Shown here one piece after another: positions 1 through 64,000 of a DNA stretch of 64,000 nucleotides. This stretch comes from Octopus sinensis (lineage: Eukaryota): the NCBI RefSeq assembly GCF_006345805.1, contig NC_042997.1, forward strand, positions 126,108,001-126,172,000. Reading direction: 5' to 3'. The notes beneath the pieces are model-generated. The model made no database searches. It saw only the letters and a list, made by a program, of their open reading frames with translations, and was not told where the DNA came from. A program made the translations under genes and the position numbers. Numbering within the stretch: the stretch's first letter is position 1; each line of letters starts with the position of its first letter.

Positions 1-128
1 TATGGAGGGGAGAAAATCAGGTGTAGTGTTGGTGAATCTCAGGAAGCATGGAAGTTTTGAAGGATGCAGTGCTCCGACAACTAACAACTGATGCCGGCAG
101 TTTGTTCCATGCTTCAGCAACTCTTAGC
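1..128 (-). mobile_element. CR1-clade LINE 3' fragment
   Basis: Reverse translation LRVAEAWNKLPASVVSCRSTASFK resembles the CR1 RV...WN.LP..VV...S..FK end; near-identical to 25160-25290. Confidence 0.7.
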
Positions 129-467
129 TCCTTTATTTTAGTAATGACTTATCCTTTCTCCCTTTTCTTTATCTTGCTCTCTGTTTCTCATGCTATAGCT
201 CATCCCCCTCCTCCCTCTCTCTCTCTCTCTGACTGACTACATCTCATTTCTTTTCTTTCCCTTTATATTTCACCCCCTCTCTTTCTCTCATTCTCTTTAG
301 CTGTTTCTCACCATTTCTTTCTCTCTTTTTCTCTGTAGCTATTTGTTATTCTCATACAGCCATACACGAAGAAACATGCATGCACACACACTCAGTGAAT
401 TCAATAACATATATAAACGACACCAACTTAATGTTCAACTGCTTAAAATGTTAAACATTTATTACAG

Positions 468-538
468 ACTTTAAAAGATGAGAGTTATGAAACAATGTTT
501 ACTCGAGTTTGTCAAGGAATCAAGGAAATTGCTGAACA
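468..538 (+). CDS. POLA2: POLA2 internal exon (TLKDESYETMFTRVCQGIKEIAE)
   Basis: ttattacag|ACT...GAA CA|gtaagt; 71 nt, phase 0 to 2, joins the exon at 3710 in frame; position fits Pol alpha B subunit upstream of the LVPS.RD motif. Confidence 0.8.
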
Positions 539-653
539 GTAAGTGACCATGTTTACCTCCAATAGACTAAGAGAACCCCTACATCAATAGTTCTCAACCA
601 GGGTCCATATGAGTCTTGGGGATCTGTCTAAAATTTTTTTGTTTGTGTGCATA

Positions 654-1010
654 GGTGCAGGAGTGGCTGTGTGGTAAGTAGCTTGCTTAACAACCACATG
701 GTTCCAGGTTCAGTCCCACTGCATGGCACCTTGGGCAAGTGTCTTCTACTATAGCCTCGGGCCGACCAAAAACTTGTGAGTGAATTCAGTAGTAGACGGA
801 AACTAAAAGAAGCCCGTTGTATATATATATTTGTGTGTTTGTGTTTGTCCCCCAACATTGCTTGACAACCGATGCTGGTGTGTTTATGTCCCTGTAACTT
901 AGCGGTTCGGCAAAAGACACTAGGCTCACAAAGTCCTGGGGTCGATTTGCTCGAGTAAAGGTGGTGCTCCAGCATGGCTGAAGTCAAATGACTGAAACAA
1001 GTAAAAGAGT
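654..1010 (+). mobile_element. tRNA-derived SINE family A (TA/TG microsatellite core)
   Basis: tRNA-like head GGTGCAGGAGTGGCTGTGTGG...GGTTCAGTCCC, shared body and tail ...GAAACAAGTAAAAGAG; many further copies in the window. Confidence 0.8.
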
Positions 1011-1248
1011 AATAAATTGGTAATACTTCTACATTACTCAAAATATTAAAAAAAAAATTTTGGTACAATTCCTAATAACATTTAATTATAAAAGTATGAC
1101 TTTCTTAAATATTGAGATGGCTATGGGGGTCCAGTTGACTAAGAGAGGAATCAAAGGGGGCCACAGGCAAAAAAGAAAAAAATGGTTGAGAGCCTCTGTT
1201 TTACATGGTTATTGAATCTGCTAGAAATAGCAGCTAATTTTCCTTTAA

Positions 1249-1876
1249 CCCTTTCGTTACCAACCTGGCTGAAACCGGCTCTGGCTCTGAGTACAAATGT
1301 CTTGTTTTCATAAGTTTTGAATTAAAATCTCCCACCAAACCATAGTCACAATTTATGTTCCTAACACTAGCTTAATGATAACCAAGTTATTTTACTAAAT
1401 TGTAGCCAGTCCACTTATGCATTCCTTTCCTTCTTGGGACACAAAACTCTACTTGTGAAGACCTGTTGAGGCAAGTGAAAATCAAAATCATAATCGATCA
1501 ACATCAATGGAATTTGTAGCTGTGATACCAGTGCCGGTGGCACGTAAGAGAACCATCCGAACGTGGCCGTAGCCAGCGCCGCCCTGACTGGCCTCCGTGC
1601 CGGTGGCACGTAAAAAGCACCATCCGATCGTGGCCGTCGCCAGCCTCGTCTGGCACCTGTGTCGGTGGCACGTAAAAAGCACCCACTACACTCACGGAGT
1701 AGTTGGCATTAGAAACACTGCCTGATCAGACTGGGCCTGGTGCAACCTTCTGGCTTCCCAGACCCCAGTTGAACCATCCAACCCATGCTAGCATGGAAAG
1801 CAGACATTAAACGATGATGATGAAAGTAATTGAAAGAAACACAGAGCATCTCAAAATAAATACGGTAATGAAAGGG
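1249..1876. mobile_element. piggyBac-like MITE interrupted by a (GAT)n-tailed retroposon (about 1403-1823)
   Basis: TTAA|CCCTTTCGTTAC ... GTAATGAAAGGG|TTAA; intact sister copy at 7575-7795. Confidence 0.7.
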
Positions 1877-2588
1877 TTAAATTATACCTTACTCTGAGTA
1901 GCCTGAGCAAAGCATGCCTTACTGTTAGGTAGTTCAGATTAACAAAGTTCATTATAAAAGTCGTAGAAGTTTTTATTTCTTTGCTATGCAAGGAAATAAG
2001 GACTTTGATTTTCTGAGGGCCTCTATATACCTCTGTCAGTCAGGAAAAATGAGTTGGTTGCAGTTGGAATCCCTTTGATCATAGATGAGCTCAATCAGAA
2101 CTGATCTAAAACTAGACAACAACAAAATATTAGTGATTTAGCCAATGTGTTAAGGAGTTCAAAGAGGGACCAGCTCTGAAAATGTCATGAATTCAAAGTC
2201 TAAGAGAGGCAAGTGCCAGACAGAATGTCTCGCAATATTTTTTAGTACTGTGCAATAACAATGGTTTCTAATATTGGCACAAGGCCAGCAATTTTAGAGG
2301 GAGGGGGTTAGTTGATTACACTGGCCCCAGTACTTGACTATGAAATGATGAAAGCTGACCTCAGAGTAATTTGGACTCAAAATTTTAAAGAGTTGGAAGA
2401 AATGCTTCCAAGCATTTTGTATGTCTTTGCTAATGATTCTGCCTTGTGCAGTGCAGTAGAGTGAAATGCCAAATCCAGAAGCATGTGGCTGTGCAGAAAA
2501 CTTCTTAACTGCCCAACCATTATAACAAACTGACTTCAACTAAGAACAAAGGAAATGTTGGGTTGAGGTGGTGGTGGTTCTCCTTCTT

Positions 2589-2820
2589 ATTTCTTTATTG
2601 CCCACAAGAGGCTAAACATAGAGGGGACAAACGAGGACAGACAAAGGGATTAAGTCGATTACATCAACCCCAGTGTGTAACTGGTACTTATTTAATTGAC
2701 CCCGAAAGGATGAAAGGCAAATTCGACCTCGGCAGAATTTGAACTCAGAATGTAACGGCAGACGAAATACCGCTAAGCATTTTGCCCGGCATGCTAATGT
2801 TTCTGCCAGCTCGCCACCTT
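2589..2820 (-). mobile_element. tRNA-derived SINE family C
   Basis: Head AAGGTGGCGAGCTGGCAGAAAC...GAGTTCAAATTC, central GGTCGAATTTGCCTTTCATCCTTTCGGGGTC; highly similar to 54111-54342. Confidence 0.78.
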
Positions 2821-3299
2821 CTTACCATACTGGTCAGTTGAATTCATGTCAGCATGGAAAAATAGACATAAAGTAATGGTGATGATCATGATTTTGTTTT
2901 TACTTTGTTATTACTATTGTTTTAGTTTATATAACCAATGGTTTAAATTGTTCTATATTTTGAAAGCCTTTTCCACCTGATGTATAATTGTAGATCTACA
3001 TATTACCTTTCCATATTATCATCATCACATGTCCATTTTCCATGCTAGCATGGGTTCGATGGCTTGACAGGAACTGGCAATGGCCAGGGTCTGCACTTGG
3101 TTCTATAGTCTGTTTTTGGCTTGATTTCTAGAGCTGGATGCTCTTCTTAATGCCAACCACTTTATGGAGTGGACTGGGTGCTTTTTTATGTGGCACCAGC
3201 ACCTTTACTTAAAACTAGTCTAATACGTAGTTAGACATCTGAATATCACCCCTTTATACCTAAAACCAATGTGGTTCACAGTTATACATTTGGATATCT

Positions 3300-3500
3300 T
3301 GTCTTGAGACAGCATTCACCCGGGCTAGGTTGAGCTGGCTTCATTCATCCTCAATGCTGCATCACTCACAAACGCCAACCAGGCCTGGCGATTTGAGGCT
3401 AATGACCGCGTGATCTCCAACCACTCCTTATTCCAGCAGCGAACGCAAGTATATCCTAACAGGGATATACTTGCGGCTAGAGACCACTAGCGAACTTCCT
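3300..3500 (-). mobile_element. RTE-clade LINE 3' fragment
   Basis: Similar to 8150-8310; short CAAGA-type tail. Confidence 0.6.
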
Positions 3501-3709
3501 ATTCCCAAGATCCTTCAAACATTACTCATGTACATACATCTGGATATTACCTCATCTTACTAAAATTAATGTGATATGGCTGGATATTGACACTCCATGC
3601 CTAAACTTTACCAACATTGTAGTATTGCCATTGAAGATAATGTGAGAGTTTTTGGTTGTTGGTAATTCTTTAAATTAATAATGGTGTTGTTTGGTGTTTT
3701 CTTCTTCAG

Positions 3710-3803
3710 GCTCCGCTGTACCATGGTGTTGGTGCCATCTGCTCGAGATATCCACAACACACCGATATATCCACAACCACCATTTGAATATGGAGAGAGT
3801 GAG
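3710..3803 (+). CDS. POLA2: POLA2 exon (LRCTMVLVPSARDIHNTPIYPQPPFEYGESE)
   Basis: cttcttcag| acceptor, |gtaaat donor; resembles the LVFVPSLRDVHHEPVYPQPPF motif of human POLA2. Confidence 0.92.
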
Positions 3804-4074
3804 GTAAATCTAAAATGAAACTGCTTTTATTCGTTTTTATTTGCATCAATTTTATGAAAATGATGATGGTGATGATTGTGGTGATATTGATGACCACTAT
3901 AACCTAAATGGAGAAATTTTGTCTATGTCTACCATCATTAGTTGAAATTCAAGCCTATTTGCTACACATTGCTTCTTTAACTGTTTAGCATTCAGATTAC
4001 TCTGTCAAATGTAATGCTTATTAACAACAACAACATCATCACCACAACATCATCATCATCACCACCATCATCAT

Positions 4075-4555
4075 CATCATCATCATCGTTTAACGTTCAC
4101 TTTCCATGCTAGCATGGGTTGGACGATTTGACTGAGGATTGGCGAACCAGATGGCTGCACCAGGCTCCAGTCTGATCTGGCAGAGTTTCTACAGCTGGGT
4201 GCCCTTCCTAACGCCAACCACTCTGAGAGTGTAATCGGTGCTTTTACGTGCCACCAGCACGAGGGCCAGTCAGGCGGTACTGGCAACGGCCATGCTCAAT
4301 TGGAGTTTTTTACATGCCACCTGCACAGGAGCCAGTCCAGCGACACTGGCAACGACCTTGCTTGAATATTTTTTCATGTGCCAGTAAGGCGACACTAGTA
4401 ACGATCACGCTCGAACGGTGCTTTTTACGTGGCACCGGCACGGAATCCAGTTTGATGCTCTGGCAACCATCATGCTCGGATGGTGCTCTTAGCACTCCAC
4501 TAGCACGGATGCCAGTCATTGAATTTGATTTCGATTTTGATTGTTTTGAATTCAT
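4075..4555 (-). mobile_element. (GAT)n-tailed retroposon family B with internal TGCC.GTGGCA.GTAAAAAGCAC repeats
   Basis: Shared 3' end AGGAAGGGCA.CCAGCTGTAGAAAC...CATGCTAGCATGGAAAG..ACGTTAAAC(GAT)n; many copies in the window. Confidence 0.75.
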
Positions 4556-5139
4556 CATCACCATCATTTAGTGTCCATCTTCCATGCTGTCATGCATTGG
4601 ATGGCAAGCTGGAAGAGGGTACCAAGCCACAGTATCTGTTTTGGCATGGTTTTTATGGCTGGATGCTTTTCCTAATGCCAACCATTTACAGAGTGGACTG
4701 GGTGCATTATTAAAAAAAAATTCTTTAGGAGCCAAAAGAGTCAATGTGATTGCTTGATTGGCTCTAAATGGCTACTCAATCTTACTGAATTCTCACTGTA
4801 TCTTCTTAAAAAGGGAAAGAAACAGGTCTCCTTAAAAATTGACTGAATGGTCACAGCCTGAAAATCTTTGATTATAGACCTGCTCAATAAAGGCTAACCT
4901 GGAACCAAACAACAACCGATAGAATCTTTATTTTTGAAACAGTTTCACAAATGGTGGGGAATCATAATAGAGTATGTTCTTCTAATGAGTAACTTGTGGT
5001 TTGAGAGTTCCTGGGAGAAAAGGGTACTAACTTTTTCACTGCAAGAATGAAATGTGATTGATTAAATTCATTGATAATTAAATTTATTGATTTTTTTTTC
5101 TTTGTCCAAATAATTGAAACCCCTTCTTACATGTTTCAG

Positions 5140-5249
5140 TTCATGCATTTTGTAACTGATCCGAGCCTTCTGTCTATTAATGGTGTTGTGTTTGGGATCA
5201 CATCCACTGATGTCATCTTCCACATTTGTAACTCTGAATGCTTTGCGAG
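5140..5249 (+). CDS. POLA2: POLA2 exon (FMHFVTDPSLLSINGVVFGITSTDVIFHICNSECFA)
   Basis: tgtttcag| acceptor, AG|gtaagt donor; resembles VQFVSEPCSLSINGVIFGLTSTDLLFH. Confidence 0.93.
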
Positions 5250-5954
5250 GTAAGTACTGTTCACATTCACGTTAACTGTTCAGCTGAATATAACAACACA
5301 CTTCAGGCCTTAGACATGTGTCGCTTTTAGTTGAGGAGCAGTAAGAATTGAAGGGAGAGGACTCTTAAGCCCAGCCAGTACAGGATGGCAGAAACTCTCC
5401 AGCTCAATCACTTAGTTGTATGAGAAAGAAACAAACAAATGGAGATAATGCAGGGAAGAGGATACAAATCTCAGAATACATATATAGAGTAGGAAGAGAA
5501 AATATGCTGAGCTAGAGAGATTATGCCAAAGCAATGAGTAGCAAGCAAAGTGAAATTCCATTGAGCTGGAGAGCTATGCTGGAGGGAAAGAAATCTTCAG
5601 GCAGGTCAGAGAGTAGGGGACTCACAAAACTTTAACGACAATAAATCGAAGCGTTGGCAGCAGGGCGTGGATTTAGTTATCGGCAGGACCTAACAGATCA
5701 GATTCCTGATTTTGAACTAGCAGGATGTCATGCAGAAGATCTTAAATACAAGATGTTGGATGAAACCCTAATATTCCTAGTTAGATGGAAACTGGGACTA
5801 CATCAAGTAACGTGACTGAAACCCCTGGAAAGGGGCATCCTATGGGATGACCTAGATGAGATATTAAGTGGGGAAGGATTCCAGTATAAAATGTAAGCCT
5901 TTATGTTATTGTAAAAAGCTGAAATAACTAATAAACAATTTGTTTCCTTTTTAG

Positions 5955-6011
5955 CACAAATCCAATGAATCGCTTCAAACGAATCATACGCCATTTGTTC
6001 TCTCAGCAAAG
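5955..6011 (+). CDS. POLA2: POLA2 exon (STNPMNRFKRIIRHLFSQQ)
   Basis: ttcctttttag| acceptor, AG|gtaatc donor; 57 nt, phase 2/2; resembles DRFSRILKHILTQRS. Confidence 0.9.
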
Positions 6012-7574
6012 GTAATCTGGGTTTTAGTTACAATCTCTCTCTCCCTTTTCTCTGTCTGATTTATGACACCATTAATGTTATTACCATAATTAATATTTAT
6101 GCGTGATATTATTGCTCTAATTAATATTACATATGTTGAACATGATATGTTGTATGCTCATGTTAATTTAACAGTTAGCTTTGAAAATATTCCACTTATA
6201 CCTTATTTATAATTTTGCTCATGTATTCTTTGCTGATAAAGCACACATACACATTCTGAATCACATTGAAAAGACTCATTTACTTGATAAGCAAACCTTC
6301 ATTCAAGGGGAAAGTCTATGCAGCTGCTTACTATGCTAGAAATAGCAGTCAAATCTCTTCTCTTAGAAAAGACATATTGGAGTTATATATCACTGCTGAT
6401 AGAAAGAATCTCTTTCATTGGTTGAAGTTGGTTTTCTATATCTTCACCTCTCCCATATATTTTAGGTGTGTCCCCCACTTTTATAAACCCTAATTGTGCC
6501 TTTATAAATTTACTCCCTCACCTGTTCCTATAAACCCTAGCTGTGCTCTTCACTTATCTGCTATAAATTGTAATTGTACTTCTCACCTGTTTTTAATGGG
6601 CTTCAGTAACTTACTTTTCATCTTTCCCTTATAAACTTCTGCACTGTCTCATATCATTTATAAAACCCAGCTCTGTTTCTTATCTGTGCCTTCTTTAAAG
6701 CCTTACTCTCACTCTGAATGTCTCTCCAAAAATCTTATCCATAAGCTATCCCTCTTAACAACCATTGAGATTTTCTAGAAACTTTTCTCTACAGCTTACG
6801 GAGATGTACTTGCTTAGCAAGTGACCTGATCTGAGATCGTGTGCTGGAACGAAAACAATTGCAGCGTGGAAGGTGTTTATAAGCCATTTAACAAACACAA
6901 AAACCGATAGATTCACTTCAACATTTAAATTTAATTTGTCAAAATATGTTCATTGCTTTGAGACTGCAACCTGTTCACTGACAAAATTCCGTGCTAGCCT
7001 TATTGACCAATATACTTTCTGCCGTAAGTTAACCAGGTTTGCAGCTTATTTCTTCTCTCCAGGCAACTCTACTTAAGCTGAACCATGGTGTACAAAGATA
7101 GTTATCATATCAACCATTTGATCAGTATCTAATGCTGTGGTGGTGATGATGACATCAGGCATGGATGGGATGATTCAACGCCATCACATTATCTCCCCAT
7201 TTATCATCTCATTTGTGAAATTCAGCATCCTAAGATCAATTGTTACGACTTCTGCAGCCTCCTCCCATGTTGGTCAATTTTCATTGTAAGACATGTTCTT
7301 CCATTTAGGTCTCAAAACAGAGTTCCCATTTTAAAGATAGTAGGAAAATTATTACATTAAACATGTTAAATGCCTACATATAAACTAACTTTGTATATAT
7401 CACATGAAATCAATGATTTAGTGGATCTAATTCTTTAGCTCCTGTTTCTCCAGATCTGTTTATCTAACTCCTGACTGAACAAATCTCTTTCTCCAGTTCT
7501 GGTTGTGCAGCTCCAGATTTAACAGACTGATTTTTCCAGATATTTTCACTTAGTTGGTTCTATGTTCTCTTTAA

Positions 7575-7795
7575 CCCTTTCATTACCAACCTGGCCGAAA
7601 CCACCTCTGGCTCTGTAGTACAAATGTCTTGTTTTCCTAAGTTTTGAATTAAAATCTTCCACCAAACCTTAGTCACAATTTATGTTACTAACACTAGCTT
7701 AATAGTAACTAAGTTATTTTTCTAAATTCTTTGTTATATTTAAAATAACTGAAAGAAACACAGAGCATCTCAAAATAAATACAGTAACGAAAAGG
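7575..7795. mobile_element. piggyBac-like MITE (221 bp)
   Basis: TTAA target duplication at 7571-7574 and 7796-7799; imperfect terminal inverted repeats CCCTTTCATTAC / GTAACGAAAAGG. Confidence 0.72.
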
Positions 7796-7902
7796 TTAAT
7801 GTTGCAAAATCAAATGTCTTTATCACTACATCTCTCTAAAAGTCATGACCACCACAACAACCAATATCTATACACAAATCACTTTTGTTCTCTCTTCTCC
7901 AG

Positions 7903-8026
7903 CTTCTATCCACTGTATCCATCACATAATGATGTCAGCGTTAGTTTCAGTCATGCAGAAAGTTTTGAACTTCCCACCAAACCTCACGTGTTGATCGTGC
8001 CATCTCAATTCCGCTATTTTGTTTTG
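7903..8026 (+). CDS. POLA2: POLA2 exon (SFYPLYPSHNDVSVSFSHAESFELPTKPHVLIVPSQFRYFVL)
   Basis: tctcttctccag| acceptor, |gtgagt donor; resembles SYYPLYPP...LPVTPDVLIIPSELRYFVK. Confidence 0.93.
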
Positions 8027-8149
8027 GTGAGTATTGTAGTATTACTGGCTGCAATGGTGTGTGGGTGGTACTTGCTACCATATTATTACTGGCTGTAAAG
8101 GTGTATGTGTGCGTGGTACTCAGTGTTGTAGGAGTGTGTCTTGTTGAGT

Positions 8150-8470
8150 ACAGTCTTGTCTTGTCTTGAGACAGCATTCTCCCGGGGTGGGTTGAGCTGG
8201 CTTCATTCATCCTCAATGCTGTATCTCTCACAAACGCCGACCAGACCTGGCGATTTGAGGCTAACAACTGCGTGATCTCCAACCACTCCTTATTCCAGTG
8301 GCGAACGCTGTAGATATGGGGGCCTAGGTTGGGTTCCAGATCAGCCTTGACTGTCATCAGCCAGGTTTTTCGTTGTCCACATCGTTTTCGCCAACCCTGA
8401 AGGGGAGCTGGGGCAATTCCTTTGTAGATGAATTCCGGTTGACGATGGAGGGCATGTTAAGTACAGTATG
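8150..8470 (-). mobile_element. RTE-clade LINE 3' fragment
   Basis: Translation VKADLEPNLGPHIYSVRHWNKEWLEITQLLASNRQVWSAFVRD is typical of RTE ORF ends; CAAGA repeats as tail. Confidence 0.7.
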
Positions 8471-9470
8471 CCACTATAGTGATGTGTGGTGCTGAATACT
8501 ATTGACTGTAGGGATTTGTGACGTTAGTGTTGCTGGCAAGGAAAATGTGGTTGAGAACTGCATGTTGTAGGGGGTTTATGGTGGATTTGAGCATATACCA
8601 CTATTGCCTGTAGGTACATGGTGGTATGTGCTCCAGTACTTACCTCTGTGTATCACTTATAGTAGTGGAGTGTGGTAGAGGCTAAAACTAGTTTTGTTCA
8701 AGGGTGAGTAGTGAATAATTACAATAGAGTAATAGCATCTGAAAACACTGAGTTTTATGAAAGTGATGAGAAAATAACTGAGATATATGGCACATTGCTG
8801 TATTCAAGGAAATTATCCTCTACAACATAAGTGATATCCTAAAACCAGTGCTGTGTAAAAAACATCCAATACACTCTGTAAAGTGTTTGGTATAGGAAGG
8901 ACAACCAGCTGTAGGAGCCATGAAACAGACTATGAAATGTGGTGTGGCTCCTGACCTTGCCACCTCCTGTCAAGCTAACTCATGGCAGCATGGAACATAG
9001 ATGTTAAATGATGATGATAGAGTTGTAAGTAATAGAAATAATCACAGGTTCAGAAACTGGTGGCTAAGTGATAAATGGCCATCATACCATTATTCCTGAT
9101 TGAGAGATGATAGATGAGAATTTAGAAAGTTCTTAAATTACCATCATCATTAAGGTTTATGGGTCGGGCAGTTTGAAAGGATACAATGGTTCCAAGGACT
9201 GCAGTGTACTCCAGTACATGGTTTCTACAAATGAATGTCCTTAATGCCAACCATTTAGTGTACAGGGTGCGTTTTTTTTTTTGGCAGCCACACTAGTTAT
9301 GTCTCTCTGCAGCTCACAACACTATGAACCCTGATAGGATGGAGGCTGGCTTTGTCCTCAGAGATGAGAGAATGAGAATGATCAGGTTGAGCTGCATAGA
9401 GATTATATCTTAGATTTTTGTTTCAAATATACATTAAATGGTTCTGACTACCTTATTTATTAACAAGCTT

Positions 9471-9835
9471 AGGTGCAGGAGTGGCTGTGTGGTAAGTAGC
9501 TTGTTACAAACCACATGGTTCCGGGTTCAGTCCCACTGCTTGGCACCTTGGGCAAGTGTCTTCTACTATACCCTTGGGCCGACCAAAGTCTTGTGAGTGG
9601 ATTTGGTATACAGAAACTGAAAGAAGCCCGTCGTATACATGTATATATATATATACACATGTATGTGTTTGTCTCCCCAACATCGCTGGTGTGTTTACAT
9701 CCCTGTAACTTAGCGGTTCGGCAAAAAAGACCAATAGAATAAGTACTAGGCTTACAAAGAATAAGTCCTAGTTGCTCAACTAAAGGCGGTGCTCCAGCAT
9801 GGCCACAGTCAACTGCCTGAAACAAGTAAAAGAGT
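9471..9835 (+). mobile_element. SINE family A
   Basis: Same head, body and tail as 654-1010. Confidence 0.8.
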
Positions 9836-10099
9836 AAGCAAGAGCTGTACCATTCAGATGGTCCTACAGTTGATTGTTATCTTTGCTGCATCATACTTAT
9901 TCACACCTAAGTAAAGAGGATACACTTCAACCCCATCTTTATCTCTCTCCCCAGCTACTCTCAACCATCTTTGTATGATGCAGGCTAGCCATGTATTGCC
10001 TCAGCAGTAACCTACTTTTCCAGTCCTACATTAGCCTCTCAATATTTGGTACAAAGCCATCTTCCTCTCTACTACACCAGCTACTCATTTGAGGGGGCT

Positions 10100-10612
10100 T
10101 TTTTTGTGTTGTGAGTTACCTGGGGACCTCACTAGTGCTAGTACCACAAGTGAAATCAAAATCAAATTCGATGACTGGTATCCCTGCTAGTGGAGTGCTA
10201 AGAGCACCATCTGAGCATGATCGTTGCCAGAGCAGCCAACTGGCTTCTGTGCCGGTGGCACGTAAAAAGCACCATTCGAGTGTGATCTTTACCAGCGTCA
10301 CCTTACTGGCACTTGTGCTGGTGGCACATGAAAAAACATTCGAGTGAGGTTGTTGCCAGTGATGCTGGACTGGCTCCTGTGCAGGTGGCACATAAAAAAA
10401 ACACCATTTGAGCATGGCCGTTGCTAGTACCGGTGGCACATAAAAGCACCCACTACAATCTCGGAGTGGTTGGCGTTAGGAAGGGCATCCAGCTGTAGAA
10501 ACTCTGCCAGATCAAGATTGGAGCCTGGTGCAGCCATCTGGTTCGCCAGTCCTCAGTCAAATCATCCAACCCATGCTAGCATGGAAAGTGGACGTTAAAC
10601 AATGATGATGAT
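10100..10612 (+). mobile_element. Retroposon family B (long form)
   Basis: Similar to 47327-47810 and, in reverse, 4075-4555; GATGATGAT tail. Confidence 0.75.
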
Positions 10613-10871
10613 CCAACTGTAGAAACTATGCCAGAGCAGATACTGGAGCTTGATGCATTCTTGCAGGTTGTTGGATCCTGTTGAATTAACCAATCAATGC
10701 CTGTTTGGAAGATGGACATCAAATGATGATGGGTTGGAATAGCTGATAGTCTCTGATTCATACTCATAGCATTTCAGGTGACCCAAAGTCAGGTGCCTTT
10801 GTAATTTATTGAACTGTGATCCATGAATGATAAATAACTGAGTGAAACTTTTAATATTTTCTTCTTTGTAG

Positions 10872-11021
10872 GATGTGGATGACTGTTGCTGTATCAATCC
10901 TGGGAATCTAACCAAACGAGAAGCTGGAGGAACATTTGCTCTTATGAATATTCACAGAAGTAACAATGATCAAAAAAGTTCTCTTATTTCAGACACTGCC
11001 GTCAAAATTATCCGAGTGTAA
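10872..11021 (+). CDS. POLA2: POLA2 terminal coding exon (DVDDCCCINPGNLTKREAGGTFALMNIH...AVKIIRV*)
   Basis: cttctttgtag| acceptor; 150 nt ending in TAA; resembles DVLGCVCVNPGRLTKGQVGGTFA...VQVVRI. Confidence 0.93.
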   Translation, partial: DVDDCCCINPGNLTKREAGGTFALMNIHRSNNDQKSSLISDTAVKIIRV

Positions 11022-11266
11022 ATAAAATAGATGTAAAAGGATTTCATTTTAAAAACAAACATTAAAGATTATTATTATTATTGAAAGGTGGCAAGCTTGT
11101 AGAATTGTCACTGTGCTGAACAAAATGCTTCACGGACTTTTTTCCGACTCGACGACATGATTTCAATTTCTACCAAGGTCGACTTTGCCTTTCATCCTTT
11201 CCCACGCCCCTAAATTTGCTGGCCTTGTGCCAAAATTTGAAATTATTATTATTATAACTGAATAAA
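11021..11266 (+). terminator. POLA2 candidate polyadenylation signals (AATAAA at 11021-11026 and 11261-11266)
   Basis: Hexamers seen directly; the first overlaps the stop codon; usage not known. Confidence 0.5.
11082..11245 (+). mobile_element. Degenerate SINE family C copy between the POLA2 and RAD51 stop codons
   Basis: AAAGGTGGCAAGCTTGTAG...GGTCGACTTTGCCTTTCATCCTTT...GGCCTTGTGCCAAAATTTGAA, flanked by (ATT)n. Confidence 0.7.
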
Positions 11267-11307
11267 ACAAATGAAAGCAATTCCTTATCTCTGTAGTTTA
11301 ATTATTG

Positions 11308-11313
11308 TTTATT
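11308..11313 (-). terminator. RAD51 candidate polyadenylation signal
   Basis: TTTATT on + = AATAAA on -, about 90 nt past the RAD51 stop. Confidence 0.5.
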
Positions 11314-11403
11314 TCAACCAGAATCCTGTCTACCCTAAACAGATCCTAGTTTTACAAATATATATACAAAATTTACAGAAGATGAAGATTGTAAAAGACA
11401 ATC

Positions 11404-11613
<210 letters not shown>

Positions 11614-11634
11614 TTATTGGTAGAAGTGATTTTA

Positions 11635-11757
<123 letters not shown>

Positions 11758-13142
11758 CTAAAACAAAGATAATATAAAATTAAAAGACAGTCACAAGGGA
11801 ACATTTTATTTACATCATACTTGGTCAACATTGTTATCTGGAGGTTTTCAGTAAGCTATTGCATTTCTAACAGTGAGTGATAAGGAACAGTCTATACAAT
11901 TTGGGCAGAACAAATACAATACAGGTTTATTAATTTTATCTGAAAGAATCAACATCTACATTTTTATCTTTCAGTGCCGTATATGTAACAGGGTTCTGTA
12001 CAGCTTTCATCTACCAAATTCTACTCACAAACAATGACCCAAATGACATTCGTTGATGCTGCATCAAGGAAACCAAAGAATGAAGGCCAAAGAAAAAGGA
12101 GAAAGGAAAAGCACACTCAATGCCAGAGCTGAAGACACCTCCAAAAATGGGGGGGAGGGGGGCTGGCTGGCATGTCGAAAACGCTAAAGGAGTAGGGGCC
12201 AAAACTGGATGTAGTTCCTCTTGATGATGTCTTTAGCCACTGGATCCTATAAAGGAGCTGTTGAGGTAGCAAACCACAAATCGTGGTTGGAATTCCTTAA
12301 TGGATGTTTAACAGAGGGTTGTTTATCCCTTTTGATCAGTGAGAAAGGCTGAGTTATGTCAATCAACCGTAACATTGGTCAAAAGAGATAAAAAACAACC
12401 GTTAATGTTGTATTGCCTGCAAAGAATGAGTCCATGAAGGTGATCAACACCATGCCCACAGATATTATGGACTATACTGTAATCATCCCAGGAATATGGC
12501 CTATGATCTTAAGGGATGTGTGATTTGTGGAAACACGCATAATGATGCATTAAATGTTTATAGATTCCACCCAAGGATTATTGTTATTACTATATATATA
12601 TATATATACACATGATGGGCTTCTTTCAGTTTCCACCTACCAAATCCACTTACAAGGCGTTGGTTGGCCAGATGCTATAGTAGAAGACACTTACTTAAGG
12701 TGCCATGCAGTGGGATTGAACCTGGAACCCTGTGGTAGGGAAGTAAGCTTCATATGTGCATGAACTTTAACAACAAAATCTGATATGGATTCCACCAAGG
12801 GTCATATGGACCCCGGTTGAGAACCACTGCCCTTAACAGAAAATGGGCATAATAACTGAAGGATTGCTAATTTAACTTGCATCAAATTCAGATTGATCTT
12901 TGCTCTCTCCTTTATATATATATATATATATATATATGCATCTTACCTGAAAGGAACTGAAGTATTCACCAACTCTAAAGAAGACAACTTAACCTTTGGG
13001 ATTCAGATTATGTAATGTTACCTCAAGAGATTATCAGATATAGTGAAACTAAATATTTGTAGTGACTTGATAGGTTTTAGTTATGTTGAACATGCATAGA
13101 AAAAATGAAGTAGGATACAGTTAAAGAAAAAGTTGAACTGAC

Positions 13143-13272
13143 CTCATCAGCAAGACGTAGTAAAGTGCGGAGAAATCTAGCAAGATGCATCTGTCTTGCG
13201 GATAATTCTCCTCGGCCACTGTAATCAGTACGGTAAAGTGCTGTAGCACTGTCAACTATCAACAAAGCATAC
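13143..13272 (-). CDS. RAD51: RAD51 coding exon 7 ([43 protein letters not shown])
   Basis: attttcag| acceptor, |gtcagt donor; Walker B LLIVD; 130 nt. Confidence 0.97.
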
Positions 13273-14204
13273 CTGAAAATAACAAGAGCATCACACATAA
13301 TAAATATTTCAGCTGATAAAACTGATTCTGGATATAATAAAATCCATTGTCTTATTTTGCGAGTTACTTGATAATGGTACCATGAGAAGAAGGCACCCAG
13401 TACATTCAGTAAAGTGGTTGTCATAAGGAAGGGCATCCAACCATAGAAGCGATGTAAAAGCGGACAACAGAACTTGTTACTGTCCACTGGCTTGCCACTT
13501 CTTTTGAAACATCCAAGCTATGCCAGTATGGAAAATGGATGCTAAATGGTGAGGTTGACGTGTTCAGTGATTAAAGTTCTGTCTGGCTAAAATGTTTCTG
13601 TATAGTGAGGAATAGCATGTAAATTTAACAATCACCATCAACATTTTAATATCTATACCCCAGTTGAACCGTCCAACCCATGCTAGCATGGAAAGCGGAC
13701 GCTAAACGATGATACATCTAGAAGTCTGCTATACAGCACATCAGCATTTGTTTCAATCAACTTTTTGTCCCATATGTGAAACCCCTGAAATCTACCAGTT
13801 CTTCCCATCTCCATGTTCTATAGTTATCATCCATGGCACTTTTATTACCCAGCACTCGTCCTTTATACATGAGTTGATGTCTTTATCCCCAACTGCTCTC
13901 TCATGCAAATTTACATTACACAGCCAGCAAAATGTGTCTCACTAGCAGATAGCATTATGCATCATACACATGCTTCATTGTTTCACTTCCATATGGAGAA
14001 AGACCGATACTCTTTGTTGTCAAAAGACTCAACAACACTCTAAACCGCTTCCACTTTATTTTCTTACTAACTACTTCCATATTATCAGAATAGCTACATT
14101 CAATATTAACGTAAAAGAAATTGTTGTTCTGTCTTGATATACACTGACATTTAACTTGTACAGTATACAACAAACAGAATACTGCCTTATTGGGTATGGC
14201 TCAT

Positions 14205-14507
14205 AGAATATGCTTGTTCCTTCTCAAGCCACACCTGGCTCAAAGGACCGGTTTCTTGGTTTCTTTGGCGTATAGGTTCCCCACCTGGACGAGACGCCGG
14301 TCTGTTGCAGGTGAGCTGCAAGATGCAGGAAGAAAGAGTGAAAGAAAGTTGTGGCAAAAGACTCAACAGAAGTTCGCCATTACCTTCTGCCAAAGCCGCG
14401 TAGAGCTTAGGTGTTTCGCTCATAAACACACACATCGCCCAGTCTGAGATTCGAACCTGCAATCCCTCGATTGCAAGTCCACTGCTCTAACCACTAGGCC
14501 ATGTGCC
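14205..14507 (-). mobile_element. tRNA-derived SINE family D
   Basis: A box TGGCCTAGTGG, B box GGTTCGAATCT; closely similar sister copy at 62131-62433. Confidence 0.8.
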
Positions 14508-14866
14508 TCCACAAAGTAATGATATAGCCAATCCTAAAAAACATAGATTGTAGTGGTTCAATTCTGACATACACTAACTAATCTCTACAGTATACAACAT
14601 ACAGAACAGTGCTTCACTACATGTGTTCTAGACACCTGTAAAGTAGTTGATGGAGCCAAACCCAGGCATAACAATAACACAACACCTGAAGACTACATTT
14701 TAGTGCTTGTGTATGCTAACAACAAACTAAAGTCAATGCGATAGTCACTAATTAATGAACTAGGATAATGACAAGAGAAATAATGCAACTAACCCCAAGA
14801 TTCCAAGAAGCAGTGACCTGAATAACAACAACAACAAAAATATAGAAGAAAAACTGTAGAACTGAC

Positions 14867-14980
14867 CTTGATTCTGTCATCATGGCTGCAGCTTGAACTA
14901 ACAACTGTGTCTGGTGGTCACTATTATATGCCCGAGCATAAGCAACATTGTCTAAAACATCACTACCAGATAGTCCGTAT
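14867..14980 (-). CDS. RAD51: RAD51 coding exon 6 ([37 protein letters not shown])
   Basis: gttcatgcag| acceptor, AG|gtcagt donor; 114 nt. Confidence 0.96.
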
Positions 14981-15431
14981 CTGCATGAACAACAAAATCA
15001 GACATGTTTGTTTGGATCTCAGTGAAATATACAATAGTTGGTGGCATAAAAGATGCAAGAAGTACATTAGACACATCCCATTTCGGCTTATTTAGGAAAA
15101 ATGGTTTTAGTGCATTGAAACTTATAGAAAGGCCGACTTCACAGAGAGGACTTGGGACATTTGTTTTGGTAAAAATGTGTTTCTTACATGCCATCAAATA
15201 TAGTAAATTCTTTTAGCAAATTAAATGAAAATTTATACATTTTAAATTCAAATTACGATGAACGTAATCAAACAAAGTTTGCTTCAGAAGCGTTGAGATG
15301 TCTTAGAAAGTTAAAGAAGTGATTTTAAATTTTCAAATGCAGGATAACGCTAATAATGTAGCCTGAAAATTATCCTGTGTTTGAGAATTTAAAATCACTT
15401 CTTTTACTTATACATTTTACAATATAAACAG

Positions 15432-15720
15432 TGAGGGTATGTGACCTAGTGGCTTAGGTGCTTCACCCACAATCACTAGATCATGGGTTCAATTCCCAGA
15501 CCAAGCAGTGCATGGTGTTCTTGAGCAAACCCCTTCATTTCATGTTGCTCCAGTCCATCCTACTGTAAATGGGTAACCCTGTGATGGATTAGCCTTCTGA
15601 TCAGGGGAACTGTTGAACCTCACTGTCTAGTCAGTGAAGTGGCATCATTTGAAAGCTGAAAACAATGCAAAGTGCATTGTGACCAGTGATGTATAACAAT
15701 ATCTGACAGTCTGGTAAGTC
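15432..15720 (+). mobile_element. tRNA-derived CORE-like SINE
   Basis: TGACCTAGTGG / GGGTTCAATTCCC boxes; CTCCAGTCCATCC..CTGTAAATGGGTAACCCTGTGATGGA central segment. Confidence 0.6.
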
Positions 15721-16480
15721 ATGTAATCACGCAACAATATAAACAGCTTCTAAATATTGATCTTTAGCTTCAGTTTTATGGTGTTAAGCCAGATGAGAGA
15801 TAAATATTCATACCATCTGATACTTTTATGGAGGAAGCAGTACCCACAACCATTTTCCAGGCTCCCAGATTAGTGGGAGTTTATCCTCAAACCTAGCTTG
15901 ATGAATTGCAAAAGGTACCCAAGGAACAGGTGGTGGTGTTAAACCAAGTAACTATTAAAATGTACAAGAACAGGCCTCACATAATTTCTGTTTCTATGGG
16001 TGGCAACAGGAAGCTCATGTGGCCATAGAAAATCTGTCGAAACAAATTCCATCTGACCATGCAAGCATGGAAAATCAGACCTTAAAATGATGATGATGAA
16101 CAACCAAATTTCACTTACAAGGTTTTGGTCAGCCTGAGACTGTAGAGAAAGTCACAACCTTAAAGTGCCACACAATACACCTAAACCCCAAAATACATGA
16201 TTGTAAATGAAAGGAACTTTTTAACCACATAGCTATGTCTGCCCCCATAATGACCAAACAGAAACCCAGTGAAACATAAACTGGATTTAAATTCATAACC
16301 TGTAAGTAGGTAGTTCAATAACTTATCCACTCTTCTTGTACTACATTTCATAATATATTCCAAGAAAAATATTTTTTATATTTTCAAATAATTTTGAAGA
16401 GTAAAAACAAGTCTCAAAATATTTGCTACATCATTAAAAAGACACCATTAACCAGCAGCAATGGAGGAATAAATAGTTAC

Positions 16481-16575
16481 CTGTCTGCTACAGCCAGGAG
16501 TCGTTCAGGACGGAATGTTCCTTCTGTATCAACATAGAGAGCTTTTCCTTCACCACCACCCATGTCCACAGGTAG
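16481..16575 (-). CDS. RAD51: RAD51 coding exon 5 ([31 protein letters not shown])
   Basis: tattgacag| acceptor, AG|gtaact donor; 95 nt. Confidence 0.96.
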
Positions 16576-16659
16576 CTGTCAATAGAAGAAATGGTCAATT
16601 AATGTTTTCACCTACACAGAGTTCATGGCTCGCAGGACGGTCTGCTGTGCTCACCTTGG

Positions 16660-17045
16660 ATCATAGTGACCTGCTGTGCTTGAGACCTATTGAGTCAAGT
16701 ACATCATCAAAATAAAAATCAAATGGAAATTGTAGTTAAGATACCGGTGGCATGTAAAAAGCATCATCTGAACGTGGCTGATGGCAGTGCCGCAGTCCGT
16801 GTTGGTGACACGTAAAAAGCACCAACCAATCATGGCTGTTTGCCAGCCTCCTCTGGCCCGTGCCAGTGACACATAAAAAGCACCCACTACACTCACGGAG
16901 TGGTTGGCATTAGGAAGGGCATCCAGCTGTAGAAAGACTGCCAGATCAGACTGGAGCCTGGTGCAGCCTTCTGGCTTCCCAGACCCTAGGTGAACCGTCC
17001 AACCCATGCTAGCATGGAAAACGGACATTAAACGATGATGATGAT
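16660..17045 (+). mobile_element. Retroposon family B
   Basis: Family B body and (GAT)n tail. Confidence 0.72.
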
Positions 17046-18349
17046 GAGAGTTGGTGGACATAAAAGTAATGGCCACAATACAAGCACTTTTTCTTTTATT
17101 GCTGGCTCAATTAATGTGAAAAAGCAAAAACATTGATGACATATCATTATTTAATGTCTGCTTTTCTATGCTGTCATGAGTTGGGTGGATTTACTATGCA
17201 TTACATTAAAAATGTGAAGGGTACCAGTGCCTTAAGTATACAAAAACCAGGGTGTATTTATCCAGATGAAGAGGCTACAGATCTACAATTTGGATACGAG
17301 TTAACACTGACAAAGACTAATTAAAAATGTGTCAGGTTAGAGATCTGCTACGAGGGTAAGCCAGTACAACCTGTGCACAACAATTCTGCTGAGTTTGCTT
17401 GTTAAGGAAGGTAATTAGAAGACATTTTGCAGGTAAAAATGTTTAAAAACTTGTGAATAAGGGCGGATAACTCAGGAGAGTCAACAGCCATCCAACACTG
17501 ATGAAGTGCTCTGAAACAAGATCTCAATTGCACAAAGAGGCGTCACACTGTCAACATTTCCCGGAAGAGATAATGGGGATAGACTGTGCTTGAGAGGACA
17601 CATCCATTTTAACAACACTGAGGTCTGCCAAGCCTTCCCTCACAACTGATCTTCTAACACTCAACTCTTCATCAATCTCCTAACTGTGGTACTACTTACT
17701 TGGGTGCCTCTATACTTCACATTGTATCCCTTCTACTGTCCCTCATTACCTCCTCTTTCTTGATCCACTGTTTCCTTTCTTTCATTTCCACAAACTGACG
17801 TCCACTGAGTTTGACTCCAATCCCCAATCATCTGTTCTGCCCCACAATTTTCACATACTGATAGAATAAGTACCTAGCTTAAAGAAAGAAAATAAGTACA
17901 GGGGTCGATTCATTTGACTAAAAATTCTTCATGGTAATGCCCCAGCATGGCTGCCGTCCAATGACTGAAACAAGTAAAAGATAAAAGATCTCAAAGCAGT
18001 GATGTCTACATTCCCCAATAAACAAAGGTCCTCTTGTTTTTATAACTTTGTTATTTTTCATGTGTGAAGATCAGCAAAAGCACTACTTTCAAATTAGTAA
18101 GGGTTGGTGACAGAAAGAGCATCCAGCAGAAAAATTACTTCAATAACTGGCTATAAAAACGATGATATCTGCCTACCCACTTCACTCACCGTGATATACA
18201 ATAGAATCCAGAATTTGTTTGGTTGTATCTAAAACAGAAATATACAACATGTCCAATACTACTTTACCCACATCATTTGAAGAAGATGTGAACAATCCCC
18301 CATCACTTTTCCCCATGACAAAAATTTCCAAAAGCATTAGTTAATATCA

Positions 18350-18451
<102 letters not shown>

Positions 18452-19598
18452 TTAAGAACCAGAAAAAAGAAAAAAAACAAAAACCCATGAAGTGTCAGAA
18501 ATATATAGTCACAACTAGAAATCGATAGAGTACATTTTACTTTCTAATGAACTAATGAAATACTTCATGAATTAGTTTCAGTGAATTCTAAAAAAATAAA
18601 AATTAAGACTGAAGGTATTTAGTAAAATAACTAACCATCATTATTAAGTAAGTATTTGGAATATAATTCAACGAAAGGTTAAACACTGGTGTTGTGCTGC
18701 ATAAAAAGCACCCACTATACTATGTGATGTGGTTGGCATTAGGAGGGGCATCCAGCTGTACGAAATGGCCAAAACAAACTATGGGACATTGGTGCAGCTC
18801 CTGGTCTTGCCAGCTCTGGTCAAACCATCCAATCCATGCCAGCATGGAAAATGGATGCTTGGTAATGATGATGATTTGGGCTTAAAATTATAACGAAAGG
18901 TTTAAATTTAAACATGAATGTGTATTTTGTGTAATTGAACAAGAGATAGTCTCAGACAGATTAGTATTGAAAAGAAAAAAGTACATTAGCTACTGTATTT
19001 GATAGCATTATAAAATGTACATTTTCAAAAAAAAAAAAGGAAAAAGGGGAAAAGAACAATCCGTCCCTAGTCCTATATGTGATGTTGAGCTGGCTGCAGA
19101 AATTAGGTAATGTCCATGCATCTTTCTCCTTGTTGTTGTCATCATCATGGTTTAACGTCTGTTTCCCATACTGGCAAGCCAGAGAGCTGCACCAGGTTCC
19201 ATTCCTTTTGGGTTTAGTTTCTGCAGCTTCCTAATGCAAACCACTCTAGAGAGCGTACTGGGAGTCATTTACGTGGCACCAGCATGGAAAACAAATCTGT
19301 GTAATTGCTACTGAGATCACCCAACACATTTATATAACTAATTGAATAATAATATTGAGTAAATCTTCATTCATTAGTTAAACAGTTAAAATCTAATTTA
19401 CAAAACAAAAAAAAAAAGAGAAAGAAAACATATAGAAATATAGTTTTAACAAGGGCAACATTCACTTTAAATAGTATCTATGCAAGATAGTAAATATGAA
19501 GTTATAGGCACATGGCTGGGTGGTTAAGAAGTTTGCTTCCCAACTATATAGTTTTGGGTTCATTCCCACTGTGTGACACTTCAGGCAAGTGATTTCTA

Positions 19599-19982
<384 letters not shown>

Positions 19983-21034
19983 CTAAAAAAAGAAATCAAA
20001 ATAAGTTTTAGAATTTAAATGTGTAACAAGAGGATGTAATTAATGAGTTAATGCAACAAGAGAAAATTAATAGTATAGGAAGGATATTTGGATGTGTGCA
20101 TGTCAGAAGGCTTGAAACATTTAAATATATGTTTTGTATGAAGGTCACGATAAATACCAGAAGGGAATATTTTTTGGTTAACAAATATAAGAATTTATTC
20201 CTTGATCAAATGAGAATGAACAGGTACCACGGAGACAAGTTTTCACGGCAAGAGGACGTAGCAAGACAAAAATCCATTCCTTAATACACATCCAGACTGT
20301 TAGCTCTGGACTTGGCAGCAAATCTAAAATATCTCATGGGTTTGAAGTGGTAATGAAGGCGAGGTAGAAATCCCTTAGTTGTGTGAATTCTGTTTTCTGA
20401 TCAATGTTAATTCAGCAATGATTTGTCATCTGGACGAGGAACTCATGTGTTTTCATCTCAGAGTCTTCTCAGGAACTGATTTTTTTTTCAAAACTCATGC
20501 TTCACTGCTGGGTCACGTGTATCCTTCTGCAGCCAGCAGTGATTGGATGTTTTGGGCATAGACTGTGCTTTGCTACCACAACAAAATAGTGCTAACATGT
20601 CACACTACAAATGTCTAAGGAAAAATATTAAGTTTGAACAAGTTGTATTTAACAATTACGAATGATTATTCTATTGACTTCAATATATTTGAATTAATAA
20701 GAGCTATTATAAATCATTTCCTTAATAACAGTTCTGATTGCATATGCCTACAGACAAAAAAAACAGTCTTACTTGGACAGGGTGGAGGTGGGTGTTATTG
20801 ACAAATAGTGTAAGAATTTTAAAAACTTATATCAAAATCTCTTTAAATCTAGTCAGATGAAAACTAGATTTAGAAAGAGAGAAATCAAGTCTCAAGAGAA
20901 TAGGTTAAAATCAAGTCTTCAGAGAAGCAATAATCTATATAACACATAAAATACTGGTTTCAAATTTAAGCACAAGGCCAGCAATTTCAGGCGAGGGATT
21001 AAATTGGTTGCACTGACCCAAGTGTTGAACTGGT

Positions 21035-21243
21035 ACTCTTTACTCTTTTACATGTTTCAGTCATTTGACTGTGGCCATGCTGGAGCACCGCCTTTAGTCG
21101 AGCAAATCGACCCCGGGACTTATTCTTTGCAAGCCCAGTACTTATTCTATTGGTCTCTTTTGCCGAACCGCTAAGTGACGGGGACGTAAACACACCAGCA
21201 TCGGTTGTCAAGCAATGCTAGGGGGACAAACACAGACACACAA

Positions 21244-21274
<31 letters not shown>

Positions 21275-21436
21275 ACAGGCTTCTTTCAGTTTCTGTCTAC
21301 CAAATCCACTCACAAGGCATTGGTTGGCCCGGGGCTATAGCAGAAGACACTTGCCCAAGATGCCACGCAGTGGGACTGAATCCAGAACCATGTGGTTGGT
21401 TAGCAAGCTACTTACTACACAGCCACTCCTGCGCCT
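21035..21436 (-). mobile_element. SINE family A (near-consensus copy)
   Basis: Reverse complement of the family A head, body and tail. Confidence 0.82.
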
Positions 21437-22397
21437 ATTTTATTGATCGTGAAAGTATGAAAAGCAAAGTCGACCTCTGGAATTTCATCTCAGAACACAG
21501 AAATGGACAAAATGCTGCTAAGCATTTTACCCAGTGTGTGATTCTGCTCTCATGCCACCTTCATAATACATAAACTATAAATTATATTGAGGAGGTAGGG
21601 AGAATACCCATCACTCAATTTCAATGTTTTATCCATCCATTTTGCTGTCCACTGTTCTTGGAAGAGGCACAGAGTCTTCAGACACCTTCATCATAGGGTC
21701 CTATGACAAAAGAATCCGTCATCAAACTTTCCTACTGGATTCCTAAGTATGACCAACTGAGACTATTGATATCATCCGACCATTTCACTCATGGTCTACT
21801 CCTAGGTCTCCGGCTGAGGTGAATTCATCTTGTGATCCTTTCCTGTGGTATTCTATTCACATGTCTGCAGGATTGGAGCTGCAACTACTCAATGTGGAGA
21901 AATAGGTATTCAAACTGGAGAGACTCCCTATCTCTGAGCTATGACCCTGTCGTGTAATGTTACTCTGGAGATCCTCTGGAGGAACTCTATTTCTGCTGCT
22001 TTTATCCAATTTACCCATTGGCGTTAGGAAGGGCATCCAGCTGCAGAAACTCAGCCAGATCAGATTGGAGTCTGGTGCAGCCATCTGGTTCGCCAGTCCT
22101 CAGTCAAATCGTCCAACCCATGCCAGCATGGAAAGCGGACGTTAAACGAAGATGATGATGATGATGATGACCCTTTCAGTCATAATCCAATACTCACAGC
22201 TATAGGAGAAGATAAGCACAAAAAAACAAACTGAAGACAAGTTTGGCTTTTATATCAATCTTTCCTATTCTGTTTGTAATTTACATTTTATAAATAAGTT
22301 GTTTTTTTTCAATACATTAAAAGAAAGACATTTTGAAGGAAATAATAAAATGGTGAATTTAAATGTCAATTCATTGACATAATCTTGCTATACTTAC

Positions 22398-22535
22398 CAA
22401 TATTTTGTCTGCTTTTGCTTCACTAATTCCTTTGATGTTCAGAAAACTTTTCTTAGGAGCAAATGCTACTGACTCAACTGTATAAAAGCCAGCTTCTTCC
22501 AGTTTCTTACAGTCATTGGCACTGATACCTTGGCC
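22398..22535 (-). CDS. RAD51: RAD51 coding exon 2 ([46 protein letters not shown])
   Basis: tatgtcag| acceptor, |gtaagt donor; N-terminal HhH domain; 138 nt. Confidence 0.96.
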
Positions 22536-22832
22536 CTGACATACAAACAACAAAGTAGGCATTGTTAGAGAAATATTAGGAAAAACACAAGAGTTGAAAG
22601 AATAAAATTCTTAAAAGTACTCATGTTTTTTCTGGGTTAGCTTTGATCAAGATGACCTAGGATCAAAAGCATATTAAAACTGATCTCCTTATCTTTTTTT
22701 TTGGGGGGGGGGGCACAGGTGTGGCTTAGTGGTTTAGAAGCTTGCTTCTTGAACATGTAGTCTTGAGTTTAGTTCCACTGGGCAGTGGATTTGATAGACA
22801 TAAACTGAAACAAGCCAATATAAATATATATT

Positions 22833-23208
22833 ATTCTTTTACTTGTTTCAGTCATTTGACTGTGGCCATGCTAGAGCACTGCCTTTAGTCAAGCAAATCG
22901 ACCCCAGGACTTATTCTTTGTAAGCCTAGTACTTATTCTATCGGTCACTTTTGCCGAACCGCTAAGTTACGGGGGACGTAAACACACCAGCATCGGTTGT
23001 CAAGCAATATTGGGGGGACAAACACAGACACACAAACATATACATACATGTACATATATACAATAGGCTTCTTTCAGTTTCTGTCTACCAAATCCACTCA
23101 CAAGGCTTTGGTTGGCCCAAGTCTATAGTAGAAGCCACGCAATGGGACTGAATCCGGAACCATGTGGTTGGTAAGCAAGCTACATACCACACAGCCACTC
23201 CTACGCCT
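22833..23208 (-). mobile_element. SINE family A
   Basis: As above. Confidence 0.8.
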
Positions 23209-23764
23209 ATATATATATATATAAACTAAAACTGGCACTCCGTCAGTTAAGACAATGAGGGTTCCAGTTGATCCGAACAATGGAACAGCTTACTTGTGAA
23301 ATTAATATGCAAGTGGCTGAGCACTCCACAAACATGCGTACCCTTAACAGTTCTCAAGTTAAACAATTCAGTCAATCATCAACCTTTATATTGAAGAGGT
23401 GAACACTGGGGCAGGAAGCCAGGCATGGCAGTGTGTTTAAGAAGTCTGCTGCCCAGCCATGTAGTTTCAGGTTCAGTCCCACTGCATGGCCTCCAGGGCA
23501 AGTATCTTCTGTGATTGTCCTTGGATGATCAAAGCCTTGTGAGCACATATGGTAGATGGAAACTGATAGAAGACTGCCATATATAATATATATATTTTTT
23601 TTATAGGAAGTTACTTATATGGCTGGTGATAGAGTGACCACTGGTTTTGCAGCTATAAAGCATTTAGCCTTATAGATGCAAAACCATTGGTCATTTTATG
23701 ACTGGTCATAACTTCCTATAAATACATTACTGCTCTAACATTTAGAATGTGCTTCTTCTTTGCA

Positions 23765-23800
<36 letters not shown>

Positions 23801-24893
23801 GGTTTGGTTAAGGAGGTCTCGCCCTGGTACGTGATGCGTGTTTCCTTATTTTTTCCCCTGAAGGAGTAATTATCGTGATGCACCCTCGTGCATTAAATAC
23901 GGTGATGAACCCCTGAAATGGCCATAGGGAATGTAAATATGGTTTCTTCTTTTTTGCTTGGACACTGGCTTTTAACAATAGGTTTCCCTTATCTTGAAAA
24001 GTAATTTTTAATCGAAAAAATTTCTAAACGATGAACTTTTATCTTACCTTATATATTATTTATTTATATGTTTCCTATATATATGTATTTTTATATCTTT
24101 TTATATATCTATATATTTATATATTTCTTTATATTTTTATGTATTAATTATTCTAGATGTTGTAATGTTAAAATATATATTTTTTTAGTCGCTAAAGTAT
24201 TAATCATTAACTTTTAACTGCGATGGACTGTATTCACACATTTTTCTTATATGCTTGTATTGATGAGTTGTGTTTCATCTTCCGTGATTTTATGCATGTA
24301 TATTCTATGTGAAAGAAAAAGCATTATGTGATTAAATGTTCGAGAAATGAAATGTTATGTGGATGACCTTATATTTGTTTGTTCTGCAACCATAGTTTAA
24401 TATATTTGTCTCATTTAATTGAGCACTTCTATAGTAGTCCTATTAAACATTTTGTTCCTGATAAGAAACAATCACCTTATTATTGATATATATATATAAA
24501 TAAAGTCAAGTAAAGATTATTTGCCAATATACTATGGCAGTCCTGGTTGGGATGAATGCTGCTGTTGTTTAACCCCAAACAACATTAGCATTCATCCCCA
24601 CCGGGATATTATACTGACAAATAATCTTTAAAGTACTGTTACTGAATGTCTCTTATTGAGAGATTTAGAAATAATAATGTTTCTATATATGTGTATTTTC
24701 ACATATAAATTCTTTACTTGAAAAACAAGTGAGGTTTAGCAGTTAGCAATAGGAAGGAGTCCAGGCTGTAATACAATACCACAATATTATATTCGTTTAA
24801 CATATTCTAGCATGGAAAAACAGGTGTAAGAGCAAACAAACCAAAAGATTGTTGAAGGAGCAATAGACAAAATGTAGATGAGAAAAGAACTAC

Positions 24894-24980
24894 CTCCAAT
24901 TTTGACAATGGAAGAGGACCAAATGCTTCTTCAATGGCATCTTCTGATATTTCACCAACACTCTCAGCTTGAGCAGACAT
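24894..24980 (-). CDS. RAD51: RAD51 coding exon 1 (MSAQAESVGEISEDAIEEAFGPLPLSKLE)
   Basis: Acceptor ttttgtctttag| at 24987, then TTGAAA and ATG; |gtagtt donor; 87 nt. All 9 exons sum to 1020 nt (339 aa + stop). The acceptor implies an upstream non-coding exon. Confidence 0.9.
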
Positions 24981-25029
24981 TTTCAACTAAAGACAAAAAA
25001 ACACATTACAATTATAACACAGATATATA

Positions 25030-25503
25030 TAATATATAATGAAATTATTGTATACAGTGCTCAGGTGCACCACAACTTGTCAAAAGTGCGTATAAAGCAT
25101 ATGCAGTAATGTACAAATGTCTGGAAAATGAACAGTGTATGAATCAGATACATGCTTGCGTGTGTATGGAGGGGAGAAAATCAGGTGTAGTGTTGGCGAA
25201 TCTCAGGAAGCATGGAAGTTTTGAAGGATGCAGTGCTCTGACAACTAACAACTGATGCCGGCAGTTTGTGCCATACTTCAGCAACTCTTAGCATGAAAAA
25301 ATGTTTCCGAAAGTCATGGGAGCTGTGCTGTCTTCAACTTTGTAAACATGTCCACGAGTATTAGACAGGTGGAGTTTGAAAAGGTGCTCATAGTTATTGC
25401 TGGTAAGATGGTTAATAATTTTATGGGTGTCTGCCAAGTCAGCTGCCAGCCAATACTGTAAACATATTTCTGAGATTACCAGTCTCTCCTCAAAACAAAG
25501 CAT
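25030..25503 (-). mobile_element. CR1-clade LINE 3' end
   Basis: ADLADTHKIINHL...LFKLHLSNTRGHVYK...RVAEVWHKLPASVV; CR1 C-terminal motifs (TRGH, W..LP) followed by a 3' UTR. Confidence 0.75.
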
Positions 25504-25747
25504 ATAGTTTATAAGAATGTGACAAATTCCCTATTGATGTTACACAGAAATATCAGTGACAGTAGTTATGTGATTATTACATATAACTGCAATTATGAGA
25601 TGAACAAATTAATTCTTTTACACAAGACACAAAACTTGATCTGAAAGCCATTCTCCTTTGTTCCCTGTTACTCAGTATCTGTGACTTGCTTAGAACCAAG
25701 ACAAGTGAAAAAAAAAAAGAGATATCATTGTATTAAATTGATCTTAA

Positions 25748-25927
25748 TCCTCTAGCATTCAGATTACTCTGTCAAATGTAATGCTTATTTACTTATATTG
25801 TTCTGATGTGATTATTTATTTTTAGAATGAAATTTATAGGGTAGATGGAAGAGGCTGGATCTGGCCAGTTTGAACATAAAACAGATAGAATGTTTTGGCA
25901 GGATATGGTCAGCTTGAATGCTAAGGG
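25748..25927. mobile_element. piggyBac-like MITE, second family
   Basis: TTAA|TCCTCTAGCATTCA ... TGAATGCTAAGGG|TTAA; a related copy at about 38504-39179 carries a nested family A SINE. Confidence 0.65.
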
Positions 25928-26089
25928 TTAAAGATGTTCAACATTTGTACAAAAGAAACAAATAAAGATTTGCTTTCAATTCTATGCAAAACAAGGTCAA
26001 ACATATCTCTTCTTGCACTCTTTAACTGGCTGTATCTCCTTTACAGCAACATACCTCTTCCTGCCCTCTATATTTTTCCTTTTCCTTTT

Positions 26090-26470
26090 CTTTTATTTGT
26101 TTCAGTCATTTGACTGCAGCCATGCTGGAGCACCACCTTTGGTTGAGCAAAGCGACCCTAGGACTTATTCTTTGTAAGCCTAGTACTTATTCTATCGGTC
26201 TCTTGCTGAACCGCTATGTTACGGGGATGTAACCACACCACCAACGGTTGTCAAGTGATGTTGGGGGGACAAACACAGACACATAAACATATACATACAC
26301 ACACACATATATATGACAGGCCTCTTTTCAGTTTCCATCTACCAAATCCACTCACAAGGCTTTGGTCGGCCCGAGGCTATAGTAGAAGACACTTGTCCAA
26401 AGTGCCACGCGGTGGGACTGAACCCGAAACCATGTGGTTGGTAAGCAAGCTACTTACCACACAGCTACTC
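26090..26470 (-). mobile_element. SINE family A
   Basis: As above. Confidence 0.78.
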
Positions 26471-27656
26471 TCTTTCTCTGGCTGGGTAACCATGTACCCC
26501 TCTACAACAAGACACCTGTTTCTATCTCTCTGTCACAAGATCACCCCCTCCAATGCCTCCCGCCCCTCTCAAAGATTCCTTGTCTTGCAAAGTTACTTGG
26601 TGACCCTGCCATGTGGCTGGTGTCACTTAAAAAGCATCCAGTGCACATTGTAAAGTGGTTGGCATTTGGAAGGGCATCCAGCTGTAAAACCATGCCAAAA
26701 TTAACTTTGCCTGTGCTGGTGCCACATAAAAAAACTATCAGCCCACTCTGTGGGGTGGATGGTATTAGGAAGGGCATCCAGCCAAAAAAACTGTGTCAAA
26801 ACAGACACAGAAGAATGGTGCAGGCTTCCACCTGGCCAGCATAGGAGGACATTAAACGATTATGACGATGCTATTCTAGTATCTGAAAAGTGGCAACAGT
26901 CTGATGTCTTATATTACTCTCCAACTCTCCAGAGTATTATATTGCTTATGTCTTCAATGATCTTCCAACCAGTGCCATAAACTAATTGAGATAGTGATTT
27001 GAGAAATTTGATAGATTTTGGGTTTGGCCCTTATGAATATCTTATAATGAAATTTTTCAGATATGTTTTCCATGATGTAGCTAACGATTAGGTTGATGAA
27101 ATTTAAAGAAAAAGTAGTGTGTGTGTGTGGGTGGAGGGAATGTCAGATCATTCTTTCCACACCCACGACTTTGTTTCCACCATTTTCCGAAAGTTTAGAG
27201 TCTTCGAAGTTTTTATTTTTCCACATTTGTTTGCAATATCAGCATCACGTAATATACATTCTTGAAAAATATATTCCTGTAAAATTTCACTTAAAAAAGT
27301 TAAGAAACAAGTTCAGGAGGATCAAGGGAAAGGGTTCAAAACTCCTCCCTAGTTTAAAAAAAAAATGCTATCATAATGTGGTGCTCCAGCATGGCCGCAG
27401 TCAAACGACTGAAACAAGTAAAAGAAATAATCGTAATCTATGCCCCCCAAAACACTTTGTGGTGATCCTTCGGTATACGTACCGTAAGTGGCTTTGTTTA
27501 CATTTATGAAGATAACAGAACCCCCCCCCCCATATATATATAAAAAACACTTTCTTGAAATGTATCCGGTACTTCAGGTACCTATACCGAAGTTACGCCC
27601 ACTTTGCTAAAATTTTATTAAAATATAGGAATTTTTCATGAAGTTATGAAAAAACA

Positions 27657-27946
27657 AATTTGCAAGGTAAGGGGCACCAAACTGTAGTTATGTCAAGCTA
27701 AATCTGCATGAAGAATTACGTTCAAGCGTTCTGTCAAATACTTAACCTCTTATATTATATTTATATGAGTAGGCAGTTCAACAGATTGAATAAATAGAAA
27801 TTATTCTATTTATTCAATCTGTTGAACTGCCTACTCATATAAATATAATATAAGAGGTTAAGTATTTGACAGAACGCTTGAACGTAATTCTTCATGCAGA
27901 TTCAGCTTGACATAACTACAGTTTGGTGCCCCTTACCTTGCAAATT
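27657..27946. repeat. Near-perfect palindrome (143-bp arms, 4-nt spacer, 1 mismatch)
   Basis: Arms 27657-27799 and 27804-27946 compared base by base; single mismatch 27700/27903. Confidence 0.95.
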
Positions 27947-29046
27947 ATGGTCGAAAGCGACAGAGGTTTACTTTTAACTAGTTTGAGTATGTACATATGT
28001 AAAAAGTGTGACTGTGTGCGTATTAGTGCAACTATCAACCAGTGCTGAGTTTGTAAGCGTGTAAATATATTTAACAAAAGTTCTGATTCTGTTGTGTCCC
28101 AGTTTCCAGTTAACACTGCACCCAACCAGTATATTCCCGTGTTGTTGCTTTTTAGTTGTAGGTCAGCTCTGTTCGAAGAAGATATTTGATCCAAAGCATT
28201 CCCGCTGTGACCATCCCGTATTTCAAAGAATATTTATTAAGATGATAGGATTTGAGGGAAATTTGGTCGTTTCCCTTGTAGGTTGAGTGACCACGTAGAA
28301 AAACAATATTAGATTATTGTTTCTGAAGTTAGCATAAATCAACGATCTGTTAACTCCAGCCAACGATCTCTAGATACTGCCTATTATGATGCACGTAACC
28401 TTAAATCTTCAAAATTTTTATTGTTAAAAAAGGTCAATTGTATCTAGAATTAAAGTCAGTGAAATTCTTCCCTCAGACAGTCGCAAGACAAATATATTTA
28501 TTATATACACCCATTTCATTGTACAGCGGAAATCAGAGTACTCAGAATCCCTTCTTTACCCTGTTCTCAAAGTATCCTTCTTACTTGTCTTTTAAGACAT
28601 TTAATAGAAAGAAATTGACAGAAAACGGTACGGATTTGAGAGGCGTGCAATAATGTAAAACAAAAAATGATTTTGTTTCTTTTGGACAAAGTTCTTTCAT
28701 GGAAAGAAACAACCTCCTTTTTTTCCTTTCCTATGAAGAATTGATAGCTTTCCGAAAGTCCGCCGATCAGATTACGCCTGTCTCATGAAACGGACACAAA
28801 CTAATAAATCATTAATCTTTTATTTTTTATGTATTTCTTAATATTTAATCAGATGTAACTAATAGGAAAGTGTGTGTGAACGATATAAACAGTTGTAATA
28901 TATATATATGATGGGTGTAAGGGAAAGCGGAGTTGTTATGTAAATATAAACACATAGATTAAGTTTGAGCCTGGCGAGTCATTTAACGTATGTTTCTGCG
29001 AATAAAAACAGGTTCAAAAGTACAATTATAGAGCAAATGTTATTAC

Positions 29047-29135
29047 CTGAGAATATGTCGGAGAATGACAAATGTAGAAGAGATATTAGAAAGGAGAAAG
29101 TATCACAGACTGAGTTAGTTGGATATCCCGCCAAT
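29047..29135 (-). promoter_or_regulatory. Candidate RAD51 non-coding exon / promoter element (E2F-like TTGGCGGGA, CCAAT, CAG|GTAATA donor)
   Basis: tcccgccaat at 29126-29135; consensus-like donor on - at 29047|29046. Confidence 0.35.
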
Positions 29136-30589
29136 ACACTTCGTGCAGAGCTGTCGGTTTTAGTTTCGGATGTTTCATGGGACTGAAAGAATTGTACAAG
29201 ATTTCTTGTTTTCTAAATTGTTTGATAGGAATAAATTGTATACATGTGAATAAATATATGCAATCAAATAAAAATTATGAGAGAAAATATCTTTTCAACT
29301 AAAATCCCACGCATTTAATTTCAATTGCCATAACTTTTAAATGAGACGAAAGTTATTTTGTTTAAAAAAATGTCAACTAATGAAACATAATTGATATTTT
29401 CTTTCCTGTTAAGTTTTCTGACGGATTTTCAAATAAGAGCTAAAATTTTCTAGTTGTATATTTCATACTTTGCGTTTCTGCTTATTTTGCGTTGTGCTTA
29501 TACGAAAGTCCAGGTGTTAACTGTTTATGACAGACATAATGTCACAACTGATTATATTTGCTGTTATTTGGGGAACTTACACGTTTTCTTATCAGCAACA
29601 CAATTTTTTTTTTTTAAGAATCATGATTTGGGATATGCTAGTTCTTGTGAAGAGAAATATCTTCCTGGGACAATGTTTTTCCCTAAAATTCAGCTGAAGA
29701 TAAACTAAAAACGGCTATGGGCACAGCCACACCTTAGACTGATGGAAAAATGAATTATGTAAGATTATATATTCCATACGCCAGTGATTTCCTCACTTTG
29801 TTTCTGAGGATATGAAGCACTGCCTATTGAATTCTATGATACAATGGCAGATAGAAATATTCTAGTGAGGGCGATCCTTGAGTTTAAAACATCTTTTTTT
29901 TACTTTTAACAATCATTTAAACTGAAAATGATGCTCTAAATTCAAGCTGAATCATTATTGTAATTAGTCAGAAAAACAGAGAGAATGGAAGTTTTTTTGG
30001 TGGCGGTAAAGCGTTTACACCCCTCCCCCCTTCCGTTTTTCTTTTTTTTTTTCAAAAATTTCTTCTGATTCCTATATTTTCGATACAGGAGATTACGATT
30101 TTACCAAAAAAAAAAACACGTTTTCAAAATTTAACCCCCCCCCCTCGATATTTAAAACTTTTCAGTTTTTTCGATTCTTTTTTATCACTGCGTAGAAAAA
30201 TACAGAGATTATGACTCTGGAAAAAAATTTCACCATTTAGCGTCAGCTTTTCATGTGGGCATGGGTTGGACGGTTTGATAGGCACTGGTGAGAGGGTTAG
30301 TCATCAAACTGACTCCAGTTTTTGATTGGTATAATTTATACAATCCTGTAGGTTGTAAAGACATTACCACCTTCAAAAATTTCATGTACCTTGAAATTTG
30401 CTAACTCTACTACTGACGTATCTATACATCCTTTCCTCCTTATAACTTTTACTGTTCCCTTTTTTGTCTTTTTGTAATTAATTCTGTTTACTGTTCATGT
30501 ACTTTTGGCTTTCAATGCTTTCTTTATTTGACTACTTTCTGTCCCCTTTTACTCTTTTCTAGTGAGTTGTACTGTATACCAGAAGCAGG

Positions 30590-31890
30590 CAGAATCGTTA
30601 GCACACCAGGCAAAATGCTTAGCTGTATTTTTTCTGCTGCTATGTTCTGAGTTCAAATTCCGCTGTGGTTGACTTTGCCTTTTATCCTTTCCGGGTCAGT
30701 TAAATATGTACCAGTTTTGCACTGGGGTCGATGTAATCGACTTATCCCCCTCCCCCAAGCTGTTCTTGTAGCAAAAATTTGAAATCATTATTATTATTAT
30801 TGAGAGAGCAGTGCATGCCATCAAAGTGACACGGGTAAAATATACGCAGCCCAGTATACCCATCATGACTACCCGTCTGATAAGGGTACACTAGGCACAT
30901 GCATCACAACCATATGTGCACGACATGGTGATCGCATATCAAGATAAACAGCGCATGACCTTGCAGGTGGGGCCCAGTTAGAATTTTCTTCTGGTTGAGT
31001 AACCCACTTTTGAGGTCGATAAAATAAGTACCAGTTGAACACTGGAGTCGATATATTTGACTTACCCCTCCTCCAAAATTTCAGGCCTTGTGCCTATACT
31101 AGAAAGGATTACTATCATTATTATTAAGGTAGCAAATGCTACTGTTAGCATGCTAGACAAAGTGTTTAGCAGCATTTCCTTTCATCCTTTTGGGTTCAAT
31201 AAATTAAGTACCAGTAAATCACTGGGGTTAATGTAATCAACCAGTCCCCTCCACAAATTTCAGGCCTTGTGCCTTTAGCAGAAAGGATTATTATCATTAT
31301 TATTATTATTATTGATAAGGCAGCAAGCTGGATGAAATGCTTAGCAGTATTCACCCATTACTATGTTGTGAGTTCAAATTCCACCGAGGTCATCTTTGCT
31401 TTTCATCCTTTTGGGGCCAATAAATTAAGTATCAGTGAAACACTGGGGTCGATGTAATCAGCTAGTCCCTTCCCCCAAAATTTCAGGCTTTGTGCGTTTC
31501 GCAGAAAGGATTTTTTTATTATTATTGATGTGGTAAACTGGCAGAATTGTTAGCATGCTGGACTTAATGCTTAATGACATTTTGTCCATCTTCAATGTTC
31601 TTAGTTCAAATTCCACTGTGCTCAACTTTGCTTTTCATCCTTCCGGGACTGATAACATAAGTACCAGTTGAGCAATCTGAAATTGCTGGCCTTGTGCAAA
31701 AATTTGGAACCATTATTATTTCATTATTATTTTGCTCATCGCTATGTTCTGAGCTCAAACTCCACTGAGGTCGACTTTGTCTTTCATCCTTTCAGGGTTG
31801 ATGAATTAAGTACCGGTGAAATACTGAGGTTGATGTAATCAACTGGACCCCTCCCACCAAATTTGAGGCCTTGTGCCTCCAGCAGAAAGG

Positions 31891-31900
<10 letters not shown>
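30590..31900 (+). mobile_element. Head-to-tail cluster of about 6 degenerate SINE family C copies
   Basis: Repeated GACTTTGC.TTTCATCCTT...AAGTACCAG...GGCCTTGTGC units separated by (ATT)n. Confidence 0.75.
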
Positions 31901-31922
<22 letters not shown>

Positions 31923-32284
31923 GGTTCATCTGGAAAATAACCACAAGTTTTGATATTTATAACTTTTATGGATCAAAGATGATTGATTTAATCTAAGATG
32001 AAATTTGAAAAAGTCAATCAGTCAATTCCTGTAATTAATTGCCAGAATGATTCCTCAACCATTCAATAACCTACCATGTTTCCATAGAATCCAATCAATA
32101 ACTTACTTTTTACCAAATGGAATTAGTTGATTGCAAGAAATTTGTAAATTTGTTATTGTTGTTTTTTACTTTTGTTTTGTGTGAGAAACATTCACCCCAA
32201 ATATCTTAGACTAAACATAGAAAAACAAACGGTATTAACGATGCTATGGTTGTTATATATAATAATGATGATGATGATGATGAT

Positions 32285-32460
32285 AATGGTGGAATAAATA
32301 GGGGCTGCAATAAGGGTGGAGCACTTGCAGAAAACAGCACTGCTTGGAATCGCTTGAATACTCTGGAAGGTGCTTGAAAAATAAGAGGTGTTATCTTAGT
32401 TCACTGGTAGTGAACAGCTGACACCGTAGTACATCTCCAGCGTTAGAAGCTGTGAAAAGG
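32285..32460 (+). mobile_element. R4/Dong-like retrotransposon 3' tip
   Basis: RVEHLQKTALLGIA*ILWKVLE parallels the end of the adjacent ORF (LQKTVLLGTARILRRVL); followed by (TAA)n. Confidence 0.6.
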
Positions 32461-32461
32461 C

Positions 32462-32511
<50 letters not shown>

Positions 32512-32524
32512 CAACAATAATAAT

Positions 32525-33660
32525 CTAGTGAAGGCTGTAAATACTTAGGCAGTATAATTACTTAGATACTCAGCAGCTTTTGTAGATTGGACAAAAACTG
32601 ATTTAGCAAAGCTAGACAGAAGAACTAGGAAGGAATTCCATATGAGTGGAGTAGCAAGATTATTCTTACCTAGAAAGCAAGACAGAAGAGGGTTAATGTC
32701 AGTAGAAGACTGCATGAAGTTAGCTATGTAGGTAATAGTAAAGAAAGTATATTAAAAGCTACTACAGTCACAAGACAGGGAAACCAAAAACCCGAACAAA
32801 GTTAAAAACCAGAAAAAAGAACAGAAGTTATCTGACTGGCAAGAGAAGGCATTGCATGGTAGATTCACAAAAATAGTTACAGCAAACAGTAGTAGTGAGA
32901 CATGGTTATGGTTGCAGAAAGGAAGGTTGAAAATGGAGACAGAAAGTTTGTTAGTAGCAGCACAAGATCAAGCATTTGTGACTAATTGGATAAAAGCCAA
33001 GATAGACAGAAACCAATTAGAGTCTCAATGTAGGTTATGCAATTCAAAAGAGGAAAGCATTACATATATAGTAAGTGAATGTAGCATGCTGGCACAGGAA
33101 GAGTACAAGACAAGACATGACAACCTTGGGAGAGTAATCCACTGGGAGTTATGTAGAAAGCTAGGATTCGAATATACTAATAAATGGTATGAACATGAAA
33201 CTAGTAAAGTACTAGAGAGTAAGAAAAACAAGATGTTGGGAGACTTTAACATTCAGATTGAAAGAGAAACAGAAGCTAGAAGGCCTGATTTAGTTGTTGT
33301 AGATAAAGAGAATAGAAAGTGCCAGATAATTGACTTTACGGTCCTAAATGAGGAAAAAATCAATATGAGAGGAATAGGAGAAATATCAAAGTACCAGGAC
33401 CTAGTAATTGAATTACAAAGACTATGGAAAGTGTGGGTAAAATGTATCCCAGTAGTTATTGGTGCATCAGGAATTATCCTTAAAGATTTGAACAGATGGA
33501 TAGAGGAAATAGGCATAAAACCCAGTTTAGTACAGCTCCAGAAAACAGTGTTATTAGGGACAGCTAGGATACTTAGGAGGGTTCTTGGCATCTAAGGTTA
33601 CTTGTAGCCTGATGTTAGAATTTTTTTCTTTTCCAACTGTCTAATCTGTTGTGTATAATA
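32525..33660 (+). mobile_element. 5'-truncated R4/Dong-clade non-LTR retrotransposon (CCHC finger + restriction-like endonuclease)
   Basis: ORF 32852-33595 with AAQDQ, CRLC...C, RHD, RPDLVVVD...IIDF motifs; broken upstream RT-thumb remnants (LDRRTRK, RLFLPRK); (TAA)n on both sides. Confidence 0.88.
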
Positions 33661-34397
33661 ATATTAATAATAATAATAATAATAATAATAATGGTGATGA
33701 TGATGATGATAAATAATGGGTTTCAAATTTTGGCACCAGGCCAGTAGTTCATTATTCTTATTCTTATCCTCATTTCACTCCTAAGAGCTTTCCATTTCAC
33801 TTGCTCCTCTTAATTCTGTAAGAGCAGACAGCAACCCATTGTTGTATATATCAGAGAAACCAGGAAAATGGTCCTATGCTCTTTACAGAGTAATGTGGAA
33901 TAACCATGTACCTGTACAACAAGACACCAGTTTCTGTCCCTCTGTCATACTCTAACTACTCAACACCTGACACAAAGCCACCTGCCTCAACACTACACCC
34001 AACTCAGTCAGATAATCTTGCTTTGGGAGTTACTGGGTTACATCACTAGTTCTGGTACCACAAAAGAAAAAAAGCACCCATAAAGTGGTTGGTGCTCGGG
34101 TAACCAGGCATAGAAGCCCCTGGTTTGTCAGATCCTGTAGAACCATCCATCACATACAGCTAGGAATATGGATGTTAAATAATGAAGGCAGTGGTGATGA
34201 AGATGATGACTGTGTATGTCAACTGTTTAGTACAGTTCTGTAATTTCTTTTTAATAATTTGGACTGAAGAAAGGAACTATGTCCACAGCCTTTGTAGGGT
34301 CCCTGATGATGGTTCTTGTGAAGGAAGGCTGTTCAGTTTGGAAGACTAGTTGGAAATGATTAAAATTTCTCACATCTTCATCTCTGTATGTGTCTGT

Positions 34398-34550
<153 letters not shown>

Positions 34551-34887
34551 CTTGAGGAGACCTATTGACTCATATCATCAACATCAAAATAAAAATCAAA
34601 TGGGAATTGTAGTTGTGATGCCCGTGCTGGTGGCACGTAAAAGGCACCATCCGAACGTGGCCGATGCCAGTGATACCCTTACTGGCTTCCATGCCGGTGA
34701 CACATGAAAAGCACCCACTACACTCACAGAGTGGTTGGTGCTAGGAAGGGCATCCAGCTGTAGAAACACTACTAGATCTGACTGGAGCCTGGTGTAACCT
34801 CCTGGCTTCCCAGACCCCGGTCGAACCGGCCAACCCATGCTAGCATGGAAAACGGACGTTAAATGATGATGATGATGATATATACAT

Positions 34888-35052
34888 ATAGGCGTAAGAG
34901 TGGCTGTGTGGTAAGTAGCTTGCTTATGAACCACATGGTACCGGGTTCAGTCCCACTGCGTGGTACCTTGGGCAAGTGTCTTATACTATAGCCTCGGGCC
35001 GACCAAAGCCTTGTGAGTGGATTTGGTAGACGGAAACTGAAAGAAGCCTGTC

Positions 35053-35094
<42 letters not shown>

Positions 35095-35230
35095 ATGTTT
35101 GTATGTCTGTGTATGTCAGCCCTAGGTGATAGTAGAAGACACTTGCCCAAGGTGCCACGCAGTGGGAATAAACCCGGAACCATATGGTTGGTAAGCAAGC
35201 TACTTACCACACAGCCACTCCTGCGCCTAT
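34888..35230. mobile_element. Inverted (tail-to-tail) pair of truncated family A SINE heads
   Basis: ATAGGCGTAAGAGTGGCTGTGTGG... on + from 34888 and ATAGGCGCAGGAGTGGCTGTGTGG... on - from 35230. Confidence 0.8.
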
Positions 35231-36024
35231 ATACATATATAATTGAAAATCTTCCCACACACTGTCAGGAAAAACATTCAGTTGTATGTGTATATATATA
35301 TATATATATATATGTTTGTGTGTGTATGTATGTATATATATGTCTATCAATATCTGTATCTATAAAAACACACACACTCACACATTTGTGTGTAGGTATA
35401 TATGAACCTTATATATACAACTATGATTATATCAATATGTATAATTGTATAGTTGAGTAGGTGTTTAGATGTACATAAGCCAAACTGAAATATTGATACA
35501 ATGCTACACCACCCATCTCACCTTCCCTATCATATTCTTCCAACAGATATCTATTGAATTCTACTGATTCCTTGTTACCAAAGTTGAGGCGTGGTCTTAC
35601 TTTTACACTAGATACTTTTATTTTGTATTATTGTTGTGGATTTTTTTTTAATAATTGCCGTGTTCTTCCTCTTCTGTGGATATCCATTGGAAGTATTGAC
35701 ATGTATATAAAAGTTGTTGCTGACAGACGATTCTTCACAGTGTTACCAAAGTCTGAGCAAGTTCAACGAGCTAAGTGGAAGGGAACTTCATTGTCACAGC
35801 ATAGCAACTGGTCACCTTTTATCACCTGGTTTTTGCTCAAGAGATGAATCTGATGATATACAGCAAGGTAAGTTACACCTTACCAGCTCTTTTTCTCCCT
35901 ATCACCTGTCCACTCATTATATATATTTTTTTAATTATAGGCACACATGCACCTTTCCTGACAAACATACAGAAACATATATACAGCAGGGGTGGGGGTC
36001 TCTATAGATGAACATTCTGGAACT

Positions 36025-36419
36025 CTCTCTTTACTTGTTTCAGTCATTTGACTGTGGCCATGCTGGAGCACCACCTTTAGTCAAGAAAATCGACCCCAGG
36101 ACTTATTCTTTGTAAGCCTAGTATTTATTCTATCAGTCTCTTTTGCTGAACCACTAATTTACGGGGATGGAAACACACCAACATCAGTTGTCAAGCAATG
36201 TTGGGGGGACAAACACAGACACACAAACATATACACACGCATACATATATATATACGACAGGGTTATTTCAGTTTCCGTCTACCAAATCCACTCACAAGG
36301 CTTTGGTCAGCCCAAGGCTATAGTAGAAGACCCTTGCCCAAGATTTCACGCAGTGGGACTGAACCCAGAACTATGTGGTTGGTAAGCAAGCTACTTACCA
36401 CACAGCCACTCCTGCGCCT
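36025..36419 (-). mobile_element. SINE family A
   Basis: As above. Confidence 0.78.
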
Positions 36420-37584
36420 CTGTTCATTAACCAAATTGTTTGTTGCATATTAATTGAAATACATATCAATAGGGGTCATCTATTCCAAGCCAAACCCAGA
36501 CTCCACAATAAAGATATGAAATTGTGTTTATTTGTCCATCCATTGATAGCAAAGATGTAAATATATACATATATGAGTGGGTGTTGAAAAGTTCCAGGAG
36601 GATCAGTTAATTATGATTTTATTGAACATATTCCCCTCTCAGATTCACATACTTATTGCAGCAGTCCTTTGGTTTTTTTCTAAGCCCTGTAAAAGAACTC
36701 AGAAGATTACGCCTCTGACCAGGTCTTTTGTGACACCCTTAAAGGCAGGATTTTTTTAGCACCCCCTCATATGTGTGTATGTGTGCATTTTTTCCCTTTG
36801 TCTTGCATCTGGTGATCTACAGTTATGAGAAATATCATGAAAGAAAATATGAGAAATATCATTTCCTATATAAAATACAAAAATTTGTAAGTTACATGAG
36901 ATCATACATGGATGTTAATGTCTCTTTTGCATACACTCTTCCAGCCATATATATGATTGTGTAGTCTACTCATGGCTTGCTGTTCAAATTCCTGCTCGTT
37001 AATTGAATATAATTTTCATCAGAATAACTGTTGGCTATGCAATTTGTTCATATAGTATAACATTCACATATGCTCTCCCAGCACATATACATACACATAA
37101 TCTACTTATGTCTTGTATTCAAATTTCAGCTCACTAAGTGAATAAATTTTTATTTGCTTAGTGAGTTTGCTCATGGACAGTTGATGAAGTTGCAACTCAT
37201 TATGGAAGTTCAATTTTCTTCAGAAAATTGTTAGTTATTCAAGTTATTCGTTTAGAGAACCATTTGTAAAAAGGATGAAGGTCTCTGGAACACTTGAGGG
37301 GTGCCGGTCTTATCCTGTTACATTTAATTATTTGTCGAAAGGAAAACCAAAACTTCGACTATCTTCAACAGCAATAAATAATATTTTATTTTTATCTGGA
37401 TTCGCAAATAAAAATATATACACATATATTTTCTTCAGGGCGAACCAGTAGCCAAAGCCATGAAACTATTCACAATAGTTAACTTGTGTGAGCCAAAATG
37501 CTGTCTCCGTTCCCGCGTAGAAGCGGGGCTTCTCTACGTGTTGGTTTTTTCTTGAGAGAACCTTGAGTCGTGTCCACTCGATTC

Positions 37585-37740
37585 GGCTGCAGCTTCAAAA
37601 AGACAGATCTAGCGGGAAACTTTTCTGTTGGTAGTTCTCTGCACATGGGCATGAGGGAACTTCCGGCAGCCTACTGGAAGTAATCCAATTCTGCGCATGC
37701 ATGCTGAAAACTTCCAAAAGCGTCACTACAAATTCTTATA
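37585..37740. promoter_or_regulatory. CpG-containing promoter-like motif cluster (CHR, E2F, ETS, CCAAT, NRF1-like, ZNF143-like)
   Basis: TTCAAA 37594-37599, GCGGGAAA 37612-37619, ACTTCCGG 37659-37666, CCAAT 37685-37689, TGCGCATGCA 37692-37701, ACTACAA 37725-37731. Confidence 0.5.
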
Positions 37741-38579
37741 TGGGTATCCTACTGTATTTTACACACACTGATGATAATTAGAACATTTAGTTATAGATTC
37801 TCTTGCATGATATTTACTTCATTGCATTTTTTAGTTCAAATATTACTAACGTCAGCATTACTTTTCACTCTCTCATGGTCAACAATATACATACAGACAT
37901 ATAAATTTGAAAATATCATGAATTAAATAAAACAGTTACTAGCTGTTTAGCAATCAAACCTGCCATATCATCATCATCATCATCACCATCATTTAACGTC
38001 TGCTTTCCATGCTGGCATGGGTTGGACGATTTGACTGAGGACTGGCAAACCAGATGGCTGCACCAGGCTCCAATCTGATTCTACAGCTTGATGCCCTTCC
38101 TAACATCAACCACTCCAAGAGTGTAGTGGGTGCTTTTACGTGCTACTGGCATGAGGGCCAGTCAGGCGGTACTGGCAACGGCCACACTCAAATGGCGTTT
38201 TTTACGTGCCAGGCCCAAATATTCTACCATTCTACCAGTTTATATTTAAACTGACCAAATCAGGCCTCAAACGTCTGCCTGACAATATCGTTCTAACAAA
38301 ATACAGCCACAACATCAAAATTCCAAAGCTATAAGACATTGCATGATTAATTCAAAACAATGCAAATAAACATTACATTAAATGGTTTAACTGGTGTTTG
38401 GAGCATAAATTAACATGAAATTTTGAATTTAGATCACTTTAATAGAGAAAGTTTGTATCATAAAACCAAGGGTATTTTCAGGTGGGTTGACATAAGAGCT
38501 TAAATCCTTCAGCATTCAGATTACTCAGTTAAATCTAATGCTTGTTTATTCACATTGTCTTTGAATTAATCATGAACTA

Positions 38580-38762
38580 TAGGTGGAGGAGTGGCTGTGT
38601 GGTAAGTAGCTTGCTAACCAACCACATAGTTCCAGGTTTAGTACCACTGCATGGCACCTTGGGCAAGTGTCTTCTACTATAGCCTCGGGCCGATCAAAGC
38701 CTTGTGAGTGGATTTGATGGACAGAAACTGAAAGACGTCCGTTGTATATGTGTGTGTGTGTC

Positions 38763-38801
<39 letters not shown>

Positions 38802-39032
38802 TTTATGTATGTGTGTGTGTATATGTTTGTGTGTTTGTTTTTATCTCCCCAACATCGCTTGACAACCGATGCTGGTGTGTTTGCATCCCTGTAACTTAGC
38901 GGTTCGGCAAAAGAGACTGATAGAATAAGTACTAGGCTTACAAAGAATAAGTCCTGGGGTCAATTTGCTCGACTAAAGGCGGTGCTCCAGCATGGCCACA
39001 GTCAAATGACTGACACAAGTAGAAGAGTAAAA
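38580..39032 (+). mobile_element. SINE family A nested in a TTAA MITE
   Basis: Full head-to-tail copy with expanded TG core. Confidence 0.78.
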
Positions 39033-39949
39033 GAGTTATCTTGCATCTTCGAGCTTTCAATGATGTGATTGTTTACTTTTAGGACATTGTAGGGTATGTG
39101 TGATAGGTTGGATCCAGCCAGTTTGAACATAAAACATATTGAAAATTGGCCAGATATGACTGGTTTAAATGCTAAAGGGTTAAACCAAAATAGGAGCACT
39201 TTAAAATAGGAAGGTTTTGTATTTTTTATTGCTTAAGATAAAAAGGGCAGTGCCATGATCCTTTTAAGTGCCTCTGAGTTTGGTGGTAGAAGGGAGATAG
39301 TTATTCTCAGAATGGAAAAATGTGGCCCAAATGCTTGCGAGAGAGCAGACTCTATCAGAAGGCATCCAATGACCAAGTGGTAGTGTTAAACAGAACCAGA
39401 AGTGGCCTCAGGCAGGTCACTATTGAGTGGGTTAATGTTGGTTTTATTTTTACTGTTATGTAGGTGTAGGAATGGCTGTGTAGGTAAGAAGCTTCCCAAC
39501 CACGTGGTCTTGGGTTCAGTCCATGGCACCTTGAGCAAGTATCTTCTACTACATCCCTGGGCCAACCAAAGCCTTATGAAGGGGTTTGGTACACGGAAAA
39601 AGAAAAATGCCCATCATTCACACACACACACACATATGTATGACAACCCATGTCAGCATGGAAACAAATATTAAAGATGATGACGATGATATATGTATAT
39701 ACATACATATATATATATTTGTGTGTGTGTGTGTCTGCCTGTATGAGTTAGAGATTAAGCAACCATCTAAGAGATAATAAATATCCAATATACTACTGGA
39801 TGTGTACCTACGTATTTTTAACCAAGTGCTTACTATTGCAGAGCAATATTGCAATTGAATACTAGGTATGGGTGGAGGTAAACCAGAAATTTACCTGGGA
39901 TTTATAAGGCAAATAAGAAAATGAAGAGAATAATCAATCGACAAACATC

Positions 39950-41500
39950 ACCCTGTAAACTTTCATTTAGATCTACTCATTAATTGATTATAATCATATG
40001 TATATGAACATTTTGTGCAATATAATTACTATTGCTGTGTCTGATGTTATTATTGTTGTTGTTATTCTTCTTCTTCTTCTTATTATTATTAGTGTTTATA
40101 TAACTGTTATTATTTTTTCTATTTAAGTAAAAAGTGTCAAGTTTTTTTTTATTATTCATGGGGGAGATGATAGTATCCAGGTTATGTGTCAGGCTATAAC
40201 CTATTCTTATTGCTTTACTATTAATGATTTCCCAGTATTTCTTTTTTCCTTTTATAAAGTATTTGCTAATTAGTTTAAAGATTGTTTTTACTAAGTTATT
40301 TTTGATTTGCATAGCATATGGTAATATTAACCAGACAGTATCATTTCCTTTGTTCACATGATTAGGATTATTGTTCTTTGGTCTATTGCTATTATTTGGG
40401 CAATAATTTTTATTATTAATAATACTGACATTATACCTATCATTAGCATTATTATTGTTATCACTATTAATGGAGCTGATGATGAATACCTGTTTGGGAT
40501 TTCTTATATCCTTCTTATATCTGTGTGCATTTCTAGAATTCATAAATTTATTTTTAATTCCATTATTATTTTTATCATTGTTCATATCATGGGTATTCAT
40601 ATTTTTTCCATTATTACGGAGAAAGTTTTTAATTTCATCCTTATGACCTGCATTATACTTATCCTTGTGTTTATTAAATATCACTTCATTTGAGGTAAGT
40701 TTTGAGATTCTTTTGCTTATATTTCTTAAAAGGTTTTTTTTTCTTGATTGGGGATGGTTACTGAAATTATTTATATATCTTAAATTAGAGTTCTGTTTCA
40801 TATACAGTTCATGTAGTCCAGTGTTTAAATTACAGTTTGCATCTAAATAGCTAATGGAGTAATTTTCATTTTCTATAGTTATAGAGAGACCAAATCTACT
40901 GAGAAACTTATGTAGGCATTTCTTTAATAATTTTAGGCCTATTAGAGCCATTTCTAACTATAAAGAGCGCTTCATTTCTATACAGACCTCCTCTTGATTC
41001 TGGGAATTCTCTGTTTATTTTCTCTAAAAGGTAGAGTTCTACAAAGTTCATCACTTCTGGCAAGTCTGGTGAGCCCATTGTGATATCAAAGAGATTAGGT
41101 GTATCATTTTTTGCTGTTTTTTAGGCCATGTGTGCAACATTAATTTACCTTATACTTAAATTAGTGAAAATAAGAGACTGTGGGGTTAATTGAAGAGAAA
41201 GGATTTTGTATGTCTATTTTCAAAAATTTCTGATTATTCTTATTTTGTATGTTGGAGAACCAGTCTAATGCACTGTAGGTGTTACTCCATAGTTCAAGCT
41301 TGATTTTGCTTTTTAGTGTTGGGAGATATTTATCCAAAATTACCTTACTTAGTTTACTACCTAAATATCTGATTTGTTAGGGCATATTAATCTAACTTGT
41401 GTTTTATTTATGAAGTTATCCTTATGGTCCTTAATTGTAATATGGGGTCTGATTGATGTGAATGGTTCTGTCTTTCTTTACCATAAAATGTAATCCTATG
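39950..41500 (-). pseudogene. Degraded Penelope-like element reverse transcriptase
   Basis: Fragments ITIKDHKDNF..., LDWFSNIQNK...FLKIDI, LFDITMGS, GLYRNE (degenerate YRDD), RYINNFSNHP...KRISKL, IRIGYS; multiple stops and frameshifts. Confidence 0.82.
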
Positions 41501-44500
41501 GCTTATGTATATCACCTTGGAATTGACATTTTTACCATTCCTTACTATTTTTATTATGTTATTTTATTTTATTATTTTACCTTACTTCCTCACATGTTAG
41601 AGTCCTAACATTATGATCTCTTTGATGAAACTTTGGGGCTCAATCATTGTCCAATGTTTGTTCAACTTTTGTACAATCCCTGTACATTACTGGTATGATG
41701 TGGAAAACTTGGCAGATTGGACAACCCCATAGTAGAAACAGCTGTAAGAGTTTAGTATTGTTTCACTCATTTCTTCTTATTCATTTATTGATCTAGTTAT
41801 TTACTTGTTTATTTTGATTACTTATACATATGATTGTAATCAATTAATAAATAGATATAAATGAATGTTTACAGGCTGATGTTTGTCGATTGATTATTGT
41901 CTCCATTTTCTTATTTGCCTTATATATATATACATACACACACACATATATTGCAAAGGAACTTTGTCTTGCAAGTTACTTGGTGACCCTGCCGGTGCTG
42001 GTGCCACTTAAAAAGCATCCTGTCCACACTATAAAGTGGTTGGCATTTGGAAGGGCATCCAGCTGTAAAAACCTTGCCAAAACTGACCTCGCCTGTGCTT
42101 GTGCCTAAAAAGCATTCAGTCCACTCTGCTGGGTGGTTGGTGTTAGGAAGGGTGTCCAGCTGTAAAAGCCCCACTAAAATAGATGCAGAAGTCTAGTGCA
42201 GGCTTCTATCAAACCGTCGAACCCATGCAAGCATGGAAGGCAGACACTAAATGATGGAAACATATGAGGGTGGGCATTTGGTTGCAGAATATGTCTCAAC
42301 AAAAATCTTTCTCACCCATGCAAGTATGGAAAAGTGGATAACACACATACATATATATAGGTGAGTAAAAGTGTTTTAAAAAGAGTTCAGTGTAATATGC
42401 AATGATAATAAAATGTCAGAAGGTAGAATTATATATTGTACCTTCATCTTCTTAGCTTTCTATCCTTAATATACAAATATATACATTTAAATAGAGATCA
42501 GTGTAAAGATTACCACCATCGTCATCATCATTTTATGTTGATTTTCCATGCTAGCATGGGTTGTTCTTACCTTAAGAAGCTTAGAACTTACGCATGATCA
42601 AAATAAGTTATTATTTGACATTATTGTTTCTCTGATAGCTTTATGCTATTGTTTGGTAACTTAAATGACCATTTCAGTGTAGAATTCCAAGAATAGATTT
42701 TTTTTGACTTTGCAACTCAATTCCAAAACCCAAAACAGCTTATTGATTTGTGACCAGCAATTATATTTTGTTTCTGAGTTGTAGCAAAAAGGAATTAATA
42801 TGATATTGATTGTGATTCTCATTGGCTTCAGTTACTGGAACCCAATTACTAAAATGTATAATTCTTCAAAATATTACTCCAGAATGTTCTAGGAAGCAAA
42901 GAGAAGAAATCAATGGTGATTAATAAATTGGAAGTTGACCAGACCTACTTTCTTAAACGTCACTAATTTGGCAGCTGGTTGAACAGATGCTGTAGTGCAG
43001 ACATTTATGAAATAGATGGGACTTGTTCAGATCCTAGCATTATTGGCTTTTATCCTAAGAATTGAACTCAGGTTCACCCTCTTAAGTAGTTGTATATTCC
43101 ATAACTCAGTGGGCATTAATAAAAACTTCTCTTACAGACATGGATGTGTGATTTAAGAAGCTCACTTTCGTTTTGGGTTCAGTTCGACTGCATGGTACTT
43201 TGGACAAGTGTCTTCTACTATAACTGCAAACCATATCAGTGAATTTGGTGGACAGAAACTGTGGAAGCCCATTGAATATAAGTGTGTGTGTGCCATCATT
43301 TGACAAGCGGATTTGGTTTGTTAATGTCCATGTAACTTAGAGGTTTGGCAAGAGACCAACAAAATAAATACCAGACTTAATAATATTTTTTTTTTCTACT
43401 TTAGGCACAAGACCTGGAATTTTTGGGGAGGGGGCTAGTTGAGTAGAGTTCAGTGTAGTATGCAACTGGTGCTTAATTTATCAACCCTGAAAGGCAAAGT
43501 CAACCTCAGTGGAATTTGAATTCAGAATGTAAAGACTGACGAAATACCGCTAAGCATTTTGCCCAGTGTGCTAATGTTTCTGACAGCTCCAGACTTAATG
43601 TGTCACTGCCATGAAAAAAGCACCCATGTTGGCACCACGTACACTCTGTAAAGTGGTTGGTTGTAGAAACCACGCCAAAACATAAAGGGCATCCATCTGT
43701 AGAAATCATGCAAAAAAACCTCTGGAGCCTAGATCCACAAAAGTTCTGACATGAATTTAATGTTATTGGTATATTTTATTTAGAGTCTATAAATGAACAA
43801 ATACTATAGGTTCAGGCATAGCTGTGTGGTAAGAAGCTTGCTTACCAACCACATGGTTCTGAGTTCAGTCCCACTGTGTGGCACATTGGGCAAGTGTCGT
43901 CTACTATAGCTTCAGGCCAACCAATACCTTGTGAGTGGATTTGGTTGACAGAAACTGAACTACATTGTTCCAAACAGCTATAGACACTATATCTACAATT
44001 TCTTTTACAAGTTTCATGCTGGGGCACCATTGAAGTGTTTAGTCAAACAAACCAACCTCAGTGGTCATCATTTAATGTCTGTTTTCCATGCTGGCATGGG
44101 TTGGATGGTTTGACAAGGACCTGGCAAAGCGGGAGGGTTGCACTAGGCTCCAGGTTTTTTTTGCATGATTTCTATAAACGATTAAATATTTTACCAAGCC
44201 CTTCTCAAATCTATTAAAAATTAATTGCAACTTAACAGGTAGTTTACTCATTGGAAATATAGAACTGAAAAGGTTAAGGAAGTAAAGTAAATAGGCTATT
44301 GACAAATGTTTTACATATAGGTGCAGGAGTGGCTGTGTGGTAAGTGGTTTGCTTACCAATCACATGGTTCTGGGTTCAGTCCCACTGCGTGACACCTTGG
44401 GCAAGTGTCTTCTACTATAGCTGCAGGTCAACCTCTAAGCCTTAAGTGGATTTATTTGGTAGATGGAAACTGAAGAAAGCCCGTTGTATATGTATATGAT

Positions 44501-44852
44501 TGTGTGTGTTTGCCCCCTCACCATCGTTTGACAACTGATGTTGGTGTGTTGATGTCCCCGTAACTTAGCAGTTCGGCAAAAGAGACTGATAGAATAAGTA
44601 CTGGGCTTACAAAGAATAAGCCCTGAGGTCAATTTGTTCGATGCTCCAGTCAAATGACTGAAAGAAACAAAAAGTAAAATATAAAAATTTAAACTGCCTG
44701 TTTATCCTCTTTTGATGTGAACGTTTGAGATCAACCATTGTTTCTCTTGATCAAAACACCATATTTTAAAATGTTAATATTTAAATTAAAACCTCCAGTA
44801 TATGTAAGAAAATTGTAAGTTCAGTTCTATATTTAAGAGATGAGGAATCATG

Positions 44853-45255
44853 TACATTGTTTACATTTGACGGATTTTTGTCCTTATCTTGTTTGTTGTT
44901 AACACAATGTTTCGGCTGATATACCCTCCAGCCTTCTTCAGGTGTCTTGGGGAAATTTCAAACCTGGGTTCTCATTCCTAAGGTACTTTTCGATGTTATT
45001 ATTATTACTATTGTTATTGTTCAGGTCACTGCTTGGAATCAAACTTGGAATCTTTGGGTTAGTAGCCTGCACTCCTAACCACTATGCCATGTGCAATAAT
45101 AATAATAATAATAACATTGCAAAATACCTTAGGAATGAGAACCCAGGTTCTCATTTCCTAAGACACCTGAAGAAGGCTGGAGGGTATATCAGCCGAAACA
45201 TTGTCTTAACAACAAACAAGATGAGGACAAATATCTGTCGAGTGTAAATAATGTA
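44853..45255. mobile_element. Inverted pair of Penelope-type pseudo-LTR segments, each with a minimal hammerhead motif, flanking a tRNA-like head
   Basis: Arms about 44853-45006 and 45097-45255; CTGAAGA-A-GGCTG..CAGCC-GAAAC in both; spacer on - has TGGCATAGTGG and a degenerate B box. Confidence 0.7.
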
Positions 45256-45638
45256 AAAAATTGTAAGTTGTTTCAAACACCAGATTAACAATGACGAAGT
45301 TAAATCCCATAAAATTCTTGATTATTCTTAAATGTAATCGGTGCATGTATGGCTGTGTGGTTAAGAAGTTTGCTTCCCAGTCACATGGTTTCAGGTTCAG
45401 TCTCACTGTGTGACACCGTAGACAAGCGTCTTCTACTACAGTCTTGGGGCAAGCAAAATCTTGTGAGTGGGTGTGGTTGTAGATGGACACTGAAAGAAGC
45501 CCATAGTGTGTGCATGTACCCTTGCCTTGACATCTTTGAAAAACATGTCTGGTGATGGTGGGATATTACCTTGCTTTGAAATGGATGATGGTTGGTGACA
45601 GGAAGGGCATCCAACCATAGACCCTTGTAAGTATAGTA

Positions 45639-46016
45639 AAACTAGCAGTATCGCCTGGCATTGCTCGGGTTTGTTTTGACCCTTTAGAATTGGAATTTTC
45701 AAAAGTAAAAATTTTGCATTATGTAGCTTGTTATTCTCTTTAAGTGAACATTTTTCTGGTTGAAATACACCAAAAAATGGCGACACAGGAGTAAAAAAAT
45801 AGGGATTTTCATAGAAAAAAGCACCTTTTTGATGTAAATAATTTTTGGTGTTAACATTGTCTGATTTGAATTTTTTCTTCTATGGAAGGAAGAGCAAGCC
45901 TTCTTCTATCATACTCTCAATTTTGGTCAACTTGTACCGCAAGGTCTTGGAGGAGATAGTGTTAGTTGAAGGCTAACTTGCCATACACAGACAACTTCAG
46001 CTTTATATATATAGAT
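45639..46016 (+). mobile_element. Non-autonomous Helentron/HINE (DINE-1-like) element
   Basis: 5' AACTAGCAGTATCGCCTGGCATTGCTCGGG and 3' CAGCTTTATATATATAGAT are end signatures typical of this group. Confidence 0.55.
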
Positions 46017-46244
46017 GAAAGTGAAATGATATGATGATGAATGGTAAGCTGAAATATGGATATGAAAGGGTTATTTGTTGGAACACCTGACTTTCAAGCT
46101 GAATGTTCTTCCTGTTGTTGTCCACTCAACTACCAGATGGTCAGTGGTTCAGGACCCTAAATATACAACCATTGAATCCATTGACATAAGTTGAATAATA
46201 ATGTGATTAATCATTTGCCCTCTCTTTTTCTTCTCTCTTCACAG

Positions 46245-46505
46245 GCAATCGTCATTTTGCTACTTTACTGTGTATCAACAAGCTGCATCTCTCTTGGATA
46301 CCAAGGATATGTCTGTAATCCACGTTTTGCCCAACAATACTGTCTGATGGGCTGCTTGAGCTGTATGGAATACTATGGCGTACAAGTTTATAACCTCGCT
46401 CACTGTTGTTATGACTGCCAGATAACTGGGGCTCGTTTGATTGACAATGGCCCAGATAAATGTTCCATGAAGTACATCAGAGACACTTATCGACTACAGG
46501 AGTGA
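46245..46505 (+). CDS. Terminal exon of a small secreted Cys-rich prepropeptide, eclosion-hormone-like
   Basis: Strong pyrimidine tract ctctttttcttctctcttcacag|; 86 codons + TGA; hydrophobic AIVILLLYCVSTSCIS (signal peptide part), then a mature region with C-x8-C-x3-C-x2-C-x13-CC-x2-C-x14-C; AATAAA at 46761-46766. Start exon not resolved. Confidence 0.72.
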   Translation, partial: AIVILLLYCVSTSCISLGYQGYVCNPRFAQQYCLMGCLSCMEYYGVQVYNLAHCCYDCQITGARLIDNGPDKCSMKYIRDTYRLQE

Positions 46506-47326
46506 TGCTGCTGTTTGACAGTGGAGTACAACAAGAAGGAAATGCTTAACTATATATTTACAGGTTTGACAATGATTCATCATCTTCAAAAATTCAGACG
46601 GAAGGTGTACAGATTATCTCCCAAGTACTTCTTCAAAGGTAGAGTTGATAAAGATTATGACTCTAAGAGTTCGTCAATGGAATAGTACAAGATTCTTGAT
46701 GTGAATCTGTGTACTGAAACAAATTTTGTTGTGTCTTGGGAGGGTCATTATGCCAATAATAATAAACATGCAATGGTTCAATATCACTTCTTTATTGTCA
46801 GCTAATGTGTTAAATATCTAACCATCTAACTAATCAATTGTTTGTTTAGTTAGTTGATTAGATATTTAACAAATTGGTTAAAATAAAGAAGAGGAATTGA
46901 ACCTGTGCATGTGTTATTATTTCAGGGGTAATGCCTCTTCTAAGACACAACAATGGAACATTATTTATAGAAAATATTAATAAACTATTAGATGGCAGAT
47001 TGCACAGAAGTTTATGTGTTTTCTTTGATATTGGCCATGGTTAGTGAAGTTAGTTATACATGAGATGAAGAATATGGAATACAGTTTAGAAGGTTTGGTT
47101 TGCTGTAGTACCATGGACAGAACACTACTAGCAGTGAACAAGCGTAGTGATGTAAATGTAGGTTGTGAGAGTTTATTATAATCACAACACAAGATATAAC
47201 GAGTGGACCTGGGAAGATGACTGGGGATTTTCCCTCCTGAATGTGATGTATAGGGGCAGAGATGAAAGATGTGTTTATGGTTATGAATGATAAGCTACAG
47301 AAAATTGTGAATTGTAACATATACAG

Positions 47327-47810
47327 AAATCAAAATCAAACTTGGTGACTGGCATCCGTTGCTAGTGGAGCACTAAGAGTACCATACGAGTGAGATCGTT
47401 ACCAGAGTAACAAGCTGGCCTTCGTGCTGATGGCATGTTAAAAACACCATTCGAGCGTGATTGTTACCTGCGTCGCCTTACTAGCACTTGTGCTGGTGGC
47501 ATGTGAAAAAAAACATTCAAGCGAGGTTGTTGCCAGTGCTGCTGCACTGGCTCCTGTGTAAGTGGCATGTAAAAAGCACCATTTGAGTGTGGCCGTTGCC
47601 AGTACCACCTAACTGGCCCCTGTGCCGGTGGCATGTAAAAGCACCCACTACACTCTCGGAGTGGTTGGCGTTAGGAAGGGCATCCAGCTTTAGAAACTCT
47701 GCCAGATCAGATTGGAGTCTGGTGCAGCCAGCTGGTTCGCCAGACCTCAGTCAAATCGTCCAACCCATGCTAGCATGGAAAGTGGACATTAAACGATGAT
47801 GATGATGATG
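47327..47810 (+). mobile_element. Retroposon family B (long form)
   Basis: As 10100-10612. Confidence 0.75.
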
Positions 47811-49976
47811 ACAAGTGAAGTAGATCATATAAGCTGGAAGATGTTCAGGAGTGAATAGGAATATAAATTTTCTTGCAGGGAAATATGCAACATTTAGGAC
47901 TTAGTGTTGCTAATCACTACCAAATTATATGATCCCTGAAGGAACCAGAGAAGGTCCTCACTGATAGAAGAAGCAGTGAGAGATATTGATGTTAAATTTG
48001 AAAAAGAGTGGAGTTGGAAAGAGTTGTAGCATCTGTATGATTAAGTGGGGCCTAGATTGGCTGATAGATCCTTGAAGACAAGTTAGGAGGATGATGGCTA
48101 CAGGAGAGATATTTTGGTTCAGCCAACTGGCTTCTGTGCCGGTGGCATGTAGAAGGGCACCATTCGAGCGTGATCGTTACCAACGTTGCCTTACTGGCAC
48201 CTGTGCCGGTGGCATCTGTAAAAAGATTCGAGCAAGGTCATTGCCAGTACCGCCTGACTGGCCCCTGTGCCAGTGGCATGTAAAAAGCACCCACTACACT
48301 CTTGGAGTGGTTGGCGTTAGGAAGGGCATCCGGCTGTAGAAACTCTGCCAGATCAAGATTGGTGCCTGATGCAGCCATCTGGTTCACCAGATATCAGTCA
48401 AAATCGTCCAACCCATGCTAGCATGGAAAGTGGACGTTAAACGATGATGATGATGATGAATGTACTCAAAATACACAACTGATACGAGTAAGGAAGCTTT
48501 AGATCTGAAGTTTACCACATTTTGTTAAAAGTTTTATCAAACGTAACAGCCTCCCTTTCATCCTTCACAAACCTGGCCAACTGTGACTCTGCCTCATCCC
48601 TAATGAGAATTATTTTAACTGTTTCACATTTATTTTAGTATGGTTGGCAGGATTTCCCAGATTATAGTATTTGCTAACTTTTGAAGTAAGATACATCTGA
48701 AGCTTGATGCTCTTTCTGAAACAAGAATAGTACTGAAGTCAACCAGGCAGCCTGAGGCAAACAAAGTTATGCTCTTAGCCTAGCAGAAGAGTTCAATGCA
48801 GTATTTGAAGTAAAATTTCAACACATGTGATTTACAGGAAGATAAGAAAAGAAGATAAGGTGTAGTGGTGATTATCGAATCAGAAATAAAATGTCGATCA
48901 CCAGATGTAATGAAAATGCTTAGATAGTTTACATGAACAACAAAGTTTAGACAAAATCAGTAAAAACAAAACCCTCCTGAATTGTATTCTAGATTGGAAA
49001 AAAAATTTCTTTGATAAAGTTTTACTGTTGAGATGGACAGAGTTATGAAGGAAATTTAGTTGATGTGAACTTGAGTCCAAAAATTCAATCCTGTATTTAC
49101 AAATGCACTCACAAACACACAAGCATTTGAATATTTCAGAAAATTTCAATTTCAGCCATCCTGTGTGTTAGTGTGCCCAGAGGGTGAGCTGAGCAACACA
49201 TAGTTCTCATATTTATATCCCACCCATCGTTGATTTTGAAAATGTCATAACCAACATGTGACAAATTAAGATGCTGCTTGGTGATTGACTTTTTGGGTGG
49301 ATTTCCTTTGTCAACATGGAGATTGGTTTATTCATCTTATGTCTCTGCTTGAAATGATATGAGGCAATGCAATTCCAGTGTCTGCACAGAAGATGCACAA
49401 ATATGCAGATTTAAAGATTAATATTAAATTTATAAAATATATCACCTTGAATTTGTCTGAAACAATTTACAAAAAAAAAAAAATCATGTGTTTCTCTCCT
49501 ACATAAAATGAATGATCCAATTTCCACACACACACCCACACACAACTATTTACACATATACATATACAAATGCAAATAACTTGGCCATCACTTCAAGTAA
49601 AAAACATTAAAATTTTAAAAAATTGAAAGGTAATTGAATTCATCTAATATGATTTGTCCAAATGTCTGCAATGAGTTATAACTATTAATGAACAGAATGA
49701 GATTGTGAATATTTCTTGTGATCAGCTCTAAAGCCGAACACAATGAATCAATGAAAAAAAATCTCATAAACAAAATAAAAATTTAAAAACTGGGAGGGAG
49801 AGAAGAATGGACTTAAAAATATATCAAGATATATGTCACATAAGTAGAGACATGGCATATATCTAGATACAAGAGAATATATCTAGACACATGTGAATGT
49901 ATGGAGAACAAAAGCAGGATGAAAAAAATTAAACTGAATTCATAAAAATCTATAAAAGAATGGAATTATCAAGAGA

Positions 49977-50617
49977 TCATGACTTGTTTCTGGACTTGAT
50001 TTTTTGGAAAACTTGTCTCATTCGGTTGTAGGTACCAGTGGACTGAGGCAGGTTCTCAAATGGTATGTGATCTTGAATACCAACTGAAAAGTTTGTTCTG
50101 TCTGGTAATGTGGGGAATGGACCTTTATTCTGATTCACTGGTGTACCATAATCTTTGCCAAGAGACTGACACATTGACGGAGATGACAACGATGCAAACC
50201 CATCTGAAGCTGCTTGACTGTTACTGCTCTCGTCACTTGATAAAACAATGGAATTAGATTCTGATGCTTTTATCTGACTCTCAGAACTTGGCTGACTGTC
50301 TGAGTCTTCTTCCTGAAGTTGTTTCTGAAGACATCGATACTGTGCTTCAAGATCTTCCAAGGAATCTGAACTGAGAGCAGCATCAGATTTGGGTTTTGGT
50401 AGACAGAGAGGCTTTCTTTTAGAGGTAACCTCTGTAACCGGGCTCTGCCGTGAGGGCTGATTCTTAGGAGAATATTTCGAATCTGAACTGGAGGATGGAG
50501 GTGTGTCAGAAGGAAGTGGTGGTTTCGATGGTGGAGTATCAGATGGTAGAGGTGGTATGAAACAGTTGGTCTCCGTTAAGCGACATGTTCCCAGGTCTTC
50601 ATAGTAAGGGAAACTCT
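49977..50617 (-). CDS. ZCCHC8: ZCCHC8 terminal exon (Pro/Ser-rich region and C-terminal LPDRTNFSVGIQDHIPFENLPQSTGTYNRMRQVFQKIK)
   Basis: ttttcttcctcatgcag| acceptor, phase 1; C-terminal motif matches the conserved MTR4-binding end of ZCCHC8 (PFENLP..TG.Y..MR). Confidence 0.9.
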
Positions 50618-52748
50618 CTGCATGAGGAAGAAAAGAAAAAGAAACAACACCAGTAGAGAAGTTAAAAAGGGAAATAGAACATGTTGAACCTAATTTACAG
50701 AGTAACATTCTTCTCTCTAAATTTAACAGTGATATGAATATCAGAAACTTCTGAGTTCAGTTCCAGACAACGTTCAGTTTCATATCTATCCTTCAGAGGT
50801 CATTAAAATAAGCTATAGTTAAGTATCTGGTCAAATTCCACTCAACAGTCATAAACTTAATAATAATAAGAATATATTTTGCCAGATCTGACTGGACTGG
50901 TGCAGCTTTCGGGCTCCCCAGACCCCAGTTGAACTGTCCAACCCATGCTAGCATGGAAAGCGGACGTTAAATGATGATGATGATGATGATGATGATGAAT
51001 AATAATAATCCCTTCTACTATAGGCACAAGGCCTAAATTCCGTGGGAGAGGACCAGCTAATTAATGCTAGTGATGAATAAATGCCCTGATGCAGTACCAG
51101 GCAGTGGCTCTCATGGCTTCTGATCTAGACTGATCGGAAGTGCTATCATGTACATTGTTTTGTTATAAAAAATGGGCTACAGCAAATATTCTGCTCAATA
51201 CCACAGATTTGTTTGTCAGCTGCTTGACTGTAACCAGTTAAGCATGTCGCTTAGTGGCTGATGATATGTTCGACTCTGATCATGAGCAATAGAGGGGGAG
51301 CATCATAGCCATGTGTTGAGAGGAATTCTTTGGGGTTTGAATATTTCACCACTAGAAACATAGGTGTTTCATTCAACATCCTTAAACGACCCTAATTCAG
51401 GGACCTTTTAAGCAGGATGGGCTTCTTGACTTGAAGAAAATTCTAAATGATGATGGTGATGATAACGTTTGTTTCACTGCAAAACAACAGGTAAAATTTG
51501 TCCCAAGTCTTCAAAGTCATATCACAGCAAGGGCTGGATTGTCATTTAGTGCAAGAAAAGATTATGAGTTTTAAACCAGAGACCTGACACTTTAAAATGC
51601 TTACAAAAGAATGGATGCAGCTAAAAGCATCCAAGTACCTCAGTTCAACACCATTCAGATGGCAGTGTAAAACTGGAAGGCATAAAGTCTATCGCCTAAA
51701 TAGTAGGCCATGGTAGGATTTGAACTCATAAGGCAAAGAGGTGAAACAAATAATACTAGGCATCCTGTCCAATTGTCAATTCATTGCCCAGAGTATTAGA
51801 TGTAGGATTAACAAATCAATTCCACTAAATTCCAGTGATGATAGCAATAGATTATGTGCTAAATTGTGGAGCAGATTTTGAATGTCATTAAGACAATAGG
51901 CATGCTTTGTCTTGTTCCTCCATTTCAATGTCAGTACAGATGAAGTGGATAATTTGTATTTCCAACATCTTTTACACACATGATCCACCAAAGGGTTGTT
52001 CAGCCTGTTATATAAATCTGCCTCATCTGTCTTACAAAAAATGGAAAGACATACTGAATAATGTAGTCAACAGAATATGTCCTCTAAGATAGCAGAAAAG
52101 ATGTACATGATAAAACATCTTCGATCCTAGGTGTATATAAGGTATAAGTCTCTATCTAACCCATGCTAGCAAGGAAAAACAGATGTAAAAAGAGTGTGTG
52201 GTTCACTTCCCAACCACATAGTTCTAGGTTCAGTACCACTGTGTGACACCATAGGCAAGTGTCTTCTATCATAGCCCTGGGCCAACCAAAGTTTGGTGAG
52301 TGGGTTTGGTATATGAAAACTGGAAGCCCGTCATATATATATATATGTACCTGTGTTAGTGTCTCTTTGCCCTGACATCGTGTGATATGAGCAAATATTA
52401 CCTTGCTTGGAAACAGGCTTAGCATCAGGAAGGGTATTTGGTTGTATAAAATCTGCCTTAACAAATTATCTGATCCATGCAAGTACCATAAAATGATGAA
52501 GATGATGATGATGACGATACACGTCATGTTCTCTGCATCCCTCTCTAGCAGAGCATTCCTAATCTTGCAAGCTCATGGGTGCTGGTGCCATGTAAAAAGC
52601 AGCCAGTACACTCTGTAAAGTGGTTGGTGTTAGAAAGGGCATCCAGCCACAGAAACCATGCCAAAAAAGGCATGAAACCTGGCTAGCCCCTGCCAAACCA
52701 TCCAACCCATGCCAGCATGAGAAACAGATGATGATGATATATACACGC

Positions 52749-52784
<36 letters not shown>

Positions 52785-52787
52785 CAT

Positions 52788-52791
<4 letters not shown>

Positions 52792-52845
<54 letters not shown>
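52792..52845. repeat. (GA)n microsatellite about 20 nt inside the intron from the ZCCHC8 donor at 52864
   Basis: Seen directly. Confidence 0.95.
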
Positions 52846-52848
<3 letters not shown>

Positions 52849-52864
52849 TGAAGTAGAAAACTAC

Positions 52865-52967
52865 CTTCAGTATCAATATCCATGTCAGAACTGGTGTCAA
52901 ATGACCGATGTCGTTTAGGATTTCCATCTTTACCTGTGCCATGTTTCCGTTTTTTAGCATCATCCTG
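52865..52967 (-). CDS. ZCCHC8: ZCCHC8 exon (QDDAKKRKHGTGKDGNPKRHRSFDTSSDMDIDTE)
   Basis: tttctctattcag|cag| NAGNAG acceptor, G|gtagtt donor; phases fit neighbours; basic NLS-like patch and SDMDID motif. Confidence 0.82.
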
Positions 52968-54110
52968 CTGAATAGAGAAATATGGAGATAAGAATATACT
53001 GACCATCAGCTTTAAACATGGCTGCCTTAACAACAAAAATTTTCAGAATGGTGATGCTGGCAGTAATGCAATTGCTACAGTGATGGTGCTGGTGTTGGAG
53101 TTGTCATGGTAACAATGGTGGTGTGATTAGGGTGATGATATTGTTATGTAGTTGGACTCATGATCATAACACCATGGTTTCAATTCCTAGACCAGGTGAC
53201 GTATTGTGTTCTTGAGCAAAACATTTCCATTTCATGTCGCTCCATTCCACTCAGCTGGCAAAAACAAGTAACCCTGTGACGAACTGGTGTCCAGTCCAGA
53301 TGGGGAACATACATGCCATAGAAACCGGCCCTTATGAGTCGGCATGACCCAAGAAAGTAAAGGCGGTGAGCTAGAAGAAACGTTAGCACACTGGGCAAAA
53401 TGCTTAACAGCATTTCGTCTGTCTTTACGTTCTGAGTTCAAATTCTGCCAAGGTCAACTTTGCTTTTCATCCTTTTGGGGTCGATAGATTAAGTACCAGT
53501 TGCATACTGGGGTCAATCTAATCGATTGCCCCCCCCCCATCTCCCCCAAAATTTCAGGCCTTGTGTCTAGAGTAGAAAAGGTTATATAGTAGTTGTTATG
53601 GTGACTGTGTTAGTTATGAATTTGTAATGATGTAGTTATAGTTATGTTGTGGTTGTGGTGATAGTGGTAGGGTAGTTGTGATGATGGTGTTGGTTATGTA
53701 GTTGTTATAGTAATAATGGTCGTAGCATAGTTGTTTGGTGATGATGGTAGTGATTGTAAGGTCACTATAGTAATATAGTTATTGTCTTCAAACGCTGGGT
53801 CTCACAGAGGCAATGACAAGTGCCTGAAACCTTTGGTGATATGCCAAGCTTGAGAAGACGTGTCAAGCCAAGTGAAACCGTAGTTGTGGTTGATGCTGGT
53901 ATTACATAACAGGCACCCGTGTTGGTGGCATGTAAAAAGCACCCTTCAAACATTGGGCCTCATGGAGGTGATAAGTGACCGAGATCTTTGGTAATATGCT
54001 GTGCTCGAGAAGACTTATAAAACCAAGAGGAATCATAGTTGTGGCCAATGCCAGTGTTTCATAACTAGCATCCATGCTGGTGGCACATAAAAAGTGCCCA
54101 TTACACTCTT

Positions 54111-54342
54111 ATTTCTTTATTGCCCACAAGGAGTTAAACACAGAGGGGACAAACAAGGATAGACAAAGGGATTAAGTTGATTACATCGACCCCAGTGCGT
54201 AACTGGTACTTAATTTATCGACCCTGAAAGGATGAAAGGCAAAGTCCACCTCGGCGGAATTTGAACTCAGAACGTAACGGCAGACGAAATACTGCTAAGC
54301 ATTTCGCCCGGCGTGCTAACGATTCTGCCAGCTCGCCGCCTT
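54111..54342 (-). mobile_element. Young SINE family C copy nested in family B, with an 18-bp TSD
   Basis: AGTGCCCATTACACTCTT at 54093-54110 and 54343-54360. Confidence 0.88.
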
Positions 54343-54722
54343 AGTGCCCATTACACTCTTGTAGTGGTTGGTGTTAGGAAGAGCATCCAGCTGTAGAAAT
54401 CATGCCAAATCAGCTTGGAATCTGGTGCAGCTCCTCAGTTTATCATTTTCAATCAAACTGTCTAACCCATGCCAGTATGAAAAGCAGGCACTAAGTGATG
54501 ATGATGATGGTTGCAGTGTAATTGATGTGGCACAGAATTTCTTCAGAGACAGTTATGGGAGCAGGAAAGGTGTAAAGTCATAAACTTCTCAGTGCAGTCC
54601 ATTAACCAGTGCATAAAAACTTTAATTAACTGCAGCTTCTTAATTAGCTGGGTCAAAAGCTGAGAAGGGTTCTAAGATAATCTGTAAAAAAAAAAAGAAA
54701 AAAAAAAGCACAGATGTCTTAC

Positions 54723-54791
54723 TTGGCTGGAATGCAATACTGTTTTCAACTGATGTTCTTGGATGGGAGGTAAGTTATACTTGTAGTGTTC
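54723..54791 (-). CDS. ZCCHC8: ZCCHC8 exon (EHYKYNLPPIQEHQLKTVLHSSQ)
   Basis: Long T tract ...ctttatctag| acceptor, |gtaaga donor; 69 nt, phase 0/0; position matches the segment after PGFN..P..D. Confidence 0.8.
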
Positions 54792-56266
54792 CTAGATAAA
54801 GAAAAAAAAAAAATAGAAATAACAATAATTAGCAGTGAGGATTAGACAGTTCAGGATATGTAGCAGACCCCTGTTGGAAAATGAAATTGACACTTTGTGA
54901 GAACAAGGCCATTAAAGACCGTCTGTTTGGTCGCAGATGATTTGGCATCGTTGGACTGGACATTTAGCCTATTTGGGTGAAAGTACTTTTTGGTATTGTG
55001 TGCTGCATGAGCACACAGAAATATACTGAGAGAGGGGGGGGGGAGGGAAAGAGATTAAAACATCTAATGTCCTTAAATCAGAGATGCCAAAACATGCCAT
55101 GCCTACTAAAGACTGTGATTTGTAGTTCATTTGTTGGGAATTTCAAACTAGATAAATTAGCAAAACATTCTCTGAGGTTTTCTTTGATTCTTTTCTTTTA
55201 CTTGTTCCAGTCTCTTGACTGCAGCTATGCTGGGGCACCACCTTGAGGAATTCTTAGTCGAATGAATTGACCTCAGGACTTATTCTGTCATTAAGTTGTG
55301 GGGACATAAATACGCCAAAACTGGTTGTGAAGCAGTAGTGGGGTACAAACACAGACATAAAGATGCATACACAAACGTAAACCTAAAATGGGCTTCTTTC
55401 AGTTTATGTCTATCAAATTCACTCACAAGGCTTTGGTTGGTCCAAAGCATTAGTAGAAGACACTTGTCCAAGGTGCAGTGGGGCTGAACCCAGAACCATG
55501 TGGTTGAGATGCAAACTTTTTACCACACAGCTATGCCTGCACCTATTTGTGAATTAAAAAAAATTTACTCACATGCCGATGCCAGTGTCCCTGGACTGGC
55601 TCCTGTGCCAGTGGCACGGAAAAATCACTATCTGAACATGGTTGATACCAGTGCCCCGACTGGCTCCTGTACTGGTAGCATGTAAAAAGCACCCACTACA
55701 CTCTCAGAGTGGTTGGCATAAGGAAGGGCATTCAGCTGTAGAAGCATTGCCAGATCAGATTGGAGCCTGGTGCAGCCACTGGCTTTCCAGACCTCAGTCA
55801 AACTGTCCAACCCATGCCAGCATGGAAAATGGACGTTAAGCAATGATGATGATTACTTAGCGGATATAAGCTGGCACCTCATCACCATTATTTTTATCTC
55901 TCTTACTCACACCACTCCATTCATGTTCATCCACCCATATATAATGTCAAGTAGGTCTGAATCTTATCAGCAACAATAAACTTATTTTTGTCCCATGCAT
56001 CATACTTTAACCTTTAAACACCTTGCATAAAGCTATCTCCCTTCTACTCAAGGGGGATCTTTAAGTCTTGCAAAGTACGTTGGTATTAGAAAGATGATTC
56101 AGCCAAGATAGCAACACAAAACGTGATTCTTAGGCTCACTGGTTTCTGTCAAACTGTCCAATTCAGCCAGGACAGAAAATAGTCCTGAAATAATGATGAT
56201 AACATTCCCTAGCACCCAATGCTTGAAGAAATTACTATAATGAAAAATAAAAACAAAAATACTTAC

Positions 56267-56337
56267 ATCTCGAAAGCCTTCAGGAAGAGGAACAGTGAAA
56301 CCTGGGTATTCAATAATTAGATTTGGGTCAATCTCAT
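56267..56337 (-). CDS. ZCCHC8: ZCCHC8 exon (EIDPNLIIEYPGFTVPLPEGFRD)
   Basis: ttgtttgcag| acceptor, |gtaagt donor; conserved YPGF motif. Confidence 0.88.
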
Positions 56338-58418
56338 CTGCAAACAAACAAAATGGTATATGATGATAAAACTGAGAAGAGTACGAGTGTAATGTAACAA
56401 GATATGAAAAATCTGGAAAAGACCCAGGTAGAAACCTCCATAGAGACAAACAACCCCTTCCAGAGCAGGTTCAATACAAAAAGGTTAAGAACTTTACCTG
56501 TTCTAATACCTCATCGTCATCATCGTTTAACGTCCACTTTCCATGCTAGCATGGGTTGGACGATTTGACTGAGGGCTGGCGAACCAGCTGACTGCACCAG
56601 GCTTCAATCTTGATCTGGCAGACTTTCTACAGCTGGATGCCCTTCCTAACGCCAACCACTCCGATGGTGTAGTGGGTGCTTTTACGTGCCACCATGTACA
56701 GAAAAGTCTAATTCTTCCTGGTCATGAAACTGTCACTTTTTCCTTAAAATGTTTTACATCTATTTATCTGTGAGTTGGATGGAAAGCAAGGTTTCATTGT
56801 CGGAGTACTGCTAGAACATTTTATCGACTGCTAAGTAGAGAGTTGAGCCTATATTTTATTTAGTTGAGTATACTGCACAGTTAAATGCCATGCTGAGAAA
56901 CACGATAAAAGTGACTATTACTGATTCACTCTGAATCTCTCCTCTAAATGTGATTAACTACAAAGCTCCTTTATAACAAGAACCTGCTCTACTTCACCTG
57001 TTTCTCCCACAACCAACCCTAATCTCCTAGCATAACCCTCCACCACCACTTTTGTAGTCCTGGGAGTTGCATGGTCATCTCACTTGAGTTGGTAGGATGA
57101 AAATGACACTTTGTTAAGTGGTTGGCATTAGGAAGGGGCATCCAGTTGCAAAAACTTTGCCAAAGCAGATACAGGAACATGACCTATCAGATCCAGTCAA
57201 ACCATCTAACCCATGCCAGCATGGAACATGGATATTAAATGATGGTGATGATGATGATAGTAAGATGAACTTATGACTATGCGACAAGTAGCCCAATACC
57301 TTGACCTCACAACCATTGGGATTACATTTCTAAATTTCTAGATAAATTATTTCTGGATTAATAATTCTCTCATTGCTCAATTTAAGATAAGCATGCTGCA
57401 ATCTAGTGATTGGCAGCTTTGGAAGGTCAGTCTCAATGCAGGGAAAATATGGTACCTGAAAGTGACCAAAGATTATTCTTTTATTGATCTCTATACGTTT
57501 TTTGATTTCCTGGTGCTAATTCCACCAGTCCCTTTTTACTAAACGGTGAAGGATTAACACAGACACACAATGAGCTTCTTCCAGTTTCCACCTACCAAAT
57601 TCTCTCACATTGCAATGATCAACCCAGGGCTATATAAGAATAAAAGACACTTGTCCAAGGTGCCATACAGTGGAATGGAACCTGAAACCACATTGTAACA
57701 TTGTAAACTGAACTTCTTAACTAAACACCCACAACTGTGCCTATCAGGGCAACTAAAAGGTACAATTTTTAATGATCTTAGTTTCGTAAATATGTTAAAT
57801 TTTTTTTAGAGAAACTCCTGCAACACATAGTTACTTTCTTGCATTTCCCTCAGGTTGGGCAACCATGTATTTCCTTTGTGGTAGCACATCTGTTTCTGGC
57901 TTCATTCCTGATCTTTCTCTCTCTGGCCGGGTAACCTTGTACTTCCTCTACAGCAAGATACCTGTATCAGTCTCACTGTAACCTTTTCATCATCCAACAC
58001 AAGATCAGCTCTTACAAAGCCTCCTCTCTTAAAAGTTATTTTCTTTCTTTCACAAGTACTTGGTGATCTTGTCAGTACAGGTGCCACTTAAAAGCACCCA
58101 GTCCATACTGTAGAGTGGTTGGTGTTCTGAAGGGCATACAGCTGTAAAAACTTTGCCAAAACTGACCTCACCTGAGCTTGGGGCACGTAAAAAGCACTAC
58201 TCACTTTGCCTGTATTTGTGCCATGTAAAAAGCACAAAGTCCACTCTGCTGAGTGGTTGGTGTTAGGAAGGGCATCCAGCCGTAAAAAAAAACCTGCCAA
58301 AACAGTCACAGAAGTCTGGTACAGGCTTCTGCCTGGCCGGCTCTTGTGAAATCATCCCACCCATGCTAGCATGAAAGGTAGACATTCAATGATGATGATG
58401 ATGATGTTAGTTACTTAC

Positions 58419-58481
58419 CATCTCCAGTTGTTGTCTGCTCAACTTCACCATCTTCAAGAGTGTCACCAGCAACACCAACCT
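58419..58481 (-). CDS. ZCCHC8: ZCCHC8 exon (VGVAGDTLEDGEVEQTTTGD)
   Basis: ttttatttcag| acceptor, G|gtaagt donor; 63 nt, phase 1/1; EDGEV motif. Confidence 0.82.
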
Positions 58482-60005
58482 CTGAAATAAAACGCAAAGT
58501 CATCATTACGAAGTTGCTGAGATATAAGGGACGGCAACATAATAGATTGTGATGAAACACCTTCGACTGGGAAATGTGCTTATGATTCACTGGGATTTCC
58601 CTCACCATTGTTGTCAATGGCAATGTTGGTTTCATTTTAGTGATTTTTTAATATCTTTTATCTATTACTTGTTTCACTCATTAAACTGTGGCCATGCAAG
58701 GGCACTGCTTTGAAGACTTTTCAAGGAAAGCAATCAATCCTAGTACTTGTTATTTTCTTTTTCTTAAGTCTGGCACTTATTCTATTGGTCTCTGTTGCCG
58801 AACCGCTAAGTAATGGGGACGTAAACACACTAACATCGGTTGTCAAGTGATGGTGTGGTGACAAACACAGACACATCTACTCTTATTTGTTTCAGTCATT
58901 TGACTGCAGCCATGCTGGAGCACCGCCTTTAGTTGAACAAATCGATCTCAGGACTCATTCTTTGTAAGCCTAGTACTTATTCTGTCGGTCTATGTTGCGG
59001 GGGATGTAAACACACCAGCATTGGTTGTCAAGTGATGGTGGGGGGACAAACAGACACACAAATATACACATACACACACACACATATATATATACACAAC
59101 GGGCTTCTTTCAGCTTCTATCTTACCAAATTCACTCACAAGGCTTTGATCAGCCTGAGGCTATAGTAGATGACACTTGTCCAAAGTGACACACAGTGGGA
59201 CTGAACCTGGGACCATGTGGTTGGTAAGCAAGCTGCTCACCACACAGCCACTCCTGCACCTATATATATATCCCGTTCCTTTCGAGTGTTGGGCCTCACA
59301 GAGGCAACGACTAAGACCTTTGACATTATGTCATGCTTGAGAAGACCCATCAAGCCAAGCAAAATCGCAGTCGTGATAGATACCGGTGTCATGTAAAAGC
59401 ACCCATTGGAGTGGTTGGCATTAGGAAGGGCATCCAGCCATAGAAAACCATACCAAATCAGACTGGAGCCTGGCACAGCCTTCTGGCATGCCAGCCCAGT
59501 CAAACTGTCCACTCCGTGCCAGCAGGGACAACGGACATTAAATGATGATGATGATTGTGTGTGTGTGTGTGTATGTATATATATATATATATAAAGGTAG
59601 TTTTCACTTGTGTTTAAATGTACACTATTTTATATATATATAGATAGATAGATAAATACATACATACAACGGGCTTCTTTCAGTTTCTGTCTACCAAATC
59701 CACACAAGACTTTGGTCAGTCTGAGGTTATAGAAGACACTTGCCCAAGGTACCACACAGTGGGACTGAAACCCACTGTGTTTTCTAACACATGCATGCAC
59801 ATGTGTGTGAGAGGGAGCAATTACAAACACTCACATATCAACATCACCCTTATCTTATTTATCTAGGTAATGGTTTTCAAATGGGTTAGACAAATGGTTA
59901 CTTAGAAGTGACAGTAGTTTTTAGGCCTTGGAATGGTATGCAAAAGGTTAGACAAATGGCGCAAGATCTAATAACCTAAGAAAGAAAAGAATAACAAATG
60001 CTTAC

Positions 60006-60157
60006 GTTTGCCATGTTTATCAAATAAAGACATTCCTGAGGCAGTCTTTGTCTTGGCTTCCTGTAGCCAGCCTGGAGGGTATCCATAGAACCTCATTCTG
60101 TATATATGAATGGGTACTGTGCTGGGGCCTAGTCTCATAGCTTCTCGTAAACTGTCA
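60006..60157 (-). CDS. ZCCHC8: ZCCHC8 PSP-domain exon (DSLREAMRLGPSTVPIHIYRMRFYGYPPGWLQEAK...)
   Basis: tctatcccag| acceptor, C|gtaagc donor; IYRMR..GYPPGWL is the PSP domain signature. Confidence 0.93.
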
Positions 60158-60628
60158 CTGGGATAGAATAATTCAATAGATAATTCAATAGATAATCTTG
60201 ATAAAAGACTTTTCTAACAAAACAATTAATAACGTGGAGGATGCAATAAAAGTGTGATGGTGTTGGAGCTGTAAAACGAGTTGAAAAGTGAAAACAATTA
60301 AAGAGAAACAAATAGAACCGTTCTTGGGATCCACAAACTGAAGAGAACTAGAAAATAGAACTTCGGTAAATTAAAAAAATTGGTGGGATCATATTAAGAA
60401 ATACTGGAGGAGAGGAATGAAATAGATGAAGAAAATATAATCAGTTTTAAGTCAAAATATTATGGATGAAGCATTTGAAAATCTGAAAGTACAGCTAAAT
60501 AAAATGTGAATGAGACTACAGAAAATTAGAAGTCATGTTGTACATAGAATATAGGAACTTCATATACAACTGAGAGATTGTTTAAAAAACTAGAAAGGAA
60601 ACTTAACTTTAATGTCATTGAGTCTAGA

Positions 60629-60954
60629 GAGGGTCGATTTGCAGAAAAATGCATGCACTGGTTGTATCTCACTTCTTTTTATTATTACTTGTCAGTTAGT
60701 TGACTAATTAACCAATTAACTAATCAATTACTTGACTAATTGATAGATCAATCAATCAATTGGTTTGCCAGAGTCCTTTCACTGCCATTCATGACATCAC
60801 TAACAATGTGCCTTAGTTGTTCCAGGTCTGTCATCAACTGAACAATTAACTGATTAAATAAACAATTAAGTAATCGATTAATTAGTTGGCAAGTAATAAT
60901 GAAAAGAAGTGAAGTTGAGCCCATGTGTGTATTTTTATTGGCAATATGACCCTC
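60629..60954. mobile_element. Old MITE with imperfect long TIRs
   Basis: GAGGGTC... / ...GACCCTC ends; CACTTCTTTT.ATTATTACTTG inner arms are mirrored. Confidence 0.5.
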
Positions 60955-61085
60955 CTAAGATACGATATCCATTTCAACACACAATTTCCCATGAAGAAAT
61001 TTAGAAAACAAATAAATAACCTTAATGATTAAGGTGAATAGTAGAATAGAATAGATGTGGCTGAGCGTAACAATCCAAAACTTAC

Positions 61086-61148
61086 CTTAAATAACCAGGT
61101 TTAAAGGAAGAAAACCGTGGATCAGTTTCAGCATGGTAGCGAGAAGTT
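61086..61148 (-). CDS. ZCCHC8: ZCCHC8 exon (TSRYHAETDPRFSSFKPGYL)
   Basis: aattacag| acceptor, AG|gtaagt donor; RYH...RF..FKPG motif. Confidence 0.9.
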
Positions 61149-61670
61149 CTGTAATTTTGTAAAAAAAAAAAAAAAGCTTACTAATTTCACAAAGGTATGA
61201 ATATTAGTTAAAATACAATATAAAACAGGGGTCATGGGGATGCTACTAACAGACTGCTAATTTGTAGTAGAACTGAAATACTACTCTGAAAAGGTTGCAA
61301 AACACAATGAAAATTTTAGGAAAATAAAAATAAGAAATAAGTGGAAATTTTACCGGTGAGTGTGTTACATTATAAGGCACAAAAAGAAAACGACTCTCTC
61401 CAGACACAACAGAATATGCTTCAACATACAAACTCATATAAAGAATCTTGCAAACCAAATCCAAAAACAAACTGGAATACTACTCGTTTTAGCTATTTCT
61501 CTTAAAACTATTTTAGATATTCCTGAGAAAGCACAAATAACAGACAACCTCAGGTAAACTGTCCTAAAACAGACACAAGAGCTCCAAACCCTTCTAGCTA
61601 CAACTGTGGTCACCCTCACAGCAACCAGTGTTTACAGCTTGACAACAAATATGATACTTCAAATACTTAC

Positions 61671-61799
61671 TTGGGGTTATTACTCTGGCTATTTTGCATA
61701 AAGTTCTGGCGATTCATCTGGATACGAGCTGCATCTCTCTTCTCTTTACAATCTCTGATCATATGGGCTCCGCCACAGTTGAAACACTGTGGCTTCCTC
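61671..61799 (-). CDS. ZCCHC8: ZCCHC8 zinc-knuckle exon (RKPQCFNCGGAHMIRDCKEKRDAARIQMNRQNFM...)
   Basis: cattattacag| acceptor, AA|gtaagt donor; CCHC knuckle CFNC...H....C followed by R.AARI. Confidence 0.93.
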
Positions 61800-62130
61800 C
61801 TGTAATAATGCAATAGACAGCATGAAGCCAAGATATAGAGATATCAAGCCAATATTACACAATGGGAAAATTTCAATGAAATAGTAATTAAGAGAAAATT
61901 AGCAAGAATTATTGTTCCTATTTGTTCCAGCACAGGTCAATAGAAAATACCAAATATATAAAAAATGTCTTCTTATTTCCATTGTCTATGTCTGTGCACC
62001 ACAACTGGTGTTCTGCAGTGTAACCTGACTATAATTTTTTTCCTTTTAGTTATATCTTTAATGCAGGTATGTTGAAAAGAATATAAATGTACTGCAAGTG
62101 AAAAAAAGTTGCAGAGCACTGGTCTATATT

Positions 62131-62433
62131 TTGTATGTTCCTTCTTGAGCCACACCTGGCTCATAAGGGCTGGTTTCCCGGTTTCCTTGGTGTATAGGTT
62201 CCCCACCTGGACGGGACGCCGGTCCATCGCAGGCGAGCTGCAAGATGCAGAAGGGAAGAGTGAGAGAAAGTTGTGGCGAAAGAGTCAGCAGAAGTTTGCC
62301 ATTACCCTCTGCCAGAGCCGCGTGGAGCTTAGGTCTTTCGCTCATAAACACACACATCACCCGGTCTGAGATTCGAACCCGCTATCCCTCGACTGTGAGT
62401 CCGCTGCTCTAACCACTAGGCCATGTGTCTCCA
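62131..62433 (-). mobile_element. SINE family D with a 14-bp TSD
   Basis: CACTGGTCTATATT at 62117-62130 and 62434-62447; tRNA A/B boxes. Confidence 0.88.
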
Positions 62434-62795
62434 CACTGGTCTATATTAGAGATCATTGTATTGTTATTGTTTCTCTAACAAAAGGTCAGTGTTACAACCT
62501 GAGATGGAGTGAGGATGGCTTCATTTTAAAACTTGTGTGGCGAAATGGCTATGAGTGCATAGTGGATATAGAATGTATTTCTGACAGTTGAACTGAGGCA
62601 ATGCAGAATAAAGTGTACTGACCAAATAAACAAAGAAATACCTGCAGTGGATTTGAATTTAAGATCACCGACCCTGTGGTCCAATACCATATCTATTTGG
62701 TTATTGTCTTTTAACCGTGTGTGTGTGCATGCATATTTCTGTTACCAAGTCAAATAGTATTACAGAGTTGAAGTAATGCTGTAGTGTCAACCAAC

Positions 62796-62873
62796 CTTTC
62801 TGGTTTACTCTCTTTGGGTACATCACCCTCTTCCAGGTCAATGGGAAGAGCTTCGAAGAAGACTTGTTCATAT
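62796..62873 (-). CDS. ZCCHC8: ZCCHC8 exon (YEQVFFEALPIDLEEGDVPKESKPE)
   Basis: Acceptor of a U12-type intron (ttttccttaatgaaaag|), AG|gttggt donor; 78 nt; completes the WEIPK-YEQVF motif. Confidence 0.85.
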
Positions 62874-63458
62874 CTTTTCATTAAGGAAAATAACATGGAA
62901 CTAATGAACCAAATTTTGGAATTTCATATTCAAATTAACAGTCACAAGACAATACCATATCTAACGAAGCAACTCATTAAGAAATTTTTTCTGCTGCCGC
63001 ATCGTTGCTGGTCTGATCAGATTGCACAGCTGCACATTGGCCAAGTGTCTCTACCAGGCCTTGAAAATGAAACTGAATAGACAAACTGTATGAAAGCTGA
63101 CCAGATGGATAGTACATGTTCTTGGATGGTATATGGGAGTCTGTCATCTGGGGTAACACTACAGCTTGGCCCAAGGTGATTTCAGTGTAGTCCATTCTGT
63201 TGCACATATTACTTGAACAGGTTTCCAGTTCTGAGGATAAATCCCTTTCTTTCTCCCATCAGTCTTGCAGGCCCTGAAAAGGGTCATTCCATTAAAAAAA
63301 AAAACCCCCTCAAAACTGAAACGTTGGGAATGGTGCTTTACCAAAATGTCAGACTCACCACCACCATCGTTATCATCATCATTATAACCAGCAACACAAA
63401 TGAAAGACTAATAATTCTCACAGACAGATTTCAAAAGTAAAAAACATGTAAAGGATAC
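62874..63458 (-). other. U12-type (minor spliceosome) GT-AG intron of ZCCHC8
   Basis: 5' GTATCCTTT; branch box TTTTCCTTAAT (62880-62890) right before AAG|; no polypyrimidine tract. Confidence 0.88.
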
Positions 63459-63562
63459 TTTGGTATTTCCCAACTGTCAGTCAAAGAGGGTTCAAAATTC
63501 ACTAAAGGCCAACCTGATGTATCAATCATAAAGTTATTGTAGAACTGACTGGTGCCAATGAT
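63459..63562 (-). CDS. ZCCHC8: ZCCHC8 exon (IIGTSQFYNNFMIDTSGWPLVNFEPSLTDSWEIPK); 5' exons lie beyond the window
   Basis: ctccgattaccag| acceptor, AA|GTATCCTTT U12 donor; resembles human ...FCLDKLGQPLLNENPQLSEGWEIPK. Confidence 0.88.
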
Positions 63563-64000
63563 CTGGTAATCGGAGTAAAATAGAATAGAATATGATGAAA
63601 ATTTGGAATGTATGATGGAGGGTGAGATAGCAATGCAGTGGGGAAAATGAAATAGTTTATTGTAAAAACATTACATATTAATAGGAGATGGTGCTTATGA
63701 GAAACAACTATTATATGCCTGTAGTTGGTGACATAAAACAAATGTCACTTGTATGACAAGCTTATTTACAACTATCATGATGTCTAGACAAGGGCACACA
63801 AAAACACACATATACATAAACATACGACAGACTTCTTTCAGTTTCCATGTAATAAGTCTACCCACAAGGTCTTGCGCAGCGGGTTTGATCCTGAGGCCAC
63901 ATGACTGGGAAGCTTGTCAATCACACAGCCATGCCTGTGCCTATGCAAGTATCATGACCATTATTTACATTGGATGGATATGTGTCCTCATCTCATTTGT

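Follow-up and report, generated by a model that had tools for sequence, protein, structure and literature searches.

An eight-cysteine peptide gene in the genome of Octopus sinensis as a probable paralogue of eclosion hormone

What eclosion hormone (EH)-type signals do in non-moulting animals is a question of function that the locus described here raises for an octopus: does a small cysteine-rich reading frame in the genome of Octopus sinensis encode EH, a relative of EH, or a secreted peptide of another kind? We refer to the whole stretch of DNA that was analysed, 64,000 nucleotides long, as the window. A first-pass annotation of these letters had proposed an EH-family peptide with eight cysteines, and had placed its gene between transposon debris and ZCCHC8. 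The neighbourhood agrees with that placement. An open reading frame for the tail of a reverse transcriptase lies upstream (32852-33595), while a 719-aa gene with a PSP domain (ZCCHC8-like) lies downstream, oriented tail-to-tail with the peptide gene and ending at about position 49977.

Sequence reading, combined with the gene models of orthologues, gives a two-exon gene on the forward strand (35844-46505, +) whose product is a precursor of 94 aa. Its features are the following:

35704..35713, + strand: TATA-like box tatataaaag, read directly, about 130 nt 5' of the ATG; putative core promoter.
35844..35867, + strand: coding part of exon 1, ATG AAT CTG ATG ATA TAC AGC AAG = MNLMIYSK, the n-region of the signal peptide.
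35868..46244, + strand: intron, phase 0, 10,377 bp, with GT...AG ends read directly.
46245..46505, + strand: coding part of exon 2, the last coding exon, 86 codons plus TGA (sense codons 46245-46502, TGA 46503-46505).
46293..46502, + strand: probable mature peptide, 70 aa, LGYQGYVC...RLQE; the cleavage site was placed by inspection, and the start may lie up to 2 residues earlier.
46506..46790, + strand: 3' UTR, of putative extent, with AATAAA at 46761-46766, 256 nt past the stop codon.

The 86-codon exon on which the first-pass annotation was built is thus the second of the gene. Its acceptor, which had been described as clean, consists of a polypyrimidine tract followed by cacag/G at 46244/46245, and the AATAAA reported after the exon is also present. 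Exon 2 translates as AIVILLLYCVSTSCISLGYQGYVCNPRFAQQYCLMGCLSCMEYYGVQVYNLAHCCYDCQITGARLIDNGPDKCSMKYIRDTYRLQE, that is, AIVILLLYCVSTSCIS followed by LGYQGYVC...RLQE, the same string as that of the earlier reader. The start of this exon encodes the remainder of the signal peptide (AIVILLLYCVSTSC...), after which comes the whole mature peptide. Exon 1 sits 10.4 kb upstream of exon 2. With the N-terminus of the O. vulgaris and O. bimaculoides models as the query, MNLMIYSK had a single match in the six-frame translation of the window, and the donor AAG/gtaagt follows it directly, at 35868. The intron carries interspersed repeats, a TG microsatellite (38749-38838) and an Asn/Lys-rich open reading frame on the minus strand.

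An open frame of this size carries little weight by itself. The window is 62% A+T and holds ten open reading frames of at least 130 aa, so the length of the exon 2 frame is unremarkable; we regard the exon as real because orthologues exist, and not because of the length of its frame. Among 5.8 billion proteins searched, one cluster matched (E=4e-52), and it contains CAI9715859.1 and XP_014776337.1. The former, a 94-aa 'hypothetical predicted protein' of O. vulgaris, is 99% identical to the window product, with one I/V difference. The latter (LOC106873470, 'uncharacterized protein') is a protein of 95 aa from O. bimaculoides and shows about 95-99% identity with the window precursor. A word-indexed protein search added no informative names: apart from the octopus cluster, it turned up just two unnamed proteins.

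The genomic comparison with O. vulgaris points the same way. The window is collinear with chromosome OX597814.1 of that species (123.66-123.69 Mb) at 95-98% identity, which places the DNA among octopuses of the vulgaris group, and the O. vulgaris gene model has the same structure, spanning 10,185 bp. Identity reaches 24 of 24 bases in the coding part of exon 1, 260 of 261 in exon 2 (the single change giving I60V) and 273 of 275 in the 3' UTR, whereas the adjoining intron and upstream stretches differ by 2-3%. Similarly, the segment 35735-35867 is 99.2% identical, compared with 97.1% for the 1 kb upstream. The 3' UTR and 1 kb of downstream sequence are about as conserved as exon 2, and the conservation of the exon is therefore a mild signal only. 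Taken as a whole, the sequence indicates that the two-exon octopus gene is genuine.

What kind of product would this gene make? The precursor consists of MNLMIYSK, the hydrophobic core AIVILLLYCV and STSCIS, followed by the 70-aa peptide that runs to the stop codon. The hydrophobic signal-peptide segment noticed earlier corresponds to this core and was judged by inspection. The precursor has neither a propeptide nor dibasic processing sites. Eight cysteines occupy mature positions 8, 17, 21, 24, 38, 39, 42 and 57, and six of them form the framework C17-x3-C21-x2-C24-x13-C38-x3-C42-x14-C57, a spacing that the first-pass annotation had given and that our translation reproduces. The two cysteines that it had regarded as additions, one N-terminal and one belonging to a CC pair, are C8 and C39, the latter being the second of the pair. 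A glycine lies five residues past the third framework cysteine and an aromatic residue lies nine past it, both in register with EH-type peptides; the glycine and a downstream aromatic residue had been noted in the first-pass annotation. These features support a secreted product with eight cysteines.

The peptide has relatives far beyond the octopuses. Run with phmmer against 1.84 billion representative proteins, it had 35 matches at E<=1e-3. The top one (P0003; 1959 aa, 17 matched stretches) is spurious: it is a bacterial-type repeat protein devoid of cysteine whose repeats were summed. All the other 34 carry the eight-cysteine motif, whole or truncated, in small proteins that mostly have a hydrophobic N-terminus. 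Across these 34 representative clusters E-values run from 1.5e-19 to 9e-4, with domain identities of 32-61%. The family spacing, C-x8-C-x3-C-x2-C-x13-CC-x2-C-x14-C, is matched exactly by the window peptide. Among 31-32 aligned members the eight cysteines, G20, Y33 and P54 are invariant, while D51, G53 and S58 are kept in at least 90%; all of these are present in the window peptide. The conserved layout is a glycine before the third cysteine, a tyrosine nine residues past the fourth, D-x-G-P before the last cysteine, and then C-S. Members come from every class of molluscs and from nemerteans, phoronids and a trematode (Mollusca, Nemertea, Phoronida and Platyhelminthes), the one from the trematode being a 'secreted protein' of Opisthorchis felineus. 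By its sequence, the window peptide belongs to a spiralian-wide eight-cysteine family. The first-pass annotation had made its proposal depend on a cephalopod orthologue with conserved cysteines, and such orthologues were found in O. vulgaris and O. bimaculoides.

This distribution bears on whether the peptide is a signal at all. It could instead be a cysteine-rich effector that is secreted for something other than hormonal signalling, for instance as a toxin of saliva or venom, as an antimicrobial peptide or as a matrix protein. The peptide is small, secreted and disulfide-rich, octopuses are venomous, and the venoms of arthropods and cone snails include recruited peptides of EH-like and CHH-like kinds (PMC13311285). 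However, the gene is present in one copy in the window, where we found neither a tandem expansion, nor a second eight-cysteine copy, nor a six-cysteine EH gene. The mature peptides of the window and of O. bimaculoides are identical at 68 of 70 positions, while the signal peptide shows several substitutions and an indel. The eight cysteines, together with G, Y and P, do not vary in any of four phyla, and the animals concerned include bivalves, chitons and phoronids that are not venomous. Toxins and antimicrobial peptides typically diversify fast, and the pattern seen here is the reverse; as far as sequence can tell, such constraint on the mature peptide would be the signature of an endogenous ligand. 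We therefore consider an effector role highly improbable and treat the product as a candidate endogenous ligand.

We then come to its relationship with EH. The first-pass annotation had suggested searching with the Pfam Eclosion model (PF04736; gathering score 25 bits), and here its expectation failed: the window peptide gave no Eclosion match at E<=10, and only one of 28 members of the eight-cysteine family touched the model (E=0.035). As a positive control, 13 of 15 spiralian six-cysteine domains match it at E<=10. Membership of the Pfam Eclosion family was rejected, as neither the window peptide nor the 28 members gave a usable match. Octopuses do have another gene that passes. This separate six-cysteine gene (P0045 / Ocbimv22037767) scores 30 bits on Pfam Eclosion against the cut-off of 25, carries a precomputed PF04736 match, and is identical in O. 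vulgaris and O. bimaculoides. In O. vulgaris its chromosome is one of 100 Mb, and that of the window gene's orthologue one of 226 Mb. When the two octopus peptides were compared by BLASTP, they were 32% identical over 37 residues, with their cysteines aligned.

Comparison of family profiles using hhalign gave the following results:

Eight-cysteine family against spiralian six-cysteine EH: probability 96.5%, E 9.3e-10, score 44.
Eight-cysteine family against arthropod EH: probability 31%, E 5e-4, score 21.
Spiralian six-cysteine EH against arthropod EH: probability 97.9%, E 5e-13, score 57.5.

The null distribution, obtained from 200 column shuffles of the target alignments, had a mean of 10, a standard deviation of 2.5 and a maximum of 21, and reversed targets scored 8-10. 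The score of 44 against spiralian six-cysteine EH is thus about 13 standard deviations above the column-shuffle null. The score of 21 against arthropod EH equals the maximum of the 200 shuffles and is borderline. Since the link to spiralian EH lies far outside the null while the link to arthropod EH is borderline, the connection to arthropod EH would be transitive. The six cysteines of EH are spaced C-x3-C-x2-C-x12(13)-C-x3-C-x10(11)-C. In the hhalign register, C17, C21, C24, C38 and C42 fall on EH cysteines 1-5, and the last loop, which is 3-4 residues longer, lies outside the alignment. Besides the cysteines, the matched columns are Gly +5 and Tyr +9 after the third cysteine, Thr +3 after cysteine five, and the [LIV]-x-D that precedes the final cysteine.

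Could the window gene nevertheless be the octopus orthologue of arthropod EH itself, with two cysteines added? The same six-cysteine framework is present, in register, and a published compilation lists the O. bimaculoides orthologue under 'EH ligands' without distinction (PMC6660194). Against this stand the separate octopus gene, which has exactly six cysteines and exceeds the Pfam cut-off; the unequal Pfam results of the two groups (13 of 15 six-cysteine domains compared with 1 of 28 eight-cysteine members at E<=10); and their unequal scores against arthropod EH, 57.5 for the six-cysteine group and only 21 for the eight-cysteine one. Moreover, the PMC6660194 dataset has peptides of the two kinds side by side for Octopus, Idiosepius and a number of further mollusc genera, and for Lineus as well. 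We judge direct orthology very unlikely. Because the octopus has a separate Pfam-positive six-cysteine EH gene elsewhere, the window gene represents a paralogous branch and not 'the' EH. On sequence evidence, the octopus EH orthologue proper appears to be the six-cysteine gene on the other chromosome, and the window gene is very probably a paralogue within the EH superfamily, a distant eight-cysteine cousin of insect EH. The earlier proposal of EH-family membership therefore stands in part: homology to spiralian six-cysteine EH at the profile level upholds it, while the failed Pfam search and the separate six-cysteine gene go against placing the peptide in the EH family proper.

Short cysteine-rich helical peptides can converge on similar frameworks. 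For the mature peptide with an alignment of 32 sequences, AF2 gave a confident model with pLDDT 89 and pTM 0.77. Its main helices, 15-28 and 35-45, hold six of the eight cysteines, C17, C21 and C24 in the first and C38, C39 and C42 in the second. In this model, the arrangement of helices and cysteines fits what disulfide staples spaced one turn apart between antiparallel helices would require. The disulfides of lepidopteran EH are C1-C5, C2-C4 and C3-C6, a connectivity that the predicted layout would fit. We infer from the model a helical hairpin that would be stapled by four disulfides. The octopus six-cysteine EH, modelled by AF2 from two sequences, gave the same layout of cysteines on helices at low confidence (pLDDT 55). 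Searches of the PDB by sequence and by fold (Foldseek) gave no match.

A real and conserved spiralian family might resemble EH by convergence, having arrived at the same helical-hairpin disulfide staple without common ancestry. The negative Pfam Eclosion search would agree with this, as would a direct arthropod EH score that the best shuffle equals, and an aligned stretch of only 41 columns, mostly cysteines, glycines and aromatics, that leaves the last loop and the N-terminus unaligned. Yet the score against spiralian EH clears by a wide margin shuffles that preserve composition, and the reversed profiles stay at 8-10; the two groups also have in common positions other than cysteine (G +5, Y +9, T +3 and [LIV]-x-D). 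The CHH/ITP/MIH peptides (Pfam Crust_neurohorm) offer a useful comparison. They are helical neurohormones of about 70 aa with C-x2-C-x12-C-x3-C and an N-terminal cysteine far upstream, in these respects like the window peptide, and published work has suggested that EH and ITP are distantly linked. Nevertheless, hhalign of the eight-cysteine family against a profile of five CHH/ITP sequences gave a probability of 0.2%, E 0.27 and a score of 9.7, which is background, and Crust_neurohorm had no match at E<=10 among 28 family members. A relationship to CHH/ITP, whose framework is C-x15-C-x2-C-x12-C-x3-C-x8-C, was rejected on these two grounds. The background score of this superficially similar cysteine-rich helical design shows that the signal for EH is specific. 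We give convergence very little credence, and common ancestry with spiralian EH remains the preferred reading.

The EH classification as such is already known. De Oliveira, Calcino and Wanninger (2019, eLife 8:e46113, PMC6660194) reported EH ligands in molluscs, annelids, nemerteans and phoronids, together with EH-receptor (guanylyl cyclase) orthologues in molluscs. Their file 'eclosion-hormone-ligands' (Figure 2-source data 3) holds Ocbimv22024629, the orthologue of the window gene in O. bimaculoides, which was thus placed among the EH ligands in 2019. It also contains eight-cysteine relatives that cover each of the eight classes of molluscs, besides two phoronids and a nemertean, as well as the six-cysteine Ocbimv22037767. 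The main text describes EH ligands as having six conserved cysteines, and the eight-cysteine group is neither named nor mentioned there. The CLANS coordinates in the source file are unclustered and uninformative on grouping. In the oyster, the name Cragi-EH was given solely to the two-domain six-cysteine precursor (PMC8398477). Full-text literature searches with gene identifiers and family motifs found no paper discussing the gene or the family, and no functional study of spiralian EH signalling. Since the literature lumps the group with EH and states six cysteines, the eight-cysteine peptides are not known to have been named or studied as a distinct signal.

How might such a peptide act? We hypothesize that it is secreted as a hormone or neuropeptide and that, as EH does, it would act on a membrane receptor of the single-pass type, serving some process other than moulting. 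In insects, the only animals for which this is known, the receptor of EH is a membrane guanylyl cyclase (Chang et al. 2009, cited in PMC5627052). By analogy with insect EH, the target of the octopus peptide would be the extracellular domain of such a cyclase, and binding there would raise cGMP. This identity for the receptor is tentative, and we put its probability somewhat below even. No receptor gene lies within the window. The eight-cysteine peptide is a paralogue with two extra cysteines and a different last loop, a canonical EH coexists with it, and it may well have a receptor of its own. A broader proposal would be that the eight-cysteine peptides constitute a separate and ancient spiralian hormone system, which split from EH before the divergence of molluscs, nemerteans, phoronids and flatworms, persisted next to the six-cysteine EH and has its own receptor, whether a second membrane guanylyl cyclase or another kind; to this we assign a chance only slightly short of even.

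The locus therefore offers a clean gene, single-copy within the window and strongly constrained, for the less obvious of two octopus peptides of the EH superfamily. Together, the six-cysteine EH and its eight-cysteine paralogue frame the deorphanisation of receptors: which membrane guanylyl cyclase, if any, goes with which peptide. The distinction guards against annotating the eight-cysteine gene by mistake as 'the' eclosion hormone, and two GenBank entries now labelled 'hypothetical' and 'uncharacterized' could be named. The residual interest lies in the eight-cysteine branch as distinct from EH, the rest being already in the published dataset.

How does the window peptide compare with known systems? 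CLCCY, a cysteine-rich lophotrochozoan neuropeptide family (Conzelmann et al. 2013; PMC3890597), was considered because its name recalls motifs of the window peptide, and was rejected, being knottin-like, with another cysteine pattern and no similarity; in Platynereis, Capitella and Aplysia its members have C-x6-C-x6-CC-x4-C... after a KR site (PMC3890597 supplement). The closest system is that of the spiralian eight-cysteine peptides listed as 'EH ligands' (PMC6660194), among which the window product is orthologous to Ocbimv22024629, with 95% of the precursor identical, and has the same cysteine spacing and the same conserved G, Y, P, D, G and S. Examples are Idiosepius notoides 228468, Crassostrea gigas CGI_10016531, Aplysia 524902773, Lineus longissimus 40328 and those of Phoronis spp. 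Within this group, the octopus peptides end in ...DTYRLQE, whereas many bivalve and gastropod members have a W-x-[KR]-R-[FY]-G(K) tail instead, and the octopus peptides have IDNGP where most family members have IDDGP.

With the spiralian six-cysteine EH, the window peptide has in common secretion, the pattern C-x3-C-x2-C-x12/13-C-x3-C, the Gly and Tyr after the third cysteine, T..G..[LIV]-D before the last cysteine, and the predicted layout of cysteines on helices. In contrast, those peptides have six cysteines and a last loop of 11 residues where the window peptide has 14, lack the GP motif, and pass Pfam Eclosion. In bivalves they often come as tandem precursors with two domains, for example Cragi-EH (PMC8398477). 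Arthropod EH (PF04736; Manduca, Bombyx, Drosophila) resembles the window peptide in size, in a precursor made of a signal peptide and a single peptide of about 60-70 aa, and in Gly +5. Unlike arthropod EH, the window peptide lacks the N-C-x-Q-C-K and P-D-C hallmarks, carries two extra cysteines and longer loops, and comes from an animal that does not moult. Measured against the EH framework, the eight-cysteine family has loops that are longer by one and by three to four residues, and one added pair of cysteines.

The gene for the eclosion hormone (EH)-like peptide lies among further open reading frames (ORFs), four of which are listed here, and many copies of an interspersed repeat, given as examples.

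13077-13487, minus strand: 136-aa ORF with a Rad51 domain (Pfam PF08423)
32852-33595, plus strand: 247-aa zf-RVT-like ORF
39980-40951, minus strand: 323-aa Asn/Lys-rich low-complexity ORF, within the 10.4-kb intron of the peptide gene
49977-50708, minus strand: 243-aa Ser/Pro-rich ORF
661-842, 9470-9835, 21042-21436, 22835-23208: SINE-like repeat, example copies (megablast)
26094-26464, 34890-35228, 36025-36411, 38589-39028: SINE-like repeat, further example copies (megablast)

On the downstream side, the Ser/Pro-rich ORF at 49977-50708 aligns collinearly with the 3'-terminal part of an O. vulgaris gene encoding a 719-aa PSP-domain protein (ZCCHC8-like). This ORF and the peptide gene are arranged tail-to-tail, with approximately 3.2 kb separating the ORF from the poly(A) signal of the peptide gene. 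Pfam returned no match for the 49977-50708 exon alone.

Upstream, exon 1 of the peptide gene is located 2.2 kb downstream of the 247-aa ORF, which appears to be the C-terminal tail of a reverse transcriptase encoded by a retrotransposon; its zf-RVT match (22 bits) is below the cut-off of 27.5. The first-pass annotation had placed transposon debris beside the peptide gene, and it is to this ORF that the description corresponds. Further upstream, the Rad51 domain is a clear match (69.5 bits, cut-off 22); the 136-aa ORF is probably a single exon of a RAD51-family recombinase gene.

Comparison of the O. vulgaris locus with the window by megablast revealed the SINE-like repeat, of approximately 200-400 bp, in many copies on both strands, including the intron and flanks of the peptide gene. 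The window copies share 80-90% identity with one another. The 323-aa ORF inside the intron had no Pfam match, and could be either a chance ORF in A-rich sequence or a mobile element in decay.

Among the representative proteins, the best phmmer score against the window peptide was that of P0003 (1959 aa), a Cys-free protein containing 17 near-identical repeats of bacterial type, each of approximately 71 aa. This match is spurious, having arisen from weak scores summed across the 17 repeats, and illustrates that phmmer rankings should be read with caution.

The canonical octopus 6-Cys EH-type protein, P0045, whose gene is not in the window, has the same sequence in O. vulgaris and O. bimaculoides (100% identity across the full 96 residues). 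It is unnamed in the source databases ('---NA---'), although Pfam Eclosion matches it.

Finally, three proteins (P0035, P0036 and P0037) are divergent members of the 8-Cys family of EH-related secreted peptides; in these three, [AE]PP replaces DGP and the N-terminal loop is longer. As one of them, P0035 (TGZ64814.1), comes from the trematode Opisthorchis felineus, the 8-Cys family extends to parasitic flatworms, a reach that is absent from the EH-ligand source data of De Oliveira et al. 2019 (eLife; PMC6660194).
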